From contig CAIOZS010000112.1 in assembly GCA_903862845.1 (NCBI GenBank), forward strand, positions 1 to 62,220: a stretch of 62,220 nt of DNA, read 5' to 3'. This DNA is from an uncultured Thermoleophilia bacterium. Lineage in GTDB: Bacteria > Actinomycetota > Thermoleophilia > UBA2241. The notes beneath the pieces are model-generated. The model did not search any database. It had not been told where the DNA came from and saw nothing but the letters and a program-made list of their open reading frames with translations. The translations under genes and the position numbers were made by a program. Positions 1-62,220 of this stretch are shown one piece after another. The first letter of the stretch is position 1. Every line of letters starts with the position of its first letter.

Positions 1-303
1 ATGGCCGATCAGCTCACGGAGGACGCGGAGGTCCACGTGGCCGACGGTCGCCCCGAGGATGTTCACGATCCCTCGGCTGGGATGGCGCAGGCCGGCGGCG
101 ACATCGAGCACGGTGGACTTGCCGGCGCCGTTCGGGCCGAGGACGGCCCACTGCTCGCCGGCGCCGACTTCCCACGACACATCGGTGAGAATGGGCTGAC
201 GTCGGCGCAGGCGCTCGTCCCACTCCCAGACGGTGACGTCGGAGAGAGCGAGCGCAATTGGGGCGCCGGCATCGCCGGGAGCGCAAGCGGGCAGGCCGGC
301 CAT
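1..303 (-). CDS. ABC transporter ATP-binding protein (ModF/YlmA-like), partial, runs off the window
   Basis: Not in the ORF track. Manual translation from ATG 303: MAGLPAC...ILTDVSWEVGAGEQWAVLGPNGAGKSTVLDVAAG, containing Walker A GPNGAGKS. Confidence 0.85.
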   Translation of the reverse strand, partial: MAGLPACAPGDAGAPIALALSDVTVWEWDERLRRRQPILTDVSWEVGAGEQWAVLGPNGAGKSTVLDVAAGLRHPSRGIVNILGATVGHVDLRVLRELIGH

Positions 304-307
304 GCGT

Positions 308-1408
308 TCAGCCGAGGCGGGCGGCGCGCTCGCCGCGGACGCTCCGCCGCATCGCGGCGGAGGCCTCGGCGAGGGCGGCGCGCTCCTCGGCCACAAGACC
401 GACGCGGGCGCGCGCCCGGCCGGTCGGCTTCTCGCCTGTTCGCGTCTTCGGCCACGCACGGACGGCCGCCTCGACGCGGTCGCGGCCGCCGCCGGCGAAG
501 GCCTGCGCCAGCTCGGCGGCCACCGCCGCGTCGGGGCTCGCGGCCGCGAACTCGGCCGCCTCCAAAGCGTAGCCGTTGCCGTTGAAGCTCAGCGAGACGC
601 CGCCCCAGGCCTTGACGGCCGCGAGCGGCGGCGCGTCGGTGATCGAGTCGCCGACGTACATCACGCCGGCGCCGGCGACGCCCTGCGCGGCGACGATCTC
701 CAGCAGCGCGGCGAGCTTCATGCCCCCGCCCACGGGGCGCACGGCGGCCACCAGCGCGCCGCTCACGCGGCCGGTCATCTGCGTCCAGAAGAGGTCGTCC
801 AAGCGCGCTACCGTCACGGCATCGGCGGGCGCGAGATCGCCGGGCGCACGCGCCCCTTCGGGGATCTCGATGAGGCCGCGCTCCAGCACGCGGGCGGCTT
901 CGTCGCGCAGCCAGGCCTTCTCTTCCTCGGGCATCGCCCACGCGTCCAGGCTCATCTCCGTGCAGCGCACGTTGGCCGGAGGAAAGCCGGAGAGCCTGCA
1001 GAGCGCCTTGAGGTAGGGCGTGTACGAGGTCGAGATGATGAAGGCCGGCAGAAGCGCCGCGATGCCATGCAGCGCCTCGAGCGCCCCGGGCACCATGAGC
1101 ACGCCCTCGGCGCTGAACGCCTCAACGCCCTCGTCGGTGACCTCAAAGGCCTTGAGAAACGGCGGCAGCAGCCGCAACGTGTCGCCGGCGTTGTAGCCGG
1201 GCCTGCGCAGCACGTCGGCGAGGAAGTCGTCGTACCTGCTGAGCCGCGCGAAGAGCTCAGCGCCGCCCGGGATGAAGTGCGCGGCGATCTCCTGGGCGTT
1301 GTCGTTCTTGGTAAGCGGGCCCTCGCAGTCGGTCACGTAGGCGCGGCGCGGCGCCGGGCCGGCGCCGGCCGCGGCGCCGGCGGCAGGGCCGGGACTCCCC
1401 GCGCTCAT
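308..1408 (-). CDS. HAD-superfamily hydrolase-like protein (EhaR/COG4030-like)
   Basis: N-terminal TDCEGPLTKNDNA (HAD motif I variant) and MYVGDSITD (motif IV-like); ATGA overlap with the upstream gene. Confidence 0.7.
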   Translation of the reverse strand: MSAGSPGPAAGAAAGAGPAPRRAYVTDCEGPLTKNDNAQEIAAHFIPGGAELFARLSRYDDFLADVLRRPGYNAGDTLRLLPPFLKAFEVTDEGVEAFSAEGVLMVPGALEALHGIAALLPAFIISTSYTPYLKALCRLSGFPPANVRCTEMSLDAWAMPEEEKAWLRDEAARVLERGLIEIPEGARAPGDLAPADAVTVARLDDLFWTQMTGRVSGALVAAVRPVGGGMKLAALLEIVAAQGVAGAGVMYVGDSITDAPPLAAVKAWGGVSLSFNGNGYALEAAEFAAASPDAAVAAELAQAFAGGGRDRVEAAVRAWPKTRTGEKPTGRARARVGLVAEERAALAEASAAMRRSVRGERAARLG

Positions 1409-2214
1409 GGCCTCGCGACCTCCGCCTCGACCGGCTCGGTGAGGTCGAGGGGCAGGCGCGTAGATTCCGCGAACACCGCCCCCGCCGCGGTGTTGAGCTT
1501 GCCCTGCGCGAACTGGCAGAGAGTCTGGTACAGCAGGGGGATCTCGCGGACCTCGCCGCGCCGGCGGATCTCGGCGAACAGCGGCTCGCTCTCGCCCTCG
1601 GCGGCAGCGATCTCGGCGACGCTCATCGTCTTACGCTTCTCGCGGAACTGCGCCCAGAGAGGATCCCAGCCCGCGCCGCGCAGCGAGAAGCGGCAGAAGG
1701 CCACCACTGGGCCGCGGTCGAGCTGCGCGGTGCCGAGGTGGACCATCGCGCCCGTCTCGCCGGCCTCCTCCTCGAGCAGATCCCAGATGACCTTCTGCCA
1801 AGTCCCCGTGGGGCCGCCGGGTAGCGCCGGATGGAGGTTGAGGATGGCGAACTTGCGGCACATGGCCGGGCTGGCGATGAGCATGTACCCGGCCATCACG
1901 AGGAGGCCGAGCCGGTACGGCACCAGGAGGCCCATCACGCCGCGGTGGTACTCGTCGCGCCACTCGGTCCGCTCGACGCCGAGCGCCTGCGCCGCCTTCC
2001 AGCTCGCGGCGCTCGACAGCGCGATCAAAGGCAAGTCGAGGCGCTCCACGATCTGGATGAAACGGTCGCTCTCCGGTTCCTCCCCCGGCTCGCGATCGCA
2101 GAACACGGCGGCGATGTCGAGGGGGACGCCGTCCTGCTGGGCGCGCGCCACGACGTCGGCGAGGAGGTTGCAGGCCGCCTGGTCGCGACCGCTGGACAGC
2201 CAGCCGATCCTCAC
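1405..2214 (-). CDS. Divergent formyltransferase, PurN (GAR transformylase)-like
   Basis: GTG start at 2214 overlaps the pfkB stop; LLVMAGYMLI, ILNLHPALP, TGAMVH and LDRGP formyltransferase motifs; N-terminus GWLSSGRD differs from canonical PurN. Confidence 0.75.
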   Translation of the reverse strand: MRIGWLSSGRDQAACNLLADVVARAQQDGVPLDIAAVFCDREPGEEPESDRFIQIVERLDLPLIALSSAASWKAAQALGVERTEWRDEYHRGVMGLLVPYRLGLLVMAGYMLIASPAMCRKFAILNLHPALPGGPTGTWQKVIWDLLEEEAGETGAMVHLGTAQLDRGPVVAFCRFSLRGAGWDPLWAQFREKRKTMSVAEIAAAEGESEPLFAEIRRRGEVREIPLLYQTLCQFAQGKLNTAAGAVFAESTRLPLDLTEPVEAEVARP

Positions 2215-3215
2215 GCCGCGCCCCCTCGCGCCACGTGACCGTCTTCGCCGAGCTCCTCCGCCAGTCGCGACCGCCACGCCGCGGCGTCCGGGTACGTGCT
2301 GCGCCCGACGCCGGCGATGCCGCGACTGGCGGCCCACGCGGCGAGGCGCCCGGCGCCGGCGAGCCCGACCTGCTCGATCATGCCGGCGAAGAAGCCGGCG
2401 GCGAAGAGGTCGCCGGCGCCGGTAACGTCGACAACCTCGGCCGGTAGCGGCGGCACGTAGAGATCGACGCGGCGGCCGACGAGCCTGGCCCCTCGGCCGC
2501 CCATCTTGCAGACCACGAGGCCGACACCCGCATTGAGAAGGAAGTCCAGCGACTCCGGGAGCGAGAGGCCGCAGAGCATCTCGAGCTCCCTCTCTGTGGC
2601 GAACAGGTAGGCGCAGCGGTTGAGGATCGGCATGAAGCGCTTGACGCCCTTGCGCGCGTAGATCTCGCCGGGGTCGAAGGTGACCTCGGTGTCGGCCGGC
2701 AGGCGCTCGAGCAGCGCGAGCTGCGCCGCGAGCGGCCCATCGCCGACGAAGCTCGTGAAGTGGGCGAAGCGCGCCTTCGGGGTTCGCCTCGGCAGGTCGC
2801 CCGGCGCGAACGCGTCGTTGGCGGCCGGCCACACAAGGTTGCGGCGCTCGCCGTTCTCGTCGAGCAGCACGTACACGCGGCCGGTCTCGCCGGCGCGCGC
2901 CACCTGGCGCACCTCTGCCGGGGCGAGCTCTCTGAGAAGGTACAGACCGTCGTCGTCCGCGCCCACCCGCCCGACCATGGCGGCCCGGTAGCCCAGGCGC
3001 GCGAGCGCGTGGGCCGTGTTGGCCGCCTGCCCGCCGCCGGAGCGCGTGGGCGGGACGCGCGCGAGCGCTTCGTCGACGGCGCGGCGCACGTTGGCGTCCA
3101 TGAGCTGCTCGCTGCCGGGAGCACCGAGCTCGTCCCACAGCGAAAAGGAGCGCGGAAGGCGGTAGACCAGATCGACGTTCAGGGCGCCGCAGCCGATGAG
3201 GTCGAGCGACCTCAC
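2211..3215 (-). CDS. PfkB/ribokinase-family carbohydrate or nucleoside kinase
   Basis: GGQAANTAHALARLG (PfkB signature 1) and VVDVTGAGDLFAAGF (signature 2); GTGA overlap with purM. Confidence 0.9.
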   Translation of the reverse strand: MRSLDLIGCGALNVDLVYRLPRSFSLWDELGAPGSEQLMDANVRRAVDEALARVPPTRSGGGQAANTAHALARLGYRAAMVGRVGADDDGLYLLRELAPAEVRQVARAGETGRVYVLLDENGERRNLVWPAANDAFAPGDLPRRTPKARFAHFTSFVGDGPLAAQLALLERLPADTEVTFDPGEIYARKGVKRFMPILNRCAYLFATERELEMLCGLSLPESLDFLLNAGVGLVVCKMGGRGARLVGRRVDLYVPPLPAEVVDVTGAGDLFAAGFFAGMIEQVGLAGAGRLAAWAASRGIAGVGRSTYPDAAAWRSRLAEELGEDGHVARGGAA

Positions 3216-4291
3216 AGCTTGAGCTCGCCCCGATATCGCACCGCCGCGCCATCGCCGCGCGGCATCACTTCGCCAACCACGTGTGCCTCAAGCCCGGCCT
3301 TCTGGATCACGAGGATGTTCTTCTCGACGTGAGCCGGGTCCATTGCCACCACCATGCCGAGCCCGCAGTTGAACGTGTTCAGCATCTCCGCGGCCCTGAC
3401 GCCCAGAGAATGCAGCCAGCTGAAGACGGGCCCGGCAGGCCACGCGCCCAGGTCGATCTCTGCCGCCAGAGCGTCCGGAACGGCACGCCCGACGTTGTCG
3501 GGGAAGCCGCCGCCGGTGATGTGGGCGGCGGCGTGCACGCCGCCGGCATGCCCCAGGTCGTGCAGCACGGGGCTATAGATGATGGTGGGCAGAAGCAGAA
3601 CCTCGCCGACGGATGCCTTGGGGCCGGCGTGCACGCAGAAGGCCCCGCCCTCGCTGAGGAACTTGCTGTGCACGTCGATGGCATGCTCCTTCAGCAGATG
3701 CCGCACCAGGCTGAAACCGTTGGAGTGCAGGCCGCTGGAGCAGATGCCGACGAGCACGTCGCCGTCCGCAACGAGGTTCGGCCCCCACAGCTCGTCGCGC
3801 TCCGCAAGGCCGACGGCAAAGCCGGCCATGTCGAAGTCGCCGTCCGGAAACTGCCCGGGGTGCTCGGCGGTCTCGCCGCCGAGAAGCACGCACTGCGCCA
3901 GCCGACAGCCCTCGTCCACTCCGGCGACGATCTCGGCGACCTCCTCGGGCACGACCTTGCCGACCACGAGATAGTCGAGGAAGAACAGCGGAACGGCGCC
4001 ACAGGCCGACACGTCGTTGACGCTCATGGCGACCAGGTCGATGCCGATGGTGCCAAGTTTGCCCATGGCACGGGCGAGCTCGATCTTGGTACCCACGCCG
4101 TCGGTCCCGGCCACCAGTACCGGGTCTTTGAGCTTCGGCAGCCGCATCGCTCCGCCGAAGCCGCCGAGACCGCCGAGCACCAACGGGTGCTGCGTGCTCT
4201 TGAGCCGCTGCCTCATGAGGTCGACGGCGCGGTTGCCCGCCTCAACGTCGACGCCCGCCTTCTTGTACGTGAACCCCTGGTCGTCGCCCAT
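3212..4291 (-). CDS. purM: Phosphoribosylformylglycinamidine cyclo-ligase (AIR synthetase)
   Basis: TYKKAGVD, GTDGVGTK, GGETAEHPG, SSGLHSNGFSL, HITGGG, TFNCGLG motifs. Confidence 0.97.
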   Translation of the reverse strand: MGDDQGFTYKKAGVDVEAGNRAVDLMRQRLKSTQHPLVLGGLGGFGGAMRLPKLKDPVLVAGTDGVGTKIELARAMGKLGTIGIDLVAMSVNDVSACGAVPLFFLDYLVVGKVVPEEVAEIVAGVDEGCRLAQCVLLGGETAEHPGQFPDGDFDMAGFAVGLAERDELWGPNLVADGDVLVGICSSGLHSNGFSLVRHLLKEHAIDVHSKFLSEGGAFCVHAGPKASVGEVLLLPTIIYSPVLHDLGHAGGVHAAAHITGGGFPDNVGRAVPDALAAEIDLGAWPAGPVFSWLHSLGVRAAEMLNTFNCGLGMVVAMDPAHVEKNILVIQKAGLEAHVVGEVMPRGDGAAVRYRGELKL

Positions 4292-4378
4292 CGCGCTCCC
4301 CCGTCAGTGTGACGGTGCCAGTCTACGTCGCAGGTCACCTTCGCCGCCAGCAGCGAGGGAGAGCCCCCTCCGCGAGCG

Positions 4379-5857
4379 TCAGAGCAGCCGCGAGAACAGC
4401 CGGTACACGGAGTTGCGGAACCTGACCAGGCGGCCGAGCGCGAGGACGTCCTCCATCGTCACCAGCGCGCTGCCTGCGATGTCGCGCTCGTACTGCTCCG
4501 CGTAGCGCGTCGCGATGCCGTCGTCGTAGAAGACCGACACCACCTCATCGTGCAGAATGATGCTGCGGATGTCCCAGTTGCAGGTGCCGATGATCGCGAG
4601 CTGGTCGTCCACGGTCACCGTCTTGGCGTGCAAAAAGCCGGCCTTGTACTGGTAGACCCGTACCCCGGCGCGAAGGAGCTGCGGGTAGTAGGCCTGCGCG
4701 GCGTAGTACGGGATCTTCTTGTCGGGTACGCCGGTCATCATGAAGCGCACGTCCACGCCGCTCGCCGCCGCCGTGCACATCGCCGTGATCAGCGGCTCGT
4801 CGGGCACGAAGTAGGGCGACTGGATCCAGATGCGCCGTCTGGCGGTGAGAAGCGCCGTGATGAAGACGTCGCGGATCGTCTTGAAGGTGGTGCCGACGCT
4901 CGAGTAGAGCACCTGCACCGGCACGCCTTCATGGCGACCATGCTCGTGCGGCGCCGGCATGTAGTCCGTCGCAAGGTCCTCCGTGCCTCCGTTGAGCAGC
5001 CACGTGGCGGCGAAGAGCATCAGGTACGGCGCGACCACGGGGCCGGTCATGCGAAAGTGCGTGTCGCGCCAGACGGCGAAGCGCGGACCGCCGTCGATGT
5101 ACTCCTGACCCATGTTCATGCCGCCGCTGTAGACGACCTCGGCGTCGACGATCGCCATCTTCATGTGGTTGCGGTAGTTGATCTGCGGCAACCTCTTGTA
5201 GCAGGGGGCGACGGTGGCGCCGGCGACGGCAAGCCGCTTGAGCTCGTCCTTCTTGTACGTGATGCACGAGAGCCAATCGTAGAGGATGTGGACCTGGACG
5301 CCGGCGGCCAGGCGCTCGAGCAGGACGTCCGTGACCTGGGCGGTCAGCTCGTCCTGCTCCCAGATCAGGTACATGAGGTGGATGTAGCGCTGCGCCCCGG
5401 CCATGTCGGCGAGCAAGGCCGGGAACTTGTCCGCGCCGCGTGTGTATATCTCGACGCTGTCTGCCGGCAGCGGGACGGCGCCGCCCTCGGTGCGGCCGGT
5501 CGACTCGATGCGGGCACCGGCCGTGCCGGCCAGATCGGCGACCGCCGCCTCGGTGAAGGCGGTGTTGGCCGCCGTCACGGGTACCAACGACTTGTCCGCG
5601 ACGTTTTCCAGGCGGCGCAGAATCCGCGTGCGCCTGGGCGAATCGCGACGGAAGTTGCGCCCGATGAAGAAGTACGCCACCAGGCCCAGGATGGGGAGCA
5701 GGAGGACGACGAACAGCCAGGCGAGCACGGTGCTGGGGTCGCGGTCGTCGGTGGCCAGCACGACGACCACTCCGGCGAGCGCCAGCAGGAGGAGGACGTC
5801 GAGAACCCAGAACCCGAGGCTGGCGACGCTGAAGTTGAGGATGGCGACGGAGATCAC
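4379..5857 (-). CDS. cls: Cardiolipin synthase (phospholipase D family)
   Basis: Two N-terminal TM helices (PLDc_N-like) and two HKD motifs, NHMKMAIVD and HAKTVTVD; likely GTG start at 5857. Confidence 0.9.
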   Translation of the reverse strand: MISVAILNFSVASLGFWVLDVLLLLALAGVVVVLATDDRDPSTVLAWLFVVLLLPILGLVAYFFIGRNFRRDSPRRTRILRRLENVADKSLVPVTAANTAFTEAAVADLAGTAGARIESTGRTEGGAVPLPADSVEIYTRGADKFPALLADMAGAQRYIHLMYLIWEQDELTAQVTDVLLERLAAGVQVHILYDWLSCITYKKDELKRLAVAGATVAPCYKRLPQINYRNHMKMAIVDAEVVYSGGMNMGQEYIDGGPRFAVWRDTHFRMTGPVVAPYLMLFAATWLLNGGTEDLATDYMPAPHEHGRHEGVPVQVLYSSVGTTFKTIRDVFITALLTARRRIWIQSPYFVPDEPLITAMCTAAASGVDVRFMMTGVPDKKIPYYAAQAYYPQLLRAGVRVYQYKAGFLHAKTVTVDDQLAIIGTCNWDIRSIILHDEVVSVFYDDGIATRYAEQYERDIAGSALVTMEDVLALGRLVRFRNSVYRLFSRLL

Positions 5858-5864
5858 AACTCTC

Positions 5865-7298
5865 TCAGCTCTCGCAAGCCGCCGCCGTTCCCTTCTCGAA
5901 GCGCGTCTTGCACATTGCGTATTCGTCGGGCACGGCGATGGGGTAGTCGCCGTCGAAGCAGGCGCGGCAGAACTGGCTCTTGGGCAGGCCGGTGCTGTGC
6001 TGCAACCCCTCGAGCGTGAGGTAGTGGAGGCTGGTGGCGCCGACATGGTCACGCACCTCAGCGACCGTCTTGTTGGCGGCGATGAGCTCGGCGCGGGTAG
6101 CCATGTCGATGCCGTAGTAGCAGGGATACTGGATCGGCGGCGAGCTGATGCGCAGGTGGACCTCTTTCGCCCCCGCGCTGAACAGCATCTCGACGAGCTT
6201 GCTCGTGGTGTTGCCGCGCACGATCGAGTCGTCGACGACGACGAGCCGCTTGCCGCGGATCACGGCGCTCAGCGGATTGAGCTTCATGCGGATGCCGACC
6301 TGACGAAGCTGGTCGTCGGGCTGGATGAAGGTGCGGTGCACGTAGCGGTTCTTGATGAGGCCCTCGGCGTAGGGGATGCCGGAGGCTGAGGCGTAGCCGA
6401 TGGCGGCCGGCATGCCCGTGTCGGGCACCGGGATGACGAGGTCGGCCGCGACCGGCGCCTCAAGCGCCAGGTGCTTGCCCATCTCCTGGCGGACAAGGTG
6501 AAGCGTGCGCCCAACCATCGTGCTGTCGGGCCGCGCGAAGTAGATGAACTCGAAGATGCACAGTGCCGGGCGTGAGCCCTCGAGCTCCACGCGCGCGCTG
6601 CGCAGGCCGTGCTCCTTGTCGACGATGACGATCTCGCCGGGCTGGATCTCGCGGACGAAGTCGGCGCCGATGATGTCGAGCCCGGCGGTCTCGCTGCTGA
6701 TGACGACGTGTCCCTCGTAGCTGCCGAGGCAGAGTGGACGCACGCCGTAGGGGTCGCGGAAGCCGACCAGCGCGTCGCCCGAGGCGACCGTCGCCGAGAA
6801 GGCCCCGCGGATCTTGGCGACGGCGGTGCGCACGGCGCCGAGCAGGTCGCCCTCGGCCTCGTGGGCGATGAGCGCCGTGATGACCTCGGTGTCGGTGGTG
6901 CCGGCGAACTTCACGCCCTGGCCGATGAGCTCATCGCGCAGCTCTGTGGTGTTCACCAGGTTGCCGTTGTGGCCCAGGGCGATCACGTCGCCGTTGCGGC
7001 TGCGCACCAGCGGCTGCGAGTTCTGCCAGTGGCTCGAGCCGGTCGTTGAGTAGCGCACGTGGCCGATGGCGTGCTGGCCGCTGAGGCTCTGGAGCATCTG
7101 CTCGTTGAAGACCTGGCTCACCAGGCCGAGGTCCTTGATGACCGTGATCTGGCCGTCGTCGGCCACGGCGATGCCGGCGCTTTCTTGGCCGCGGTGCTGC
7201 AGGGCGTAGAGCCCGAAGAATGTGAGGCGCGCGACGTCGCGCCCCGGCGCATGGATGCCGAAGACACCACAGCTGTCATGGAGTCGATCGTCGTGCAC
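5865..7298 (-). CDS. purF: Amidophosphoribosyltransferase
   Basis: Propeptide then CGVFG; LQHRGQESAG, HVRYST, HNGN, VVDDSIVRGNT; C-terminal CRAC Fe-S ligands; start approximate. Confidence 0.97.
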   Translation of the reverse strand: MHDDRLHDSCGVFGIHAPGRDVARLTFFGLYALQHRGQESAGIAVADDGQITVIKDLGLVSQVFNEQMLQSLSGQHAIGHVRYSTTGSSHWQNSQPLVRSRNGDVIALGHNGNLVNTTELRDELIGQGVKFAGTTDTEVITALIAHEAEGDLLGAVRTAVAKIRGAFSATVASGDALVGFRDPYGVRPLCLGSYEGHVVISSETAGLDIIGADFVREIQPGEIVIVDKEHGLRSARVELEGSRPALCIFEFIYFARPDSTMVGRTLHLVRQEMGKHLALEAPVAADLVIPVPDTGMPAAIGYASASGIPYAEGLIKNRYVHRTFIQPDDQLRQVGIRMKLNPLSAVIRGKRLVVVDDSIVRGNTTSKLVEMLFSAGAKEVHLRISSPPIQYPCYYGIDMATRAELIAANKTVAEVRDHVGATSLHYLTLEGLQHSTGLPKSQFCRACFDGDYPIAVPDEYAMCKTRFEKGTAAACES

Positions 7299-7318
7299 GG
7301 CGCTCGTCCGGTCGCTCG

Positions 7319-9625
7319 TCAGAGCCGCTCCGGAAGCGACTCGTAAGCAGAATGGAGCTCGCCCACCGGGACGGTGAAGAGCTCCTTGCCCCCCATGGTA
7401 CACCTCAAGTCGGTGCCGGTCACCCGGCCGAGGACGCGGTGCGGCAGCCCGCCGAGCACCTCGTCGAGCGGGCCGAGCAGCTCCGCCGCGACGGTGACGA
7501 TCACGCGGGACGGCGCCTCGCCGAACAGGGCCAGGTCGGGCCGCTGCGCGGCGCCGGCGACCGCCGCGGCGGAGCCGAGAGCCACGTCGGCGCCCAGCCA
7601 GCGGCCGCTCCGGCCGCCGCGCGGCGCCTCCGGGTCCGCGAACTGCGCGCCGCCGTTTGAACCGCTGGCGATGCAGCACTCGGCCAGCGCTACGGCCAGG
7701 CCGCCCTCGGCACAGTCGTGGGCGCTCCTGAGGAGACGCGCCTCGATGGCCGCGCGGATCTTGCTCTGCAGCTCGACCTCGAGCTGCAGGTCCACGTCGG
7801 GCACGCGGCCCTCGACCTTGCCGTAGGCGATCTTCTGATACTCGCTGCCGTCGACCCAGGCGGCCTCGGCGCCGAGCAGCACGATTACGTCGCCTTCGTC
7901 CTTGAAGGCATCGTCGATGTGCACGCTGACATCCTCGTAGATGCCCAGCATGCCGATCATCGGCGTGGGGTAGATCGCCTGGCCGAAGCTCTCGTTGTAG
8001 AAGCTCACGTTGCCGCTGACGACCGGCGTATCGAGTGCCTCGCAGGCCTCGGCGATGCCCTCGACCGCCTGCTCGAACTGCCAGTAGATCTCACCCTTCT
8101 CGGGATTGCCGAAGTTGAGGCAGTCGGTGACCGCCACCGGCAGGGCGCCGGCGCAGGCCAGATTGCGCGCGGCTTCGGCGACCGCCGCCTTGGCGCCGCG
8201 ATAGGGATCGAGGTAGCAATGGCGGCCGTTGCAGTCGTTGCTGAAGGCGATGCCGCGCAGCGAGTCCTTGATGCGCAGCACGGCGGCGTCGCCGCCGGGG
8301 ATCTGCACGGTGTTGGCCTGCACAATGTAGTCGTACTGCTCGAACGCCCAGCGCTTGCTGGCGATGTTGGGCGCGGCCAGAAGCTGCGTGAGCGCCGCGC
8401 CCAGGTCATTCGGCGGCGGATAGCCCGCGTCATCCACGGCGACGGGCTCGTCGACGATGTAGTCCGGCTTCACGGACGGCGTGCGGATGACCGGGCTCTC
8501 GTCCGCCAGGCGCCGCGCAGGGATGTCGGCGACGCGTTCGCCGTGCCACCAGATGCGCAGCATCTTGCTGTCGGTGACCGCGCCGATCACGGTGCAGTCG
8601 AGGTCCCAGCGCTCGCAGACCTCGCGCACGTCGGCGATCTGCTGCTCAGTGACGATCGCCAGCATGCGCTCCTGGCTCTCGCTGATCATGATCTCCCAGG
8701 GCTCCATGTCGGCCTCGCGCAGGGGCACGCGGTCGGCGTGGATGTCGAGGCCGACGAAGCCCTTGCTCGACATCTCGCTGCTCGAGCTGGTGAGGCCGGC
8801 GGCGCCCAGGTCCTGCATGCTCACCACAAGCTTGCGGTGGATGAGCTCGAGGCAGGCCTCGATGAGCTTCTTCTCGGTGAATGGGTCGCCGACCTGGACG
8901 CTGGGGCGCTTTTCCTCGAGCGTCTCGTCGAACTCCTGGCTGGCGAGCACACTGGCGCCGCCGATGCCGTCGCGGCCGGTCTTGGAGCCGATGAGCACGA
9001 CGTGGTTGCCGACGCCGCTGGCGATAGCGCGCACGATGCCGTCGGTGCGGATCATGCCGGCGCTCATGGCGTTGACCAGGCAGTTGCCCTCGTAGCTGGG
9101 CTCGAAGTAGATCTCGCCGCCGATGGTGGGGATGCCGAGGCAGTTGCCGTAGTGGGCGATTCCGCCGACGACGCCGTCGAGCAGGAAGCGCTGGCGCGGC
9201 TCGGTGAGCTCGCCGAAGCGCAATGAATCCATGCTCACGCACGGCCGCGCGCCCATCGTGAAGATGTCGCGGACGATGCCGCCCACGCCGGTGGCGGCGC
9301 CCTGAAAGGGCTCGACCGCCGACGGGTGATTGTGGCTCTCGACCTTCATGGCCACGGCCCAGCCGTCGCCGACATCGATGATGCCGGCGTTCTCGCCGGG
9401 GCCCTGCAGGATGCGCGGCCCGCTGGTGGGGAAGCGCCCGAGGATGGGTCGCGAGTGCTTGTAGCTGCAGTGCTCGCTCCACATGAGCGAGTAGATGGCG
9501 AGCTCGACATACGTCGGCTCGCCGCCTTGGATCTTGCAGATGTGCGCGTACTCGTCCGCTGTGAGGCCGAGCTTGACGGCGGCCTCCACGTCGGCACGCC
9601 GGTTCACGTACTGCTCACCGCTCAT
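7319..9625 (-). CDS. purL: FGAM synthase subunit PurL (small form)
   Basis: MWSEHCSYK, KVESHNHPS, GAATGVGG, DLGAAGL, SESQERM, DCLNFGNPE. Confidence 0.97.
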   Translation of the reverse strand: MSGEQYVNRRADVEAAVKLGLTADEYAHICKIQGGEPTYVELAIYSLMWSEHCSYKHSRPILGRFPTSGPRILQGPGENAGIIDVGDGWAVAMKVESHNHPSAVEPFQGAATGVGGIVRDIFTMGARPCVSMDSLRFGELTEPRQRFLLDGVVGGIAHYGNCLGIPTIGGEIYFEPSYEGNCLVNAMSAGMIRTDGIVRAIASGVGNHVVLIGSKTGRDGIGGASVLASQEFDETLEEKRPSVQVGDPFTEKKLIEACLELIHRKLVVSMQDLGAAGLTSSSSEMSSKGFVGLDIHADRVPLREADMEPWEIMISESQERMLAIVTEQQIADVREVCERWDLDCTVIGAVTDSKMLRIWWHGERVADIPARRLADESPVIRTPSVKPDYIVDEPVAVDDAGYPPPNDLGAALTQLLAAPNIASKRWAFEQYDYIVQANTVQIPGGDAAVLRIKDSLRGIAFSNDCNGRHCYLDPYRGAKAAVAEAARNLACAGALPVAVTDCLNFGNPEKGEIYWQFEQAVEGIAEACEALDTPVVSGNVSFYNESFGQAIYPTPMIGMLGIYEDVSVHIDDAFKDEGDVIVLLGAEAAWVDGSEYQKIAYGKVEGRVPDVDLQLEVELQSKIRAAIEARLLRSAHDCAEGGLAVALAECCIASGSNGGAQFADPEAPRGGRSGRWLGADVALGSAAAVAGAAQRPDLALFGEAPSRVIVTVAAELLGPLDEVLGGLPHRVLGRVTGTDLRCTMGGKELFTVPVGELHSAYESLPERL

Positions 9626-10350
9626 GACGTCACCTCCGCAGTGCGCAGCACCGTGTCGATGATCGACTGGAACAGCGGGCGCCCGTCGGCGCCGCCGGCC
9701 AGCCCGGCCTCCACGGAGTTCTCCGGGTGCGGCATCATGCCGAACACGTTGCGGGTCTCGTTGCAGACGCCGGCGACGTCGTCGAGCGCGCCGTTAGGAT
9801 TGGCGCCCTCGGCGCGCTCGCCGGCGGCGTCCACGTAGCGCAGGACGATCTGGTCGGCGGCCTGCAGGCGCGCCAGCGTCTCGGGGTCGACGGTGTAGTT
9901 GCCCTCGTTGTGCTTGACGACGATGCGCAGCACCTCGCCGGTCTCGCAGGCGCTGGTGAACGGCGTGCGCGTGGTCTCCACGCGCAGGTTGACGTAGCGG
10001 CAGACGAACTTGAGCCCGGTGTTGCGGATGAGGGCGCCGGGCAGAAGGCCGGCCTCGACCAGGGTCTGGAAGCCGTTGCAGATGCCCATCACGAGGCCGC
10101 CCTCGTGGGCGAAGTCGATGACCGACTGCATGATGGGGCTGAAACGGGCGATGGCGCCGCAGCGCAGGTAGTCGCCATAGCTGAAACCGCCGGGCAGGAT
10201 GACGGCCTGGACATCCTTGAGGTCGGTGTCCTTGTGCCACAGGTACTGCGCACCGGCGCCGGGAAAGGTGGAGACGGCGTGATAGGCGTCGGCGTCGCAG
10301 TTGCTCCCGGGGAAGACGACGACGCCGAAGCGCACGGGGGCGTGGCCCAT
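9622..10350 (-). CDS. purQ: FGAM synthase glutaminase subunit
   Basis: FPGSNCD, PGGFSYGDYLR, GICNGFQ, MMPHPE. Confidence 0.97.
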   Translation of the reverse strand: MGHAPVRFGVVVFPGSNCDADAYHAVSTFPGAGAQYLWHKDTDLKDVQAVILPGGFSYGDYLRCGAIARFSPIMQSVIDFAHEGGLVMGICNGFQTLVEAGLLPGALIRNTGLKFVCRYVNLRVETTRTPFTSACETGEVLRIVVKHNEGNYTVDPETLARLQAADQIVLRYVDAAGERAEGANPNGALDDVAGVCNETRNVFGMMPHPENSVEAGLAGGADGRPLFQSIIDTVLRTAEVTS

Positions 10351-10353
10351 CCC

Positions 10354-10605
10354 TCAGCCCTCGCTGATCGTGAAGGTGTAATCCTCGATGATCGGGTTGG
10401 CGAGCAGCCTGCGGCACATCTCGTCGACCTGCGCGTGGGCGGCTTCGGCGGTGAGATCGTCAGCGGTGATGGTGAGGTCGATGATCTTGCCGATCTGGAC
10501 GCCGCTCACTCCGCTGAACCCGAGGTTGGGGAGCGAGCGCTCGACGGCGGCGCCTTGGGGGTCGAGGATGCCCTTCTTGGGCGTGACGTAGACGCGCACG
10601 TTCAT
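10354..10605 (-). CDS. purS: FGAM synthase subunit PurS
   Basis: ATG 10605 after AGGTGA; ILDPQG and LLANPIIEDY motifs; 83 aa. Confidence 0.95.
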   Translation of the reverse strand: MNVRVYVTPKKGILDPQGAAVERSLPNLGFSGVSGVQIGKIIDLTITADDLTAEAAHAQVDEMCRRLLANPIIEDYTFTISEG

Positions 10606-10717
10606 CGGCTCACCTGCCCGGAGAGAGAGTGCTGGGGACGAGGCCAGTCTATCGCAGATGCGGCGCGCAGGGGGCGGAGGCCGCGCCGCGCGCCGGCTGC
10701 GGACCGCGATCACTTCG

Positions 10718-12532
10718 TCAGCCGCTGACCCCCGCGTGCCGCAAGATGAACTCCACCGTGCGCCGGTCGTAGTCCACATGGTTCTCGACGCCGCTGATCT
10801 CGTGGCCCTCGTCGGGGTAGATCTGCGCCTCGCAGATGCGGCCGGCGGCGCGCAGCGTGTCCACCACCTTGCCGACGAGGCGCGTCGGGCAGCGGGGATC
10901 GCGAGCCGCCGCCAGGATGAGCAGCGGGGCGCTGACGCGGTCGAGGTGGTTGATCGGCGAGTAGTACTCGAGCCGGGCGCGATCCTTGACGAGGTCGCCG
11001 GTGTTCTCGCGGTCCCACCAGCGCAGGTCCTCGCGGACCGCGGGGTCCACCTGCGCGTCGATGTGGTCGAAGAACGGCACGCCGGCGACGCCGGCCGCCC
11101 AGAGCTCGGGGAACTGCGTGAGCATCTGCGCGGTGAGGTAGCCGCCGTGGCTGCGCCCGGTCACCGCGATGCGGCCCGGGTCGCAGCCCATGGCGACGAG
11201 AAAGGCGTGGGCGCCGGCGCAGTCCTGCGCCTCGCCCTGACCACAGAGGTAGCGGTTGGCGAGCTGCCAGCGGCGCCCGTAGCCGTCGCTGCCGCGGTAG
11301 TTGGGGTGGACGACCATGAAGCCGGCGTCGAGGAAGGCTTCCCGCAGGGGGTCCCACTCGTCGGCATGGTGCCAGGTGGGACCGCCGTGGATGATGACCA
11401 CCCCGCAGCCGTTGTGCTCGCGCGGACGGAAGAGCAGCGCGGGGACGTCGGCAAGCAGGTCGAGGCTGCGGTAGTGGACGTGCTCGCCGTGCACGAAGTC
11501 GTGCCCGGCGAGGTCGTCGGGAAGGCCCTGCGTGAGTCGCGTCACGCGACCATCCGCGAGGTCGACGCGAAACAGGTCGCTGGGGATCCCCGGGGCGCTG
11601 AGCGCGACCACGACCGCGTCTCCGTCGGGAGTGAAGCGCGGGTGGTAGTGATTGCCGGCGCCGACGCTCAGGTCGCGCAGCGCTCGCGACTGGAGGTCGA
11701 GGTGCCAGAGCGACGTGCGGGCGTCGATGTCGCGGAGAAACAGGAGCGCGTCTCCGTCCGGCGACCACACGGGGTGATGGGCGTCGTGCGCGTCGCTCCA
11801 GGCCCACTCGACGGACGCGCTCAACGTATCGTAGATGCCGACGGCGTAAGCGTCGTCGACGACGCCCTGAAAGGCGAGGCGCGCGCCGTCCGGCGACCAG
11901 CGCGGGAACCAGGCCAGCATAGGCTGCTCGCCGCCGATCGCCTGCTGCGCGCCCTCCTCGACGTCCATGACGAAGACCGCGCCGTCCTGCCCGCGGGTGT
12001 CCGCGTGCCAGGCAATGCGCCGACCATCCGGCGACCACTGTGGCGTCCAGTCGTTGAAGTAGTGGTCGACGACCAGCTCCACGCCGGCGCCCTGCGGGCA
12101 CGCCGCCGCAGGCATCAGCGCGGCGGCGTAGCTCTGACCGTGGTCGGCGCTCAAGGCGATGCGCGTGCCGTCGGGCGAGAGCTGGAGGTCGGGGTTCGGG
12201 GAGAGATCGGGGGTGCCCGGGAGCAGGTTCTCCACGGTCCCGGTGGCGACCTCGTAGCGATAGAAGTCGAAGCACTCCGATCCCTTGTCGTCGCGCGCGA
12301 AGTACAGGTAGCGACCGTCGCCCGAGTACTTGGGGCAGCCGCAGGGATCGTCGATCGAGAGAAGTCGCCGTGGGGGCGCCGCGCCGCGGCTGTCGACCGT
12401 GTAGAGCTGCCAGTCTCCCCCGTTCCGCCATTCGAAAGCCACCGTGTCGCCGCTGGGCGCGATGGAGAAAGGACGATAGTCGGTGCCGACGATGGGCACG
12501 GCGGCGAGCCGTTCGATGAGGGTCCCGCCCAC
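10718..12532 (-). CDS. S9 family (prolyl oligopeptidase/acylaminoacyl) peptidase with TolB-like beta-propeller
   Basis: Repeated WSPDG blades, IHGGP, NYRGSDGYG, nucleophile GRSHGG, DPRC, EGH; RBS GGAGGAGG. Confidence 0.92.
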   Translation of the reverse strand: MGGTLIERLAAVPIVGTDYRPFSIAPSGDTVAFEWRNGGDWQLYTVDSRGAAPPRRLLSIDDPCGCPKYSGDGRYLYFARDDKGSECFDFYRYEVATGTVENLLPGTPDLSPNPDLQLSPDGTRIALSADHGQSYAAALMPAAACPQGAGVELVVDHYFNDWTPQWSPDGRRIAWHADTRGQDGAVFVMDVEEGAQQAIGGEQPMLAWFPRWSPDGARLAFQGVVDDAYAVGIYDTLSASVEWAWSDAHDAHHPVWSPDGDALLFLRDIDARTSLWHLDLQSRALRDLSVGAGNHYHPRFTPDGDAVVVALSAPGIPSDLFRVDLADGRVTRLTQGLPDDLAGHDFVHGEHVHYRSLDLLADVPALLFRPREHNGCGVVIIHGGPTWHHADEWDPLREAFLDAGFMVVHPNYRGSDGYGRRWQLANRYLCGQGEAQDCAGAHAFLVAMGCDPGRIAVTGRSHGGYLTAQMLTQFPELWAAGVAGVPFFDHIDAQVDPAVREDLRWWDRENTGDLVKDRARLEYYSPINHLDRVSAPLLILAAARDPRCPTRLVGKVVDTLRAAGRICEAQIYPDEGHEISGVENHVDYDRRTVEFILRHAGVSG

Positions 12533-12635
12533 GCTGCCTCCTCCAGTTGCTGTTCACCGGTCGCGGGTCGCGAGGGCAGGGCCGCGAGCGCCTTGCGGCG
12601 CAGCCCGCGCCAACGATACCGCGCAGGGCGCGGCG

Positions 12636-12707
12636 CCGCACGCGACCGTCAACCTCGAGCGCCGCACCGGCAGCACCCCGCACGCGAACGTCAACCCCAA
12701 GCGCCGC
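12636..12707. repeat. Imperfect 30-bp direct repeat, two copies, period 42
   Basis: ccgcacgcgaccgtcaacctcgagcgccgc (12636-12665) vs ccgcacgcgaacgtcaaccccaagcgccgc (12678-12707), 3 mismatches. Confidence 0.7.
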
Positions 12708-12966
12708 GCCTGCTGGACGCGGTTCCACCCGTAGGCGGTTGCGCCCGCCGGCGGGTAGTGCCGCCGGCGCCATCAACTCCACCCGTGGTATGACGACGGC
12801 GGCGGCCCTCTGGGCCTATACTGCCGAGGCCACGACTTCCAGCGCTCCCGGCGCCTCCGGCGCCCCGCAGAGACTCAGGGCCCTGAGGCCCGGGCGCACC
12901 GCCCGGCCCGAAACCGCCGGAGGTGCTGTGAACGCGGACTCGCGATCGTCGATCTGGAGGGCGGGC

Positions 12967-13272
12967 TCAGCCGCGTGTCTCGGCGAACCTCTTGAACTCC
13001 GCGAGGTCGCGGTCGAGATGCGCGCCCACGGCCTCCTCGGCGCCCGTGTCGCCTTCGTAGTCGATGCTCACGGTGACCCGCGTGCGGCCGACGCCGAGGT
13101 CGGCAAGCGTGACCATGCCGGTCTTCTCGACGTCGTCGGCGAGCGACCACTCGACGTCCGCGAGCGACGTCTGGTAGTGGCCGACGAGGCTACGGAACAT
13201 GAACTCCGTCCACTCTCGATCGGCTTCAGTGATCTCCGCGTCAACGTCGATCCAGCGTTTGATGGTCGCCAT
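12967..13272 (-). CDS. Small SRPBCC/cyclase-like protein
   Basis: RBS GGGAGG before ATG 13272; MATIKRWIDVD...TRVTVSIDYEG...DLAEFKRFAE resembles SRPBCC proteins. Confidence 0.65.
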   Translation of the reverse strand: MATIKRWIDVDAEITEADREWTEFMFRSLVGHYQTSLADVEWSLADDVEKTGMVTLADLGVGRTRVTVSIDYEGDTGAEEAVGAHLDRDLAEFKRFAETRG

Positions 13273-13349
13273 TGTGCCCTCCCATGGGTGTCGTTTCATG
13301 CTGGCGCCTGTGTATCCGCCGACATCTTAGGTCAAACGGCGGCGATCCG

Positions 13350-14150
13350 GTGCTGACGCCGCCAGAAGCCCCCACCCCCATCCTCCCCAGGGGGGCCGCC
13401 GGCCTGCCTCGGCGGGCCGGCGGCCGGGTCTTCCCGGCGCCAAACGACACCGGGCGGCCGCAACTGCCAACGGGGCGGCAGGCGCAGCCTGTCCCCGTGC
13501 CGGTCGGCGCGGGCGGCCTCGCGGCCTTCGTCGAAGCGGATCCGTTGCTGCGTCTGCACGTGCTGGCGGCGGCGCGGGAGCTCGGCTTCGCGCCGCTGGA
13601 CGAAGGGCCGGGCGCGCGCATCTGGCGGGCCGCACCCGCCGCCATTTTCGTCGGACTCGATGCGGCCGAGGCGTGCCCTCGTTGCAGCCCCGCCGCCGGC
13701 CCGTTGCCGCCGGCCTCGGCGCCGCTGATCGTCGGCTATGCGGCAGGCGCCCGGGAGCTGCTCGCCGCGCACCGCCTGCACGCCTGTTGCGATCTGGTCC
13801 TCGAGCTGCGCGCCGTCGCCGGCAGGGCGTGCTTCGCCTACCTGCCGGCCGAAAGCGCTGTGGAGCAGGCGCAGCTCACGACGCGTGAGGCCGACGTGCT
13901 CGTGCTCATCCTGGACGGCCTGAGCACGACGGCGCTGGCGAAGCGTCTCGGCGTTACGCCGACGACGGCGCGCACCCACTGCCGCGCACTTCTTCGCAAG
14001 CTCGGCGCCGCCGACCGCCGGGCGTTGCGCGCCCGGCTCTTCCGCGCCGAGCCGGGCGCGCGCGTGCTGCCGGTCGGGAGCACCGTGTGGGGCTCAGCGC
14101 AGAGGTTTGCCCAGCCCCCAACGCGAAGTTTGCCAAGAAATCAGCCGTAG
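13350..14150 (+). CDS. LuxR-family HTH transcriptional regulator
   Basis: C-terminal LTTREADVLVLILDGLSTTALAKRLGVTPTTARTHCRALLRKLG; start uncertain (13350 or 13497). Confidence 0.75.
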   Translation: MLTPPEAPTPILPRGAAGLPRRAGGRVFPAPNDTGRPQLPTGRQAQPVPVPVGAGGLAAFVEADPLLRLHVLAAARELGFAPLDEGPGARIWRAAPAAIFVGLDAAEACPRCSPAAGPLPPASAPLIVGYAAGARELLAAHRLHACCDLVLELRAVAGRACFAYLPAESAVEQAQLTTREADVLVLILDGLSTTALAKRLGVTPTTARTHCRALLRKLGAADRRALRARLFRAEPGARVLPVGSTVWGSAQRFAQPPTRSLPRNQP

Positions 14151-14266
14151 CCGAGCTCCTTCCACTCGTCCATACTTGACTGCACGCCGTTGGGGCCGCC
14201 GGGGAGCCCCCTCTCGTCCCGGGACGAGCCCCTTCGTCCAACACCAGGAGAGCACTGGGAAGTGGC

Positions 14267-15751
14267 ATGAGCGAACCCGTTCCATCCGAGCCCGGAGTGA
14301 GGAGCCTGAAGAGGGCGCAGGTCCGCATCATCACCGTCTTCTTCATGATCTACATCCTCGTTTCGGGCGGCTCGTTCGGCATCGAGGACATGGTGTCATC
14401 GTCCGGGCCGGGCCTGACGCTCCTCCTCCTCATCCTGCTGCCGATCTTCTGGAGCATGCCGATGGCGCTCATCGCCAGCGAGCTCGGGTCGGCACTGCCC
14501 GGCGAGGGCGGCTTCTACGTCTGGACGCGGCGCGCGCTCGGCGACTTCTGGGGTTTTCAGACCGCCTGGTGGTGGTCGCTCTCGATCTTCGTCGACTCGT
14601 CCGTCTACATCGTGCTCGGCGTCGGCTACCTGCAGAACTGGCTGGGCTTCAGCCAGCTCTGGTTCTACGTGATCTGCTGGGCCATCATCGCCGTCTTCGC
14701 GACCATGAACATCATCGGCGTGAAGCTCATCGCGCTCAGTTCGACGCTGTTCTCGATCCTCATCCTGGCGCCGTTCTTCGCGCTCATCGTCGTCGGCCTG
14801 GCCAAGTGGAACTTCAACCCGCTGACCCCGGTCACGGTGCCGGGCGCGCCCCTTTTCGGCAGCGGCGGCGTGTTCGCGCTCGGCCTCGCGATCGGCGTGT
14901 GGATGTATTCGGGCTACGAGTCGATGTCGACCCTTTCGGGCGAGATCCGCAACCCGCAGAAGATCATCCCGCGGGCCCTCATGCTGGCGGTGCCGTTCAT
15001 CATCATCATGTATGTGCTACCCACGCTCGCGAGCCTCGCCGGGTACGGCCACTGGGACAGCTTCGCGACGCAGGCCGGCGACGGCTACGTCTCGTTCGTC
15101 GAGATCGGCAAGTCGCTGGGTGGCTCTGCGCTCGGCGTCGCGCTCCTCGCCTCGGCGCTGCTCGGCAACCTCGCCCTCTACCTCGACTACCTCGCCTCCG
15201 GCGCCCGCCCGCTGTTCGCGATCTCGGCGGACGGGCTGTTTCCCAAGTCGATCTCCATCGTGAGCAAGCGCTTCGGCACGCCGATCGCCGCCATCCTGCT
15301 CATGGCCGCGCTCAACGCGGTCCTCATCGTCGGGCCGTTCCAGAACCTCGTGGTGATCGACGTGATCCTCTTCATCTCCGCCTACGTGCTCATCTTCATC
15401 TCGGCGGTGCGCCTGCGCATCAAAGAGCCGAATCTCAAACGGCCCTTCCGCGTGCCGTTCGGCACCGCCGGCATGGTGGCGATGGTCATCCCGCCGATCC
15501 TCATCGTCATCTTCACGATCTACGTCAACGCCATCGACCGCAGCACGACGATCTTCGGATTCACAGGCTTCAGGTTGCTCGGCATCGACGTGGGCTGGTA
15601 CGGCATCGCCGGATTCGTCGCGCTGCTTTCCGGCCCGGTGCTGTACTCCGTGTTCCGGGCCATCTACGGCGGGCCGCGCAACCCGTCGCGCGAAGCCGGC
15701 AACGAGGCGCTCACCCTGGCCGAGGCCGAAGCCGCCGAGGACGCCGCCTGA
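14267..15751 (+). CDS. APC-family amino acid/polyamine permease
   Basis: About 12 hydrophobic segments; GGSFGIE, ELGSALPGEGGFYVW, GYESMSTLSGEIRNP, LRIKEPNLKRPF. Confidence 0.9.
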   Translation: MSEPVPSEPGVRSLKRAQVRIITVFFMIYILVSGGSFGIEDMVSSSGPGLTLLLLILLPIFWSMPMALIASELGSALPGEGGFYVWTRRALGDFWGFQTAWWWSLSIFVDSSVYIVLGVGYLQNWLGFSQLWFYVICWAIIAVFATMNIIGVKLIALSSTLFSILILAPFFALIVVGLAKWNFNPLTPVTVPGAPLFGSGGVFALGLAIGVWMYSGYESMSTLSGEIRNPQKIIPRALMLAVPFIIIMYVLPTLASLAGYGHWDSFATQAGDGYVSFVEIGKSLGGSALGVALLASALLGNLALYLDYLASGARPLFAISADGLFPKSISIVSKRFGTPIAAILLMAALNAVLIVGPFQNLVVIDVILFISAYVLIFISAVRLRIKEPNLKRPFRVPFGTAGMVAMVIPPILIVIFTIYVNAIDRSTTIFGFTGFRLLGIDVGWYGIAGFVALLSGPVLYSVFRAIYGGPRNPSREAGNEALTLAEAEAAEDAA

Positions 15752-17184
15752 TGCAGACCCGGATCCAGATCCTTTCGGAGGCCGAGAAGGCGCAGGTCCA
15801 CGAGCGCACGCTGAAGGTGCTCGGCAGCGTCGGCATGCGCTGCGACACCTCCGAAGGGCGCCGGATCCTGGCTGCCGCCGGCGCCCGAGTCGACGAGGCC
15901 ACGCGCATGGTCCGCTTCCCGCCCGAGCTCATTGAGCGCTCACTGGCTCAGGCGCGCAAGGAGTTCACCGTGCACGGCCGCCGACCGGGCTGGAGCTTCC
16001 CTCTCAACGCCGGCGAGTCCACGCTCCTCGCCGACGGCGGCGCCACAGCCGTCTTCGACGCCGCCACCGGCGAGCGCCGGCCCACGACGCACGCCGACTG
16101 GCTGGCCGCCACCCGGCTTCACGATGCGCTCGACGACGTCGGCTTCTACTGGTGTCCCGTCGACTACGCCCTCGACTACGAGCAGCCGGGCGGCTTCGTG
16201 CGCTACTACGCGGACGTGTTCGCCACCTTCGGCAAGCACGTGCAGGATTCGTTCGGCACGCCCGCGCTGGCGCCGTGGCTCAAAGAGGTGCTCGACATCG
16301 TGTTCGGCAGCCGCGAGGCCGTGCGCGAGCAGATGCCGTTCTCCTTCCTCATCACGCCCGCGTCTCCGCTCACCATCGAGCACGACTTCACCCAGACCTG
16401 GCTCGAGCTGCGCGACTACGGGCTGCCGGTGGCGATCATGCCGATGCCCCTGCAGGGCGCCACAGCGCCCGGCAGCCGGCTCGGCACCCTTCTGGCCGCC
16501 AACTGCGAGACTATCGGCACGCTCTGCCTGGTGCAGGCCGCGGCGCCGGGCACGCCGGTCATCTACTCGCCGGTGATCGCGACGATGGATCCGCGGTCGG
16601 GGTCGTATGCCGCCGGCGCCGTCGAGCACGCCGTGCTCTGCGCCGCCGGCACCGAGATGGCCCGCTACTACGGCCTGCCGGCCGAGTCCTCAGGCCTCTG
16701 CACCCAGACCTACGAGCCCGACCTGCAGACCGCGTGGGAGAAGGCCAACGGGGCGCTCCTCATCACCCTCTCAGGCCCCGACGTGCTGGTCGGTCCCGGC
16801 CTTCTGGGGGGTGCGACGATCCTCTGCCTCGAGCAGATCGTCATGGACGTCGAGATGATCCGCCTCGCCCGGCAGGCGCGCGCAGGCATACCGGTGCGCG
16901 AAGATCTGTGGCTCGACGAGATCCTCGACAAGGTCGGGCCCTGCGGCTCCTTCCTCGGCGAGCGCTCGACGCGGCAGAACGCCCGCCGCGGCGAGTGGCG
17001 CCTGAGCGACCTCGGCGTGCAGGGCAGCTGGGACGCCTGGCAGGCGGCGGGGTCGCCGACCACGGTCGCCGCCGCCCGTGAGCGCGTCGAGCAGCTTCTG
17101 GCGGGCCAGGTTTCGCTGCCCTACAGCGACGGCCAGGCCGCGGCTCTGGCGGATCTGCAGCGCCGCGCCGACGCAGCGTCCTAA
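15751..17184 (+). CDS. MttB-superfamily corrinoid methyltransferase, non-pyrrolysine
   Basis: ATG overlaps the permease TGA (TGATG); LSEAEKAQVHERTLKVL, PASPL, GATAP, YYGLP, EQIVMDVEMI; no in-frame TAG. Confidence 0.88.
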   Translation: MQTRIQILSEAEKAQVHERTLKVLGSVGMRCDTSEGRRILAAAGARVDEATRMVRFPPELIERSLAQARKEFTVHGRRPGWSFPLNAGESTLLADGGATAVFDAATGERRPTTHADWLAATRLHDALDDVGFYWCPVDYALDYEQPGGFVRYYADVFATFGKHVQDSFGTPALAPWLKEVLDIVFGSREAVREQMPFSFLITPASPLTIEHDFTQTWLELRDYGLPVAIMPMPLQGATAPGSRLGTLLAANCETIGTLCLVQAAAPGTPVIYSPVIATMDPRSGSYAAGAVEHAVLCAAGTEMARYYGLPAESSGLCTQTYEPDLQTAWEKANGALLITLSGPDVLVGPGLLGGATILCLEQIVMDVEMIRLARQARAGIPVREDLWLDEILDKVGPCGSFLGERSTRQNARRGEWRLSDLGVQGSWDAWQAAGSPTTVAAARERVEQLLAGQVSLPYSDGQAAALADLQRRADAAS

Positions 17185-17257
17185 CGGCGCCGAGGCGGCA
17201 GCCGGGGGGAGTGGCGGGCGCTCCCCCGCGGCCGCGGAGGAGCCCGCACCCGACCCG

Positions 17258-18562
17258 TCAGGCGCCGAGCGCGTCGAAGACCAGGCCCGTGAGCAGCTTG
17301 GGGTAGAAGTACGTCGACTTCTGGGGCATGGTCTCGCCGCGGTCGGCGAGCGCCCGCACCTGGCTGATCAGCGTGGCGTTGAGAAACGCGCCGAGCCCGT
17401 AGCGGCCGCCCGCCAGCGCCGCCAGCGCGTCGGGTACGCTCTTCGCGTAGTCGATGTGCTTCTCGACCTCCCCGCGGTCCATGCCGAGCGCTTCGTGGAG
17501 GACAAGCTCATGCAGGACCGTCACCGACAGGTCGGCGGCGTCCGGCGAGAAGCCGGAGGCGACGAGCCGTTGCTTCGCCTGCGGTTCGCGCGACCTCACG
17601 GCGACGCAGACGTCCTCACGCGGCAGACACAGGCCGAAGACCCTGCCGGGGTCGGCCTGTTCGCCCAACGCGTCGAGCACCCCGCGGCAGGCTTCAGGAC
17701 CCTTGGCAGGTGCGCCCACGACCTCGAAGAACGGTTGCAGGCGCTCGAGCAGGTCGGCGAGGGGCGGCACGACGATGCCGCGCACGAGGCGGTGGGTGGG
17801 GAACACGGAGAGACCGGGATCGCTCATGCTGCACAAGTAGACCATCAGCGTGTCGGCGCTGTGGTCGCCGCTGGCGCGGCGCTCGTCGCGATAGGCGACC
17901 GCCGTCTCGTAGCGATGGTGACCGTCGGCGATGTAGAGGGGCCGCTCGCGCAAGAGATCGACGATGCGCTCCGCGCCGGGGCCGGCGAAAGGGACGATCC
18001 GATGCAGATTGCCGTCCCCGTCGCGGGCCTCGCGGGCGGCCGCGACGCAGGCGGCCCCCGCCGCCGCCGCGAGCGCGTCCTCGAGGCCGCCATCGTCGTC
18101 GGGGCAGAGCAGGAAGATCTGGCTGAGGTCGGCGCGGGCGGCGCGGTAGAGACGCAGCCGGTCGACCTTCGCGCCGGCATGCGTGCGCTCGTGCGGCAGG
18201 ACGACGCGCTCCGCGAAATCGGCCAGACGGAGCCGCGCGATGAAGCCCTTGCGCGTGCGTTCGCGACCGTCGGGACCGCGGTAGGTCTGATCCACGAGGT
18301 ACAGGCTGGGTTCGGCCTCGCGCACCAGTACGCCTTCGGCGCGCCACCGCATGAAGGCGGCGGCGGCGCGCGCGTAGTCCGCGTCCTCCGCCGCCTCGCC
18401 ATGCGCGACGGGGAGGTCGAGGTGGACGGCGTTGTACGGGCTGCGCTCCCGCAGCTCGGCGGCTTGCGCCGCCGGGATCACGTCGTACGGCGGCGCCACC
18501 ACGTCGTCGAGCGCGACGCCCTCGTGGTAGCGGATGCCTCTGAACGGGGTGACCTCTGCCAT
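17258..18562 (-). CDS. DUF1015 family protein
   Basis: PFRGIRY, APPYDVI, PHERT, YIADGHHRYETA, MPQKSTYFYPKLLTGL. Confidence 0.92.
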   Translation of the reverse strand: MAEVTPFRGIRYHEGVALDDVVAPPYDVIPAAQAAELRERSPYNAVHLDLPVAHGEAAEDADYARAAAAFMRWRAEGVLVREAEPSLYLVDQTYRGPDGRERTRKGFIARLRLADFAERVVLPHERTHAGAKVDRLRLYRAARADLSQIFLLCPDDDGGLEDALAAAAGAACVAAAREARDGDGNLHRIVPFAGPGAERIVDLLRERPLYIADGHHRYETAVAYRDERRASGDHSADTLMVYLCSMSDPGLSVFPTHRLVRGIVVPPLADLLERLQPFFEVVGAPAKGPEACRGVLDALGEQADPGRVFGLCLPREDVCVAVRSREPQAKQRLVASGFSPDAADLSVTVLHELVLHEALGMDRGEVEKHIDYAKSVPDALAALAGGRYGLGAFLNATLISQVRALADRGETMPQKSTYFYPKLLTGLVFDALGA

Positions 18563-18650
18563 GTTCTTCCTCAGCGTCGCGATCGTGCTTCGGGTACGCG
18601 CGGCGGCGCGCCGCAGGCGTGCGGCTCAGCGTGCAAGGAGGGGAGCGCGC

Positions 18651-20183
18651 CTACAGGCGGATGATCACCGGCATCCCGATGACCACTCGATCGAACAGAT
18701 CGACCGCGTCCCAGTTGTGCATGCGGATGCAGCCATGCGAAGCATAGGTGCCGATCGAGCCGTCTTCGCTCGGCGGGACGCCGTGGATGCCGACCCCCGA
18801 TGCGCTCGTACCCATCCAGCGGGTCCCGAGAGGGTTCTCTGTGCCGGGTGGGATAGGCGTTGCGTTCTTGGCCCAGTCGGAGTTGGGCGGCAGCCATGTG
18901 GGATCCTTGGTCATTGTGACGATCGAGTAGGTGCCGGTCGGCGTGGGGTAGGCAGGCTGCCCGGTCGCCACCTGGTAGCTCTTCACGAGCTTGCCGTCGC
19001 GGTAGAGGTAGAGGCGCAGGTCGCCGATGTCGACGACGATCTGGCCGCTGAGAGCGTTCAATACCATGGTGCCGACAAGGCCGTCGACGGTCATGCCGTT
19101 GTTGGCCTGGAACTTCTTCACCGCGGTGACCACGTGGTTGTCGTAGTCTCCGTTCTTGGGGCCGTCGAAAACGCCGGCGTCGGCGAGCTTCGTCTGCAAC
19201 GCTTTGACGTCCTTGCCACGGGCGCCCGGCCACATCATGGCGTTTCCGAAGTGCTCGGTGCTGTCGATGACGAACGTCTGCTTGTCGGTGACGACGTTGC
19301 CGCCCTTGTCGACGGCCGTGATGACCATCGTGTGCTTGCCTTGGGCGAGGTTCTTGACTGTGAACACGGCGTGCGAAGGCAAGCCCTGGTAGTCGCGCGC
19401 CTCGCCGTCGAGCACGAGCTTGAGCTTGGGTTCGCCGAGTTGGTCGCGGGCCTTGATGCGGATCTTTAGACCCGAGTGCCTGACGATCTTGCCCAGCTGT
19501 GTCGTCTTGAGCGTGGGGGGGATGGCATCGACGTAGACGCGCAGCCTCTTGGAGGTCGCGTTGCCGGCCCTGTCGGCGGTGGTGATGGTGACGTCCGAGG
19601 GCCCGTCGGGCAGGTTGGCGCTGACCGCGTACTTGCCGCTTGCGTCGGCCTGGCCGCTGGCCTTGACGCCGCCGCCCGAGACCGTGACCGTGGCGTACGG
19701 CTCGGTGCTGCCGCCGAAAGCCGCCGGCGAGGTGTTGATGCGGCCTTCGTCGGCCGAGCCGGAGAGCACGAGCCTGGGGATGCTGGTGTCGACGGTGAAA
19801 CGCCAGTCTTTGCGAACCTCGTGACGGAACAGATTGGCGCTGGTCGCGTTGAACGAGACCGAGTGGGAGCCGTCGGAGAGCTTGCCGGTGATGAAGGTGA
19901 GCTTGTCGCCGCTGCGCGCGGCCTTACCTGTGACGTCAGTGCCGTCGAACGTGACGCGAACGCTGCTCAGCTTTGAAAGGCCCTTGACGTTGAGCACGAC
20001 GGTGAGTGAGGGATTCTTGACGTACGAATCCGGGCCCGGCGTGACCGCCGAGACGCGAGGCACGGCGAGCACCTGCCAGCCGGCCAAAGCCACCAGCACG
20101 CAAACCGCCGCTACGACGTAGTACGGCCAGCGGCGGCGACGGCTGCGTTCGTGCCTGTATACTCTGTACGCGGGCTCCGGCAC
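18651..20183 (-). CDS. L,D-transpeptidase (YkuD domain) with Ig-like and peptidoglycan-binding domains
   Basis: N-terminal TM; AVKKFQANNGMTVDGLVG PG-binding motif; PTPTG, NPLGTRW, GIHG...SHGCIRM. Confidence 0.92.
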   Translation of the reverse strand: MPEPAYRVYRHERSRRRRWPYYVVAAVCVLVALAGWQVLAVPRVSAVTPGPDSYVKNPSLTVVLNVKGLSKLSSVRVTFDGTDVTGKAARSGDKLTFITGKLSDGSHSVSFNATSANLFRHEVRKDWRFTVDTSIPRLVLSGSADEGRINTSPAAFGGSTEPYATVTVSGGGVKASGQADASGKYAVSANLPDGPSDVTITTADRAGNATSKRLRVYVDAIPPTLKTTQLGKIVRHSGLKIRIKARDQLGEPKLKLVLDGEARDYQGLPSHAVFTVKNLAQGKHTMVITAVDKGGNVVTDKQTFVIDSTEHFGNAMMWPGARGKDVKALQTKLADAGVFDGPKNGDYDNHVVTAVKKFQANNGMTVDGLVGTMVLNALSGQIVVDIGDLRLYLYRDGKLVKSYQVATGQPAYPTPTGTYSIVTMTKDPTWLPPNSDWAKNATPIPPGTENPLGTRWMGTSASGVGIHGVPPSEDGSIGTYASHGCIRMHNWDAVDLFDRVVIGMPVIIRL

Positions 20184-20329
20184 TGCTCCTCTTCCAAGAC
20201 GATATCGCTCCGATTATACCTCGGCTATCGGCATTCTCCTCGTTAAGCTGCAGTTACGCACCGGAACATCCGTCGGGCGGGCATGGCGCGTGCGGCAGGA
20301 AAAGCCCGCGGCGCGCCTAATCCCGCCTC

Positions 20330-21100
20330 ATGGACCGCTCCCTCGAAGAGCTGCTCGCCGAGGTCGCCGCCGGCCGCCTGGCCGCGGCCGACGCGGTCGA
20401 CCGCCTGCGGCGGTTCGGCTATTCCGCCGTCGGCGACTACGCGCGGCTCGATGTCTCGCGGGCGGCCCGCAAGGGCGTGCCCGAGGTCGTGTACGCTGAG
20501 GGCAAGAGCACCGAGCAGCTTCTCGGCATCGTGGCGCGCTTTCTCGATCACAGCCCTCTGGTGCTCTGCAGCCGCGTCAGCGCCGAGCAAGCCGCGGCGC
20601 TCGCCGACGGCGTGCCGGGGGCGGTAGATCACGACGAGCGCAGCCGCGTGGTCGTGGTCCGGCGCCCGGGCGTGCCGCCCGTGGCAGAGCGCGGCGCCGT
20701 CGGCGTCCTCGCCGCCGGTACGAGCGATCTCGGCGTCGCCGGCGAGGCGGTCGCCATGTGCCGCGCCATGGGCGTCGCCGTCGTGAGCGCCTTCGACGTG
20801 GGCGTGGCCGGGCTGCACCGTCTTGCCACGCCCCTCGACGAGATGCGTGCCGCCGGCGTGGCGGCCATCGTGGTCGCCGCCGGGATGGAGGGCGCCCTGC
20901 CGTCGGTGGTCGCCGGCCTCGTCGAGGTGCCCGTGATCGGCCTGCCGACCTCCACCGGCTACGGTCTCGGCGGTCGAGGGGAAGCCGCGTTGCTCGGCAT
21001 GCTGCAGAGCTGCAGCCCCGGCCTCGTGGTCGTCAACATCGACAACGGCATCGGCGCCGGCGCGACGGCGGCGCTCATCGCCCGCCGCGCTGCCTCGTGA
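20330..21100 (+). CDS. larB: Nickel-pincer cofactor biosynthesis protein LarB (PurE-like fold)
   Basis: GVPEVVYAEGK, AGTSD, DVGVAGLHRL, AGMEGALPSVV, PTSTGYG, SCSPG, VNIDNG. Confidence 0.9.
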   Translation: MDRSLEELLAEVAAGRLAAADAVDRLRRFGYSAVGDYARLDVSRAARKGVPEVVYAEGKSTEQLLGIVARFLDHSPLVLCSRVSAEQAAALADGVPGAVDHDERSRVVVVRRPGVPPVAERGAVGVLAAGTSDLGVAGEAVAMCRAMGVAVVSAFDVGVAGLHRLATPLDEMRAAGVAAIVVAAGMEGALPSVVAGLVEVPVIGLPTSTGYGLGGRGEAALLGMLQSCSPGLVVVNIDNGIGAGATAALIARRAAS

Positions 21101-21525
21101 AGACGCTCCCCCTCATCCTCCGCGACCATCGCGAGGAGCTGTGGCGGCGCTGGGCGGATGCGCTCGTGGACGTGGTGGGCTCCGACTACCGCGAGCTCGT
21201 GGCCAGCCAGCTCGGCGAGCGCATGCTGCGCACCCTGGTCGACGATCTCATCGCCTTCACGGAGGCAGAACAATACGAGCAGCCGCGCCTAATGAGGACT
21301 GTCGAGGAGCACACGACGGCCGAGGCGCGGCACAGGTGGTCAATGGGCTTCACGGTGCTCGACGCGGTGCTCAGCATCCACGTCTTGCGCGGCGCGATCA
21401 GCGACACCCTCGTCGACGCGCTCGTGCTCGACGAGATGCCGGCCTTCGCGGACACTCTAGACCAGCTGAAGGTCCTGAACGCCTTTCTCGACCGTCTGGT
21501 GGCCGCCACGGTAATCGCCGCGTAA
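21097..21525 (+). CDS. Small helical protein, RsbRD_N/globin-like
   Basis: GTGA overlap with larB; LRDHREELWRRW...HRWSMGFTVLDAV pattern. Confidence 0.6.
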   Translation: MKTLPLILRDHREELWRRWADALVDVVGSDYRELVASQLGERMLRTLVDDLIAFTEAEQYEQPRLMRTVEEHTTAEARHRWSMGFTVLDAVLSIHVLRGAISDTLVDALVLDEMPAFADTLDQLKVLNAFLDRLVAATVIAA

Positions 21526-21603
21526 GCCGCCGCAGCGCCGCGGCCCATCCGGCGCCGGCCGACGGACTTGCACCCTTAATGGGCCGTAGTTAGGCTAGCC
21601 GCC

Positions 21604-22671
21604 ATGCTGCAGCTGGCGCTGATCTTCGGCGGGCGTTCCGCCGAACACGAGATCTCCCTTGCTTCCGCGCGCTTCGTCGCGGCGATGCTCGACCGCGAAA
21701 AGTGCGACGTCATCCCTGTCGGCATCGCCCGGGACGGACGCTGGCTCCAGCCGACCGATCTCGAGGCGGCGCTTCGCGACGGGCTGGACGCCACGCCCGC
21801 CCAGGCGGCGCACCTGGTGGTCGATCCCGCCGGCCCCGGGCTTCAGCTCGCGGACGGCTCATTCCAGCCCCTCGACTTCGCCTTCCCGATCATGCACGGC
21901 ACGTTCGCCGAAGATGGCACCATCCAGGGTCTGCTCGAGATGGCCGGCCTGGCCTACGCCGGGTCCGGCGTCGTGGGCAGCGCCGTGGGGATGGACAAGG
22001 AGCTGATGAAGGACGTCTTCGCGGCTCGCGGCCTGCCGCAGGTGGAGTACCTCGTGCTGCGAGACGCGGCCGCCCGCGGCGCTGCCGCGGTGGCGGCCGT
22101 CGAGCAGCGCCTGCCGTATCCGGTCTTCGTCAAACCGGTCAACCTAGGCTCGAGCGTGGGCATGACCAAGGCGCACGACCACGCCGAGCTCGGAGCCGCT
22201 CTCGAGCTGGCCGCCTCCTACGACCGCAAGGTCATCGTCGAGGCGTCGTCGCCCGGTCGCGAGATCGAGTGCGCGGTGCTCGGCAACGAGGACGCGCGCG
22301 CCTCGGTGGCCGGGGAGGTCATTCCCGCCAACGAGTACTACGACTACGAGGCCAAGTACACGGAGGGAATGATGTCCTTCGTGATCCCAGCCGATATCGG
22401 CGCCGGCAAACAGGCCGAGGTCGGCGAGCTGGCAGTCGCCGCCTTCGCGGCGCTCGACTGCAGCGGCTTCGCGCGCTGCGACTTCTTCCTCGAGGACGAC
22501 GGCCGCGTGCTCGTCAACGAGATCAACACGATTCCCGGCATGACGGCCATGAGTGGGTTCCCGCGTCTGTGGGCCGCCACGGGCGTGGACGGTCGCGCGC
22601 TGGTCGATGAGATCGTGCAGCTCGGTCTGCGGCGGCAGGCCGCGCGCGGGTCGGTGCGCACCGACCACTGA
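21604..22671 (+). CDS. ddl: D-alanine--D-alanine ligase
   Basis: FGGRSAEHEIS, HGTFAEDGTIQG, GSSVG, YYDYEAKY (Tyr omega loop), NEINTIPG. Confidence 0.96.
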   Translation: MLQLALIFGGRSAEHEISLASARFVAAMLDREKCDVIPVGIARDGRWLQPTDLEAALRDGLDATPAQAAHLVVDPAGPGLQLADGSFQPLDFAFPIMHGTFAEDGTIQGLLEMAGLAYAGSGVVGSAVGMDKELMKDVFAARGLPQVEYLVLRDAAARGAAAVAAVEQRLPYPVFVKPVNLGSSVGMTKAHDHAELGAALELAASYDRKVIVEASSPGREIECAVLGNEDARASVAGEVIPANEYYDYEAKYTEGMMSFVIPADIGAGKQAEVGELAVAAFAALDCSGFARCDFFLEDDGRVLVNEINTIPGMTAMSGFPRLWAATGVDGRALVDEIVQLGLRRQAARGSVRTDH

Positions 22672-22762
22672 GGCGCGCGCGCCGCGCGCGCGAGTCGGGC
22701 ACGTTGCCGATCAGCGTGCGGAGTGCTTGGCGGCGCCCCTCACGCAGGCCAGACTGCGCCGG

Positions 22763-23170
22763 TCAATCCGCCGTGCCCGTGCCGGTGGGGTTGGTCATCT
22801 CGTTGACCCACTTCTTCAGGCCGACGTAGCGCAGGAGCTTGAACACGTAGGTGTCGGCGTGGGCCTTGGCTTCCACCGTGAACACGGTAGCGCCGTCGGG
22901 GCTGGTGCTCGAGGAGAAGGCCACGAGCTTCTCGTTCGCCTGGATGAGGTACTGCTTCGCCGCGAGCTTGGCGGCGGCGAGGTCGAGCGTCAAGGCGTAC
23001 TCCGTCTGTGCCTGCGTGGCCGCCGTCGCGGCGTCTGCCTTTACCGACTGGTGGACGTTGAAGAGGGCGAGCCCGTCGAGCACGACGACGGCGAAGATCG
23101 CCAGACCCAGGACGAGCCACAGGACCTCGCGAATGAAGCCGTCCTGCCGGCGCAGACGTGCGCTGTTCAT
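22763..23170 (-). CDS. Tad/prepilin-like single-TM protein
   Basis: RBS AAGGAGG; basic leader RRQDG|F followed by a hydrophobic helix. Confidence 0.55.
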   Translation of the reverse strand: MNSARLRRQDGFIREVLWLVLGLAIFAVVVLDGLALFNVHQSVKADAATAATQAQTEYALTLDLAAAKLAAKQYLIQANEKLVAFSSSTSPDGATVFTVEAKAHADTYVFKLLRYVGLKKWVNEMTNPTGTGTAD

Positions 23171-23230
23171 CGCGCTGCCTCCTTGCCTGTCTTCGCTCGT
23201 CGCCGCCGCGGGGGCCGGCCGCCTTCGTCG

Positions 23231-24556
23231 CTAGTGTACTCCAGGATCGCCCTCGAGCCGGATGCAGAGCAGCGCGAGGTCGTCGCCCGGCGGCCGGGCG
23301 GAGAAGGCCTCCCCGGCGGCCATAAGGCGCGCCACGATGTCGGCCGCCGGCACATCGTGGCACGCCGCCAGCAGGCCGCCCATCCGGTCCTCAAAGAACC
23401 GCCCGCTCGCGTCGCGCAACTCCGCGATGCCGTCGGTGAAGAGGACAACGACGTCGCCGCGCGTGAGCTCGATGGTCTCCGTGGGGTAGGGTGCAAGTGC
23501 CGCGCCCAGCTCCACGCCGATGGCGGGCTCGGTGAGCAGCAGTGGCCGCTCGACGCCGGTTTTGCGCACGATGAAGGGCGTGGGGTGCCCGGCGCTGGCG
23601 AGCTGTAGCAGACCCCGGCGCGTGCGGAGCAGCCCGAACAACACCGTGACGAAGCGCTCGGAGCCGGGGCCGAAATCGGGCTGCTCGAGCAGGCCCGTGC
23701 GCAGCTCCTGGAGCGCCTCGCCGGGGCTCGTCGGCCACGAGAGCTGGCCGCCGTGCACCGCGGCCCGCAGCATGTACTTGGTGACGAACGTCACGGCCAT
23801 CGCCTCGACGCCCTTGCCGGCCACATCGCCGATGGCGAACGCGAGAACGCCCGGGGAGCGACTGTAATAGTCGACGAAGTCGCCGCCGCTGAGCACGCCG
23901 GCGCTGGCCGAGCGGTACAAGAAGGCGATGTCGAGACCCTCCAGGTCCGGCGGCTCCTGAGGCAACAGGCGCCGCTGCAGACGCTCGGCGATGTCGGCGC
24001 GCGCTTCGCAGTCCGCGGCGAGGCGTCCGTCGCGGATGGTGCGGCGCAGGCGTAGCGACACCATCTCGCCGAGCGCAGCGAGCAGCCGCACGTCGCGCCC
24101 CGTGAAGTCATCGTCCCGGTCGCCCACGGCGAGGAAGCCCCGCGGAGCACCTTCAGCGCCGGGCAGCGGCACGCACGCAAAGCGCTCCATCCCGGGGACG
24201 CCGCTGATGCCGGGGGCGTTCTCCCTCGCGCCCGAGTCTCCGGCGTCCAGCACCGGCCTCGCCGTGCGACAGACGACGCCGGGCGCGCCCTCGCCGGCAG
24301 CCCAGCGGCCGGGCGCGCGCGTCCAGCCTGAGCCGACCTCGTAGCGGGCCTCGCTGGTCGCCGCCACGCCGTCGAAGAGACCGGCCACCCCGCGGCGAGA
24401 GCCGCTGGCGCGGCAGGCCGCCTCCACGGCGGCGCGCAGCACGTCGGTTTCGCTGCGGGCTTCCATAAGGGCCGCAACGTCGCCGAGCAGCTCGAGGCGC
24501 GCGTCGCGGTCCTGCCCGCCGGAAGCGCGGCGACCGTGGTCGCTCGCCGCCGGCAC
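23231..24556 (-). CDS. GAF + SpoIIE/PP2C (RsbU-like) phosphatase
   Basis: LQRRLLP, SGGDFVD, IGDVAGKG, SAGHP, FTDGIAE, DDLALL; start approximate. Confidence 0.9.
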   Translation of the reverse strand: MPAASDHGRRASGGQDRDARLELLGDVAALMEARSETDVLRAAVEAACRASGSRRGVAGLFDGVAATSEARYEVGSGWTRAPGRWAAGEGAPGVVCRTARPVLDAGDSGARENAPGISGVPGMERFACVPLPGAEGAPRGFLAVGDRDDDFTGRDVRLLAALGEMVSLRLRRTIRDGRLAADCEARADIAERLQRRLLPQEPPDLEGLDIAFLYRSASAGVLSGGDFVDYYSRSPGVLAFAIGDVAGKGVEAMAVTFVTKYMLRAAVHGGQLSWPTSPGEALQELRTGLLEQPDFGPGSERFVTVLFGLLRTRRGLLQLASAGHPTPFIVRKTGVERPLLLTEPAIGVELGAALAPYPTETIELTRGDVVVLFTDGIAELRDASGRFFEDRMGGLLAACHDVPAADIVARLMAAGEAFSARPPGDDLALLCIRLEGDPGVH

Positions 24557-24557
24557 C

Positions 24558-25100
24558 CTAGCGACCCCGCGAGGCCAGGAGGAACAGCGCGATCGCCTGG
24601 ACGCCGAGGGCGAGCAGCGCGATGCCCATGGCGACGTCGAGGCGCACGCCCACGACGAAGACGACGAAGACGAGGGCCGCCGCCCACAGAAGAGCGCCGG
24701 GGGCGACGCGCAAGAAGAGGCGTCGCCGAAAACCGAGCCATGCGAGGCGGCGGCGCATGCCCGAGCCGCGGGCATCGTCGTCGAGATAGCTGGAACCACG
24801 GGCGTGGAGCGCCGTGGTCAGCTCGCTGCCATCGCTTGCGTACAGGCGGGCCTGAAGCGGCAGTCCGGCCTGCTGCCGCAGCACGGCGTCCTGGGCGCGG
24901 GCGAAGTACTCGACCAGAGAGAGAAAGCGGTCGTCGGCCGAGAGCTTGTGGCTCTCCAGCCGCACCTCGAGGTAGAGGCGGTCCTCGGCCGGGTCGAACT
25001 TGATCTCCGAGCGCCACCCGCGGCGGTTGAAGAACGTGCCGAGAAAGCGGTCGAGGTCGGCCGGGATGCTCTCGACGTCTGGTCGCTTCGCGATGCTCAT
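24558..25100 (-). CDS. Hypothetical membrane protein (two C-terminal TMs)
   Basis: Coding-like ORF abutting the phosphatase gene; hydrophobic C-terminus. Confidence 0.7.
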   Translation of the reverse strand: MSIAKRPDVESIPADLDRFLGTFFNRRGWRSEIKFDPAEDRLYLEVRLESHKLSADDRFLSLVEYFARAQDAVLRQQAGLPLQARLYASDGSELTTALHARGSSYLDDDARGSGMRRRLAWLGFRRRLFLRVAPGALLWAAALVFVVFVVGVRLDVAMGIALLALGVQAIALFLLASRGR

Positions 25101-25465
25101 CCTTAGATTGTACCCGTCGCCTCCCGTCATCGGCAGCCACGCCACCGGGTGAGGCAGCGCGACGGCGCGACCGGCAGCCCCTGCGAGCAGCCCGCTGGAG
25201 CAACAAAGGAGCCCGCAGGAGCGATCCACCGGGTTCTTCTGAGAGCCTCATTGTGGGGTCAACGGTCTCTACGAGGCTCTCCGGCGAGGGCCGCAAACTG
25301 GGCTCTGCCGGCAAGGACCACCGGGGAGGGACCGCATGGCGACGCCGTAGTTACCTGATATGCAGGACAATCGCGGTGGCGCATCGGCGCCCCCGATACG
25401 ATAGAATGCCGTATCCGACGGGGCGGGCACGCGCCGCTCGATCCAGCCGACCACAGGAGTCCTTC

Positions 25466-26731
25466 GTGAAGATCGCAGTCATCGGCCTCGGCTACGTCGG
25501 TCTGCCGCTGGCCACGGTGTTCGCCGAGGCCGGCATCGAAGTCATCGGCGTCGAGGCCGTCGCCGAGCGCTGCCACCAGATCAACGCCGGCCACAGCTAC
25601 ATCCAGGACGTCACCAGCGAGGCCCTCGGAAAGATCGTCGAGAAGGGCCTCATCCGCGCCACCACCGACTACGCCGCCACCGAGGACTGCGACGCCGTCA
25701 TCATCTGTCTGCCAACGCCGCTGAACGCGAATCGCGAGCCCGACCTCACGCTGGTCAAGGACGCCACCGAGAAGCTGGCCGGGCACCTGCGGCGCGGCCA
25801 GCTCGTCACCCTCGAGAGCACGACGTATCCAGGCACGACGCGCGAGGTGCTCGCGCCCCTCCTCGCAGCCGGTTCAGGCATGGTCGCCGGCGTCGACTTC
25901 CATCTCGCGTTCTCTCCCGAGCGCGTCGACCCAGGTCGCACCGACTACACCACCAAGACCACGCCCAAGGTCGTCGGCGGTCTCACCCCTGCCTGCACCG
26001 CGCGAGCGCTTGAGGTCTACGGCGCCGTGATCGACCACGTCGTGCCGGTGAACACGCCTGAGGTCGCGGAGATGACCAAGCTGCTCGAGAACATCTTCCG
26101 CAGCGTGAACATCGCCCTCATGAACGAGCTGGCCATGCTCTGCGACCGGATGAACATCGACGTGTGGGAAGTCATCGACGCGGCCGCCACCAAGCCGTTC
26201 GGCTTCATGAAGTTTCAGCCCGGCCCCGGCCTCGGCGGTCACTGCATCCCCATCGACCCCTTCTACCTCAGCTGGAAGGCCCGCGAGTTCGACTTCTGGA
26301 CGGAGTTCATCGAGCTCGCCGGCAAGGTTAACGAGAACATGCCGTACTTCTGCGTCGAGAAGCTCCACCGCGCACTCAACACGCGTCAGAAGAGCCTGAA
26401 CGGCGCCCGGCTCCTGGTGCTCGGGGTCGCCTACAAGGCCGACATCGACGACCTCCGCGAGTCACCGGCGCTCAAGGTCATCCGCCTGCTGCGCGCCCAC
26501 GGCGCCGACGTGGACTACCACGATCCGTACTGCGCCGAGCTGCCCGAGCTCGACCTCAAGTCGGTCGATCTCGAGGAGTATCGGCGCATCGCCGGCTACG
26601 ACGCCGTGGTCATCGTCACGGCGCATTCGGCGCTCGACTACCGCATCATCGTGCAGGAGGCCGACCTGGTGGTCGACTTCCGCAACGCCACGGCCGGCAT
26701 CCCCAGCGCCGGCAACGTCTGGAAACTCTGA
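25466..26731 (+). CDS. Nucleotide-sugar dehydrogenase (UDP-GlcNAc 6-dehydrogenase, WbpA/WecC-like)
   Basis: RBS AGGAG before GTG 25466; IGLGYVG, ESTTYPGTT, SPERVDPG, GGHCIPIDP. Confidence 0.92.
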   Translation: MKIAVIGLGYVGLPLATVFAEAGIEVIGVEAVAERCHQINAGHSYIQDVTSEALGKIVEKGLIRATTDYAATEDCDAVIICLPTPLNANREPDLTLVKDATEKLAGHLRRGQLVTLESTTYPGTTREVLAPLLAAGSGMVAGVDFHLAFSPERVDPGRTDYTTKTTPKVVGGLTPACTARALEVYGAVIDHVVPVNTPEVAEMTKLLENIFRSVNIALMNELAMLCDRMNIDVWEVIDAAATKPFGFMKFQPGPGLGGHCIPIDPFYLSWKAREFDFWTEFIELAGKVNENMPYFCVEKLHRALNTRQKSLNGARLLVLGVAYKADIDDLRESPALKVIRLLRAHGADVDYHDPYCAELPELDLKSVDLEEYRRIAGYDAVVIVTAHSALDYRIIVQEADLVVDFRNATAGIPSAGNVWKL

Positions 26732-26746
26732 GAGGGAGAAACACCC

Positions 26747-27778
26747 GTGACTGCTGACAAGGTCCGCGTCGGCGTGGTCGGGCTCGGCTACTGGGGCCCC
26801 AACCTCGCGCGCAACTTCGACCGACTGCCCGGCGCCGAGCTCGCCTACTGCTGCGACCTGGACGAGGAGAACCTCGCCAAAGCACGCAGCCTGTACCCGA
26901 ACGCCGTCGTCACCGACGACTTCGCCCGCCTGCTCGGTGACGACACGCTCGACGCGATCGTCGTGGCCACGTCCGTGCCCACGCACTACCCGCTCGGTAA
27001 GAAGGCGCTCGAGGCCGGCAAACACACGTTTATCGAGAAGCCCATCGCGCTCAAGGCGGCCGACGCCGAGGACCTGCTGGCCACGGCCGAAGCCAAGGGC
27101 GTCAAGCTCATGGTGGGCCATTTGCTCGAGTACCATCCCGCGGTGCGCAAGCTCAAGGAGCTCGTCGACGACGGCAGCCTCGGCAAGGTCTACTACGTCT
27201 ACGCGAACCGGCTCAACCTGGGCAAGGTGCGCACCGACGAGAACGCTCTCTGGAGCTTCGCCCCCCACGACATCTCGGTGCTCAACTTCCTCATCGGCGA
27301 GGAGCCAGAAGAGGTCAGCGCCCGCGGCGAGTGCTACCTGCAGGACGGCGTCGAGGACGTGGTGTTCGGCTACATCAAGTACCCCAGCGGCGTCGTCGGG
27401 CACCTGCACGTGAGCTGGCTCGATCCGCACAAGAGCCGCAAGATCACCGTGGTGGGCAGCGAGAAGATGGTCGTCTTCGACGACATGGAGGCCGACCGCA
27501 AGGTCACGGTCTACGACAAGGGCGCTACCACGACGCGCACCAAGTTCGACTCGTACGGCGAGTTCGTCACGCTGCACTTCGGCGACATCCACATCCCCCG
27601 GATCGGCAACGAAGAGCCGCTGCGCGTCGAGGCCCAGCACTTCGTGGACTGCATCGCCAACGACGAGCCGGTGCTCAGCGACGGCCGCGACGCGCTCAAC
27701 GTGGTGCGCGTGCTCGACGCCATGGAGCGCAGCCTGCGCAACGGTGGGCAGCCGGTCAAGACGTCCGACCTCAGCTGA
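26747..27778 (+). CDS. Gfo/Idh/MocA oxidoreductase (WbpB/GnnA-like)
   Basis: GLGYWG, GKHTFIEKP, APHD motifs; position in the sugar cluster. Confidence 0.88.
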   Translation: MTADKVRVGVVGLGYWGPNLARNFDRLPGAELAYCCDLDEENLAKARSLYPNAVVTDDFARLLGDDTLDAIVVATSVPTHYPLGKKALEAGKHTFIEKPIALKAADAEDLLATAEAKGVKLMVGHLLEYHPAVRKLKELVDDGSLGKVYYVYANRLNLGKVRTDENALWSFAPHDISVLNFLIGEEPEEVSARGECYLQDGVEDVVFGYIKYPSGVVGHLHVSWLDPHKSRKITVVGSEKMVVFDDMEADRKVTVYDKGATTTRTKFDSYGEFVTLHFGDIHIPRIGNEEPLRVEAQHFVDCIANDEPVLSDGRDALNVVRVLDAMERSLRNGGQPVKTSDLS

Positions 27779-27789
27779 GGCAAGCGGCG

Positions 27790-28503
27790 ATGACGCTCAG
27801 ACCAGCCGAGGCCGGGCACAACCTCCTGCTCGGCGAGAACGTGCAGATCGGCGGGGACGTCGTGTTCGGCGCCAACGTCGTGGTATACGACGACACGGTG
27901 ATCGGCGACGGCTGCTTCATCCAGGACAACGTCGTCCTCGGCAAGGTCCCGTCGCTCTCGCCGACGAGCACCGCCAAGCGCGGCGAGCTACCCGGGCTGG
28001 TACTCGGCGCCGGCTGCGTCATCAGTACCGGCGCCGTGGTCTATCGCGGCACAGCGCTCGGCGCCGGCTGCATCCTCGGCGACTACGCCGGGGTGCGCGA
28101 GCGCTGCAGGCTCGGCGCGAAGGTCGTCGTGGGCCGCGGCAGCGTCGTTGAGAACGACACCACCATCGGCGACGGCACCAAGATCCAGACCAACGTGTAC
28201 ATCACCGCGTACATGACGATCGAGGACCGCTGCTTCATCGCGCCGTGCGTGCAGACCACCAACGACAACTTCATGGGCCGCACCGAGAAGCGCCACAAGC
28301 TCATCAGAGGCGCGACCATCCGCCGCGGCGCCCGCATCGGTGGCGGCGTCGTTCTGTGCCCCGGCATCGAAATCGGCGCCGAGGCCTTCATCGCGGCCGG
28401 CGCCGTTGTCACCAAGGATGTACCGGCCGGCAAGGTCCTCATGGGCGTGCCGGCGCGCGTCGTCCGCGACGTCTACGAGGACGAGCTGCTCGAGAACCAG
28501 TGA
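27790..28503 (+). CDS. Hexapeptide-repeat N-acetyltransferase (WbpD-like)
   Basis: Left-handed beta-helix repeats; TKIQTNV, TTND, GAVVTKDVP, GVPAR. Confidence 0.88.
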   Translation: MTLRPAEAGHNLLLGENVQIGGDVVFGANVVVYDDTVIGDGCFIQDNVVLGKVPSLSPTSTAKRGELPGLVLGAGCVISTGAVVYRGTALGAGCILGDYAGVRERCRLGAKVVVGRGSVVENDTTIGDGTKIQTNVYITAYMTIEDRCFIAPCVQTTNDNFMGRTEKRHKLIRGATIRRGARIGGGVVLCPGIEIGAEAFIAAGAVVTKDVPAGKVLMGVPARVVRDVYEDELLENQ

Positions 28504-28545
28504 GCGGCTGAGGCGGGCGGCGGCTGGGCCCTGCGCGCCCGCCGG

Positions 28546-29868
28546 TCAGGAACGTCCGAGATTGGCCAGATGCGTGCTCAGCCTCGGCCCGCCTTTCGGC
28601 AACCCCATCTTGCGGCGCACGTTGGCGCGGTGGAACGACACCGCCGAGCGCGAGATGTGGAGAGTCTCGGCGATCTCATCGGTGGTCTTGCCGAGGCGCA
28701 CGAAGTTGGCCACCGCGGCCTCACGCCGGGTGAGCGGCTGGCGCGTGCCTTCGGCGCGCACCAGCCGCTCACCGAACGGCCCGACAATCTCGCGCAGGTT
28801 CACGCGCAGGGCCTCGACCTCCATGCGTTCGGGGCGATGCGTGAGCATGTGACTGAGGCGGTCGAGCGTGGGCTCGATGAGCTGCTCCACATTGCGCACG
28901 ATGCGCTGCTCCAGCTCGGCGCGGTCTTGCTCGCGCTGTTCGAGAAGGACGCGCAGCGCCGCGTTGCGCTCGTCGAGGATCGTCGCCTGACGGCGCAGGG
29001 CACGCTCCGAACGGCCGAGCTCGACCTGCATGGCCTTGCGCTCGCTGATGTCGGTGCCGAGCAGGAAGTAGCCGCGCTCGTCCCCCAGACTGCAGGGGAT
29101 GACCGTGAGGATCAGCGTCTTGACCTTTCCCTTGACGTGGCAGTCGACCTCGAGCTCCGCGGCGCCTTGGCCGTTCTCGAGCTCATCGACGATGACGGCC
29201 ATCACCGCAGGGGGGAAATCGTCCGCGACGTTGCCGGCCAGCATCTCGTGCATAGTCTTCTCGAAGAAGGTCAGGGCATCGGTGTCGACGTCCAAGTAAT
29301 TGCCGCGCGCGTCGACCCGCACCGCGGGGCTGGGGATGCGGAACAGCACGCTGCGCAGCTCCTCCGCCTCGCGGACGGCGCGCAGCGCGTCACGCTCCGC
29401 GGTGACGTCTCTCATCGCGCCGATCATGTTGGACGGCTGTCCGGCCGCGTCGAGCTGGACGACGCCCTGATCGCTGACCGTGATCCACGTGCCGTCGTCG
29501 TGGCGCAGCCGGTATTCGGTGTGATACGTGCGTGCGTGGGTCACGCTCCCCCACAGCGCCGCCGTGGCCGCATCGAGATCGTCAGCATGGATGCGGGCCA
29601 GCCACCCTTCAAGGCTGCGAGGGAAAGCACCCGGCGGCAGCCCGAGCATCTCGTCCAGCTGCTCGCTGAAGTAGATGGCGCCGGTCTGGATGTTCCAGTC
29701 GTACAGCACGTCGAAGTTGACGCGCAGAAAGGCCTGCAGGCGCGGGTCAAATGCGGTCAGCGGCGGCTGCGGTGCCGTGCCGGCATAACCGGGCGACGGC
29801 AGCGTGACCTCGACGGTCTCGCCTTTGCGACCTTTCCTGAACGTGTATGGGATGCGAATACTAGGCAT
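28546..29868 (-). CDS. PAS-domain LuxR-family transcriptional regulator
   Basis: PAS/PAC (WLARIHADD, EYRLRHDDG, RDVT, TDISERK); C-terminal LTRREAAVANFVRLGKTTDEIAETLHIS. Confidence 0.9.
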   Translation of the reverse strand: MPSIRIPYTFRKGRKGETVEVTLPSPGYAGTAPQPPLTAFDPRLQAFLRVNFDVLYDWNIQTGAIYFSEQLDEMLGLPPGAFPRSLEGWLARIHADDLDAATAALWGSVTHARTYHTEYRLRHDDGTWITVSDQGVVQLDAAGQPSNMIGAMRDVTAERDALRAVREAEELRSVLFRIPSPAVRVDARGNYLDVDTDALTFFEKTMHEMLAGNVADDFPPAVMAVIVDELENGQGAAELEVDCHVKGKVKTLILTVIPCSLGDERGYFLLGTDISERKAMQVELGRSERALRRQATILDERNAALRVLLEQREQDRAELEQRIVRNVEQLIEPTLDRLSHMLTHRPERMEVEALRVNLREIVGPFGERLVRAEGTRQPLTRREAAVANFVRLGKTTDEIAETLHISRSAVSFHRANVRRKMGLPKGGPRLSTHLANLGRS

Positions 29869-30033
29869 TACCTATCACTATGCTGTTAGAAGATTGGCCT
29901 TGCTCGCCGAGAGTATCGCGGTAGAGTGCGGGCACGTCAATGCCGGCATGGCTCGAGCAAGGGGGTCCGACAGGTCAAGCAGCGTGGTCTCCAGTCGATC
30001 GACCGGCGCACCCGCGCCGGGGTCATCAGGGGG

Positions 30034-31662
30034 ATGGATTTGGCTGAGTCACAACACCACGGCATGTTCCACAGTGAGCAGGACGAGCAACACAAGAAGG
30101 ATCAGGAGCTCCTCGCCAAGTTCGGCTACAAGCAGGAGCTCGACCGCTCGCTCGGCTTCCTCTCCACGTTCGCCATCGCCTTCGGCTTCGTGTCGGCGAC
30201 GAACGGTTTCTTCGCACTCTTCTACTACGGCCTCGACACCGGCGGCCCGGCCGGCGTCTTCTGGAGCTGGCCCATCGTCGTGTTCGGCCAGCTCATGGTG
30301 GCCCTCGTGTTCGCCGAGGCGGCGTCGCACTTCCCGCTTGCCGGCGGCGTGATGCAGTGGGCCAAGCACCTCTCGAACAGCACCTGGGGCTGGTTCACGG
30401 CCTGGATGTTCCTCTTCGCTCTGCTGGTCACGGTGGCCGGTGTGGCGTTCGGCGCCGCGCCCATCACCTGCGGCCTGTTCGGCTGGGAGGCCACGCGCTG
30501 GACGCTCTTCCTCATCGCCCTGTTCTTCACGGTGGTGCCGATGGTGCTCAACATCTGGGGTGTCAAGATCATGGCGTTCGTCAACAACATCGGGACGATC
30601 ACCGAGCTCATCGGCATGACGGGCCTCGGCGTGATCCTGCTGGGCGTCGTGATCTTCACGAGTCACCCGCACCAGACGCTCGGCGTGCTGTTCGACACGG
30701 CCGGCACCAACGCCGGCGGCTACGCCGGTCCGTTCCTCGCGGCCATGCTCACAGCGGCCTGGGTACTGTACGGCTTCGACACGGCCGGGAGCCTCGCCGA
30801 AGAGACCGTCAACCCGTCCAAGGAAGTGCCGCGCGCCATCATCGCCGGCGTGGTCGTCACGGCCATCGTGAGCACCGTGTGGCTCGTTGGCACCCTGCTT
30901 GCCATTCCGGACATGAAGGAAGCCATCACTCAAGGCTACAACGTCCTGCCCTGGCTCCTGCGCTTCCACTTCGCCGGTTGGCTCGCCGACCTCTTCCTGG
31001 TCATCGTGCTGATCGCCATCTTCGTCTGCAGCCTGTCCATCCAGGCCGCCACGGCGCGGCTGCTCTTCGCCATGAGCCGCGACAGGATGCTGCCCGACAA
31101 GGAATTCTTCGGCAAGGTCAACACGTCCACCAAGACGCCTGTCCGCTCCGCCGTCTTCGTGGCGATCTTCTGCGTCGCTGTGCTGCTCTATCAGGACCAG
31201 GTCGCGCGCGTGATCGCGTGGGCCACGGTCGGCGTCTACATCGTCTACCAGATGGTCGTGTGGGCCTCGATGTACGCGCGCTCAAAGGGCTGGCCCAAGG
31301 AGAAGGCCCATTTCAACCTGGGCATGTGGGGCTGGCCGGTGAGCATCATCGCGTTGGTCTACGGCGTGTTCATGATCGTCAACCTCTCGTGGCCGCGCAG
31401 TCCCAGTCTTCCCTGGTACGACAACTGGCTGGTGTCCTTCTCACTGCTCGTGATCCTCGTCATCGGCATCGTGGTCTTCTACGCCTTCAAGGCTGCTGGC
31501 AGAGACCTCGCCGGCGGCATCCACGATATCGAGACTGTGCGTGAAGAAGACGGCGAGCTCAAGATCGAGCGCGTCGGTGGCGTCATGGGCGTGCCCGGCG
31601 GCGTCGATCCCGAGAACCCCTACGTCGTCGAAGACACGCCCGACAGAAAGCCGGAAGGCTGA
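30034..31662 (+). CDS. APC-family amino acid/amine permease (GABA/choline/methylamine permease-like)
   Basis: LAKFGYKQELDRSL, GGPAGVFWSW, YGFDTAGSLAEETVNP, about 12 TMs; start 30034 (ATG) or 30040 (TTG). Confidence 0.9.
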   Translation: MDLAESQHHGMFHSEQDEQHKKDQELLAKFGYKQELDRSLGFLSTFAIAFGFVSATNGFFALFYYGLDTGGPAGVFWSWPIVVFGQLMVALVFAEAASHFPLAGGVMQWAKHLSNSTWGWFTAWMFLFALLVTVAGVAFGAAPITCGLFGWEATRWTLFLIALFFTVVPMVLNIWGVKIMAFVNNIGTITELIGMTGLGVILLGVVIFTSHPHQTLGVLFDTAGTNAGGYAGPFLAAMLTAAWVLYGFDTAGSLAEETVNPSKEVPRAIIAGVVVTAIVSTVWLVGTLLAIPDMKEAITQGYNVLPWLLRFHFAGWLADLFLVIVLIAIFVCSLSIQAATARLLFAMSRDRMLPDKEFFGKVNTSTKTPVRSAVFVAIFCVAVLLYQDQVARVIAWATVGVYIVYQMVVWASMYARSKGWPKEKAHFNLGMWGWPVSIIALVYGVFMIVNLSWPRSPSLPWYDNWLVSFSLLVILVIGIVVFYAFKAAGRDLAGGIHDIETVREEDGELKIERVGGVMGVPGGVDPENPYVVEDTPDRKPEG

Positions 31663-31696
31663 GGCCGGTCGTCACTCCCAGCACTGGAGGCAATGA

Positions 31697-32044
31697 ATGG
31701 AGTTGCATCTCGTCCCTGCCGCGGAGATCGCGATCGAGCCCCTCGACGTCGGCCCCGACAGCAAACTGCATCTGGTCGACGTGATCGACCGCACGCAGGG
31801 CGCGCCGTTCTGCGCCGGGGTCTGCGAGGTGTTTCCCGGCGCCCCCGTCGATTTCGACTACGACGACGCCGCCGCGGTGTGCTACATGCTCGAGGGAGAG
31901 ATCAAGCTGAGCGAGAACGGCGAGTCGCGCCCGTTCCTGCCCGGTGACGTCGTGTACATCCCGCAGCAGAAGGGCTTGCTCGTGTACTGGAGCACCGACT
32001 CCTACGGCAAGTTCTTCTACGTGACCTACCCGCACTGGCGGTAG
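31697..32044 (+). CDS. Cupin protein, EutQ-like
   Basis: RBS GGAGG; YMLEGEI...PGDVVYIP...FFYVTYPHW. Confidence 0.8.
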   Translation: MELHLVPAAEIAIEPLDVGPDSKLHLVDVIDRTQGAPFCAGVCEVFPGAPVDFDYDDAAAVCYMLEGEIKLSENGESRPFLPGDVVYIPQQKGLLVYWSTDSYGKFFYVTYPHWR

Positions 32045-32142
32045 CTTCAGGCGGTGGGCGGGGGCGGTGGCCGCAAGGCCGCCGCCCCCGTTTGCGCGCG
32101 GGAACACTCCGGGCACAGAGAGCGAGCGCGGGTGGTCACAAG

Positions 32143-32886
32143 ATGGACGAAGAGCCACGACAGACGGACGAGGAGCTCGGCGAGCAGACCGGCGGTGCAG
32201 ACGCGCCCGGAGCCGGCCCGCACGCGCCGCTGCACGAAACGCGGCACAGCCGCCGCCGGTTTCTTCTCATCGGCGGCGCGCTCGTGGCCGGTTTCGTTGG
32301 CGTCCTCGCGCTTTTCCGCCGCCTGGGCGCCTCGGGCGGCGACGTCACCGGAGGCGCCGCCCAGTCCGTGGAGAACATGTTCAGCTCGTTCCCCGTCAAC
32401 TCCGTGGAGCACGTCCCCGACAAGACGTGGAGCGACTGGACGCTCAAGGTGGACGGCCTCGTGGACAAGCCGCTCGTTCTCGGCGCGGTGGCTTGGCAAG
32501 CGCTGCCGCGCTTCGACGAGACCGCGGACTTCCATTGCGTCGAAGGCTGGAGCGTCGGCGACGTGCAGTGGGGCGGCGTGACGCCCGCCACGCTCCTGCA
32601 GCAGGCGCAGGCACGCCCCGACGGCGCCTACCTGGTCTTCCACGCCTACACCGGAGAGTACGTCGACAGTCTGCCGATCGACGTGGCGGTGGACCCGCAG
32701 ACCGTCCTCGCCGACACCATGGACGGCGCGCCGCTGCCGGCGACGCACGGCGGGCCGCTACGCCTCGTCGTACCCAGGCAGCTCGGCTACAAGAGCGTGA
32801 AGTGGGTGACGCGCATCGAGGTCACCGACAAGCCGGTGCAGGGGTTCTGGGAGCGGCGCGGATACCCGAGCGATGCCCCGGTCTAG
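32143..32886 (+). CDS. Molybdopterin-dependent oxidoreductase (sulfite oxidase/MsrP-like), Tat-like signal
   Basis: SRRRFL twin-Arg; FHCVEGWS, HGGPLRLVVP, GYKSVKW, GFWERRGY. Confidence 0.88.
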   Translation: MDEEPRQTDEELGEQTGGADAPGAGPHAPLHETRHSRRRFLLIGGALVAGFVGVLALFRRLGASGGDVTGGAAQSVENMFSSFPVNSVEHVPDKTWSDWTLKVDGLVDKPLVLGAVAWQALPRFDETADFHCVEGWSVGDVQWGGVTPATLLQQAQARPDGAYLVFHAYTGEYVDSLPIDVAVDPQTVLADTMDGAPLPATHGGPLRLVVPRQLGYKSVKWVTRIEVTDKPVQGFWERRGYPSDAPV

Positions 32887-32922
32887 AAACCCCGGCGCGC
32901 GCTGCGACCGTGGCCGCGCGCC

Positions 32923-33165
32923 TCAGACGACGCCGGTGACCTTGAGGTAGATCACCAGCGCCAGGATGGCGAGCAGCACGACGAGCGTGACGATGCGCTG
33001 GGTGCTCCAGCGGGCGCCTTTCTCGCGGGGCGCCTTCCAGCTGGGCTCATTCTCGTGGTCGTGAAGCTGCGCCGCGGAGAGGTTCATGCGGATGGATTGC
33101 TGGGCGCCCAGCGTGCCGCGATTCAGCTCTTCGCCGCTGACGTCCTTGCGACCTGTCTCCTCCAT
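32923..33165 (-). CDS. Small membrane protein
   Basis: ATG overlaps the upstream TGA; RBS GGAGGAGG; C-terminal TM. Confidence 0.65.
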   Translation of the reverse strand: MEETGRKDVSGEELNRGTLGAQQSIRMNLSAAQLHDHENEPSWKAPREKGARWSTQRIVTLVVLLAILALVIYLKVTGVV

Positions 33166-34451
33166 CACGGTCCCTCCTCCACTGGCAGTCGCTCGTCGCA
33201 CCACACTACACCCGGGAACGGGCGTAGGCAGTGCGGGTGCCAGTTGGCCTGGCAGTAGGCGCCGACGCCCAGGAGGGCCACGATGTCGCCCTCTTCGAGG
33301 GGCGGCAGAGGGTAGTCCTCGGCGAAGATGTCAGGGCCTTCGTTGATGTGGCTGGTCAGCGTGAAAGTGGACGTGCGCGGAGCGTCGGCGGCGCGGCACA
33401 GCACCGTCTCGACGAGCTCCCTGTAGATGAAGGCCAGGTGCATCACGTTCCATCCGCAGGTGAGGCCGGCGAAGACGGCGCTGCCGTCGCCGGCCCTGCT
33501 TCTGTCTTCCACCGTGACCACCTCGGCGAGCAGCACCGCGGCGTTCTTGCAGAACATCTCGCCGGGCTCGCAGGCGATGGTCACGCCGAGGGGACCGAGG
33601 TGCTCGGCGAGGATGCCGGCGTAGGCGTCCAGGTCGAGCGGCCGCTGGCCCTGCCGCATGACAGCGGCGAGGCCGCCGCCGGCGTTGACCTCGCGCAGCG
33701 GGCAGCCGGCGTCGATAGCGCGCCGCGCCATGGCTGCCGCGGCCGCGGCGGCGCGCTCAAACGCCGGCAGGTCGTCGTCCAGAAGGTGATGGCTGACGTG
33801 AAAGTGGATCGTGTCGATCGTCAGATCGTAGGAGCGGGCCACGGCGATGGCCTCGTCGAGGCGCTCGGGGTAGATGCCGAACTTGGTCGGCGCGTCGCCG
33901 CTGTAGTAGCTGATGCCGCTCTCGGGGCGGGCGGCGCTGACGCGGGGGTTGATGCGCATGCCTATCGTGCCCCCGCGATTCCTCCGTCCGTAGCGGTGGA
34001 TCTGGCTGATGAGGTCGAGGTTCACGTGCACGCCGTGCTCGAGGATCACGTCGAGGTCGCGGTCGCTCACGTTGGTGCCCGTGTAGCTGATCACGGCGGC
34101 TGGGAAGCCGTGAACGAGGCCGTGCTCGACCTCGCCCGGCGAGCAGACGTCAAGGCCGACGAAGTGCGGAGTGCCGGGCGCGCCGAGTGCGCGGACGCGC
34201 GCCAGAACCTCGGGCTCGCGCTGGCTCTTGAGCGCCCAGCGGACCTTCCACGGCAGACCGGTGCGCGCCATCGCCCCTTGCAGGGCGCGCACGTTCTCCT
34301 CAATGTGCGTGATGTCGTAGATGAAGAGCGGCGTGCCGTGCTCACGGCCGAGCGTCTCGGCGTCGCGGCCGGCGACGAGCAGGCGGCCGCCCCGGGCCAC
34401 GAGGCCCGGCCGCTGCCACCAGTCGCGCGGGTGGTCGTCACGCGTGGTCAT
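33165..34451 (-). CDS. PLP-dependent group IV decarboxylase, LysA-like (paralog 1)
   Basis: [13 protein letters not shown] (PLP Lys), CSPGE, TKFGI, HFH, NAGGG, EPGE, GAY. Confidence 0.85.
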
Positions 34452-34644
34452 TTCGCCTCGCTTCGTCTCGCCCCCTCTTGCACGCTGTCACAGAGTGTCT
34501 CGCGGCGGCGGCTCTTCGCGCAAGGCCGGACCGCGCTGCGGGTTTGACGACGGCACCCCAGCGGGCAGAATCGCCCGCGACGGCGTCGCCGTGCAAGCGA
34601 CGCCCTTCACTGTGCCCACGGTTCCGCAAGCGAGGAGGCCGACC

Positions 34645-34806
34645 ATGAAGTACGTGTGCAGCGTCTGCGACTACGTCTACGACCCCGAGATCGGCGACCC
34701 GGACAACGGCGTCGAGCCGGGCACCGCGTTCGAGGATCTGCCTGACGACTGGGTCTGCCCGGAGTGCGGCGTCGACAAAGACGAGTTCGCGCCGATGGAA
34801 GACTGA
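34645..34806 (+). CDS. Rubredoxin
   Basis: RBS GAGGAGG; [14 protein letters not shown]...[11 protein letters not shown], 53 aa. Confidence 0.97.
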
Positions 34807-34833
34807 GAACCGCGCCGCGGACCGCAGAGTGAT

Positions 34834-34876
34834 GCCGCAGGGGCGGGGCGCTCGCAGGGCGTCCCGCCCCTGCGGC
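34834..34876. terminator. GC-rich hairpin between convergent genes
   Basis: gccgcaggggcggg ... cccgcccctgcggc inverted repeat. Confidence 0.7.
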
Positions 34877-34878
34877 GC

Positions 34879-36177
34879 TCAGGGGCTCGGCGACGGCGAA
34901 GCCGGCACGCCCGCGCCCCGGGGCTTCAGCCCCTCCGCGAACGCGATCAGCTCCTGACGCGTGAGGGCGCCGGTGACGTAGACGATGTGTCGCGCGTCGC
35001 CCGTGAGCAGCGTCGGCCCGCTGTTCTCATACCACGTGTACGCGGTCGCGCCGGTGAGCGCACCGTACTGCAGCGTCGTCGCCTCATACGACAGCTTGCC
35101 GGCGGCGATCGATGGGAGCGTGTCGCGCAGAAACGCGGCCGAGCTGCCCGCCGCCTGCGGCCCCAGTTGCTGCACCGCGAACCAGCTCAGTCCGCGCGTG
35201 TAGAGCTGTGCCACTTGGCGCTGCCCGGCGGGCAGGTCCACCGGCGTGCTTTGCCCGTTGACCAGCCAGGCGCCCGGTGCCCCCTTGGTGTCCGCGGTCG
35301 CGACGGCCCTGAGAGTGAAGCCGTCCGGCGCGAGATCCGACGCAAGCGGTGCATAGCCGGCCGCGCGGCCGGCCGCGTTCAGGGACGGCGCGTATGCGTA
35401 GGTCGTGTCGCGTCGCGTCGCGATCACATCTCGAGATCCGGCAGATCCCAGCGAGGCGCCGGCGCCGCCGAGCTGGTCGCGCGACGGCGAAACTCCCCAG
35501 GCGGGGGTGGCGCTGAAGGTGTCGGTTCGCGAACCGCTGGTCTGCGAGTACCAGACGACGAGGCCCGTCTTCTGGTCGACGACCAGCTCGACGGTCGATC
35601 CGTCCAGTCGCATCGCGGCGCGCCACACTGTGCGGTCGCCATCCTTCAGCGGCTTGATGCCCACGGTGCGGTCCTTGTCTTCGACCGCCGAGCGTACAAC
35701 GGCGGCGAGGCCCTGATAGTCGAGCGGGCTGAGAGTGCCGACTCTCCACACCGGCGGCCAGGCATCCAATGTCCTTCGCGCCTGCGTCCCGGAGGCGCGG
35801 ATCCAGGTGCTCAGCTCTGCGCGCGAGCTCGCCTCATAGGACGAGCGCAGCTGCGCGAAGTCGCCGGCCTGCGTCGCCGGACCGGGCCGCAGCGTCCCCC
35901 CCGCGTCGCCGGAAGCCAGCGCGACGAACGAGCCGGAGAGCGTGGATGCAGGATGCGGCGTCGCTCCCGGCGCAGGAGTCGCACGGTCGCGCACGAGGAC
36001 GTACGTGCCCTGGATGCTCGCGACGTCTGGCGTGGGGATGGGCGGCGGCGTGCGCAGGAGGAATACGTAGGCGAGGGCGAAGACGATGCCGAGGGCCATC
36101 GCCGTAGCCGCGAAGCGCGGCGGGCGGCGGCTCACCCGCGCCGCGCGCAGCTCGCGGCTCGTGCGTTCCTGCTGCAT
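34879..36177 (-). CDS. Hypothetical membrane-anchored exported protein
   Basis: N-terminal TM (AMALGIVFALAYVFLL), Pro-rich linker, C-terminal SPSPSP; start approximate. Confidence 0.7.
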   Translation of the reverse strand: MQQERTSRELRAARVSRRPPRFAATAMALGIVFALAYVFLLRTPPPIPTPDVASIQGTYVLVRDRATPAPGATPHPASTLSGSFVALASGDAGGTLRPGPATQAGDFAQLRSSYEASSRAELSTWIRASGTQARRTLDAWPPVWRVGTLSPLDYQGLAAVVRSAVEDKDRTVGIKPLKDGDRTVWRAAMRLDGSTVELVVDQKTGLVVWYSQTSGSRTDTFSATPAWGVSPSRDQLGGAGASLGSAGSRDVIATRRDTTYAYAPSLNAAGRAAGYAPLASDLAPDGFTLRAVATADTKGAPGAWLVNGQSTPVDLPAGQRQVAQLYTRGLSWFAVQQLGPQAAGSSAAFLRDTLPSIAAGKLSYEATTLQYGALTGATAYTWYENSGPTLLTGDARHIVYVTGALTRQELIAFAEGLKPRGAGVPASPSPSP

Positions 36178-36208
36178 CTTCAGGCTCGGCGGCGCGTCCC
36201 CGCGCCGC

Positions 36209-36352
36209 CTATGACCCTCCGCTCCGCCGGCCGCCCCAGGCGAAGAACAGCGGCAGAAAGAGGAGCGCAAAGCCGAAACGGCGCGAGATGAAGAGCGTCA
36301 GCGCCGCGATCAGCAGGCTGAGGCCAATGAGCATGAGGGTGCGTTGACTCAC
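36209..36352 (-). CDS. 47-aa membrane peptide (absent from ORF track)
   Basis: Manual translation MSQRTLMLIGLSLLIAALTLFISRRFGFALLFLPLFFAWGGRRSGGS. Confidence 0.6.
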   Translation of the reverse strand: MSQRTLMLIGLSLLIAALTLFISRRFGFALLFLPLFFAWGGRRSGGS

Positions 36353-36474
36353 GCGGCAAGCGTGACGGCCCGAGGGCGGCGGCGCAAGCCGCCGCCCGAG
36401 GGCTGGCAGGCGGACGTTCGCCTGTGATTACCTTGGCGGGCACCATCGACCCCCACCACCGGAGGAGGCAGGGC

Positions 36475-37944
36475 GTGAAACGCAATCTGTTCGCCGGCCG
36501 CAGGCGCAGCGGCGGCATCGGCCTCGACGTGTTCACCGACGACGAGATCCAGGACGTCCATCTCGCGACCCTCGAAGTGCTGGAGCGCACCGGGGTGTGG
36601 GTGGAGATCGACGAGGCGCTCGACATCTTCAGTGACGGGGGGTGCGTAGTCGACCGCGAGTCGCACACCGTGAGGATCCCGCCGCACCTCGTGGAGGACG
36701 CCATCCGCAGCGCGCCCGCCAGCATCACGCTGTGCGGCCGCGACCCGGCCAACGACATTGTCATCGGCGCCGGCCGCGTCGGCTTCAGCAACTTCGGCGA
36801 GGGCGTCATGGTCGTCGACCCGTACAGCGGTGAGCTGCGATCGTCCACCAAGCAGGACCTCAGCGACATCGCCAAGCTCGTCGACGCGCTGCCCGAGGTG
36901 GACGTCTTCGAGATCGCCGTCGGCGCCGGCGACATGCCGCCGGCGACGGCTTCGATCCACAACCACGAGGCGGCCATCGCCGGGCAGACCAAGCCGATCT
37001 CCGGCGGGCCGCTCGACGGCCGCGCCGTGCGCATCAGCCTGGCCATGCTCGAGGCCGTGCAGGGCAGCGCCGACGCCGTGCGCGAGCGGCCGATGATGAT
37101 CATGGGCACTTGCCCCGTGAGCCCGCTGAAGCTGGTGAGCGATTGCTGCGAGATCGTCATCGAGGCGGCGCGCGCCGGGGTGCCGAGCTGCGTGCTCAGC
37201 ATGGCCATGGCGGGCGCTTCCGGCCCCGTCACGCTCGCCGGGACGCTGGTCACCCACAACGCCGAGGTGCTCGCCGGCATCGTGCTGGCGCAGCTCACGG
37301 AGCGCGGCGCCAAGGTGCTCTACGGCTCGTCGACGACCGCCATGGACCTGCGGCTGGCGGCGGCCTCCGTCGGCTCGCCGGAGTGCGCCCTGATCAGCGC
37401 CGGCGTGGCCCAGCTCGCCAGGCAGTACCGCCTGCCGAGCTACATCGCCGGTGCGTAGGGCGACAGCAAGCTCAGTGACGTGCAGACCGGTCACGAGAAA
37501 ACCCTCACGGCCTTGATGGCAGCGTTGGCAGGGACCAACCTGATCTACGGCCTGGGAATGATCGAGTCGGGCGTCACCTTCGACTACGCGCAGCTTGTGA
37601 TCGACGACGAGATCGCGCGCATGGTCAAGCAGGTCGTCGGCGGCATCCGCGTGAGCGACGAACGCCTCGCGGTCGACGACATCGCGAGAGTCGGCGCGTT
37701 CGGCGACTTCCTAAGCCTGGATGCGACCATGGCGCACATGCGCGAGCAGTCGCAGCCGAAGCTCATCGACCGCCGCGTGCGCGAGGACTGGGAGGAACGT
37801 GGCGGCACCGACATGTATCAGCGCGCCCAGGTCCGGGCCCGCGAGATTCTCGAGACCCACGTGCCCGAGCCGCTGCCCGACGACGTGCGGCAGCGGGTCC
37901 GCAAGATCGTGGGCGACGCCGATCGCGAACTGGCCGGCGCCTGA
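36475..37944 (+). CDS. mttB: Trimethylamine:corrinoid methyltransferase, pyrrolysine-containing (in-frame TAG 37456-37458, codon 328 of 489)
   Basis: RBS GGAGGAGG before GTG 36475; CPVSPL, LSMAMAGASGPVTLAGTLVTHNAEVL, YGSSTT, VGSPE; ...YRLPSYIAGA-TAG-GDSKLSDVQTGHEKT... stays in frame and matches the Pyl site of methanogen MttB (LPSYVAGS-O-SDAK...GHEKT). Confidence 0.95.
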
Positions 37945-37946
37945 CG

Positions 37947-38618
37947 TCAGTCGAGCAGCCAGTCCTTACCGGTCGCGAGGTGCGTGCGCAACGCGTAGCC
38001 GCCGCTGGCAGTGACCGAATAGCCGAAGTCGCCCGTCGCCTCGCTCTGCGTCACGGCGGCGTGCGTCCAGGGGTTCTGTGGCCAGACCGGCACGCCGGGC
38101 TGCACGCCCACGGGCCCGCCGCTCGCTACGTCGGCCGCGGCCGGGGCGACCCCGGCGTGCGTGCGTGCCCACATCTCCACGTACTGTTGCAGCAGGGCCA
38201 GCCCCGCCTTGGTAGATGCGTCGCGCTCGTCCCTGAGCCAGCCGGGGACTCCGCCGCTGACCTTGTACGAGCCCTTGGAGAGGTGGCCGACCAGAGTGTA
38301 GCCGCTCAGGTCGGCTTTCACTTTGTACGTGTAGGTGCCCCTCGAGGTGCCGGGCGCCATTGTTCCGCCGGTCCAGGGGTTGCCCGGCCAGACCGGCGCG
38401 ACCAGAGCGCCGCCCTTCACCACGTCGCTGCGCGCCGGGAACACGAAGCCGTTGCTCTGGGCCTGGGTGTTGATGTAGCCCTGCAGGAGCAGGATATTCA
38501 TCTGCACCTGTTTGTCGACGAAGCTCACGGCCGCGCTTGCGGCGGCCGGCAGCGTAGCGGTGGCAGCCAGGACGGCGACGAGCACGACGAGGAGGATGCT
38601 GAAGCGGCGCGTTCTCAT
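37947..38618 (-). CDS. Secreted protein with two pseudopilin (GspG)-like WPxNPWT domains
   Basis: RBS GGAGG, Sec signal peptide ending ...AAASA; internal repeat VWPGNPWTG / VWPQNPWTH. Confidence 0.75.
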   Translation of the reverse strand: MRTRRFSILLVVLVAVLAATATLPAAASAAVSFVDKQVQMNILLLQGYINTQAQSNGFVFPARSDVVKGGALVAPVWPGNPWTGGTMAPGTSRGTYTYKVKADLSGYTLVGHLSKGSYKVSGGVPGWLRDERDASTKAGLALLQQYVEMWARTHAGVAPAAADVASGGPVGVQPGVPVWPQNPWTHAAVTQSEATGDFGYSVTASGGYALRTHLATGKDWLLD

Positions 38619-38809
38619 GGGTGCCTCCAGGGGGGACGGCAGAGTGTCGCCCAAGTCTGGCCGGGGCGCCGAGACCGGTCAAGCGCACTTCGCGGCACGG
38701 GCACCCAGCCGCCGCGTGCCGGGGCGGAGCCGCGGCGCCTGATACGATGCCTCCATTGGCGCCGCGGGCTCGCGGCCGGCGCGCCAGCGACGCGAACGAG
38801 GTGATGCCG

Positions 38810-40195
38810 GTGGAAGCCAGGATCCCGACCCGCATGGGCGACGGTTTCATGGTCGAGATGACGCGCAGCGAGCTGCGCGCGGACATCCAGGTGGCCAGCG
38901 AAGAAGCGGCGCGCAGGGCCCGGGTGCCGCCGCTCACGGCCGACGAGCAGGCGCACCTGCTCGACATCTACGCGTCTCCGGCGGCCTTCACCGCCGTCGA
39001 TATCGGCGACCAGGTCGTGCTGAGCTGCGATGGCGGCGGCAGCAAGATGACGGGCACGGACATCCAGGACCTCCTGGAAAGCGAGCAGCGCCTGGGCCAG
39101 GACATCCTCGAGCTTTGGCATATCGAGTACAGCTACAAGGCGATCAAGACGATCCTGCCGTTTCAGCAGCAGGTGATGCAGAACGCGCAGCTGATGCTCA
39201 CGGCACCCATTCAATACGGCGCGCAGCCCAACCTCGCTTTCTACAGCAAGCCCGACGGCCCGGCCAGCAACTGGTTCGAGCTGCTCCCCAAAGGGGACAT
39301 CGCCGGAGCGCGGGCAGCCATCGACGAGGCGATGGAGCACGCGACGCAGGACATGGTGTACGTCACGGGCGGCATGATCGAGGCCGGCGCCGACGGTGTC
39401 GACTTCGACACCACCGGAGGCGCCGGCGACGGCGACTTCCTCAGCACCCTGCGCGCCGTGAAGCACGTGCGCGAGAAGTACCCGGAGGCCGGCATCGAGC
39501 TGGGCATGGCCGGCGAGCTCGTGATCGGCGTGCACGGCGAGCTTGAGTGGGAGGGCCGCCGGCTCGCCGGCCTGTGGCCACGCGAGCAGCTCGAGGTGTG
39601 CCAGGACGCCGGCGTCACCCTGTTCGGGCCGGCGGTCAACATCCGCACCAGCAAGAGCTGCGCCTGGAACATCGCCTACTCCCTCACGGTCATCAAGCCG
39701 TGCATGGAGGTGGCGCGCATCCCCGTGCACCCCAACGTCGGTGAAGGCGTGTGCGGCGTGCCGGTCAACGGCTATCCGCCCGAGGACGCCGCATCGCGGG
39801 CGGCGAAGGCCTTGGTCGACATCCTGCGCTGCGACGGCTTGTAGGTGGGCTCGGGTGACTCCCGGGGAATGGACGTCACCCACGCGCTCGCCGCAGGCAT
39901 GGGCGGGATGCGCACGGCCGGAGACCTGGTCGCGCGCATGCAGATGTCCCGTGGGATGCGCTTGAAGGAAGCCAAAGACTACGTGGCCGGCAAGCTCGGC
40001 TGCACGGTTCGCGACCTCAGTGACAGCTATGCGATGGAGCAGATCCGGGGGGAGAAGGGCCTGGGCCGGATCCTCGACCACTCCAACCTCCACCCCGGCG
40101 AGCCCAACGCGATGATGGCCAAGTTCCGCATCGCCGAGCTGCTCGGCATCCGCATCAACTCGGTCGACAAGTTCAGGGACCTGGCGGGACTGTAG
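38810..40195 (+). CDS. mtbB: Dimethylamine:corrinoid methyltransferase, pyrrolysine-containing (in-frame TAG 39842-39844)
   Basis: TRMGDG, HIEYSYK, YGAQPN, PDGP, GADGVDFDTTGGAGDGD, GMAGE, LAGLWP; ...ILRCDGL-TAG-VGSGDSRGM...GMRTAGDLVARMQ matches MtbB (GVDGI-O-IGVGDPLGM...GDLVARM); start 38810 or 38804. Confidence 0.93.
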
Positions 40196-40667
40196 CCGGG
40201 CCCTTGCGGCGCAGGATCTGCCCCACCATGGTCGAGGCCACGCCGATGGGCACCAGGAGGATGCCCGTCAGGAGCGTGACGTACAGGCCGAGGCCGGGTC
40301 GATACAGCTTGACCATCGAGTCGGCGGCATCGATCGCCTGCAGCACGAACACAATGCCGGCGACCGCGACGACGGCGCCGGCGGCCATCGTCAGCAGGCG
40401 GGGCCCGAGGACGAGCGACACGACGCCGACAACCACGACGGCGATCGCCGCCACGAGCACGGGCGGCCCCCACCTGGTGTTCAGCACCCCTACGACGCCG
40501 GGGGCCCTCTGAAGACTGAAGTTGACGTCCTCCGCCGAATAGTCGTTGGCCCACGGCAGCAGGACCGCCACAATCCCCACGGCGCCGCCGACGATCGCCA
40601 GCACGGCGTCGCCGTTCCAGTCCCACCGTGAGAATCTGTGCTTACGCATCACTGTCTTCATCGGCAT
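40173..40667 (-). CDS. Hypothetical membrane protein (about 4 TMs)
   Basis: RBS AGGAGG; hydrophobic; LLPW motif; overlaps the 3' end of mtbB by 23 nt. Confidence 0.75.
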   Translation of the reverse strand: MPMKTVMRKHRFSRWDWNGDAVLAIVGGAVGIVAVLLPWANDYSAEDVNFSLQRAPGVVGVLNTRWGPPVLVAAIAVVVVGVVSLVLGPRLLTMAAGAVVAVAGIVFVLQAIDAADSMVKLYRPGLGLYVTLLTGILLVPIGVASTMVGQILRRKGPATVPPGP

Positions 40668-40835
40668 CCGTCGGCTGCCTCCTGATACCTCGCCGCGAGC
40701 CGCGCCCAAACGTCCTCGTCGCGCCAATCGCTGAAGGAAGGCGCCCCTCGCGCCGATAGAGAAGCTGGCCGGCGGAGGACGCGCCGGCCGCGAGGGCCGC
40801 TCGTAGCGGCTGCCGGCAAAGACGGAGGAATGTGC

Positions 40836-41213
40836 ATGAGACGCGTCGTGAGCATCGCGCTGCTGGCGCTTCTGGCGCTCGGGGTCGCCGGCGCGATGGC
40901 CGCCTGTGGCACGAAGGACATCCAGACGCCCACCGCCAACATCGACGTGGCCAAGAACCTGGCCGCGAAGGGCGAGATCATGATGGTGAAGACGGGCGTC
41001 GCCGCCTACGTCGCGACCAACGGCACACTCCCGGCGACGGCGACGCAGGACGTGCTCGGCAGCTTCGTGGACCCCTGGCCCAAGAACCCCTGGACCCAGG
41101 CCCCGATGGCGCAGGGCACGCAGTCGGGAGACATCGCCTACACGCCGGGGGCCGGCACGAGCTACACGCTGGGCGTGGTGCTCGCCGACGGAAGCGTCTT
41201 CGCCGCCCCCTGA
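40836..41213 (+). CDS. Lipoprotein with pseudopilin (GspG)-like WPxNPWT domain
   Basis: RBS GGAGG; lipobox-like MAA-C; DPWPKNPWTQAPM. Confidence 0.75.
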   Translation: MRRVVSIALLALLALGVAGAMAACGTKDIQTPTANIDVAKNLAAKGEIMMVKTGVAAYVATNGTLPATATQDVLGSFVDPWPKNPWTQAPMAQGTQSGDIAYTPGAGTSYTLGVVLADGSVFAAP

Positions 41214-41292
41214 GGCAGAGGCAGCCCCGCGCCCGCCGCCCCTTGAGTGCCTCCGCGCCGCTTGGTACCCTACCTCGTAGAAAGGGGCGCGC

Positions 41293-42417
41293 GTGGAGGG
41301 ACTCTCTCAGGTCGGATGGCGTGCCAAGCTCGTTCTCGTGGCCGTCGGCGCCGCCTGCCTCTTTGGCAGCGCCCTGCCGGTCGTGGCCAGCGAAGAGGCC
41401 GCCACTCCCACCTGGATGCGGCACGACTACTTCAGCCGAGGCTGGGATCGCAGTTTCAAGTGCGACCTCGCCGAGGAGATGCCCCAGGTGCCGCGCGTCG
41501 TCGTTTTCGGGGGGTCGCGCGGCCTGCGCATGGACCCGGCGACGATCAAGCGTTGCACGGGCCTCACGGCATTCAACTTCGCCTTCCACAACGGCCGCCC
41601 CGAGGATTCGTGGGCAGTCACCGATTGGCTCATCGACACCCACCCCGACAAGCCTCCGGCCGTGATCTGGTGCATCCAGCCCACGACGCTGACCGACGTG
41701 CCCATGGCCCCCGGCCTGATCGTCGACAAGCGACTCTCGCAGGCGTTCCCGAAGGCGCTCATCAAGGCGCAGTTGGCCGCTGTGATGCGGCAGCCGAAGC
41801 ACAACGTGCTCTCGGGACGCCGCTTCGGCTTCGACGGGATGCTCTGGTGGAATAACTACGACCGCAAGCGCAAGGAGGGCATCACCCTCGAGCAGTCACT
41901 CATCCGCTACCTGGACACCAAAATGCTGGCCAGGGCCGGCAACGGCAAGATCCCGCAGGGCACCCGTGCGATGGCGTACTTCGCGCGCACGATCCGCCTG
42001 CTGAACGCCAACCACATCAAGCCGCTGATCGTGATCATGCCGTACCACCCCCAGGCGCTCAGGGCCTTCATGTCGGTCGGCTGGGGCGTCAAGGAAGTCT
42101 GGCTGCGCTCGTATCTCGCGAGGCTCCAGAAGCACTTGAGCTTCAAAGTGCTGAATTGCCTGCAGATCAGCACGTTCGGCGGCAGTCCGGACGGCTTCTA
42201 CGACGGCGCTCACCTGACCGCGGAGAACGCGCGGCTCCTGATCCGCTACTGCGTCCGGATGGCGCCGTCGTGCTTCCGCGTGCCCACGCCGGCGCCGAGC
42301 CCGTCGCCGAGCCCGAGTCCGTCGCCGAGCCCGAGTCCCAGCGGCGCACCCGTGCCGGCGCCGGCGTACACGCCGGTATCCGAGGACTCGAGCGTCCCGG
42401 CCGACCTCCTCGAGTAG
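41293..42417 (+). CDS. Secreted SGNH/DltD-like protein with Pro-Ser tail
   Basis: Signal peptide; VFGGSR, FNFA, FYDGAHL (DxxH). Confidence 0.65.
   Translation: MEGLSQVGWRAKLVLVAVGAACLFGSALPVVASEEAATPTWMRHDYFSRGWDRSFKCDLAEEMPQVPRVVVFGGSRGLRMDPATIKRCTGLTAFNFAFHNGRPEDSWAVTDWLIDTHPDKPPAVIWCIQPTTLTDVPMAPGLIVDKRLSQAFPKALIKAQLAAVMRQPKHNVLSGRRFGFDGMLWWNNYDRKRKEGITLEQSLIRYLDTKMLARAGNGKIPQGTRAMAYFARTIRLLNANHIKPLIVIMPYHPQALRAFMSVGWGVKEVWLRSYLARLQKHLSFKVLNCLQISTFGGSPDGFYDGAHLTAENARLLIRYCVRMAPSCFRVPTPAPSPSPSPSPSPSPSPSGAPVPAPAYTPVSEDSSVPADLLE
42295..42342 (+). repeat. Coding (Pro-Ser)8 low-complexity repeat
   Basis: Tandem ccg-agc / ccg-tcg / ccg-agt codons. Confidence 0.8.
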
Positions 42418-42454
42418 CCGGGCGGAGGCCGGCGCTGCGGCGCCGGCCGCAGGC

Positions 42455-43831
42455 TCAGGCGCCGATGATCTTCTTGACCATGGAGGCGCGCCGGGACGGA
42501 CGGCCGCTGCGCGCTTCGTAGTCGTCGGCGCCGGCCATCGCTTTGAGCGAGGCGTTCACTCCCAGCCAGCGGAAGGGCTCGGGTTCCCATGCCTTGGAGC
42601 GATGGTTCACCCACGGCAGCCTCGTGAGATCGCTCTGCTCGCCGAGAATGAGATCGCGAAGCGTGCGGCCGGCGAGGTTCGTGGTGGCCACTCCGTCGCC
42701 CACGTAGGCGCCGGCCCAGGCCATGCCGGTCTCCTTCTCCAGGCCCACCGAGCAGTTCCAGTCGCGAGACGCGGCGATCGCCCCGCCCCAGCGGTGCGTC
42801 ACGCGCACGTCGCCGATCTGCGGGAAGAGGGCGCCAAGGAGGTCGCGCAGATGGTCCTGCACCGCAGGCACACGCTCGAAGGCCTCGCTGAGACGCGAGT
42901 TGAAGTGGTACGGGGCGCCGCGGCCGCCGATGGCGATGCGCCCGTCGTCGGTGTGCATCGCGTAGAAGATGAGGTGGCGGAAGTCGCCGAAGACCTCGTG
43001 GCCCGACCAGCCGACCTCATCCCAGAAGGAGTCGGGGAGCGGCTCGGTGCCGATCATCAGCGAGTAGATCGGCACCACGTGCCGCTCGTAGCCGGGGAGC
43101 AACGGCGTGAACGCCTCGGTGGCACGCACGACGACCTCGGCCGATACCGCGCCGAAGGGTGTCTGCGCCCGGTGCGGCGCCAGTGAGGTGACGGGGGTGC
43201 GCTCGTAGATGGGCACCCCCAGCCGCTCCACGGCCTCGGCGAGGCCGCGCGCCAGGCGAGCCGGGTCGACGGCGGCGCCGTGCGACGTGTAGCCGCCGCC
43301 GAGGCACCCGGCCACCCTGAGGCGGGCGCGCATCTCGGCGGCGCCGAGCAGCGCATAGTCGTCCTCGCCAAAGCCCCATGAGCGCTCGTACTCGAGGGCC
43401 TCGCGGGCGCGCAGGAGCTGCACGGGAGTGGTAGCGAGGTCGAGCTGGCCGCCGATGTGGAAGCGCGCGTCGATGTGCTCCTCGGCGACCACGCGCGCGA
43501 TCTCCGGGACAGTGGCGTAGAGCGCCCGCTGCTGATCGATCACGGCCTGCCGGCCATGCGTCTCGGCGGCGCGCTCGCGCGAGCCGGGAAAGGTCGTGTG
43601 ACACCAGCCGCCGTTGCGTCCCGAGGCTCCGAAGCCGGCGATCTCCTTGTCGAGCACAGCCACGCGGAGCTTGGGATCCGCCCTCTTCAGGTAGTAGGCG
43701 GTCCACAGCCCCGTGTACCCGGCGCCGACGACGGCAACATCGAGGTCGATGGGACCGGCCAGAGAAGGCCGCGGGGCAAGCTCGCCGGGCACGCCGTCGA
43801 GCCACATGCTGCGGGAACGGTAGTCGGTCAT
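42455..43831 (-). CDS. FAD-dependent oxidoreductase (DAO/PuuB-like amine oxidase)
   Basis: VVGAGYTGLWTA, GASGRNGGW, WGG, WEPEPFRW. Confidence 0.9.
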   Translation of the reverse strand: MTDYRSRSMWLDGVPGELAPRPSLAGPIDLDVAVVGAGYTGLWTAYYLKRADPKLRVAVLDKEIAGFGASGRNGGWCHTTFPGSRERAAETHGRQAVIDQQRALYATVPEIARVVAEEHIDARFHIGGQLDLATTPVQLLRAREALEYERSWGFGEDDYALLGAAEMRARLRVAGCLGGGYTSHGAAVDPARLARGLAEAVERLGVPIYERTPVTSLAPHRAQTPFGAVSAEVVVRATEAFTPLLPGYERHVVPIYSLMIGTEPLPDSFWDEVGWSGHEVFGDFRHLIFYAMHTDDGRIAIGGRGAPYHFNSRLSEAFERVPAVQDHLRDLLGALFPQIGDVRVTHRWGGAIAASRDWNCSVGLEKETGMAWAGAYVGDGVATTNLAGRTLRDLILGEQSDLTRLPWVNHRSKAWEPEPFRWLGVNASLKAMAGADDYEARSGRPSRRASMVKKIIGA

Positions 43832-43929
43832 GGCAGGCTCCTTCAGGGACGGCGCAATCCTACCAAAGCCCGGTCGCCTCAGGCTTGGTTTGCCCGGTGG
43901 TAAATACCGGGCGAGAGCAGGTGACAGCG

Positions 43930-44526
43930 ATGAGCGTGACCCACTTCATCGAGGCCTACAAAGGCCGGCCGCCGTGGGACATCGGGAGGCCCCAGCCCGC
44001 CTTCGAGGGGCTCGCCGACGCCGGCGAGATCGTCGGGCCGGTGCTCGACGCCGGCTGCGGCACAGGAGAAAACGCCCTGTTTCTCGCCGCCCGCGGATTC
44101 GAGGTCGTGGGCGTCGACGCCGTGGAGGCCGCCGTGGAGGCCGCGCGCCGCAAAGCGCTCGCGCGCGGCCTCAAGGCCGAGCTTCTTGTCCACGACGCCC
44201 TCGCGCTCGAGGGGCTCGGGCGTCGCTTCGCGACGGTCATCGATTCGGGTCTGTTCCACACGTTTGGCGATCGCGAGCGCAGGCGCTTCGTGCGGTCGCT
44301 GGCTGCGGCGCTCTCGCTCGGCGGCCACTACTACGTGCTGTGCTTCAGCGAACGTGAGCTGCGGGAGGGCGGCCCGCGCCGCGTCACCCAGGCCGAGCTG
44401 CGCGCGGTCTTCGACCACCCGCCGTTTCGCGTGCTCTCCATCGAGGCGGCGGAGATGGCCGCCAACCTCGATGGTGAAGGCCGCAAGGCCTGGCTGGCGC
44501 GCATCGAGCGGGTGGCGAACAGGTAG
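43930..44526 (+). CDS. Class I SAM-dependent methyltransferase
   Basis: PPWDIGRPQP, VLDAGCGTG, DSGLFH. Confidence 0.9.
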   Translation: MSVTHFIEAYKGRPPWDIGRPQPAFEGLADAGEIVGPVLDAGCGTGENALFLAARGFEVVGVDAVEAAVEAARRKALARGLKAELLVHDALALEGLGRRFATVIDSGLFHTFGDRERRRFVRSLAAALSLGGHYYVLCFSERELREGGPRRVTQAELRAVFDHPPFRVLSIEAAEMAANLDGEGRKAWLARIERVANR

Positions 44527-44547
44527 TCCGAGGGACCCGTCTTCGGG

Positions 44548-45480
44548 TCAGGGCACCAGCACGATCTTGCCGAGCGCCGGACGCTCCATGACATGACGGT
44601 GGGCCCGTGCGGCCTCCGCGAGCGGGAGCTCGCGGCTCACCACGGGCCGCAGCCAGCCGTCCCGCAGCCCAGCCCCGATGGCCGCATGAGCCGCGGCAAG
44701 GTCCTCCGTCGTGGCGTTCGCCAGCAGCATCCCCAGCACCACGCCCTCGGCGTTCATCAGGTCGCGCGGATCGAGCTCCACCGGGCCACGGCTGCCGACC
44801 ACGACGACCCGGCCGCGAGGCGCGAGGGCGGTGAGATCGTCGCCGAGGTTCAGGTTGGCCAGAAGCTCGACGATGAGGTCGAAGCCGCGGCCGCCGGTGG
44901 TCGCGAAGGCGGCCTGCAGGTGCAGCGGGTCGCGGTGGTCGAAGACGCGCGCCGCACCCTGAGCGGCAATCAGCTCCCGTCCGGCGTCGCTGCCGGCGGT
45001 GCCGACCACCGCCAGGCCGGCGGCGAGCGCGAACTGGACCGTCGCGAGGCCCACGCCGCCGCTGGCTCCGTGCACCAGCACCGTCTCTCCGGCTCGCGCC
45101 TCTGCACGCTGGAAGAGGGCCCTGTGGGCGGTCACGTAGGGCACGCCGAGGGCTGCGCCCTGGGCGTAGGAGAGGTACTCCGGCAGCGGGCGGACCTGGT
45201 CGCGCCGGCACAGGGCGTACTCGGCATAGGTGCCGCTGAGCGAGCCGGCCACGTAGACGCGAGCACCGTCCTGCAGCACTCCGGCGGCATCGGAGCCGGG
45301 TGTGTAGGGCAGGGCCGGCAACTTTCCATAGGCGCCGGCCCGTACGTAGGTGTCGACGGGGTTCACCCCGGCGGCCTGTACGCGAACCAGTACTTCGTCG
45401 TCCACCGGCTCCGGCTCCGGCAGTTCTTCGAGGCGCAGGACGTCGGGACCGCCGAACTCGCGCACGCGGATCGCACGCAT
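44548..45480 (-). CDS. NADPH:quinone reductase (zeta-crystallin/MDR family)
   Basis: GVNPVD, PYTPGSD, VHGASGGVG, GKIVL. Confidence 0.92.
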   Translation of the reverse strand: MRAIRVREFGGPDVLRLEELPEPEPVDDEVLVRVQAAGVNPVDTYVRAGAYGKLPALPYTPGSDAAGVLQDGARVYVAGSLSGTYAEYALCRRDQVRPLPEYLSYAQGAALGVPYVTAHRALFQRAEARAGETVLVHGASGGVGLATVQFALAAGLAVVGTAGSDAGRELIAAQGAARVFDHRDPLHLQAAFATTGGRGFDLIVELLANLNLGDDLTALAPRGRVVVVGSRGPVELDPRDLMNAEGVVLGMLLANATTEDLAAAHAAIGAGLRDGWLRPVVSRELPLAEAARAHRHVMERPALGKIVLVP

Positions 45481-45508
45481 GGACTTCCTCTCCGTTGGTC
45501 GCCTGTGA

Positions 45509-46606
45509 TCAGGGAAGGGTGTACGTGAGACCGTTGCTGATATAGCCGGTGAGCTTGTACCCGGCGCCGCCGTTGAGCTGCTCGTAGGTGTAGTCGCCGG
45601 GCTGCGTGCCTGGTTTCATGGGCTGGCCGGTGTAGGGGTTGGACGGCCACGGGTCCACGTACGTGGCGATGCCGCCGGTCTCGCTCACGTCGGTTGGTGT
45701 CGGGTAGAGGTTGTTGTTGTTCGTGGACCACGTGATGACACCGACCTCCAGCTTGTCGATGGCGTCGATGACCTGCTGGTCGGCGCCCCCCGTGGGCGAG
45801 GCGCTCGGGCTCGGCGACGGCGAAAGCGTCGGCGTCGGCGTGACCGTCGGAGAGGCGGAGGGCGAGGCGGAAGGCGAGGCGGGCACCAGTGCCGCCACGC
45901 GCTCGAGCGGGATGACGACGGTGGTCTGGTTGCCCCCCGTGACCTTCATGTCGGCGAGGTCCATGCCGGGGCCGGCCTCGAGAGTGATCTCGAACGGCCC
46001 CGAGAGGCCGCCGATCGTCTCGGTGCTCTGCAGGGCGAAGGTAAGGTCCTTGCCTTTCGTGGTGGCCGCTGCCGTACCGAGGACCTGGAGCGTGCTGCCG
46101 TAGACGGTGACCTGGTAGCCCTGGCCTGACGGCTCGACGACGACGCCTCCGCCCGTGCCGTCGCTGCGGCCCCAGGCCCCGACCCAGTCGAACGCGGAGG
46201 TAGGGCTCGGCTGGGGAGCCGGCTTCTCGCCCTTGTCGCGAAGCACGAAATACCACGCCGCGGCCGCCGCGGCCAGCACCAACAGCACGACGACGAGGAC
46301 GATCCACCACGTGTTGGAGCTCTGCTTCGGCGGCCGCGACATCATCAGCGTCGGTTGCGGTCGTGGCGGAAGCGGCGGTGACGCGGCGTTGCCGGCGGCC
46401 GGCATCACCCGCGTCTCGTCGATGGCTTCGCCGCCCATGACGCGGGTGGCACCGGCGTCAGGCGGCGGCGCGACGAGCGTCTCGCCGGCGTCGGGTGGGG
46501 TGACGGCCGTCTCCGCCGCGTCGGCCTCGCCTGCCGCGGTCTCGCCGCCTCCAGGCGACTGTGCGGAGATGTCGTCGGGCGGCCTGCCCGTGGTCTCGTT
46601 GTCCAT
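45509..46606 (-). CDS. Membrane-anchored protein with Pro/Ser/Thr linker and C-terminal WPxNPYT domain
   Basis: RBS GGGAGG; acidic N-terminus, one TM, SPSASPS linker, DPWPSNPYTGQPM. Confidence 0.75.
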   Translation of the reverse strand: MDNETTGRPPDDISAQSPGGGETAAGEADAAETAVTPPDAGETLVAPPPDAGATRVMGGEAIDETRVMPAAGNAASPPLPPRPQPTLMMSRPPKQSSNTWWIVLVVVLLVLAAAAAAWYFVLRDKGEKPAPQPSPTSAFDWVGAWGRSDGTGGGVVVEPSGQGYQVTVYGSTLQVLGTAAATTKGKDLTFALQSTETIGGLSGPFEITLEAGPGMDLADMKVTGGNQTTVVIPLERVAALVPASPSASPSASPTVTPTPTLSPSPSPSASPTGGADQQVIDAIDKLEVGVITWSTNNNNLYPTPTDVSETGGIATYVDPWPSNPYTGQPMKPGTQPGDYTYEQLNGGAGYKLTGYISNGLTYTLP

Positions 46607-46672
46607 GCTCGCCCTCCCGGCTGGGTGACGCGTGTGTGGGGTCGTCGTGGCTATGCCCTCTCTTTGCCCCGT

Positions 46673-47971
46673 TCAGGCTGTTCCCTCTTCGAGACCCTTC
46701 CAAAGCTCGAAGAAGTGCGGACAGGTCTTGCTCACGCAGCCCGGGTCCTCGACAATCACGCCGCGGACCCGCAGCCCGAGCACGGCAAACGACATCGCGA
46801 TGCGGTGGTCGCCGTGCGGGTCTATACGTCCGCCGGTTGGCGTGCCCGGGTACACGCGCAGGAAATCGGGCCCCGAGGCGGTCTTGACGCCGAGGCGCCG
46901 CAGGTTGGTCTCCATGGCGGCGATGCGGTCGGATTCCTTGAGGCGCACGTTGGCGATGCCGGTGATCGTCACCGGCGAGCTCGCGAAGGGGGCGACGGCC
47001 GCCAGGGTCATGAACGTGTCCGAGATGTCGCTCATGTCGGCGCTCAGGCCGGCCGGCGTGCCGGGGCCGGCCACCACGACGCCGTCCGGCTCGTCACGCA
47101 CGGAGCAGCCCATCGCCTCCAGCACGTCGAGAAACCGGATGTCGCCCTGCAAGCAGCCTTCGCGGCGCAGCCCGAGCACTTTCACCCGGCCGCCGCTGAC
47201 GGCGGCGGCGGCGAAGAAGTACGAGGCCGTGGAGACATCCGGCTCGACGACGTAGTCCCTGCCCCCGTAGACGGCCGGGACCACGCGAAAGTGCTCGTGC
47301 CCGCGGCGCTCGGCATCCACGCCGAACCGCGCCATCATGGCGAGGGTCATGTCGACATAGGGGCGACTGACGAGGCCCTCGACGGCCAGCTCCAGCGGCG
47401 CGCGCCCGAGCGGCGCGGCCATCAGCAGCGCCGAGACAAACTGGCTCGAGGTAGCGCCGGGCAGCCGCAGGCTGCCGCCCTTCAGGCCGCGAGCCTCCAA
47501 CGTCAGCGGCAGGCAGTCGGCGTCCGGTGGCTCGGTCCTCGCTCCCTGCGCGCGCAGCGCCTCAAGAAGGTCGGCCAGCGGCCGGCGCTGAAGCTGAGGC
47601 GCCGCGTCCAGCCGGTAGCGACCCCGGCCGGCGGCGCAGGCGGCGAGCAGGAACCGCGCTGCGGTGCCCGCCTCGGCGCACCAGACGTCGGCCTCGGCGC
47701 TGGGGATGCGGCCGGCGCCGCCGCGCACGCGCCAGACGCCGGCCGCATCCTGAGCGACCGCGAAGCCCAAAGAGCGGAGCCCGGCGGCGAAGGCCAGCGT
47801 GTCGCCGGCGGCGAGGGCACCGCGCAGCGTCGAGGACCCGCCGGCGAGCGCCGCCAGGAGCAAGGCTCGGTTGGTGATGCTCTTTGAGCCCGGCACGCGC
47901 ACCGAAACGTCCAGCCCGCTCCGTGCCGGGCGGATCGCGCGCTCGCTCTCTCTGTCTGGGACGCCGCTCAT
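46673..47971 (-). CDS. aroA: 3-phosphoshikimate 1-carboxyvinyltransferase (EPSP synthase)
   Basis: PGSKSITNR, AGTAARF, SSQFVSALL, RLKESDRI, DHRIAM. Confidence 0.96.
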   Translation of the reverse strand: MSGVPDRESERAIRPARSGLDVSVRVPGSKSITNRALLLAALAGGSSTLRGALAAGDTLAFAAGLRSLGFAVAQDAAGVWRVRGGAGRIPSAEADVWCAEAGTAARFLLAACAAGRGRYRLDAAPQLQRRPLADLLEALRAQGARTEPPDADCLPLTLEARGLKGGSLRLPGATSSQFVSALLMAAPLGRAPLELAVEGLVSRPYVDMTLAMMARFGVDAERRGHEHFRVVPAVYGGRDYVVEPDVSTASYFFAAAAVSGGRVKVLGLRREGCLQGDIRFLDVLEAMGCSVRDEPDGVVVAGPGTPAGLSADMSDISDTFMTLAAVAPFASSPVTITGIANVRLKESDRIAAMETNLRRLGVKTASGPDFLRVYPGTPTGGRIDPHGDHRIAMSFAVLGLRVRGVIVEDPGCVSKTCPHFFELWKGLEEGTA

Positions 47972-48106
47972 GTGACCGTCCCGATGATATCCCAGGGCGC
48001 CGGCATGAGGGCGTGTCCGCAAGCGCCCTCTCGGGGTGAGCTCAGGCGCCGCGCCACCGTCGTGATTGAGGGCGTCACGACCTCGCGCTCAAGGGGCCTG
48101 AGCCGA

Positions 48107-48562
48107 TCAGTCGCGGAACGGCACCACGAGCACCGGGACGGAGCTGCGGTGCAGGAGCTCGTAGGGCGTGCAGTGGTGCAGCGCTCCGGCAAGCGGACCT
48201 TCGCCGTGCGAGCCCACGACGATCACCCGTGAGCCGCGTTCGTCGGCGATCTGGATGAGGGCGCGCGCCGGGTCGTTCCACACCAGCAGCACCTCGGTCT
48301 GCACGCCGGCGCCGCGGGCGCGCTCGGCGGCGGCGTGGAGCATGGGTTCGACGTCCTTCTCGACGCCGCGTTCGTAGTCGCGCAGCTCCTTGGCCGCGGC
48401 GCAGGCGGGATCCAGCTCGCAGCTCAGGCCGGGCGGAGGTTCGTGACAGTAGACGATCACTATCTCGCCGTGGCCGAGGTCGTGAGCAAGCGCGACCGCC
48501 TCGTCGAGCGCCGCCGTCGAGCACGGCGAGCCGTCGTAGCCGAGCAGGATCGTGTGGGACAT
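48107..48562 (-). CDS. Universal stress protein (UspA family)
   Basis: ILLGYDGS, IVVGSHG, PVLVV; RBS AGGAAGGAG. Confidence 0.9.
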   Translation of the reverse strand: MSHTILLGYDGSPCSTAALDEAVALAHDLGHGEIVIVYCHEPPPGLSCELDPACAAAKELRDYERGVEKDVEPMLHAAAERARGAGVQTEVLLVWNDPARALIQIADERGSRVIVVGSHGEGPLAGALHHCTPYELLHRSSVPVLVVPFRD

Positions 48563-48634
48563 CCCGACTCCTTCCTCTTCACAGGGACGATTCCCCGCCG
48601 GCAGGGTCGGCTCACCGTTGGCGTCGCCGCCGGC

Positions 48635-49561
48635 TCAGCCGGTGAGCAGCGCGCGCAGGTTCCTGGCGATGATGTCGGGAGAATAGTCGAGACCGCAGAG
48701 CTCAAGCTTGGCGAGCGTCGCGGGGGTAAGCCCGGACTCGCCGCTCGCGGCGAGGATCGCCGCGGACTCCTGCTCGTCGAAGACCTGCGGTGGGTCGACG
48801 AGCAGCTCCACCCTCGCGTTTTCCGGGCACACCGACTGGCAGCGCAGACAGCCGACGGCGCACGTGTGCCAGGAAGGGTCCACCCACGCGGGGAACGGCG
48901 CGCGATCTTCGTTCACGAAGGTGAGGCAGCGATGGGTCTCGAGCAGAAACCGCCCGGCGCGGATGGCGCCGGTGGGGCAGGCGCGCTGGCAGACGCTGCA
49001 ACGCTCGCAGCGCGACAGCGGCAGCGGCTTTGCCCACGCAGCGTCGTCGGGCGGCGCGGCGTCGCTGGCGCAGGCGGCGAGCATGAGGTAGCTGCCGAGG
49101 CCGGGCACGTAGGCGATGTTGTTGCGGCCGTAACGAGCCAGGCCGGCACACGCGGCGAGGGTCTTGAGCGGTGGCTCGAAGCGTACAGCGCGGTGCCCGA
49201 AGGGCGCGAGCGCCGCGCTTGCAGCCTCCGCCAGGCCGCCCGGTACGATGAAGTAGCCGGCGTAGTGCGGCGGCACCGGGACGGCGTGCTCGGTGCCGCC
49301 GACAGTCAGTCTGGCTTGCGTCAACGGCCGCGCCACAGCGCCGACGATCACCGACCGCGCTGCGGCCAGCCCCTGGGGCAGCGCCCACGAGAGATCGTCG
49401 GCGATGCGCGCGGCGGCGGCTTCGGGCAGGTCGCCCGAAGCGAGGACGGCGGCGACCCTGGAGTGCAGGTCAGAGAGGCGCGCGGCAGCGACGACGCGCG
49501 CGCTCCAGCCCTTCTCGGCAAGGGCTCCGATCACGGTCTCCCACGGCAGGTGCACGCTCAC
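48635..49561 (-). CDS. QueG-like 4Fe-4S double-cluster protein
   Basis: AGLARYGRNNI, CERCSVCQRACP, CLTF, GCLRCQSVCPEN. Confidence 0.8.
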   Translation of the reverse strand: MSVHLPWETVIGALAEKGWSARVVAAARLSDLHSRVAAVLASGDLPEAAAARIADDLSWALPQGLAAARSVIVGAVARPLTQARLTVGGTEHAVPVPPHYAGYFIVPGGLAEAASAALAPFGHRAVRFEPPLKTLAACAGLARYGRNNIAYVPGLGSYLMLAACASDAAPPDDAAWAKPLPLSRCERCSVCQRACPTGAIRAGRFLLETHRCLTFVNEDRAPFPAWVDPSWHTCAVGCLRCQSVCPENARVELLVDPPQVFDEQESAAILAASGESGLTPATLAKLELCGLDYSPDIIARNLRALLTG

Positions 49562-49642
49562 GGAAGCCTCCTCGCGGTGGTCGCCGCCGTGGACCTCGCC
49601 CTGGCGATCCAGTTCCTCATGCGATTGGACAACCAGGAGCCG

Positions 49643-50911
49643 TCAGCGTCCCGGCGTCCCGACGCTGGAGGCGCGGTCCGCGAAGAAGAGCGCGCCGGCC
49701 CGCGGGCGGCCGCAGTGATCGGTCCACATGCTCTGACTGTAACCGCCGGCGCTCACCATGGCGACGACATCGCCCTCGGCGACCTGCGGGAACGGGACGT
49801 CCTCGCCGAACAGGTCGTCGCCCTCGTTGATGTGGCCGGCGAAGGTGACGCGCTGCGTCGGAGGCGCGTCGGCGCGCCCGCACACGACGTACTCGAGGTC
49901 GCGTCCGTACAAACGGTGGTCGTTCATCACGTTCCAGCCGCAGTCCAGACCGACGAAGGTCGTCCCCATGCGCCGTTCGACGGTGACGACTTCGGCGAGC
50001 AGCACGCCGGCCTCGTTCGTGAGGAGCTCGCCGGGCTCGACGCCGACGGCGACGCCGAGGTCGCCGAAGTGCCGCGCCAGGATGCCGGCGTAGGCATTGA
50101 GATCGAGCCGCCGCTCGCCGTCGTGCAGCGGCGTTCCCAGGCCGCCGCCGACGTTGACCTCTTTCAACGGGCAGCCCGCAGCGATGAGCCGGCGCACCAT
50201 GCGTTGGGCAACGGCGAGCGCCTCGTCGAAGGCGGGAAGCTCATCGTCCAGCATCCCGTTCGCCAGATGGAAATGCGCCGTGTCGATGGAGAGGCCGTGA
50301 CCCGCGGCGCGTGCCACGGCCTCCTCGAGGTCCTCCTCGTAGATGCCGAACTTGGTGGGCCGCGCGCCGGCGTAGAGGCTCTGGGCATGGCCGCGCATGA
50401 CGCCCGCGCGCGGGTTGATGCGCAGCCCGAGCGCGCGTCCCGGGCAGCGGCGCCCGACGCGGTCGATCTGGGTGAGCAGGTCGACGTTGATGTGAAGCGG
50501 GAGCGGAGCGATGACGTCGAGGTCGCGCTCCGAGACGTTGGTGCCCGTGTAGCTGATCTCCTCGGGCAAGAAGCCGCACTCGAGCGCGTGCAGTACCTCG
50601 CCCGGCGAGCACGCGTCGAGCCCGACCGCGGCCGGGTCGCCGGGAGGGCCGAGGCTGCGCAGGAGGCGTAGCGCGGGCTCGTCGCGCAAGGCCTTCATGG
50701 CGAGGCGGACGCGGGGGGTCAGGCCGGCGCGCGCGAGCGCGTCGCGGAGCGCGACGGCCTGCGCGCCGATGCGCCGCAGGTCGTAGACGTACAGCGGCGT
50801 GCCGTGCTCGCGGGCAAGCGCCTCGGCGTCGCGTCCCGCGACCAGCAGGCGCCCGCCCTCGATGCGCATGCCTTCGTGCTCCCACGGGAGCGGTGTGCGT
50901 GGCTTGACCAT
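49643..50911 (-). CDS. PLP-dependent group IV decarboxylase, LysA-like (paralog 2)
   Basis: [43 protein letters not shown]. Confidence 0.85.
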   Translation of the reverse strand: MVKPRTPLPWEHEGMRIEGGRLLVAGRDAEALAREHGTPLYVYDLRRIGAQAVALRDALARAGLTPRVRLAMKALRDEPALRLLRSLGPPGDPAAVGLDACSPGEVLHALECGFLPEEISYTGTNVSERDLDVIAPLPLHINVDLLTQIDRVGRRCPGRALGLRINPRAGVMRGHAQSLYAGARPTKFGIYEEDLEEAVARAAGHGLSIDTAHFHLANGMLDDELPAFDEALAVAQRMVRRLIAAGCPLKEVNVGGGLGTPLHDGERRLDLNAYAGILARHFGDLGVAVGVEPGELLTNEAGVLLAEVVTVERRMGTTFVGLDCGWNVMNDHRLYGRDLEYVVCGRADAPPTQRVTFAGHINEGDDLFGEDVPFPQVAEGDVVAMVSAGGYSQSMWTDHCGRPRAGALFFADRASSVGTPGR

Positions 50912-50968
50912 GGGCGGAGAGTATCGCAGGCGGCTCGTGCGGTGGAACCTGACCGGCCGGGCGGCTGC

Positions 50969-52078
50969 TCAGATTGTGTCGATCGTCACCTCGCTGGCGC
51001 CGCCGGAAAAGCGCATCTCGTAGCGGTCCACGGCAGCTTCGAACCCGGGCGATTCGAGTACGTTGCGCCCGCCGACGCCGCCCATCCGCCGGCCGTCGAA
51101 GTTCAGCTGGCTGGCGCCGCCGCTGACCGCGGCGCGCATCGCCGCGCCGGCCGGGCGGTGGATCTTGACGCTGCTCGCGCCGCCCGAGACGACGACGCCG
51201 ACGATGCCGACGGGCGCCGGCAGCCACAGCTCCACTTCGCTGGCGCCGCCGCTCACCGCGAGCGACTCAAGACGCAGTCCCCGCAGATCCGCGGCGAGCT
51301 CCCATATGCCGCCCTTGAGGGATAAGGCCCAGGGCACCGAGGTATTGAGCCGGACCTCTGCAGTCTGGCCGCGCCAGTCGAACAGGCGGAAGCGGCGGCG
51401 CTGCTGGATTACGACGGTGCCGCCGTGCACGCTCACGTCCGGCGCGGGCCCCTCGAACCGGGCGCGATAGAGGTCCTCCAGCGACGCGTCACCGCAGACG
51501 TCCACTTTGGCAGCGCCCTTGGTGAGCTCGAGGCGACCCGCGGTCACCTCACCCAGAGGGGCGGACGCTTCCGGGGAACCGTCGCCGCCCGCGCTCTGCG
51601 CCGTCGGCGCCTGGCCGACCAGCACTCCCGCCTGGCTCTCATACACCTGGCGCGTGCGGCGCAGGTAGTCGCGGATGACAACGAGCTCGTCCGCGTCGCG
51701 GCCGTCGAGCTCGGTGCGTCCCGCGATCTCGACCTCGCCGTACACACGCGCCCCGATCTCGCGCGTCGCCGCGGTCGAGATCACGAGCACGCGGCGCCGG
51801 TCGCCGGGGTCGGCGACGCGGTTGGCATAGCCGCCGCGCTCGAGCCGGTCCAAGACCGTGGTGATAGCGCCCGGCGTGAGGCCGCTCTCATCGGCCAGCT
51901 CGCCGGCCGTCACCCGGCCGCGGCGGTAGAGCACGCCGAGGCAGCGCAGGTCGGTGCGGTTGAGGCTGAACTGGGCGGCGGCGACCTCGTCGAGCCGGTC
52001 GACGGCCTGGCGGAGCTCCTCGAGCTCCAGGCCGACATCCGTAATGAGCGCTTCGCGCTTGCCGTCGTCTTTGGTCAT
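50969..52078 (-). CDS. MarR-family regulator fused to a C-terminal beta-repeat (SGGAS) domain
   Basis: RBS GGAGG; LNRTDLRCL, TAGELADESGLTPGAITTVLDRLERGGY, DRRRV; C-terminal repeats of V/F-SGGAS. Confidence 0.85.
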   Translation of the reverse strand: MTKDDGKREALITDVGLELEELRQAVDRLDEVAAAQFSLNRTDLRCLGVLYRRGRVTAGELADESGLTPGAITTVLDRLERGGYANRVADPGDRRRVLVISTAATREIGARVYGEVEIAGRTELDGRDADELVVIRDYLRRTRQVYESQAGVLVGQAPTAQSAGGDGSPEASAPLGEVTAGRLELTKGAAKVDVCGDASLEDLYRARFEGPAPDVSVHGGTVVIQQRRRFRLFDWRGQTAEVRLNTSVPWALSLKGGIWELAADLRGLRLESLAVSGGASEVELWLPAPVGIVGVVVSGGASSVKIHRPAGAAMRAAVSGGASQLNFDGRRMGGVGGRNVLESPGFEAAVDRYEMRFSGGASEVTIDTI

Positions 52079-52116
52079 CGTCCCTCCGCAGGGGCGGGTC
52101 CGGCTCAGTGTCCCTA

Positions 52117-52170
52117 CATTCTTATGACTATACCACAAACAAATAGTCTGACAATCTAATAATCTTGTCG
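52117..52170. promoter_or_regulatory. AT-rich divergent promoter region with two spaced inverted repeats (candidate MarR operators)
   Basis: GACTAT-N11-ATAGTC (52126-52148) and GACAA-N10-TTGTC (52150-52169). Confidence 0.55.
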
Positions 52171-52274
52171 CTGAACTGTGCCCGCGCCAGGGAAGTGCCG
52201 CCGCAGCGCGGCGACGAGCGGCCCTGGGGCGGGGCCCTGGAAGCTCTTCAGCACGTCCGCAGAAAGGACACGCG

Positions 52275-52650
52275 ATGGACCTTGCGATCGAAGCACGGGG
52301 CTCGTGAAGACCTATCGCGGCGATGTGCGCGCCCTCGACACCCTGAGCCTCGTCGCTGAAACGGGCACTGTGTTCGGTCTGCTCAGGCCGAACGGCGCCG
52401 GCAAGTCGACGACCGTGAAGATCCTGACGACGCTGTCGCGTCCGGATGCCGGCGAGGCCCGCGTGGCTGGGTACAACGTGGTGCGCGAGCCGGCCAAGGT
52501 GCGATTCGCCCTCGGCCGGGCGCGCGGGGCTGGCCGCGAGCGCGGACTGGGACATCGTCTTCAGCCGCATGGGCTACCGGGCGGCGTTCACGGTGGTCTG
52601 CACGTGGCTGGCGACGCGCGCGTTCCGCGTGTACCAGCGCTCGATCTACG
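52275..52650 (+). pseudogene. Collapsed DrrA/DrrB-like ABC exporter relic
   Basis: RBS AAAGGA, ATG 52275 MDLAIEARG then a frameshift; Walker A mutated (LLRPNGAGKS); joined at about 52515 to an ABC-2 permease C-terminus (DWDIVFSRMGY...WLATRAFRVYQRSI). Confidence 0.75.
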
Positions 52651-52728
52651 ATCTGGCGAAGCGGGACGAGAGCGGCCGGGGCGACCGGCAGGGCCGCCTC
52701 GGCCAGCCGGTCTCGCGCAAAGCGCCGG

Positions 52729-52970
52729 TCAGCCCACGAGGCCGGATGACGCCCTGGACGGTGAATACCAGGCCTATGATCCCGAAGTCGGTGATCAGGA
52801 TCACGCGGTTGTGCAGCATCAGCCAATTCCTGGATCGGCCGAGCGCGTCCCTGGCCCACGACGGCCGCACGAGATAGATGATGAGCGGCAGGATGATCGA
52901 CGAGCAGGCGCCCGCCGGCGATGTGCATGCCGGCGCGTTCCCACGGGCATGCCGAGTGGTCAAGGGCCAC
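52729..52970 (-). pseudogene. Chimeric relic: LysA-like N-terminus joined to a GAP-family C-terminus
   Basis: PWERAGMHIAGGRLLVD (cf. PWEHEGMRIEGGRLLVA at 50911) abuts IILPLIIYLV...RNWLMLHNRVIL...QGV (cf. the end of the GAP protein at 58740). Confidence 0.65.
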
Positions 52971-53010
52971 TACGGGGGCGTAGCGCACGTGACGGGCGCC
53001 GGCGAAGCGG

Positions 53011-54261
53011 TCAGGGCGTGGGGCCCGCCTGCGGGGCGTCGCGCTCGCCCGCCGGATGCGTGAGGGCCGGCGCATACCGCACCGCCGGGCTCGCGGACGC
53101 CGTCACGGCGATCGCGAGCATGGCGGCGGCCAGAGCCAGCGTCGTGGTGACGCCTCCAAGCCACTGGAGCAGGAGGCCGCCCACCAGCGAGCCGAGCGGG
53201 ATCGGACCCCACGCGACCAGGCCCTGCACACCGCCCACGCGGCCACGGAGGCGGTCCGGGGTCAGCGTGAGCGCATAGTGACTGATGACCACGTTCCAGG
53301 CCGGCCCCACGAACGCCATCCCGCCGGCCAGGATGCCCATGGCCAGCGGCCAGGGAGCCAAGGCGATGAAGGGGAGGAGCGCCGCCCACACCCAGTTGGC
53401 GCCGATGACGACGGCCTTGGCGGGAATGTGCCGGTTCGCCCAGGAGGCCACGAAGGCGCCCAAGAGACCGCCCGCTCCCATCAGGCCAAGCATCAGGCCA
53501 ATCAGCGCCGCCGAGGCGCCGCGCGCTTGGGCGAGGACGATCAGTCCCAGCACCATCGCCTGAAAGATGAAGTTGCTGCCGGCCACAAGCAGAGCCGCGG
53601 CACGGAGGAAGGGCTGGCGCCACAGCCAGTTCAGCCCCTCCGCGATCTCCTTGTGGAACGGAGTCGTCGAGCGCGGCCGCTTCTCCTGAAAGTCGCCGCG
53701 CACGAAGAGCAGGGAGATCACGGAGACGAGGTACGAGGCGGCATCGGCAGCGAACGGGACGGCGTGTCCGAGGCCGAAGAGGATGCCGCCGAGCGGATTG
53801 CCGGCGAGCGTCGCACCCCTCGTGCGGGCTTCATTCTGAGCGAGGGCGGCAGGCAACTGCTCCGGCGCCACCACGTGCGGCAAGGCCGTGCGCTCGGCGA
53901 GCGTGAACAGCACGAACAGCGTGCCTTCGGCGAAGGCGACGACAGCGATCTGCGCGACCGTGAGCACGTCGGCGGCGTAGGCGATGGCGATGCTTCCCAA
54001 GGCGGCGCCGCGCAGCGCGTCGCTGACGATCATGGCGCGCTTGCGGTCCCAGCGATCGACCAGGCCGCCGGCGGGCAGCTGGAAGAGGAGGAAGGGCAAG
54101 GTGCCGGCGAACCCGACGAGGCCGGCCTTCGCCGGGGAACCGGTCAGCGCAAGGACGAGTAGGGGAAACGCAACGGAAGTAGCGGCGGACCCGAGGGAAG
54201 AGACGACCTGCCCGCCCCAGAGAAGCAGGAAGTCGCGATTGCGATGGAGCGGAGTTGTCAA
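53011..54261 (-). CDS. MFS transporter (DHA3/EntS-like)
   Basis: RNRDFLLLWGGQ, GGLVDRWDRKR, TPDRLRGRV; about 12 TMs. Confidence 0.9.
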   Translation of the reverse strand: MTTPLHRNRDFLLLWGGQVVSSLGSAATSVAFPLLVLALTGSPAKAGLVGFAGTLPFLLFQLPAGGLVDRWDRKRAMIVSDALRGAALGSIAIAYAADVLTVAQIAVVAFAEGTLFVLFTLAERTALPHVVAPEQLPAALAQNEARTRGATLAGNPLGGILFGLGHAVPFAADAASYLVSVISLLFVRGDFQEKRPRSTTPFHKEIAEGLNWLWRQPFLRAAALLVAGSNFIFQAMVLGLIVLAQARGASAALIGLMLGLMGAGGLLGAFVASWANRHIPAKAVVIGANWVWAALLPFIALAPWPLAMGILAGGMAFVGPAWNVVISHYALTLTPDRLRGRVGGVQGLVAWGPIPLGSLVGGLLLQWLGGVTTTLALAAAMLAIAVTASASPAVRYAPALTHPAGERDAPQAGPTP

Positions 54262-54265
54262 GGCG

Positions 54266-54409
54266 TCACACGGTGTCGATAACGACCTGGCTGGCGACGC
54301 CGCTCGGCGCCGGCAGCCACGCCTCGACGCCGCCGGCGCCCCTGCTCACCTTGAGCGACTCGAGGCGCACATCGCACAGGTCGGCGGTGAGCTTCCACGT
54401 CCCGCCCTT
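54266..54409 (-). pseudogene. Relic of a paralog of the MarR-fused beta-repeat domain
   Basis: KGGTWKLTADLCDVRLESLKVSRGAGGVEAWLPAPSGVASQVVIDTV* vs KGGIWELAADLRGLRLESLAVSGGASEVELWLPAP...ASEVTIDTI*. Confidence 0.7.
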
Positions 54410-54424
54410 TCGTGTCTCAGGAGC

Positions 54425-54811
54425 TCAGCGAAAGTACTCCCGATACGCCGTGAGGCCGTACAGGATGAGGCCGTAGATCACGAACAGCGTGAGGCTCCAG
54501 AGCGGGAACGCGCCGAAGGCCACGAACCAGACGATGAACCCGGCAAGCGCGAAGCCGATGCCCCAGGCACGCGCAGTGCGCGAACGGCGCAGCACGAAAG
54601 CGCCGATGACGACCTGCCCGACGGCGAGGGCGAACCACACCCAGGCCCAGAAGGACATGTGCTGGACGAGCGCCGCGTCCTCGTGGAAGACCTCCGGCCT
54701 GCTCAGTGCCGCGATGCCGGCGATGGCGTTGAAGGCGCCGGCGACGATGAAGAACAGGCCGACGAACTCAATCCAGCCGCGGCCCTCGCCGGACTCGTGT
54801 GCGCGTGTCAT
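54425..54811 (-). CDS. Small 4-TM membrane protein (DUF7144-like)
   Basis: RBS GAGGGAG; GWIEFVG...AGAFNAIAGIAAL...FPLWSL. Confidence 0.75.
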   Translation of the reverse strand: MTRAHESGEGRGWIEFVGLFFIVAGAFNAIAGIAALSRPEVFHEDAALVQHMSFWAWVWFALAVGQVVIGAFVLRRSRTARAWGIGFALAGFIVWFVAFGAFPLWSLTLFVIYGLILYGLTAYREYFR

Positions 54812-54840
54812 CTGCACTCCCTCTCTGCGTGAACGAAGGT

Positions 54841-55137
54841 TCAGACCGTGGAGGCGCTCGAGCGCTGGCGCTGCCCGTAGCCCCCGCTGCCGTACGACAT
54901 GATGTCGAGGACCAGGCCGAGCACGACCCAGATCCAGCCGGCGCCTACCACGCCGTGCGCCACCGGACTGTACACCAGGCAGAACATGATGGTCGTGAAG
55001 GGCAGGAAGATGAGGCCCAGCAGCGGCCAGATGAAACTCGAGAAAGCGCGGTCGACGTAGCTCGTGAAGATCCACATCAGCAGCAGGGCGATCCGGGGGA
55101 AGAAGCTCCCTACGGCGGCCAGCAGACAACAACCCAT
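54841..55137 (-). CDS. Small hypothetical membrane protein
   Basis: RBS GAGGAG; MGCCLLA...FPRIALL...WPLLGLIFLPFTT. Confidence 0.75.
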   Translation of the reverse strand: MGCCLLAAVGSFFPRIALLLMWIFTSYVDRAFSSFIWPLLGLIFLPFTTIMFCLVYSPVAHGVVGAGWIWVVLGLVLDIMSYGSGGYGQRQRSSASTV

Positions 55138-55139
55138 GG

Positions 55140-55370
55140 TCAGGCTCCTCTCAGGTAGATGGCGAGGCCCGACGCCGGCGCGCTCCCCTTCTCCAGCGGC
55201 ACGGTCTTGACGCCGCAGGACGGCCTCGCCACGAGCAACCGGGTGTGGGGCCGGCAGCCGTGGTGCAGGTGGACGATGATCGACGGGACGATGGCCATGA
55301 TGATCTCCTTTCGACACGGGTGAGAGCGCGCAGAACGAAGCCGCCGCGGGCGCCCAAGCGTTGCCGCATC
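55140..55370 (-). pseudogene. Relic of a SulP paralog (last TM to STAS linker), leaving a 52-codon ORF at 55140-55298
   Basis: MAIVPSIIVHLHHGCRPHTRLLVARPSCG...GLAIYLRGA aligns with VAIVLSVVIHLRHSYLPSNKLLVQGPTG...GLAMYRFGA of the intact SulP. Confidence 0.6.
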
Positions 55371-55670
55371 CTACCCGCACTGCGGCCACATCCCATAATG
55401 TTGCCCGCGCGTGGCGAGGGCGGCCGGCCGGCCGCTGCAGCACGCTGACGGCGAGAGCCGGTCTCGGCCGACGGCCCGCGGCCGCCGGAGAGCGACCTGC
55501 TGACGTATACTGTGGCCGTCCTCAAGAGCAGTTTGCCCGCCGGCGCGGACAACGGCGGTTTCAGGGATTCGCCGGTCTGTCTGGCGGGCATGACGCAGTG
55601 AGGGACACCCGGGGTTCCTGCTCCAGGGACCCGAACAGAGTCCGTATCACCACCAAAAGAGGGAGTGCAG

Positions 55671-56168
55671 ATGAGTGAACTGATGGTGCTCGGCTTCGAG
55701 AACGAGCTGGAGGCCGACCGCTTCGGCCTCAAGCTCGCGGAGCTGCAGAAAGACCTGATCGTGCAGCTTCAGGACGCCGCCGAGGTCGTACGTGACCCGG
55801 ACGGCAAGCCGCACGTCAAGCACGACAGCCACCTCGTCGGAGTCGGCGCCCTGGGCGGCGCCTTCTGGGGCATGCTCTTCGGCCTGCTCTTCTTCGTGCC
55901 CTTCCTGGGCCTCGCCATCGGCGCCGGGTTGGGGGCGCTCTTCGGCAAGCTCGGCAAGACCGGCCTCGACAAGCAGGTCCTCGAGCAGATGGGCGACGCG
56001 GTGCCGCCGGGCAAGGCCGGCTGGTTCCTGCTCATCGGCCAGATGACCGAGGACAAGTTCCTCGAGGCCGTCAAGGGCACCAACGCCACGCTGGTGCGCT
56101 CCAACCTCACGGCTGAGCAGGAGAAAGACCTCAAGCACGCCTTCGGCGCGAGGAAGCACGAAGCGTAA
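55671..56168 (+). CDS. DUF1269 family membrane protein
   Basis: RBS GAGGGAG; MSELMVLGF, GAFWGMLFGLLFFVPFLG, SNLTAEQE. Confidence 0.88.
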   Translation: MSELMVLGFENELEADRFGLKLAELQKDLIVQLQDAAEVVRDPDGKPHVKHDSHLVGVGALGGAFWGMLFGLLFFVPFLGLAIGAGLGALFGKLGKTGLDKQVLEQMGDAVPPGKAGWFLLIGQMTEDKFLEAVKGTNATLVRSNLTAEQEKDLKHAFGARKHEA

Positions 56169-56190
56169 GACCGGCCTCAAGATCCGCACG

Positions 56191-56226
56191 ACGCGACGGG
56201 GCGGCCCCAGGGCCGCCCCGTCGCGT
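56191..56226. terminator. Perfect 16-bp stem hairpin between convergent genes
   Basis: acgcgacggggcggcc-ccag-ggccgccccgtcgcgt. Confidence 0.8.
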
Positions 56227-56283
56227 TCCCGCAGCGACCGCGATCGCCGCTGCGGCCGTCTCGTGCCGGCGCGCAGTCGAGGG

Positions 56284-58002
56284 TCACTGCGTCAGGTCGT
56301 CCGCGCAGGGCAGACTGCGGTGCAGATAGGCCTCGAGCACGTTGTTGATATCGCCGTAGAAGTTGCCGGCGCCGATGAGCTCGGTGAGGCCGTCCTTGTC
56401 GAGCTCGGCCTTGACCTCGTCCGGCACCTCGCAGACCACCAGGGTGATGCCGTGCCTGTGCAAGCGCTCGACGCCCGCACGCAGCATGGCGGAGCCGGTA
56501 TAGTCCACGTCGATCACGGCCTCGGCGACGAGGCAGAGCCACTCCAGCGGCGGTTGCGCGTTCTTTCTGATTGCGCGGGTATCCTCGACGAGGCGGCCGG
56601 CGTTGGCGTAGTAGAGGCTCGCTCCGAAGCGATACATGGCGAGCCCCGGCGCCGCCTGCGCTCCACTGGTCAGAGGCTTGCCCAGCCAGCGCCCCGTTGG
56701 GCCCTGCACGAGCAACTTGTTTGACGGCAAGTAGCTATGCCGCAGGTGAATCACGACCGACAGCACGATGGCGACGATGACGCCCTGCTCCACGCCGACG
56801 AAGACGACGGCGGCGGCGGTGATGGCGGCCACGACGAGCTCCAGCCGGCGGCTATGAAGTACCTTGCGCATGCCCGTAGCGTCCACGAGCTTCACGCCGA
56901 TGAGGAACACGACGGCGGCCAGCACCGCTTCGGGCACGTAGCCGAGCGGCTTGGTGAAGAACAGCAACACGATGAGGACGATAGCGGCCGTCGTGAGCTG
57001 TGCCAGCTGGCTGCGCCCGCCCGCCGAATCGACCATCGCCGTCTTGGTCGGGCTCCCGTTCACGACGAATGTCCCTGTGAGGCCGCCAGCGATGTTGGCC
57101 AGGCTGAGGCCGACGAGATCCGTGTTCTCGTCGAAGTCCTCGTTGAACTTCGCAGCGTACGCGCGGGACGTGGCGGCGCTCTGTGCCAGGATGACGACAA
57201 AGATCGAGACCGCTGTGCCGGCGATCTTGGCGTAGTCGACGGCGGCGATGCCGGGCCAGGCGAAGTGGGGCAGTCCGCCGGAGATCGTGCCCAGGGTGCT
57301 CACGCCGTGAGCGGACAGGTCCAGGGCCGCGCTCGCCACCATCGCCCCCACGACCGCGACGAGCGCCCACGGCACCCGCTTGAACAGCCGGTCGCCGAGA
57401 ATGATGACGAGCAGCACCGCCGCCGAGACGGCCAGCGTGGTCAGGCTCGTCTTCCCGAGGTCCTTGGCCCAGTTGTAGATCTGGAGCGCGGGGCCGCGAC
57501 CCACCCTCGCGTAGCCGAACATGCCCGCGAGCTGGCCGCAGGCCACCTGGATGCCGACGCCGGTGAGGAAGCCGATGAGCACGGTGCGCGAGAGGAAGTC
57601 GGCGAGAAAGCCCAGGCGCAGGACGCGCGCGAGCAGCAGGAACGCGCCGGAGAAGAGGGCGAGCATGCCCGCGAGGGCGACGTACTGCGGCGAGCCCGCG
57701 GTGGCCAGCGGCGTGAGGGCGGCAAACATGATGGCCGCCGTCGCCGAGTCGGCGCCGACCACGAGGTGGCGCGACGACCCGAGGATGGCGAAGAGGGCGA
57801 GGGGGATGAGGATGGTGTAGAGGCCGGTGATGACCGGCATGCCGGCGATCTTCGTGTAGCCCATCACCTCGGGGATGGCCAGCGCCGCCAGGGTGATGCC
57901 GGCGATCACCTCTTGGGATACGCCCCCCTTATCGACGGGAAGAATGCCTTCGAACAGTGCGACGGGGAGGCGCCGGCGGCGGGCCGTCACCTCAGCCGCC
58001 AC
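56284..58002 (-). CDS. SulP/SLC26 anion transporter with STAS domain
   Basis: AGITLAALAIPEVMGY, GSSRHLVVGADS, GGRSQLA, YRFGASLYYANA, DVDYTG. Confidence 0.93.
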   Translation of the reverse strand: MAAEVTARRRRLPVALFEGILPVDKGGVSQEVIAGITLAALAIPEVMGYTKIAGMPVITGLYTILIPLALFAILGSSRHLVVGADSATAAIMFAALTPLATAGSPQYVALAGMLALFSGAFLLLARVLRLGFLADFLSRTVLIGFLTGVGIQVACGQLAGMFGYARVGRGPALQIYNWAKDLGKTSLTTLAVSAAVLLVIILGDRLFKRVPWALVAVVGAMVASAALDLSAHGVSTLGTISGGLPHFAWPGIAAVDYAKIAGTAVSIFVVILAQSAATSRAYAAKFNEDFDENTDLVGLSLANIAGGLTGTFVVNGSPTKTAMVDSAGGRSQLAQLTTAAIVLIVLLFFTKPLGYVPEAVLAAVVFLIGVKLVDATGMRKVLHSRRLELVVAAITAAAVVFVGVEQGVIVAIVLSVVIHLRHSYLPSNKLLVQGPTGRWLGKPLTSGAQAAPGLAMYRFGASLYYANAGRLVEDTRAIRKNAQPPLEWLCLVAEAVIDVDYTGSAMLRAGVERLHRHGITLVVCEVPDEVKAELDKDGLTELIGAGNFYGDINNVLEAYLHRSLPCADDLTQ

Positions 58003-58405
58003 GAGTGTCCCTTCGGCGCCACGAGGCGCGCCTCGGCGCGAGGTCGCTGGGCCGAGACTCCGATCTCTCTGGGCGCGTAGCCCAACTGGCCTCCTGTGCC
58101 GCGGCTGACGTCCGGTGCGCCGGCGTATCCTATCCCTCGGGGCCGGCTGGCGGCGGAGTGGCAGGCAGGCACCAGCGCCGACGTGGCCCCGCGATGATCT
58201 CCGCCGGCGCGCGGCCGGCCCTCAGCAGCTCGCACGTGCGGCGCATGGGCGCGTCGCTGTGATGGGAGAGCGTCCTGAAAGCAGGAGGACCAGCACTGGC
58301 GGCGCGTGACCATCCCCGTCGCTCCGGCGCCGGTGAGCCACGAACGGGGCGCCCGGCGGACGCGCAGCCGGCACCGCCGACCCCGGCGGCTGCGGCGCGG
58401 GGTTG

Positions 58406-58520
58406 TGCGAAAAGGGAAGACAAGGATTCCCTGACTTTCGCGTCGCAGGGGGCCGTCCGCAGGCTCGCTCGCTGATGGGGAGGATAAGGATCGGCCGGCA
58501 TTCCTTGTCTTCCCTCGCAG
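58406..58520. repeat. Long-range inverted repeat in an intergenic region
   Basis: agggaagacaagga (58413-58426) and tccttgtcttccct (58502-58515) are perfect complements; extended by tgcga/tcgca. Confidence 0.7.
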
Positions 58521-58739
58521 GACTACCTCGCCGCGGCGGCTCCCACGGCTGCGGCGCACGGGCGCGTGCCGGCCCCGCGCTCGCCGCCTGCGGGCCGCCA
58601 GGGGAGACAGCCGTGGCGGCCGTGGCGCGCGGCGCACCATGTCCGCCTTCTTGCCGCTCGTCGATCCGGAAGCTGAACGCGGAGACGGACGGAAGGGGAT
58701 GGTCATGTGGCGGCGGGCAAGCTCACCGTCGCGGCGGTC

Positions 58740-59414
58740 TCACGACAGCCCGCCGATGCCCTTGCCGACCAGCGTCACGCCGAAGACCACGAAGAGCACG
58801 ATCATCACAGTCGCGTTGTTGGCCGCCAGCCACGCTTTCCAGCCGTCCAGCGCCTTCGTCGCCTTGTCGCCCATGGCGAAGTACACGCCTACCGGAGCGA
58901 TGAGGCCCAGGCTGCCGACGACGACGAGCACGAGGAGGACGACCGCCTGCTGGAAGCCGCTGAGGCCCGACTGAGCGATCCCGGCCGCAGCCGTCGCACA
59001 GAGGATCAGGTTCTTCGGGTTCACGCCGGAGAGCAGTGCCCCGATGGCCAGAGATCTCGTGGGCGTGAAGGTGTCCAGCGCCCTCATCCACTTCGGCATG
59101 GACGCCTCCTCGCCCGCTCCCGGGCGCGTCTTGAAGCGGCGCCATGCGAGGACCAACAGCAGCAGGCCGAGCACGAGCCTGATCGCGCCGACCGTCCGCG
59201 AGGGTCCGCTCGACGTGGCGACCTCCGCGTTGTTGGCCACGATGAGAACGACGGTGCCGACAAGCGCCAGGCCGAGCAACCAGCCACCGAGAAAGGCGAG
59301 GCCGTTGCTGCGCGCCTTCGGCGAGATCAGCATCAGGATGATGGCGATGATCGGCACCGGGCTGATGGCGATACCGATCGCCAAGGGAAGCATCTCGCCG
59401 ATCGCAGAGCCCAT
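58740..59414 (-). CDS. GAP (Gap/Sap) family membrane protein
   Basis: RBS GGAGG; LPLAIGIAISPVPII, FLGGW, NPKNL, WL..NN. Confidence 0.88.
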   Translation of the reverse strand: MGSAIGEMLPLAIGIAISPVPIIAIILMLISPKARSNGLAFLGGWLLGLALVGTVVLIVANNAEVATSSGPSRTVGAIRLVLGLLLLVLAWRRFKTRPGAGEEASMPKWMRALDTFTPTRSLAIGALLSGVNPKNLILCATAAAGIAQSGLSGFQQAVVLLVLVVVGSLGLIAPVGVYFAMGDKATKALDGWKAWLAANNATVMIVLFVVFGVTLVGKGIGGLS

Positions 59415-59488
59415 ATGCCCTCCAGTCCCCTCGTCCGGCCGGCGTCGGGGCCCTTCGGGCCCGCGGCCGCTCAATAGCACTTCGTCGA

Positions 59489-61222
59489 TCAGTCCTCGTC
59501 GGGAGTCTTGCCGCGCAGCCAGCGCCAGGTCAGCCGGATGACGATGAGGAAGCTGAGGATCAGCGCGAGAACGAAGCCGAAGGGCGCGATGCCGGCGAGG
59601 ATGTCCCAGATGCCACCGTGGAGGCGCACCGCGGCGATACCGTACGTCGCGACGGCGGACCCGACCAGCATCCCGACCAGCATGAGGGCGATGACGATCT
59701 CCCGCCCCAGCCGCGTCAACCGGTTCACTTCTTTGGAGAGCGCCGACGTGTCGAGCCTCACTTCAAAGCGGCCCTTCTGATACTGGTCGAGCCACTTCGC
59801 CGTGGCTTCGGTGAGCGTGGGGATGCGCTCGACCACCTCGCCGACCACGCTCATCGCCTGCTTCTTGGCCTCGGCAATGATCTTCTCGCCGGTGATCGCC
59901 TCGAGCGCCATGTCTCGCAGCATCGGCACGCCCTCCGAGAGCAGGCCACTGCCCGTGGAGAGGGCGCGAGCCACACTCTCGGTCTGGACGAGCGCTTTGA
60001 CGGCGAGTGTCAGGTCGGCGTCGAGCCGCAGACCGTGGAGACGCAGCAGCTCGAAGCCTTCGCCGGCCACCTGGCCGAACGAGACGACGCGCCCATGGCC
60101 CATGTAGCGGCCCATGCGGCGCGCGAAGTCCCGGCGGAAGGCCTTCTCGTCAACGTCGCCTCTGAAAGGCGTGCTCATCGCGCGCAGCGCGCCGGCCATG
60201 CCGTCCACGCTCCGTTGCTGCGTGACGATCATCAGCTGGGCGAGGCGCAGGCGTTGCTGCAGGTCGAGCTCGCCCATCATTCCCAGATCGATGAAGGTGA
60301 TCACGCCGGTAGTGAGGTCGACGAGCAGGTTGCCCGGATGCGGGTCGGCGTGGAAGAAGCCGTCGACGGGGAGCTGCTTGATGAGGGCGCGCAGGGCGTT
60401 ACGCGCGAGCTCTTCGCGGTCCAGGCCCGCCAGCTCGATCGACTCCACGTCGCTGATCTTGACGCCGTTGATGAACTCCTGGGTGATCACCGTCGCGGTC
60501 GAGAGCTCCGCGAAGACGGCCGGGACGTGCACCCCGGGAACGCGCTCCATGTTCTCCGCGAGGCGGAGCGCGTTGTAAGCCTCGCCGCGGTAGTCGAGCT
60601 CTTCGAGAACGCCGGACGAGAACTGCTCGAGCATGCCCACCAGGTCCATGGCGCGCACCGACTCGGACCTGCTCGAGACGACGCGCGCCGCGTTCTGCAT
60701 GATGCCGAGGTCGGCGCGCATGGTCTTCGCGATGTTCGGGCGCTGCACCTTGACCGCGACCTTGGTGCCGTCGTGGAGCGTGGCCCGATGCACCTGGGCG
60801 GTGGACGCCGCGGCAAACGGCCGCGGCTCGAACGCCGCGTAGAGCTCCTCGGGCGGCGCTCCCAGCTCCTCGATGATGCGCCGGCGCACCTGGTCGCTGG
60901 GGAACGGAGGCACGTCGTCCTGAAGCCTGGTCAGCTCAGTCGCCCAGTCGACAGGAAGCACCGACGCCTGGCTCGACACGATCTGCCCGATCTTCACGTA
61001 GGTGGGCCCCAGCTCCTCGAGCATCAGACGAAGCTTCACCGCGGTGCTCGGCTCCTCCCAGCCCTTCGGCAGGCGCCAGGCCCAGGTCTGCATCGCGTGG
61101 CGGAAGCCCCCGACCAGCTCCGAGCGATTGAGCGCCGCGTCGTACCCGTACCGCATGAGCGTGTTGTAGACCTGCTGCAGGCGGAGGTCTTCGCGGACCC
61201 TGTCGAGGGCCGAGCGCCTCAT
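59489..61222 (-). CDS. ABC1/AarF/UbiB-family atypical kinase
   Basis: LGPTYVKIGQ, LQDDVPP, AAASTAQVH, VAVKVQRP, FHADPHPGN, DLGM; C-terminal TMs. Confidence 0.92.
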   Translation of the reverse strand: MRRSALDRVREDLRLQQVYNTLMRYGYDAALNRSELVGGFRHAMQTWAWRLPKGWEEPSTAVKLRLMLEELGPTYVKIGQIVSSQASVLPVDWATELTRLQDDVPPFPSDQVRRRIIEELGAPPEELYAAFEPRPFAAASTAQVHRATLHDGTKVAVKVQRPNIAKTMRADLGIMQNAARVVSSRSESVRAMDLVGMLEQFSSGVLEELDYRGEAYNALRLAENMERVPGVHVPAVFAELSTATVITQEFINGVKISDVESIELAGLDREELARNALRALIKQLPVDGFFHADPHPGNLLVDLTTGVITFIDLGMMGELDLQQRLRLAQLMIVTQQRSVDGMAGALRAMSTPFRGDVDEKAFRRDFARRMGRYMGHGRVVSFGQVAGEGFELLRLHGLRLDADLTLAVKALVQTESVARALSTGSGLLSEGVPMLRDMALEAITGEKIIAEAKKQAMSVVGEVVERIPTLTEATAKWLDQYQKGRFEVRLDTSALSKEVNRLTRLGREIVIALMLVGMLVGSAVATYGIAAVRLHGGIWDILAGIAPFGFVLALILSFLIVIRLTWRWLRGKTPDED

Positions 61223-61785
61223 GGTTGGCCTCCGTCCGGCCGCGGCGGCTCCGCGTCGGCGTCTTCTCTGGCAAGCTCGGGAGTGTCTTCCGCCGTGGCG
61301 GCGATCAGCTCGGCCTCGAGGAGCCCTCGCTTGCTCCGTGCGATGTCCCTCTTGAGGGCTTCGGGGCCTCCCTCCACGATCGGCGGCGCGAGCCCCAGCA
61401 GGTTCTGCAGGAGGCCCTCCACCAGGCCGCAGACGAGGCCGCCGACGAGCGCCCAGAGGATGCCCTGCACGAAGAAGCGCTCCGGGAAGAGCCAGTCGAG
61501 AGTCCACAGCATCAGCGTGTTGATCAGCACGACGACAAGGCCGTACGAAACGAAGATCAGGGGGAGCATGACAATCTGGAGCAGCGGCTTGAGGAAGGCG
61601 TTGAGGAACCCGAAGACAGCGCTGATCAGGACCCACGACAGGATGGGATAGTCTCCGCCGAAGAAGACGTGCGGCACGATCGCCACAGTGACGAGCAGGG
61701 ACAGGCCGTTCACGAGGAAGCGCAGCAAGAGCGGCCGCACGCGGAAGTGCAGCTCAGCGTGTGCCACCGAGTGCAGAGTGGCCAT
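61219..61785 (-). CDS. Phage-holin-like (YvlD/DUF360) membrane protein
   Basis: FGFLNAFLKPLL, LPLIFVSYGL, INTLML; ATGA overlap with the ABC1 kinase gene. Confidence 0.85.
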   Translation of the reverse strand: MATLHSVAHAELHFRVRPLLLRFLVNGLSLLVTVAIVPHVFFGGDYPILSWVLISAVFGFLNAFLKPLLQIVMLPLIFVSYGLVVVLINTLMLWTLDWLFPERFFVQGILWALVGGLVCGLVEGLLQNLLGLAPPIVEGGPEALKRDIARSKRGLLEAELIAATAEDTPELAREDADAEPPRPDGGQP

Positions 61786-62220
61786 CAGATGACCCCCTCG
61801 ACCCGGACCGGTTCAGGCTTCATCTTCACCGTTTCAATCGCTGACGAGCCCCTTCGCCGCCGGCGAAATCACTGGGGCGCGTCGGTGGCGATCGACGCAA
61901 GGGCGACGACACTGCCCCAGCTTCGACGGTCGAATCATACAACGCGCCCCGCATGCCGTCGCGTCATGCGACCCGCCGCAGTGGAAGGGCTACGAAGTGG
62001 TCAAGGAGCATGCCGAGCTCCGTCCGTCCGCGGCGTCGCGATGAAGTCGCCGACCAGACCGGCGGGGAGCTGCCGCTCGCGCTCAAGAAAGGGGATGGGC
62101 CGCGACGACTGGGGGGCAGTCATCGCGGCCCATGTGGGGCCAGCGGCTCCCGGGCGTCAGGAGGTAGAACACCCGGGCAAGTGGGCACCGACTCGGTGGG
62201 GGCACACCGTACTTCAGTCG

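What the first reader, a model, noticed from the sequence alone, without database searches (positions are those of the whole stretch)
36475..40195. Pyrrolysine genetic-code expansion implied in a high-GC, Actinomycetota-like genome
Seen: two different methylamine methyltransferase families (MttB, MtbB) within 3.7 kb each carry one in-frame TAG at the family's Pyl position, intact on both sides. Two independent nonsense mutations at both catalytic sites is implausible. Established: Pyl is best characterised in methanogenic archaea, Firmicutes and Desulfobacterota, where mttB/mtbB usually sit beside their corrinoid protein genes. Seen: here they are not one operon (an antisense secreted-protein gene lies between them), and no corrinoid protein, RamA or pylTSBCD gene was recognised in 62 kb. 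Inference: an anaerobic methylamine-using actinobacterium-like organism with a dispersed Pyl system. Whether this lineage is already reported needs a literature check.
Basis: partly seen in the sequence, partly recalled or inferred. Interest (0 to 1): 0.9.

Follow-up and report, generated by a model that had tools for sequence, protein, structure and literature searches.

The report
Pyrrolysine-using methylamine genes in Thermoleophilia
Two methylamine-methyltransferase genes each carry a conserved in-frame TAG that this actinobacterial (Thermoleophilia) genome can read as the 22nd amino acid pyrrolysine, a real but already reported trait that is much more widespread and expanded in this lineage than the literature suggests.

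Summary
mttB (36475-37944) and mtbB (38801-40195) each have one in-frame TAG (37456-37458 and 39842-39844). They score above the NCBIfam equivalog cut-offs for the Pyl-dependent tri- and dimethylamine methyltransferases.

The mttB TAG aligns to Pyl334 of the solved Methanosarcina barkeri MttB.

The rest of the genome (94% complete) holds pylSc, pylSn, pylB, pylC, pylD and a tRNA-Pyl(CUA). By synteny these lie in one locus, split here by an assembly gap. It also holds 14 further TAG-bearing methylamine methyltransferase genes, corrinoid proteins, two RamA-like activases and AcsB.

Both TAGs are conserved in 10 of 10 orthologues. dN/dS is 0.08-0.40 on both sides of them. TAG still ends about 23% of confident ORFs, and RF1 is present.

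The nearest relatives are Thermoleophilia MAGs. PylSc was found in 73 of 79 sampled genomes of the same family.

Two papers already mention this: PylRS in "two Actinobacteria", and Actinobacteriota MAGs expressing Pyl-encoding mttB and mtbB. I therefore rate it a new member of a known kind, of moderate interest.

The parts
36475..37944 (+). mttB: trimethylamine:corrinoid methyltransferase, 489 aa, read through one UAG. The GTG start at 36475 is inferred from alignment to the solved MttB from its residue 3.
   Evidence: TIGR02369 702.2 bits against cut-off 525. PF06253 330 bits. PDB 7xcm/7xcl MttB E=9e-118 over residues 2-488. Orthologues of 79-94% identity, each with 1 TAG, in about 20 of 25 congeners.
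37456..37458 (+). In-frame TAG of mttB (residue 328), read as pyrrolysine.
   Evidence: Aligns to chain residue 334 of 7xcm, which is Pyl334 in PMC9842639. TAG in 10 of 10 orthologues. dN/dS downstream of it is 0.09-0.32.
37947..38654 (-). 235-aa predicted secreted protein of unknown family, antisense between mttB and mtbB.
   Evidence: ORF. No Pfam or NCBIfam family. Homologues, often two in tandem, lie on the 5' side of the mtbB orthologue in 8 of 9 related loci; the ninth, L123, has only a weak 83-aa match on the other side. Atlas gives only weak leads (best 0.90, unnamed clusters; a T2SS-G-like cluster at 0.86).
38801..40195 (+). mtbB: dimethylamine:corrinoid methyltransferase family, 464 aa, read through one UAG. 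The GTG start at 38801 (or ATG at 38804) is inferred.
   Evidence: TIGR02368 392.2 bits against cut-off 369.1. PF09505 528.5 bits. Orthologues of 84-93% identity with 1 TAG in congeners.
39842..39844 (+). In-frame TAG of mtbB (residue 348), read as pyrrolysine.
   Evidence: TAG at the same column in 10 of 10 MtbB paralogues of this genome and in 10 of 10 orthologues. dN/dS downstream is 0.08-0.20.
40193..40195 (+). Terminal TAG of mtbB, used as a stop in the same mRNA.
   Evidence: TAG ends the gene in 10 of 10 orthologues. Sequence beyond it is not conserved.

Best explanation
The two genes are functional, pyrrolysine-dependent methylamine:corrinoid methyltransferases (MT1 enzymes) of a Pyl-decoding member of the class Thermoleophilia (Actinomycetota).

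Shown:
- Each gene needs one UAG read through.
- The genome encodes the whole Pyl system: PylB, PylC and PylD to make Pyl from lysine; split PylSn+PylSc to charge it; and tRNA-Pyl(CUA) to insert it.
- The UAGs and the coding sequence on both sides of them are under purifying selection across species.

Inferred mechanism:
- Pyl-tRNA(CUA) competes with RF1 at UAG. Full-length MttB and MtbB therefore carry Pyl in the active site, where it binds and activates tri- or dimethylamine.
- The methyl group passes to Co(I) of a corrinoid protein encoded elsewhere in the genome.
- RamA-like activases re-reduce the oxidised corrinoid.
- URO-D-family MT2 enzymes pass the methyl on, most likely to tetrahydrofolate.
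- The methyl then enters a Wood-Ljungdahl-type pathway (AcsB is present).

UAG is not reassigned. It remains a common stop codon, and mtbB itself ends in UAG. Decoding is therefore ambiguous or regulated, as in other Pyl bacteria.
For: Family membership and the Pyl site:
- Both genes score above the equivalog cut-offs.
- The mttB TAG aligns to Pyl334 of solved MttB. The partners of Tyr364, Met249 and Gly110 are conserved in the alignment.

Pyl machinery, all above curated cut-offs:
- PylSc 312 bits, PylB 443, PylC 338, PylD 207, PylSn 120-123.
- tRNA-Pyl(cta), 73 nt, with a 6-bp anticodon stem, a 3-nt variable loop and a small D arm.

Other TAG-bearing genes:
- All 15 internal stops in the 5 MttB and 10 MtbB genes are TAG.
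- MtmB on C264 has 1 TAG and is followed by a corrinoid gene.

Accessory genes:
- 29 B12-binding matches, 2 RamA-type matches, AcsB/CdhC at 216 bits, and 5 URO-D matches of which 4 lie beside corrinoid genes.

Selection:
- TAG is kept in 10 of 10 orthologues of each gene.
- mttB dN/dS is 0.11-0.40 upstream and 0.09-0.32 downstream of the TAG. mtbB dN/dS is 0.14-0.20 upstream and 0.08-0.20 downstream.

Lineage:
- All 25 sampled congeners have MtbB homologues. Every listed match that covers the site has a TAG.
- 24 of 25 congeners have Pyl-type MttB.
- PylSc is over its cut-off in 23 of 24 congeners.

UAG still a stop:
- TAG ends 587 of 2524 confident ORFs.
- RF1 scores 483 bits against cut-off 423.
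Against: - There is no protein-level evidence that Pyl is inserted.
- No corrinoid protein, MT2 or RamA gene lies in the 62-kb window, so the partners of these two enzymes are unassigned.
- The genome is a 352-contig MAG with 2.6% contamination. Several paralogues sit at contig ends, so the copy number could be slightly off. However, congeners with 7-20 contigs show 9-11 MtbB matches.
- One congener (G004, 93% complete) has TAG-bearing mtbB and mttB but no PylSc match.
- No conserved RNA element that would separate the internal UAG from the terminal UAG was found.
- The RNA-library contigs that lie over both genes are 85-97% alike. They may come from relatives or from DNA carry-over.
Confidence: 0.92

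Rival explanations
1. Both genes are pseudogenes: dead acquisitions inactivated by nonsense mutations.
For: Under the standard code each frame is interrupted. No partner genes lie in the window.
Against: The stop is TAG at the family's Pyl column in 15 of 15 paralogues and in 10 of 10 orthologues of each gene. dN/dS downstream of the TAG is 0.08-0.32. The complete pyl machinery is present.
Confidence: 0.02
2. UAG is reassigned genome-wide to pyrrolysine, as in the recently described archaeal code. On this view TAG-ending genes are really longer.
For: There is a high load of Pyl genes (at least 16). mtbB has a second TAG at its end.
Against: TAG ends 23.3% of 2524 confident ORFs. A next in-frame stop follows no sooner than after TGA (within 10 codons in 9.4% against 10.8%). 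RF1 is present above its cut-off. Sequence after the terminal TAG of mtbB is unconserved in 10 orthologues. Of 8 read-through candidates tested, none has a domain spanning its TAG.
Confidence: 0.02
3. The contig is a mis-binned piece of a known Pyl lineage (Bacillota or Desulfobacterota), not of an actinobacterium.
For: The genome is a fragmented MAG with 2.6% contamination. One related PylSc contig carries a 'Deltaproteobacteria' title.
Against: The window's G+C is 65-73% throughout, typical of this genome. Syntenic orthologues of both genes occur in congeners assembled in 7-40 contigs. PylSc of 50 Actinomycetota-labelled records forms one clade with this genome's copy (SH-aLRT 96, quick tree). 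The nearest Bacillota PylSc is only 55% identical.
Confidence: 0.02
4. The genes are intact, but several of the divergent MtbB and MttB paralogues, possibly including the window's copies, act on amines other than di- or trimethylamine.
For: The ten MtbB paralogues are only 44-61% identical to the window's copy. The window's MtbB passes its equivalog cut-off narrowly (392 against 369). The genome also holds about 30 non-Pyl MttB-superfamily genes.
Against: No substrate data exist. Retention of Pyl and of family-level scores fits the canonical substrates equally well.
Confidence: 0.25

Closest known systems
Methanosarcina barkeri MttB (PDB 7xcl/7xcm) with MtbB, MtmB and their corrinoid proteins
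   Same: Same enzyme families. The mttB UAG aligns to Pyl334, and the Tyr364, Met249 and Gly110 equivalents are kept. MtmB, MtbB and MttB types are all present in the genome, each with UAG.
   Different: The host is bacterial. The window's genes are not beside their corrinoid protein genes. The methyl acceptor is presumably tetrahydrofolate and the Wood-Ljungdahl pathway rather than coenzyme M (inference). Thr111 is Glu in the alignment. There are far more paralogues.
Bacterial Pyl systems of Bacillota (Desulfitobacterium and Acetobacterium type cassette pylT-pylSc-pylB-pylC-pylD-pylSn)
   Same: Split PylSn + PylSc, pylBCD and tRNA-Pyl(CUA). UAG is still used as a stop, as stated for D. hafniense in PMC1976440 (passage).
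   Different: The gene order is rearranged. pylB-pylC-pylD-tRNAPyl-pylSn lie on one strand and pylSc converges on them from 1-5 kb away, with other genes between. In the Acetobacterium locus L089 all lie on one strand with the tRNA first. PylSc is 45-55% identical to the Bacillota copies returned.
Delta1 symbiont of Olavius algarvensis (Desulfobacterota), PMC1976440
   Same: A bacterium with multiple UAG-bearing mttB and mtbB genes plus one pyl locus and many selenoproteins. This genome also has a tRNA-Sec.
   Different: That organism had 8 Pyl methyltransferase genes, called the largest number in bacteria at the time (passage). This genome has at least 16. It belongs to a different phylum and its DNA is held in freshwater and lake metagenomes.
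Actinobacteriota MAGs of Stordalen Mire expressing Pyl-encoding mttB and mtbB (PMC10805028), and the 'two Actinobacteria' with PylRS in PMC9630628
   Same: Same phylum and the same two gene families with the amber codon. One related PylSc locus (L073) carries the title of a fen MAG.
   Different: In the passages I saw, those papers note the genes in a sentence each. They do not describe the pyl locus, the tRNA, the paralogue expansion or the family-wide spread. I could not establish whether their MAGs are the same genus, because the supplements are closed and no GTDB names are available here.

Membership tests
MttB, Pyl-dependent trimethylamine:corrinoid methyltransferase (TIGR02369) | Full-length match above the equivalog cut-off | tested here: met
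   702.2 bits against 525, residues 16-483 on profile 2-469 of 469.
MttB, Pyl-dependent trimethylamine:corrinoid methyltransferase (TIGR02369) | In-frame UAG at the position of Pyl334 of M. barkeri MttB | tested here: met
   Residue 328 aligns to chain residue 334 of 7xcm. Pyl334 is named in PMC9842639.
MttB, Pyl-dependent trimethylamine:corrinoid methyltransferase (TIGR02369) | Active-site neighbours of Pyl (Tyr364, Met249, Gly110-Thr111) | tested here: met
   Tyr, Met and Gly are conserved in the alignment. Thr111 is Glu; the paper invokes the main-chain carbonyl of that peptide bond.
MttB, Pyl-dependent trimethylamine:corrinoid methyltransferase (TIGR02369) | [quoted passage not shown] | not testable with these tools
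   Needs an enzyme assay. No corrinoid gene is in the window.
MtbB, dimethylamine:corrinoid methyltransferase (TIGR02368 / PF09505) | Full-length match above the cut-off | tested here: met
   392.2 bits against 369.1. PF09505 528.5 bits, residues 9-460 on profile 4-462 of 463.
MtbB, dimethylamine:corrinoid methyltransferase (TIGR02368 / PF09505) | In-frame UAG at the family's Pyl position | tested here: inconclusive
   TAG is at one column in 10 of 10 paralogues and 10 of 10 orthologues. I did not align it against a characterised archaeal MtbB: no solved structure was found, so identity with the archaeal Pyl column rests on the profile match only.
Pyrrolysine insertion system (pylT, pylS, pylBCD) | tRNA with CUA anticodon and tRNA-Pyl architecture | tested here: met
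   ARAGORN tRNA-Pyl(cta) at C180 3344-3416, minus strand. The same call was made in 29 related Actinomycetota-labelled loci. The hallmark list (6-bp anticodon stem, 3-nt variable loop, short D loop) is recalled, not taken from a call.
Pyrrolysine insertion system (pylT, pylS, pylBCD) | Pyrrolysyl-tRNA synthetase (PylSc catalytic part, and PylSn in bacteria) | tested here: met
   TIGR02367 312 bits against 178. TIGR03912 120-123 bits against 51.
Pyrrolysine insertion system (pylT, pylS, pylBCD) | Pyl biosynthesis genes pylB, pylC and pylD | tested here: met
   443 against 348, 338 against 248 and 207 against 150 bits. The genes are contiguous on C180 4523-7640, minus strand.
Pyrrolysine insertion system (pylT, pylS, pylBCD) | Pyl actually found in the protein at the UAG position | not testable with these tools
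   Needs mass spectrometry.

The most novel reading that the evidence does not exclude
One whole family of freshwater and wetland Thermoleophilia is a large, overlooked bacterial reservoir of pyrrolysine decoding, with the biggest bacterial pyrroproteomes so far: at least 16 UAG-bearing methyltransferase genes per genome. About ten of these are divergent MtbB paralogues (44-61% identical), each keeping its UAG. On this reading they are neofunctionalised Pyl enzymes for amines other than dimethylamine. All this happens while a quarter of ordinary genes, mtbB included, still end in UAG. That implies an as yet unknown way of telling sense UAG from stop UAG, or of tolerating the ambiguity.
Probability: 0.3. 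Interest if true: 0.7.

Novelty: new member of a known kind. Interest (0 to 1): 0.45.

Why it matters
Pyrrolysine is usually presented as a trait of methanogens, some Bacillota and Desulfobacterota. Here it is a near-universal feature of a species-rich family of anaerobic Thermoleophilia: PylSc was found in 73 of 79 sampled genomes. These genomes carry a complete, rearranged pyl locus and an unusually large set of Pyl enzymes.

Such bacteria would compete with methylotrophic methanogens for methylamines in lakes and wetlands, which bears on methane budgets.

Standard gene callers split every one of these genes at the TAG. That under-counts this metabolism in metagenome surveys.

The lineage's PylRS/tRNA pair comes from a 70% G+C actinobacterial background. 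It may interest groups that collect orthogonal pairs for genetic-code expansion.

Tried and rejected
PYLIS-like RNA element.
- The 120 nt after the mtbB UAG fold better than dinucleotide shuffles (z -2.62; 2 of 200 shuffles fold as well). mttB (z -0.85), the terminal UAG (z -0.96) and two control windows (0.04, -0.47) do not.
- Orthologues are nearly invariant there, so they give little covariation: 3 of 42 pairs have a double change.
- Against other 90-nt windows of the same gene, the post-UAG window is unremarkable in 10 of 10 MtbB paralogues (z -0.88 to +1.09) and 5 of 5 MttB paralogues (z -0.02 to +1.91). No common fold appears.
- I rejected it as evidence for an insertion element.

Further Pyl proteins.
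- A crude scan found 71 TAGs flanked by coding-like sequence on both sides.
- Eleven are the methyltransferases. Most of the other 60 have a start codon just after the TAG, so they are adjacent genes.
- I tested 8 of the 60 by Pfam. None has a domain spanning its TAG.
- One candidate (C290) is a PAS-PAS-TAG-HD-GYP arrangement. Its paralogues are uninterrupted fusions, and no orthologue with a TAG was found in 25 congeners. It may be a nonsense mutation or a one-off read-through.
- The other 52 were not tested.

Expression.
- RNA-library contigs of three studies lie over both genes and bridge both TAG sites at 85-97% likeness.
- These are contigs, may come from relatives or DNA carry-over, and cover a small share of the words (0.05-0.08). 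I give them no weight.
- The near-absence of RNA contigs over the antisense gene is likewise not interpretable.

Donor of the pyl genes.
- The quick PylSc tree (56 of 59 loci plus this genome's copy) separates the Actinomycetota clade from 5 outgroup rows on long branches.
- Three Actinomycetota-labelled rows were dropped because their match was under 240 aa or interrupted.
- No donor can be named. The careful search did not finish and I did not rerun it.

Secreted 235-aa protein. No Pfam or NCBIfam family matched. The Atlas gives only leads under 0.9 apart from one unnamed cluster at 0.90. Its function is left open.

GTDB name of the lineage. No tool names G000. The genome's own record was withheld. 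The assignment to Thermoleophilia rests on record titles of relatives whose locus DNA is 73-91% identical over the stretches aligned. I could not tell whether it is the genus RBG-16-64-13 of PMC10805028 or the order UBA2241 of PMC7438021.

Literature.
- 'pyrrolysine' + 'Thermoleophilia' returned 1 paper, which from its title and abstract start looks unrelated; I did not open it.
- 'pyrrolysine' + 'Actinomycetota' returned 8 papers, 6 listed. I opened one of them, PMC13695967, which mentions only the UGA reassignment in Eggerthellaceae for this phylum. Judging by titles and abstract starts, none of the others is about a Pyl system in this phylum.
- Supplements of PMC9630628 and PMC10805028, which may name the same MAGs, are closed.


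Full report
OBSERVATION

Under the standard bacterial code, two long plus-strand frames in the window are each cut by one TAG, at 37456-37458 and 39842-39844. With TAG read through they become continuous.

The first gene (36475-37944, 489 aa) scores 702.2 bits on NCBIfam TIGR02369, the equivalog model for trimethylamine:corrinoid methyltransferase (cut-off 525). The second (38801-40195, 464 aa) scores 392.2 bits on TIGR02368, the dimethylamine enzyme (cut-off 369.1). Pfam agrees: PF06253 scores 330 bits and PF09505 scores 528.5 bits.

Against solved structures, the first protein matches Methanosarcina barkeri MttB (7xcm/7xcl) at E=9e-118 over its whole length. The residue encoded by the TAG aligns with chain residue 334. 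The structure paper names Pyl334 as the pyrrolysine (PMC9842639, passages). The equivalents of Tyr364, Met249 and Gly110, which that paper places around Pyl, are conserved in the same alignment. Thr111 is Glu. MtbB has no solved relative.

Between the two genes, on the other strand, lies a 235-aa ORF with a hydrophobic leader and no family match.

THE REST OF THE GENOME

The window is contig C112 of a 4.38-Mb, 352-contig assembly rated 94% complete and 2.6% contaminated.

Pyl machinery. Whole-genome profile scans found each gene once and above its curated cut-off (confirmed on the called ORFs):
- PylSc on C15 (980-1840, minus strand; 312 bits against 178)
- PylB (443 against 348), PylC (338 against 248) and PylD (207 against 150), contiguous on C180
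- PylSn on C180 (120-123 against 51)

ARAGORN finds 45 tRNAs. Among them is a 73-nt tRNA-Pyl with anticodon CUA on C180, between pylD and pylSn. Its drawn fold has a six-pair anticodon stem, a three-base variable loop and a very small D arm. From memory, these are the hallmarks of tRNA-Pyl.

Other methyltransferase genes. tblastn with the two window proteins shows that they are not alone:
- Five close MttB paralogues (54-66% identical to the window's) and ten MtbB paralogues (44-61%) cover the Pyl column.
- All fifteen have TAG there.
- An MtmB gene with one TAG sits at the start of C264, followed by a corrinoid-protein gene.
- About thirty further MttB-superfamily genes carry an ordinary residue at that column.

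Accessory genes:
- 29 B12-binding domain matches, about a dozen in small proteins of 190-245 aa
- two RamA-type (RACo_C_ter) genes
- five URO-D-family genes, four of them beside corrinoid genes
- AcsB/CdhC

None of these accessory genes is on C112.

IS THE TAG READ?

Three lines of evidence argue that it is.

First, conservation. In a sample of 25 genomes of the same genus, all 25 have MtbB homologues (1-11 matches each). Every listed match that covers the site has a TAG. 24 of 25 have Pyl-type MttB, and all but one listed match has a TAG.

Second, the window's own genes have syntenic orthologues. The mttB orthologues are 79-94% identical and the mtbB orthologues 84-93%. In congeners such as G024, G002, G001 and G013 the two genes lie about 1-3.4 kb apart on one contig.

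Third, selection. I compared the window's copy with nine orthologues of each gene:
- The codon is TAG in 10 of 10.
- mttB dN/dS is 0.11-0.40 upstream and 0.09-0.32 downstream of the TAG.
- mtbB dN/dS is 0.14-0.20 upstream and 0.08-0.20 downstream.
- Synonymous divergence is 0.26-0.76 per site.

Sequence beyond a true stop would not be held like this. The pseudogene reading is excluded.

UAG IS STILL A STOP

Among 2524 ORFs of at least 200 codons with a coding-like G+C pattern, 1841 end in TGA, 587 in TAG (23.3%) and 96 in TAA. A backup stop is no closer after TAG than after TGA. RF1 is present (483 bits against cut-off 423).

mtbB itself ends in TAG, as do all nine orthologues examined. The sequence beyond that TAG is not conserved.

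The organism therefore uses UAG ambiguously, as described for other Pyl bacteria (D. hafniense, in PMC1976440, passage). It has not reassigned the codon as some archaea have.

I looked for an RNA element that might mark the internal UAG. The window's mtbB folds well after its UAG against shuffles (z -2.62). However, the window is ordinary against the rest of the gene, and no common fold appears in 10 MtbB and 5 MttB paralogues. I found no such element.

THE PYL LOCUS

In this assembly pylSc seems to stand alone at the start of C15, far from pylBCD on C180. This is an assembly artefact.

In 39 of 54 related loci, pylSn lies 1-5 kb downstream of pylSc on the opposite strand. Where the flank reaches, it is followed by tRNA-Pyl, pylD, pylC and pylB. 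Of the remaining 15 loci, 13 have under 1.1 kb of flank. Two (L064, L074) have a long flank without these genes.

The first bases of C15 and of C180 map 460-462 bp apart on 10 of 10 relatives checked. The pyl genes are therefore one locus of about 8-9 kb.

The order differs from the Bacillota cassette. In the Acetobacterium locus returned by the same search, the genes run tRNA-Sc-B-C-D-Sn on one strand. Here B-C-D-tRNA-Sn run on one strand and Sc converges on them, with a radical-SAM-like gene, and in some genomes a SAM methyltransferase, between.

WHO IS IT?

The genome's own record is withheld. A scan of one genome per GTDB species with its PylSc returned 59 loci:
- 53 carry the titles 'Thermoleophilia bacterium', 'Actinomycetota bacterium' or 'Actinomycetes bacterium', at 67-88% identity.
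- One 5.7-kb contig is titled Deltaproteobacteria. It has the same upstream amidase and is nested deep in the clade, so it is probably mis-binned.
- Five are outgroups at 45-55% identity (Clostridia, Acetobacterium, two other Bacillota, Methanomassiliicoccus).

Flanking non-Pyl genes and intergenic DNA are 73-91% identical to those relatives over the stretches aligned. The assignment to that lineage therefore does not rest on a transferable gene alone.

A quick tree puts the Actinomycetota PylSc and this genome's copy in one clade (SH-aLRT 96), consistent with a single origin. No donor can be named.

Spread of PylSc:
- Class sample (401 genomes including this one): 73 of 79 genomes of the same family, 9 of 61 of a second family, and 0 of 260 in the other ten families.
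- Phylum sample (401 genomes including this one): besides this genome, only one other, from that second family.

These are samples. 'Not found' means not found in those searched.

The window's DNA is held nearly word for word in freshwater and lake-water metagenomes of several studies.

HOW IT MOST LIKELY WORKS

Shown: the genes, the codon, the machinery and the selection.

Inferred from the established biochemistry of these families:
1. PylBCD make Pyl from two lysines.
2. PylSn/PylSc charge tRNA-Pyl.
3. At the internal UAG this tRNA competes with RF1.
4. Full-length MttB and MtbB use Pyl to bind and activate TMA or DMA, and methylate a Co(I) corrinoid protein encoded elsewhere.
5. RamA-like proteins reactivate the oxidised corrinoid.
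6. A URO-D-family MT2 passes the methyl on, probably to tetrahydrofolate.
7. The presence of AcsB suggests entry into a Wood-Ljungdahl-type pathway.

Which corrinoid protein serves the window's two enzymes is unknown.

WHAT IS KNOWN

PMC9630628 counted PylRS genes in 81 bacterial genomes, 'two Actinobacteria' among them (passage).

[quoted passage not shown] It named the genus RBG-16-64-13 as the phylum's most active methylotroph (passages).

PMC7438021 describes anaerobic Thermoleophilia of order UBA2241 from the same kinds of habitat, without mention of Pyl in the passages I saw.

The full-text searches found no paper that dissects the Pyl system of this lineage.

For comparison, the Olavius delta1 symbiont had 8 Pyl methyltransferase genes and was called the richest bacterium in 2007 (PMC1976440). 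This genome has at least 16, and congeners assembled in few contigs show similar numbers.

VERDICT

It is a new member of a known kind rather than a new kind: Pyl in Actinobacteriota is in print, if only in passing.

What this work adds:
- the complete, rearranged pyl locus
- the family-wide spread
- the exceptional expansion of MtbB
- undiminished use of UAG as a stop, even within mtbB

Noticed in passing
window 14180-17130 (+): An amino-acid permease gene (14180-15751) is followed directly by a non-Pyl MttB-superfamily gene (about 15763-17130; 28% identical to the window's MttB; Cys at the Pyl-aligned column; PF06253 221 bits). This looks like an uptake-plus-demethylation pair for a quaternary amine or similar substrate.
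   Followed up: partly
whole genome G000: About 30 non-Pyl MttB-superfamily paralogues are scattered over some 20 contigs, several in tandem (C216, C238, C269). This is a very large set for one 4.4-Mb genome.
   Followed up: partly
window 40193-40195 and loci L122-L130: mtbB ends in TAG in 10 of 10 orthologues, so one mRNA carries both a sense UAG and a stop UAG. Four of nine complete MtbB paralogues of this genome end in TAG, against 23% of ORFs genome-wide.
   Followed up: partly
G000 C290 13678-15357 (-), locus L113: A PAS-PAS protein is joined in frame through a single TAG to an HD-GYP domain. Paralogues in the genome are uninterrupted PAS-HD-GYP fusions, and no orthologue with a TAG was seen in 25 congeners. 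It is either a nonsense mutation or a Pyl-dependent read-through.
   Followed up: partly
G000 C180 373-1251 (+), locus L120: A radical-SAM-like gene sits inside the pyl locus between pylSc and pylSn. It has weak matches to B12-binding radical SAM families, and its 5' end is probably lost in the assembly gap. It is conserved at 76-91% DNA identity in 10 of 10 relatives.
   Followed up: partly
G000 C277 7967-8064 (-): A tRNA-Sec (UCA) lies on the same contig as an mtbB/mttB pair. The organism may therefore use both the 21st and the 22nd amino acid.
   Followed up: no
window 37947-38654 (-) and loci L122-L130: The 235-aa secreted protein belongs to a family with one or two tandem copies next to the mtbB orthologue in 8 of 9 related loci. 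It contains an internally repeated Trp/Pro-rich motif. The Atlas gives a weak lead to T2SS protein G-like clusters (0.86).
   Followed up: partly
G000 C180 3417-4522: About 1.1 kb with no confident ORF separates tRNA-Pyl from pylD in this genome. In relative L038 the tRNA follows pylD by about 55 nt, and in L043 the gap is about 860 nt.
   Followed up: no
locus L055: A 5.7-kb contig titled 'Deltaproteobacteria bacterium' carries a PylSc 78% identical to this genome's, and the same upstream amidase. It nests inside the Thermoleophilia clade, so it is probably a mis-binned contig rather than a transfer.
   Followed up: partly
genomes G004, G041, G042: Three congeners rated 93-98% complete gave no PylSc match. 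Two of them are small (1.7-1.8 Mb, 1-2 contigs). G004 nevertheless keeps three TAG-bearing mtbB and three TAG-bearing mttB genes. This could be loss in progress or an assembly gap.
   Followed up: no

What the first reader, a model, noticed from the sequence alone, without database searches (positions are those of the whole stretch)
36475..37944. mttB with in-frame amber codon at the Pyl site, split by the ORF caller
TAG 37456-37458 is followed in frame by GGC GAC AGC AAG (GDSK...GHEKT), joining ORFs 36424..37458 and 37480..37944 into a 489-aa protein. Length and TAG position (codon 328) are close to those of Methanosarcina MttB. Motifs typical of Pyl-type MttB (TLVTHNAEVL, YGSSTT, VGSPE) are present, so true trimethylamine specificity is likely.
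Basis: partly seen in the sequence, partly recalled or inferred. Interest (0 to 1): 0.85.

Follow-up and report, generated by a model that had tools for sequence, protein, structure and literature searches.

The report
Pyrrolysine-coding mttB gene in Thermoleophilia
This is an intact trimethylamine-type methyltransferase gene whose single in-frame TAG very probably codes for the rare 22nd amino acid pyrrolysine, in an uncultured freshwater actinobacterium (class Thermoleophilia); it is real, but this kind of gene has already been reported in this phylum.

Summary
GTG 36475 to TGA 37944 is one 489-codon frame with a single TAG at 37456-37458, which is codon 328.

The product scores 702 bits against the NCBIfam equivalog for Pyl-type MttB, where the cut-off is 525. 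The TAG aligns with Pyl334 of the solved Methanosarcina barkeri MttB structure.

- **Conservation in genomes:** the aligned codon is TAG in 79 of 79 related genome loci at 57-94% identity.
- **Conservation in protein databases:** 73 of the 120 best hits stop at this codon.
- **Decoding machinery:** the genome carries tRNA-Pyl(CUA), split PylSn and PylSc, and PylB, PylC and PylD.
- **Other TAG genes:** the genome also holds four more TAG-type mttB, ten TAG-type mtbB (one 0.86 kb downstream in the window) and one TAG-type mtmB.
- **Taxonomy:** the nearest relatives are MAGs titled Thermoleophilia. PylSc is found in 49 of 54 genomes of the genus, but in only 2 of 401 sampled across the phylum.

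Pyl-coding mttB and mtbB in Actinobacteriota MAGs are already in print (PMC10805028, PMC9630628). This scan has also noted the same thing on at least eight other genomes. Verdict: a new member of a known kind.

Trimethylamine as the substrate is inferred, not shown.

The parts
36461..36468 (+). Shine-Dalgarno-like GGAGGAGG, 6 nt before the GTG start
   Evidence: Read directly. Homologue alignments begin at residue 1 of the frame that starts at 36475.
36475..37944 (+). mttB, 489 codons, Pyl-type trimethylamine:corrinoid methyltransferase (TAG read through)
   Evidence: Pfam MTTB, 330 bits; TIGR02369, 702 bits, cut-off 525; 7xcm_A E 9e-118, 7xcl_A E 5.6e-117, aligned over query residues 2-488.
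37456..37458 (+). In-frame TAG, codon 328, proposed pyrrolysine codon
   Evidence: It aligns with X (Pyl334) of 7xcl_A. TAG is found in 79 of 79 primary genome-locus matches. 72 of the 73 truncated database proteins end at query residue 326 or 327. An independent contig shows no difference here.
37456..37555 (+). Match to Rfam PYLIS_3 (RF02510). I read this as coding-sequence similarity, not as a demonstrated RNA structure.
   Evidence: 62 bits against a gathering score of 38. Most model pairs are non-standard in this sequence. The folding energy is no better than shuffles, z = +0.11.
38804..40195 (+). mtbB, 463 codons, Pyl-type dimethylamine methyltransferase. In-frame TAG at 39842-39844 (codon 347), and the gene ends at a TAG stop (40193-40195).
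   Evidence: Pfam Dimeth_Pyl, 528 bits. TIGR02368, 392 bits against a cut-off of 369. Rfam PYLIS_2 at 39842-39941. Codon positions. The X9 contig 39681-40034 shows no difference.
37947..38654 (-). Conserved intervening gene for a signal-peptide protein of unknown family. It is not part of the methyltransferase system by any evidence found.
   Evidence: No Pfam or NCBIfam match. Conserved in position in related loci. N-terminal hydrophobic stretch.

Best explanation
The segment 36475-37944 is one gene, mttB. Ribosomes read its UAG at codon 328 as pyrrolysine. They use the genome's own tRNA-Pyl(CUA), which is charged by a split bacterial-type pyrrolysyl-tRNA synthetase (PylSn plus PylSc) with pyrrolysine made from lysine by PylB, PylC and PylD.

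The full-length TIM-barrel enzyme would bind a methylated amine, most likely trimethylamine, on the pyrroline ring of Pyl328. It would then pass one methyl group to the Co(I) of a separate corrinoid protein encoded elsewhere in the genome. From there a pterin-binding methyltransferase would move the methyl group to tetrahydrofolate, and a RamA-like activase would re-reduce oxidised corrinoid.

Shown here: the gene anatomy, the position and conservation of the TAG, and the presence of every component. Inferred: that Pyl is really inserted, the substrate, the partner corrinoid protein, and the fate of the methyl group. Because about a quarter of this genome's genes appear to end in TAG, decoding must be ambiguous, giving either Pyl or termination, as in other Pyl users.
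For: **Gene and column**
- Single frame with one TAG.
- TIGR02369, 702 bits against a cut-off of 525.
- The TAG aligns with Pyl334 of 7xcl_A.
- The catalytic-site residues named in PMC9842639 (passages read), Gly110, Met249 and Tyr364, correspond to G108, M243 and Y358 here (alignment). Among 37 TAG-type rows, Tyr is kept in 36 and Met in 35.

**Conservation**
- TAG in 79 of 79 primary locus matches and in 6 further copies. Sense codons occur only at 43% identity or less.
- Residues just after the TAG (D330, K332, D335) are invariant in 19 aligned homologues. They lie before the first possible restart at 37480, so they must be translated by read-through.

**Machinery in the same genome**
- tRNA-Pyl: 73 nt, CUA anticodon, 6-bp anticodon stem, 3-nt variable loop.
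- PylSc 312.6 bits (cut-off 178), PylB 442.6 (348), PylC 338.5 (248), PylD 206.3 (150), PylSn 122.8 (51).
- Two RamA-like activases, one beside a pterin-binding methyltransferase.
- 14 B12-binding_2 proteins, two of them above the pyl_corrinoid cut-off.

**Lineage**
- 24 of 24 sampled genomes of the genus carry above-cut-off TAG-bearing mttB.
- 49 of 54 genomes of the genus have PylSc.

**Literature**
- Actinobacteriota MAGs express Pyl-coding mttB and mtbB (PMC10805028, passages).
Against: - No corrinoid protein gene lies in the 62-kb window. In the classical mtt operon it is adjacent, so the partner is unknown.
- pylSc is on a different contig (C15) from pylB, pylC, pylD, pylT and pylSn (C180). 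Co-regulation therefore cannot be read from the assembly.
- TAG is a common stop here: 541 of 2192 ORFs of 150 aa or more by a crude caller. This includes mtbB and pylSc themselves and a SpoIIE-type phosphatase gene in the window. Read-through efficiency at codon 328 is therefore unknown.
- No stable RNA structure follows the TAG.
- There is no protein-level or raw-read RNA evidence for this gene.
- Gly110 is less conserved in my set (27 of 37 TAG-type rows) than the paper states for its own set.
- Five TAG-type mttB paralogues in one genome make the substrate of this particular copy uncertain.
Confidence: 0.9

Rival explanations
1. The gene is Pyl-decoded and active, but this paralogue acts on a methylated amine other than trimethylamine. 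The five TAG-type mttB copies would have divided different tertiary amines among them.
For: - There are five TAG-type mttB in one genome, at 54-66% identity to the window copy.
- They fall into separate starred clades, each shared with other species, so they are old, retained paralogues.
- The window copy scores lower against TIGR02369 (about 700 bits) than the copy on contig C88 (733 bits).
- The mtbB family is likewise expanded to ten TAG-type copies at 44-61% identity.
Against: - The copy is well above the equivalog cut-off.
- It keeps the Pyl, Tyr364, Met249 and Gly110 equivalents.
- It sits beside a Pyl-type mtbB, as expected for stepwise demethylation of trimethylamine.
- No pocket residue that differs between clades was identified here.
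Confidence: 0.2
2. The TAG is a nonsense mutation or an assembly error, and the gene is a pseudogene.
For: Read by table 11, the frame is broken. Gene callers output a 327-residue fragment.
Against: - TAG is at the same column in 85 of 85 relatives of 49% identity or more, and in 82 of 88 metagenome matches to a related query.
- The coding signal and protein conservation continue to the normal end.
- An independent contig agrees letter for letter.
- The complete Pyl machinery is present.
Confidence: 0.02
3. The two ORFs are translated separately (1-327 and a restart at GTG 37480) and assemble into a split enzyme without pyrrolysine.
For: A GTG lies 8 codons after the TAG.
Against: - No Shine-Dalgarno-like sequence precedes 37480.
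- The seven residues between the TAG and that GTG include invariant D330, K332 and D335. These would not be translated under this model.
- The Pyl residue itself is the catalytic group in the solved enzyme (PMC9842639).
Confidence: 0.02

Closest known systems
Methanosarcina barkeri MttB (PDB 7XCL, 7XCM, 7XCN; Li et al. 2023, PMC9842639)
   Same: Same family and length class. The proteins align over residues 2-488 at E about 1e-117. The TAG sits in the Pyl334 column, and the Gly110, Met249 and Tyr364 equivalents are kept.
   Different: The host is bacterial, with about 69% G+C. PylS is split into PylSn and PylSc. No mttC or mttP lies next to the gene. Thr111 is Glu here. The methyl acceptor downstream is presumably tetrahydrofolate, not coenzyme M (inference).
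Pyl-coding mttB and mtbB of Actinobacteriota MAGs from a thawing permafrost mire (Ellenbogen et al. 2023, PMC10805028), and the 'two Actinobacteria' with PylRS counted by Guo et al. 2022 (PMC9630628)
   Same: Same phylum and the same pair of amber-containing genes. Relatives of the window gene include MAGs whose titles carry 'palsa' and 'bog' isolate names.
   Different: Those papers, in the passages I read, give no gene anatomy, paralogue counts or pyl-cluster layout. The runs that hold this window's DNA are labelled freshwater or lake water.
Bacterial Pyl users such as Desulfitobacterium hafniense, Acetohalobium arabaticum, Bilophila wadsworthia and the Olavius delta-1 symbiont (named from recall, except the last: PMC1976440, search listing and abstract start only)
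   Same: Split PylSn and PylSc. TAG is kept as a frequent stop. Several Pyl methyltransferase genes are present.
   Different: A different phylum. The copy numbers here are high: at least 5 mttB, 10 mtbB and 1 mtmB with TAG.
Non-Pyl MttB-superfamily members, for example glycine betaine methyltransferase MtgB (PDB 2QNE, 9YCE)
   Same: Same Pfam family, PF06253. The genome holds 29 such paralogues that span the column with sense codons.
   Different: They are much more distant (E 5.6e-72 to the window protein; 27-39% identity for the genome's own copies). They score below the TIGR02369 cut-off, for example 298 bits for the window's second copy. They mostly lack the Tyr364 equivalent.

Membership tests
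Pyl-type MttB (NCBIfam TIGR02369, trimeth_pyl equivalog) | Whole-protein score above the curated equivalog cut-off | tested here: met
   702.2 bits against a cut-off of 525. The window's non-Pyl paralogue scores only 297.9.
Pyl-type MttB (NCBIfam TIGR02369, trimeth_pyl equivalog) | In-frame UAG at the column of Pyl334 of M. barkeri MttB | tested here: met
   The alignment to 7xcl_A places X334 opposite codon 328. The same column is TAG in 85 of 85 relatives of 49% identity or more.
Pyl-type MttB (NCBIfam TIGR02369, trimeth_pyl equivalog) | Active-site residues that position and activate Pyl (Gly110, Met249, Tyr364; PMC9842639) | tested here: met
   G108, M243 and Y358 in the alignment. The residues were taken from passages read.
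Pyl-type MttB (NCBIfam TIGR02369, trimeth_pyl equivalog) | Host genome encodes tRNA-Pyl, PylS and PylBCD | tested here: met
   All five protein families score above their cut-offs.
Pyl-type MttB (NCBIfam TIGR02369, trimeth_pyl equivalog) | Cognate corrinoid protein (MttC type) available | tested here: inconclusive
   None is in the window. Two proteins elsewhere pass the pyl_corrinoid cut-off, but they sit beside mtmB (C264) and an mtbB fragment (C20). Which protein serves this MttB is unknown.
Pyl-type MttB (NCBIfam TIGR02369, trimeth_pyl equivalog) | Pyrrolysine actually incorporated at the UAG | not testable with these tools
   This needs mass spectrometry of the protein.
Pyl-type MttB (NCBIfam TIGR02369, trimeth_pyl equivalog) | Trimethylamine:corrinoid methyl transfer activity | not testable with these tools
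   This needs an enzyme assay. The substrate is inferred from family membership only.
PYLIS_3 RNA element (Rfam RF02510) | Score above the gathering threshold | tested here: met
   62 bits against 38.
PYLIS_3 RNA element (Rfam RF02510) | A conserved base-paired structure downstream of the UAG | tested here: not met
   Eight of the model's paired positions are flagged as non-standard pairs in this sequence. The minimum free energy of -30.8 kcal/mol compares with a shuffle mean of -31.2, z = +0.11. The match is best explained by conserved coding sequence.

The most novel reading that the evidence does not exclude
This genus of Thermoleophilia may hold one of the largest bacterial sets of pyrrolysine genes. 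One genome carries at least 16 amber-containing methyltransferase genes (5 mttB, 10 mtbB, 1 mtmB), in old paralogue clades at 44-66% identity that are retained across species. The paralogues would have evolved new substrate ranges for Pyl enzymes, meaning methylated amines beyond tri-, di- and monomethylamine. The Pyl-type MttB clade is also repeatedly giving rise to Pyl-free descendants (Leu with loss of Tyr364; Trp by a single TAG to TGG change), which offers natural experiments on what pyrrolysine is needed for.
Probability: 0.25. Interest if true: 0.55.

Novelty: new member of a known kind. Interest (0 to 1): 0.3.

Why it matters
**Annotation.** Gene callers cut this gene in two. 73 of the 120 best database hits are fragments that end at the TAG, so methylamine use by these widespread freshwater, soil and peat actinobacteria is under-counted in annotation.

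**Ecology.** Bacteria that demethylate trimethylamine and dimethylamine compete with methylotrophic methanogens for the same substrates. This bears on methane budgets of wetlands and lakes, as argued in PMC10805028.

**Genetic code.** For work on the genetic code, the lineage is a high-G+C bacterial Pyl user in which TAG is still a common stop. Its PylS/tRNA-Pyl pair is a further natural variant.

Tried and rejected
**PYLIS.** The Rfam hits looked like support for a recoding signal. The alignment shows mostly non-standard pairs, and the fold is no better than shuffles. I do not count it as a structure.

**RNA evidence.** One run from a metatranscriptomic library (X15) gave contigs 90-99% like mttB and mtbB, and no cover in parts of 37948-38592. 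These are contigs, partly of relatives, and DNA can be present in such libraries. I do not count this as expression evidence.

**Promoter and terminator scan of 36200-40400.** Nothing usable came back: two minus-strand promoter-like sites, and two weak terminator-like sites inside the intervening gene.

**Neighbouring ORFs.** ORFs 34879-36270(-), 37947-38654(-), 40176-40727(-), 40686-41213(+) and 41293-42417(+) gave no Pfam or NCBIfam match. They look like secreted or membrane proteins. I found no regulator, permease or corrinoid gene directly beside mttB.

**Possible third amber gene in the window, 22763-24817(-).** Rejected. The SpoIIE domain ends before the TAG and a separate small membrane protein follows, so this TAG is an ordinary stop.

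**Genome-wide list of same-frame ORF pairs abutting at TAG.** There are 91 pairs. Most are probably neighbouring genes in the same frame by chance. Apart from the methyltransferases, they were not followed up.

**Heme-copper oxidase (PF00115).** No match in this 94%-complete genome. This is a hint of an anaerobic lifestyle, not proof.

**Literature.** Searches for Thermoleophilia plus pyrrolysine and for mttB, pyrrolysine and 'sense codon' gave nothing specific. I did not search enough to say that the Leu or Trp replacements are unpublished. Supplements of the papers could not be seen and may list the very MAGs and genes.

Full report
**Observation**

The window (about 70% G+C) has GTG at 36475, six bases after GGAGGAGG. 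TAG is at 37456-37458 and TGA at 37942-37944, all in one frame. The TAG is codon 328, and read-through gives 489 residues. Third-position G+C is 0.94 before and 0.89 after the TAG.

**What the protein is**

- Pfam gives MTTB at 330 bits.
- NCBIfam gives only TIGR02369, the equivalog for the Pyl-containing trimethylamine:corrinoid methyltransferase, at 702.2 bits against a cut-off of 525.
- The best solved structures are M. barkeri MttB: 7xcm_A at E 9e-118 and 7xcl_A at 5.6e-117, aligned over residues 2-488. The X of 7xcl_A (Pyl334, AGSXSDAK) lies opposite codon 328.
- PMC9842639 (passages read) names Gly110, Met249 and Tyr364 as the residues around Pyl334. In the alignment they are G108, M243 and Y358 here. 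Thr111 is Glu.

**Is the TAG conserved?**

A scan of one genome per species returned 79 loci. The aligned codon is TAG in all 79 primary matches (57-94% identity) and in 6 further copies in those loci (49-66%). All 65 other alignments that span the column (43% identity or less) have sense codons.

Of the 120 best protein-database hits:
- 73 (67-94% identity) are truncated, 72 of them ending at query residue 326 or 327;
- 47 (46-61% identity) are full length, with Leu 19, Trp 19, Val 2, Ser 2, Thr 1 and a gap 4 in that column.

I checked two of the sense-codon types in DNA.
- **Leu type.** In a genome of the same genus, a tandem array has three TAG copies and one copy with CTC, which codes Leu.
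- **Trp type.** In metagenome contigs the Trp type is TGG in 6 contigs. Their nearest relatives, at 78-83% identity to the query, have TAG. Overall 82 of 88 matches at 45% identity or more have TAG.

I built a tree of 69 rows with LG+G4, a quick search and the Pyl column removed. Twenty of the 28 distant own-genome paralogues were left out, and only 25 of the fetched loci were used. The tree places the window gene in a starred clade of 18 rows, all with TAG. The Leu/Val clade (9 rows) is nested among the Thermoleophilia TAG clades, and starred branches force at least three changes of state. All nine rows of that Leu/Val clade also have Ala or Phe in place of Tyr364. The sense-codon relatives are therefore derived, Pyl-free offshoots. 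They are not evidence against Pyl in the window gene.

**Is the sequence right?**

The stretch occurs in freshwater and lake-water labelled runs of several studies. I laid four runs not marked as possible sources. A DNA contig (X9, 37330-37502) matches with no difference across the TAG, and another (39681-40034) does so across the mtbB TAG. No variant at either TAG is listed. These are contigs, not raw reads, and 249 weaker rows were not shown.

**Machinery**

ARAGORN finds 45 tRNA and tmRNA genes in the 4.38-Mb, 352-contig genome (94% complete). They include one tRNA-Pyl(CUA) on contig C180 and a tRNA-Sec. The tRNA-Pyl has the 6-bp anticodon stem and 3-nt variable loop typical of its kind.

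On the minus strand of C180, pylB, pylC, pylD, pylT and pylSn (108 codons) follow one another. pylSc (286 codons, ending in TAG) is on C15. All score above their NCBIfam cut-offs.

The genome also has:
- two RamA-like activases, one beside a pterin-binding methyltransferase;
- 14 B12-binding_2 proteins;
- two corrinoid proteins above the pyl_corrinoid cut-off, next to mtmB and an mtbB fragment.

None of these is in the window.

**Context**

mtbB lies 0.86 kb downstream at 38804-40195. It has TAG at codon 347, scores 392 bits against TIGR02368 (cut-off 369), and ends with a TAG stop. mttB and mtbB are separated by a conserved minus-strand gene for a secreted protein of unknown family, and the whole arrangement is syntenic in related loci.

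The genome holds 38 MTTB-family matches. Five are TAG-type mttB, three of them cut by contig ends, and 29 are sense-codon paralogues. It also holds ten TAG-type mtbB and one TAG-type mtmB.

By a crude G+C-based ORF caller, TAG ends 541 of 2192 long ORFs. A clear example of an ordinary TAG stop lies in the window at 23231. Amber decoding must therefore be ambiguous.

The Rfam PYLIS matches reflect coding similarity. The model pairs are mostly non-standard here, and the fold is no better than shuffles.

**Who carries it**

The nearest loci are MAGs titled Thermoleophilia, Actinomycetota or Actinomycetes, with Desulfobacterales at 57-60% identity.
- In the genus, 24 of 24 sampled genomes have above-cut-off TAG-bearing mttB.
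- In the genus, 49 of 54 genomes have PylSc. Two small, 98%-complete genomes lack it.
- Across an even sample of the phylum, only 2 of 401 genomes have PylSc: this one and one in another family of the class.

**What is known**

PMC10805028 (passages) reports Actinobacteriota MAGs expressing Pyl-coding mttB and mtbB. PMC9630628 (passages) counts two Actinobacteria among 81 bacterial PylRS genomes. This scan's earlier notes describe the same finding on at least eight other genomes.

**Verdict**

This is a genuine Pyl-type mttB and a new member of a known kind. The substrate, and the meaning of the many paralogues, remain open.

Noticed in passing
window 38804-40195 (+): A second amber gene, Pyl-type mtbB, has TAG at codon 347 (39842-39844). 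Its own stop is also TAG (40193-40195). Read-through there would add 27 residues before a TGA.
   Followed up: yes
genome contigs C88, C259, C267, C269, C277, C293, C232, C172, C189, C20, C264: The amber-containing gene set is large: 5 TAG-type mttB, 10 TAG-type mtbB (44-61% identical to the window copy) and 1 TAG-type mtmB. mtbB-mttB tandems occur on C88, C259 and C277.
   Followed up: partly
L100:13041-14489 (a genome of the same genus): Within a tandem array of three TAG-type mttB, a fourth copy has CTC (Leu) at the Pyl column. Its clade (9 rows) also has Ala or Phe instead of Tyr364. This is a Pyl-free lineage nested inside the Pyl-type clade.
   Followed up: partly
L102-L106, L129 (metagenome contigs): Six contigs have TGG (Trp) at the Pyl column. 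Other hits at similar identity to the same query (78-83%: L177, L178, L181) have TAG there. This looks like a recent one-base replacement of Pyl by Trp.
   Followed up: partly
whole genome; window 23231-23233 (-): TAG is a frequent ordinary stop, ending about 25% of long ORFs by a crude caller. Examples are pylSc, mtbB and a GAF-SpoIIE phosphatase gene in the window, which is followed in the same frame by a small membrane-protein gene.
   Followed up: partly
window 14180-17166 (+): An amino-acid/ethanolamine-type permease gene is followed directly by a non-Pyl MttB paralogue (15748-17166, Cys codon at the Pyl column, 298 bits to TIGR02369). This is a likely uptake-plus-demethylation pair for another methylated amine.
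   Followed up: partly
window 37947-38654 (-) and 40686-41213 (+): Two signal-peptide proteins of no known family flank mtbB. They share motifs such as VWPGNPWT and DPWPKNPWT, and their positions are conserved in related loci.
   Followed up: no
genome contigs C180 and C15: The pyl genes are split in the assembly. pylB, pylC, pylD, pylT and pylSn lie in a row on C180, and pylSc is alone near the start of C15. About 1 kb of unassigned sequence lies on each side of pylT.
   Followed up: no
genomes G381 and G433 (same genus): Two small (1.7-1.8 Mb), 98%-complete genomes of the genus have no PylSc match, although 49 of 54 genomes of the genus do. This may be a loss of the Pyl trait in a reduced-genome branch.
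   Followed up: no
genome contig C277:7967-8064 (-): A tRNA-Sec gene is present, so the organism appears to use both the 21st and the 22nd amino acid.
   Followed up: no

Follow-up and report, generated by a model that had tools for sequence, protein, structure and literature searches.

The locus

The window, by which we mean the whole stretch of 62,220 nucleotides that was analysed (70% G+C, contig C112 of the assembly), carries an mtbB-family gene downstream of an mttB gene (Table 1). Two open reading frames, 38621..39844 and 39845..40195, are joined by a TAG codon (39842-39844) that lies in frame between them, as can be read from the sequence. Reading through this codon yields a continuous frame (...LRCDGL-O-VGSGDSRGMDV..., O being pyrrolysine, Pyl) that ends at a second TAG. 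The joined product counts 463 residues from ATG 38804 and about 461 in the single polypeptide that we propose, which would start at GTG 38810. This GTG seems likelier as a start than the ATG because of the 8-nt spacing from a GAGG motif and because in most database orthologs 344 residues precede the TAG, as expected for a start two codons after the ATG position. Residue numbers throughout the text count from ATG 38804, and two must be subtracted for a GTG 38810 start. The motifs quoted in the first-pass annotation are present in this frame, CDGGGSKMTG at residue 75, ELWHIEY at 103 and VGEGVCG at 312.

Table 1. Features of the mtbB locus, with positions counted from the first nucleotide of the window and residues numbered from ATG 38804.
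Feature	Position	Strand	Remarks
mttB (trimethylamine methyltransferase type)	36424..37944	+	TIGR02369 702 bits (cut-off 525), PF06253 330 bits; start uncertain
In-frame TAG of mttB	37456-37458
orfX	37947..38654	-	Small protein, hydrophobic N-terminus, WPxNPWT-type motifs; between mttB and mtbB
Shine-Dalgarno-like GAGG	38798..38801	+	8 nt upstream of GTG 38810, read from sequence
mtbB-family gene	38810..40195	+	One frame with internal UAG; start GTG 38810 (or ATG 38804); stop TAG 40193-40195
Asp86 codon	39059..39061	+	Asp in 44/44 clade sequences, Arg in 64/69 others; charge reversal, after strand-1 loop
Glu108 codon (ELWHIEY)	39125..39127	+	Glu in 44/44 clade sequences, Asp in 68/69 others
Tyr292 codon (WNIAYSL)	39677..39679	+	Clade Tyr 36, Phe 7, His 1 (n=44); others Arg 69, Lys 1 (n=70)
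Glu314 codon (VGEGVCG)	39743..39745	+	Glu/Gln in 44/44 clade sequences, Met in 70/70 others
TTG (Leu) codon	39839..39841	+	Directly 5' of UAG; rare codon kept at nucleotide level
In-frame TAG, read as pyrrolysine	39842..39844	+	Residue 347 from ATG 38804, 345 from GTG 38810
orfY	40830..41213	+	Smaller orfX relative downstream of mtbB
FAD-dependent amine oxidoreductase (DAO family)	42455..43831	-	Convergent with mtbB; PF01266 187 bits

The gene neighbourhood was compared across 60 related loci from species-representative genomes, 55 of which reach the Pyl site and 5 of which stop short of it. In 30 of the 60 loci the same strand carries an mttB ortholog with 60% identity or more, and in all 29 loci showing both genes it is located upstream of mtbB; in the window, this mttB has an in-frame TAG of its own. 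Homologs of orfX occur on the opposite strand in 43/60 loci, with several matching stretches there in related loci, and downstream of mtbB we find orfY in 48/60 loci, orfZ in 21/60 and the DAO-family oxidoreductase, on the opposite strand, in 43/60. All these counts are lower bounds, because no more than 6 kb was taken on either flank and contigs often break off early, and the synteny, being among close kin, could simply be inherited. Searches with orfX, orfY and orfZ returned no Pfam match even at an E-value of 5, and neither orfX nor orfY matches a Pfam or NCBIfam family. The neighbours (LysA-like decarboxylases, DAO-family oxidoreductase, permeases) give no specific clue to a substrate, since all score far below specific cut-offs: the best NCBIfam match of the oxidoreductase, TIGR03329, reaches 228 bits, far under the cut-off of 632.8, and a LysA-like decarboxylase nearby reaches 166 bits against a cut-off of 298. 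No corrinoid-protein gene occurs in the window, either among its open reading frames or among the 29 B12-binding matches of the genome, none of which lies on this contig. A corrinoid gene (mtbC) adjoining the methyltransferase gene is a common arrangement and not a strict requirement.

Family membership and predicted fold

Alignment to the Pfam MtbB model, which the first-pass annotation had put forward as a check, runs from end to end: the joined product matches PF09505 (Dimeth_Pyl) in one stretch, profile positions 4-462 of 463, with 528.5 bits for a cut-off of 25. It also passes the cut-off of NCBIfam TIGR02368 by 23 bits (392.2 vs 369.1), with the lowest score of the eight full-length paralogs of the genome (392 vs 406-511). 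The match of the read-through product to the MtbB family is not due to chance.

The AlphaFold2 model of the protein, built with an alignment of 79 rows, is a TIM barrel predicted with a pLDDT of 93.5 and a pTM of 0.93, in which residue 347, the Pyl, lies in strand 345-348, strand 8 of the predicted barrel. A sequence search of a copy of the PDB recovered no relative of the window MtbB among its chains, and Foldseek against the PDB with the same model returned only generic TIM barrels (TM 0.27-0.39). In a wide structural search the top matches, which cover model residues 67-388, were the homocysteine domain of MetH (Z 17.4, 246 aligned residues, rmsd 3.4), a methyltransferase of Methanosarcina mazei (4ay7, Z 17.4) and BHMT (Z 16.1). 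The solved folds closest to the predicted structure are thus corrinoid- or methyl-transfer barrels.

Pyrrolysine machinery of the host genome

The genome is a MAG of 4.38 Mb in 352 contigs and 94% complete. One contig (C180) encodes tRNA-Pyl, pylSn, pylD, pylC and pylB and another (C15) encodes pylSc, PylS being thus split. All the Pyl proteins score above the curated cut-offs (PylSc 310, PylSn 120, PylD 207, PylC 337 and PylB 441 bits). A tRNA-Sec is likewise encoded in the genome. TAG is not avoided as a stop codon: it terminates 415 of the 1683 long ORFs in a crude set, and mtbB itself as well.

The leucine codon that precedes the UAG is TTG in 53 of the 55 orthologous loci and in 9/9 paralogs of the genome with Leu at this place, and TTG makes up only about 4% of the Leu codons (1618/39329) in a crude gene set of the genome. 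As for a PYLIS-like RNA element after the UAG, we found no specific evidence: the synonymous-codon entropy just after it (0.32-0.35, codons 349-366) is below the gene mean (0.59), yet it is not the minimum of the gene, because codons 97-126 reach lower values (0.12-0.29).

A clade of MtbB proteins with its own conserved residues

A search of 5.8 billion clustered proteins gave 360 matches. Some 55 of these clusters share 71-96% identity with the window protein; past these, identity falls to 58-66%, the range of other paralog clades. These database proteins are all cut at the TAG, at about 344-346 residues. The 60 related loci are labelled Thermoleophilia in 48 cases, Actinomycetota or Actinomycetes in 11 and Deltaproteobacteria in one. 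The motif VG[E/Q]GV[C/G/V]G is found in 54 of the 55 loci that reach the Pyl site, the exception (L067, 59% identical) having VGMGVGA, and the 54 clade loci encode orthologs with 76-94% protein identity in which VGSGDSRGMDV after Pyl is invariant. The segment SRGMDV, invariant in the clade, is variable in other paralogs.

In a FastTree phylogeny of 125 N-terminal parts (10 of 135 sequences were dropped for odd length), rooted with P0010, a homolog without Pyl, the sequences with Glu or Gln at position 314 form one clade of 56 leaves with an SH-like support of 0.996. Its sole exception, P0212, is frameshifted in this stretch, and the 55 others have Glu or Gln. The distinct MtbB subfamily that had been surmised from this single sequence is therefore borne out as a monophyletic clade with its own signature at positions 314, 292 and 108; outside the clade, the tree contains Met314 in 69/69 sequences, Arg or Lys at 292 in 69/69 and Asp108 in 68/69. 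Nor are these substitutions common in ordinary bacterial MtbBs: in a profile-free search of 1.84 billion representative proteins, among the matches listed (150 of 574), Tyr292 and an intact VG-E-GV occur only in fragments of the clade, and other Glu or Gln calls lie in frameshifted or atypical stretches.

An unbiased scan of 44 clade sequences and 70 others, aimed at sites conserved in both groups yet different between them, identified nine positions, which are those found in this comparison and not a published definition of the MtbB family. From the other MtbBs to the window clade, the changes are Arg to Asp at position 86, Asp to Glu at 108, Glu to Gln at 121, Gly to Ala at 145, Ala to Gly at 206, Ala to Ser at 214, Arg to Tyr/Phe at 292, Met to Glu/Gln at 314 and Met to Val at 321. 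These clade residues cover all 44 clade sequences, bar one sequence at two sites, and the consensus outside the clade is held in at least 87% of the 69-70 other MtbBs. The nine replacements bring a net loss of positive charge, including that of two arginines, together with the loss of a methionine. By the DSSP string of the model, site 314 falls in the loop that follows barrel strand 7, and sites 86, 108, 145, 206, 314 and 321 would all map to loops or helix starts after strands 1, 2, 3, 4 and 7. The face after the barrel strands is the catalytic face of TIM barrels. Arg354, just after Pyl, is invariant in the clade.

The sequence cues that had first drawn attention to this gene fared differently. 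In ELWHIEY, Glu108 is a genuine clade marker and Trp105 occurs in other sequences too; in GEGVCG, Glu314 is likewise genuine. Cys317 was discarded as a marker, this position being Cys, Gly or Val within the clade and GMGVCG being found outside it.

One polypeptide across the amber codon

Two readings would deprive this gene of a full-length, working product. If the TAG were a true stop, the protein would be truncated after about 345 residues, and the remaining 116 codons would either go untranslated or be translated from GTG 39845. The frequent use of TAG as a stop in this genome agrees with such a truncation, as do the GTG that follows the TAG in the window and in 46/55 loci and the public-database gene callers, which end the protein at 344-346 residues. 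However, the Pfam MtbB profile crosses the TAG without a break, and of the 59 loci with an mtbB match, 55 have a single tblastn alignment that continues through residue 347. The TAG itself is kept in 55/55 loci, confirming the earlier proposal that it joins two ORFs into one mtbB, and is followed by an invariant motif in the clade. A restart after the TAG, which the first-pass annotation had envisaged as separate expression of the downstream half, is not conserved, since the next codon is a non-start (GTC, GTA, GTT or GCG) in 9/55 loci. The genome has the complete Pyl machinery, and a protein cut at the TAG would lack the predicted barrel strand in which Pyl lies and everything after it. We thus regard a true stop as extremely unlikely. 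Contigs from RNA libraries of two metatranscriptome studies (X18 records 17 and 18, X16 record 4), belonging to relatives about 90% identical, run across the TAG and extend at least 31 nt beyond it in both directions; being assembled, they show neither amount nor transcript ends. They lend weak support to read-through, because they come from relatives and such libraries can hold DNA.

Alternatively, this might be a decaying or non-catalytic paralog whose constraint was relaxed after duplication, as its lowest TIGR02368 score among the paralogs and the replacement of residues conserved in the comparison sequences could suggest. Yet the replacements are themselves conserved, and in the orthologs of 54 loci frame, TAG and signature are all preserved; frameshifts affect some loci (e.g. 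L030, L041, L047 and L049), not most. Decay consequently seems very improbable. We are highly confident that the gene encodes a genuine Pyl-decoded methyltransferase of the MtbB family, belonging to a conserved subfamily that is labelled almost only as Thermoleophilia and comes from uncultured bacteria of soils and lakes.

Paralogs in the genome and the genus

The genome contains 11 Dimeth_Pyl matches that correspond to 10 mtbB genes, because two of the matches, on contigs C199 and C88, are the two parts of a single gene. Every one of the 10 paralogs has exactly one TAG in the same motif, and the full-length ones are 45-67% identical to one another. Of 36 genomes sampled from the same genus, 35 have MtbB matches, with 2-20 in each; of 24 sampled from the class's other families, only one has any. 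The matches listed each have one TAG. The paralogs persist as separate clades across species. Since gene callers cut all these proteins at the TAG, this radiation is easily missed in standard annotation.

The N-terminal loop reported as missing by the first-pass annotation is indeed absent. It does not mark the window clade: the short loop is common to all 118 short-loop sequences of the tree, including all sister short-loop paralog clades, and is found in 8 of the 9 paralogs of the genome that cover the region. The long loop is kept only by the C189/P0005 type and other long-loop representatives. An mtbB fragment of this long-loop type (contig C20) has a corrinoid-protein gene directly downstream, and a corrinoid-protein gene also directly follows the mtmB on contig C264. 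The mtbB paralogs on contigs C88 and C259 adjoin further Pyl-mttB genes (TIGR02369 735 and 621 bits), which, with the window, makes at least three separate Pyl-mttB/mtbB pairs in the genome. The MttB-family matches amount to 38, of which 6 have a TAG, and there are one Pyl-MtmB and one non-Pyl MtmB homolog.

Proposed function and substrate

The chemistry, the partners and the substrate of this enzyme are proposals, the chemistry by analogy with the characterised Pyl methyltransferases. The UAG would be decoded as pyrrolysine by the tRNA-Pyl, the split PylS and the PylBCD proteins of the genome, giving an 'MT1' methyltransferase with a TIM-barrel fold, a member of the MtbB (dimethylamine:corrinoid) family. 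The Pyl ring would sit on the last strand of the barrel, where its imine would add the amine nitrogen of the substrate to form a methylammonium-like adduct. A small corrinoid protein, whose gene is at another place in the genome and not at the locus, would then accept the methyl of this adduct on its Co(I). A URO-D-type MT2 would then pass the methyl on and RamA-type activators would keep the corrinoid reduced. Among the B12-binding matches, several lie in frames of about 220-245 aa; the genome also has five URO-D-type matches, four of which adjoin corrinoid genes by coordinates, and two RACo/RamA-type matches. The dimethylamine (DMA) would be supplied as the product of the neighbouring mttB.

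On balance, and with modest confidence, we favour one gene encoding one Pyl polypeptide, an MtbB-family corrinoid methyltransferase with dimethylamine as default substrate. DMA, or a DMA-like compound, is the default because a canonical Pyl-mttB is usually found upstream of the gene and because the protein passes the equivalog cut-off of TIGR02368. We consider it possible, if still tentative, that the subfamily changed its substrate while keeping the same Pyl chemistry, so that a different secondary N-methylamine, and not dimethylamine, would be demethylated. The Pyl-mttB next to it would then take the matching tertiary amine, the pair stripping two methyls from R-N(CH3)2. Ten paralogs kept as separate clades are hard to explain if all of them use DMA, and a shifted specificity of the window clade draws on the persistence of about ten distinct paralog clades across the genus (2-20 matches in 35/36 genomes), on its lowest family score, on the conserved replacement of nine positions with net loss of positive charge and on the presence of more canonical paralogs with a corrinoid partner in the same genome; the long-loop paralog, which has a corrinoid gene beside it, may be the 'true' enzyme for DMA. 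The several mttB-mtbB pairs (C112, C88 and C259) would also fit a change of substrate. Six of the nine sites would lie on the predicted catalytic face, with Pyl on strand 8, and the loss of two arginines combined with acidic or polar gains on this face might suit a more cationic or bulkier R. On the other hand, the protein still scores above the equivalog cut-off, the neighbouring genes offer no specific hint of a substrate and, given the invariant Arg354, the missing arginines could simply have changed place. To our knowledge, Pyl methyltransferases have been tied to three substrates only, mono-, di- and trimethylamine, and none is known to us with a substrate beyond these. The wider idea that this genus made Pyl methyltransferases a multi-substrate toolkit, in which the window clade serves a non-DMA secondary N-methylamine, appears to us rather unlikely.

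Significance and comparison with known systems

In this lineage, which is common in soil, peat and lake sediment, genomes retain some ten Pyl-MtbB paralogs each, and one of the paralog clades has remodelled otherwise conserved positions. This offers a concrete, clonable means of asking whether pyrrolysine, the 22nd amino acid, serves amine demethylation more widely, and it is relevant to the question of which wetland bacteria are competitors of methanogens for methylated amines. A non-DMA substrate, if true, would be the first natural expansion of Pyl-enzyme substrates beyond mono-, di- and trimethylamine. Searching the full-text literature outside subscription journals, we found no account of MtbB paralog clades or of their radiation, of the clade signature or of a non-DMA substrate for MtbB; PMC10805028 alone proved pertinent, and PMC8382752 and PMC10654671 do not bear on the subject.

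The presence of Pyl mttB and mtbB in Actinobacteriota is already known, because Actinobacteriota MAGs of Stordalen Mire were reported to express Pyl-encoding mttB and mtbB (PMC10805028). These genes belong to the same phylum and the same gene families as those of the window; the passages of that article on these genes treat them as specific for tri- and dimethylamine and mention neither paralog clades nor the signature (PMC10805028). One of our orthologous loci, L052 from isolate palsa_647, bears the palsa label, a habitat named in the same article (PMC10805028).

Within the genome and its relatives, the other short-loop mtbB clades (C277, C293, C259, C172, C232 x2 and C88 types) resemble the window copy in the short loop and the Pyl motif, are 54-61% identical to it and likewise adjoin MttB-family genes. 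Unlike it, they keep Arg86, Asp108, Arg292 and Met314, and they score higher against TIGR02368 (406-464 vs 392 bits).

MtbB is the [dimethylamine--corrinoid protein] Co-methyltransferase characterised in Methanosarcina. The window protein is like this family (PF09505/TIGR02368) in its full profile match, in the UAG at DG[LY]-Pyl-[VI]GxGD, in its length of about 460 residues and in its predicted TIM barrel. With the long-loop representatives P0003-P0006, which we take to be canonical-looking MtbBs from their profile scores and motifs, it shares about 40-44% identity, and its loop after strand 1 is 12 residues shorter. It differs from canonical-looking MtbB in the nine replaced positions, the lack of an adjacent corrinoid gene and a bacterial host with a split PylS. 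Glycine betaine and other quaternary amines are the substrates of members of the non-Pyl MttB superfamily (cited in PMC10805028). This superfamily, with 38 MttB-family matches in the window genome, offers a precedent for substrate diversification through many paralogs; it differs in belonging to another family (PF06253) and in working without Pyl, which is retained in the window MtbB.

Dual use and codon context of UAG

The mtbB gene of the window, whose in-frame TAG is read as pyrrolysine (Pyl), itself ends in TAG (40193-40195), as do 33 of the 55 orthologs from related genomes that reach the Pyl site and, genome-wide, 415 of 1683 crude long ORFs, about a quarter. Therefore, in the source organism UAG is a common stop that also functions as a sense codon.

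The codon preceding the Pyl TAG of mtbB is a rare one. The leucine at this position (codon pair 39839-39844) is encoded by TTG in 53 of the 55 orthologous loci and in all nine paralogs of the same genome that have leucine there, and TTG accounts for only ~4% of leucine codons in a crude gene set of the genome. The pattern suggests that selection acts at the nucleotide level on the sequence immediately 5' of the UAG. In the adjacent mttB, GCC, not TTG, precedes the TAG. Among 44 orthologs, synonymous-codon entropy reaches its minimum elsewhere in mtbB, at codons 97-126 counted from GTG 38810 (window ~39100-39190), where it takes values of 0.12-0.29 (mean over the whole gene, 0.59); it is lower there than in the stretch just 3' of the UAG.

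Methyltransferase genes and their surroundings

The window carries a second pyrrolysine gene, mttB, with its in-frame TAG at 37456-37458 (see the table). Six MttB matches in the genome contain a TAG, this gene among them, and the genome also encodes ~30 non-Pyl MttB homologs, including one in the window.

Features of the window around the methyltransferase genes
Feature	Position	Strand	Profile match or remark
Permease, amino-acid or ethanolamine type	14180-15751		directly upstream of the non-Pyl MttB gene
MttB-superfamily gene, non-Pyl	15748-17166	+	TIGR02369 (MttB), 298 bits, below cut-off 525
LysA-like PLP decarboxylase	33165-34487	-	166 bits; diaminopimelate decarboxylase cut-off 298
mttB, canonical trimethylamine methyltransferase, pyrrolysine gene	36424-37944	+	TIGR02369, 702 bits, cut-off 525
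orfX, small protein	37947-38654	-	no Pfam or NCBIfam family match
orfY, small protein	40830-41213	+	no Pfam or NCBIfam family match
LysA-like PLP decarboxylase	49643-50968	-	200 bits; diaminopimelate decarboxylase cut-off 298

The small proteins encoded on either side of mtbB, orfX and orfY, share a hydrophobic N-terminus and WPxNPWT-like motifs, and several stretches matching them occur in the mttB-mtbB interval of the related loci. Both LysA-like proteins score far under the diaminopimelate decarboxylase cut-off; in 12 of the 60 related loci, the synteny of the mttB-mtbB block extends to the gene for the first (33165-34487).

Elsewhere in the genome, the mtbB paralogs on contigs C88 and C259 adjoin further Pyl-mttB genes, and the neighbours of the paralogs on these two contigs and on C277, C232, C20 and C189 also include non-Pyl MttB genes and TetR or AsnC regulators. 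A corrinoid protein gene lies beside the paralog on C20, and C232 carries two mtbB genes back to back. Assembly breaks tend to fall at mtbB paralogs.

A homolog without pyrrolysine

A library of clustered representative proteins yielded a full-length MtbB homolog of 463 aa without pyrrolysine, P0010, in which tryptophan stands in place of Pyl (VDMLWATTGDP). Its score of 379 bits against the MtbB profile TIGR02368 is just above the cut-off, and P0010 may represent a branch of the MtbB family that lacks Pyl.
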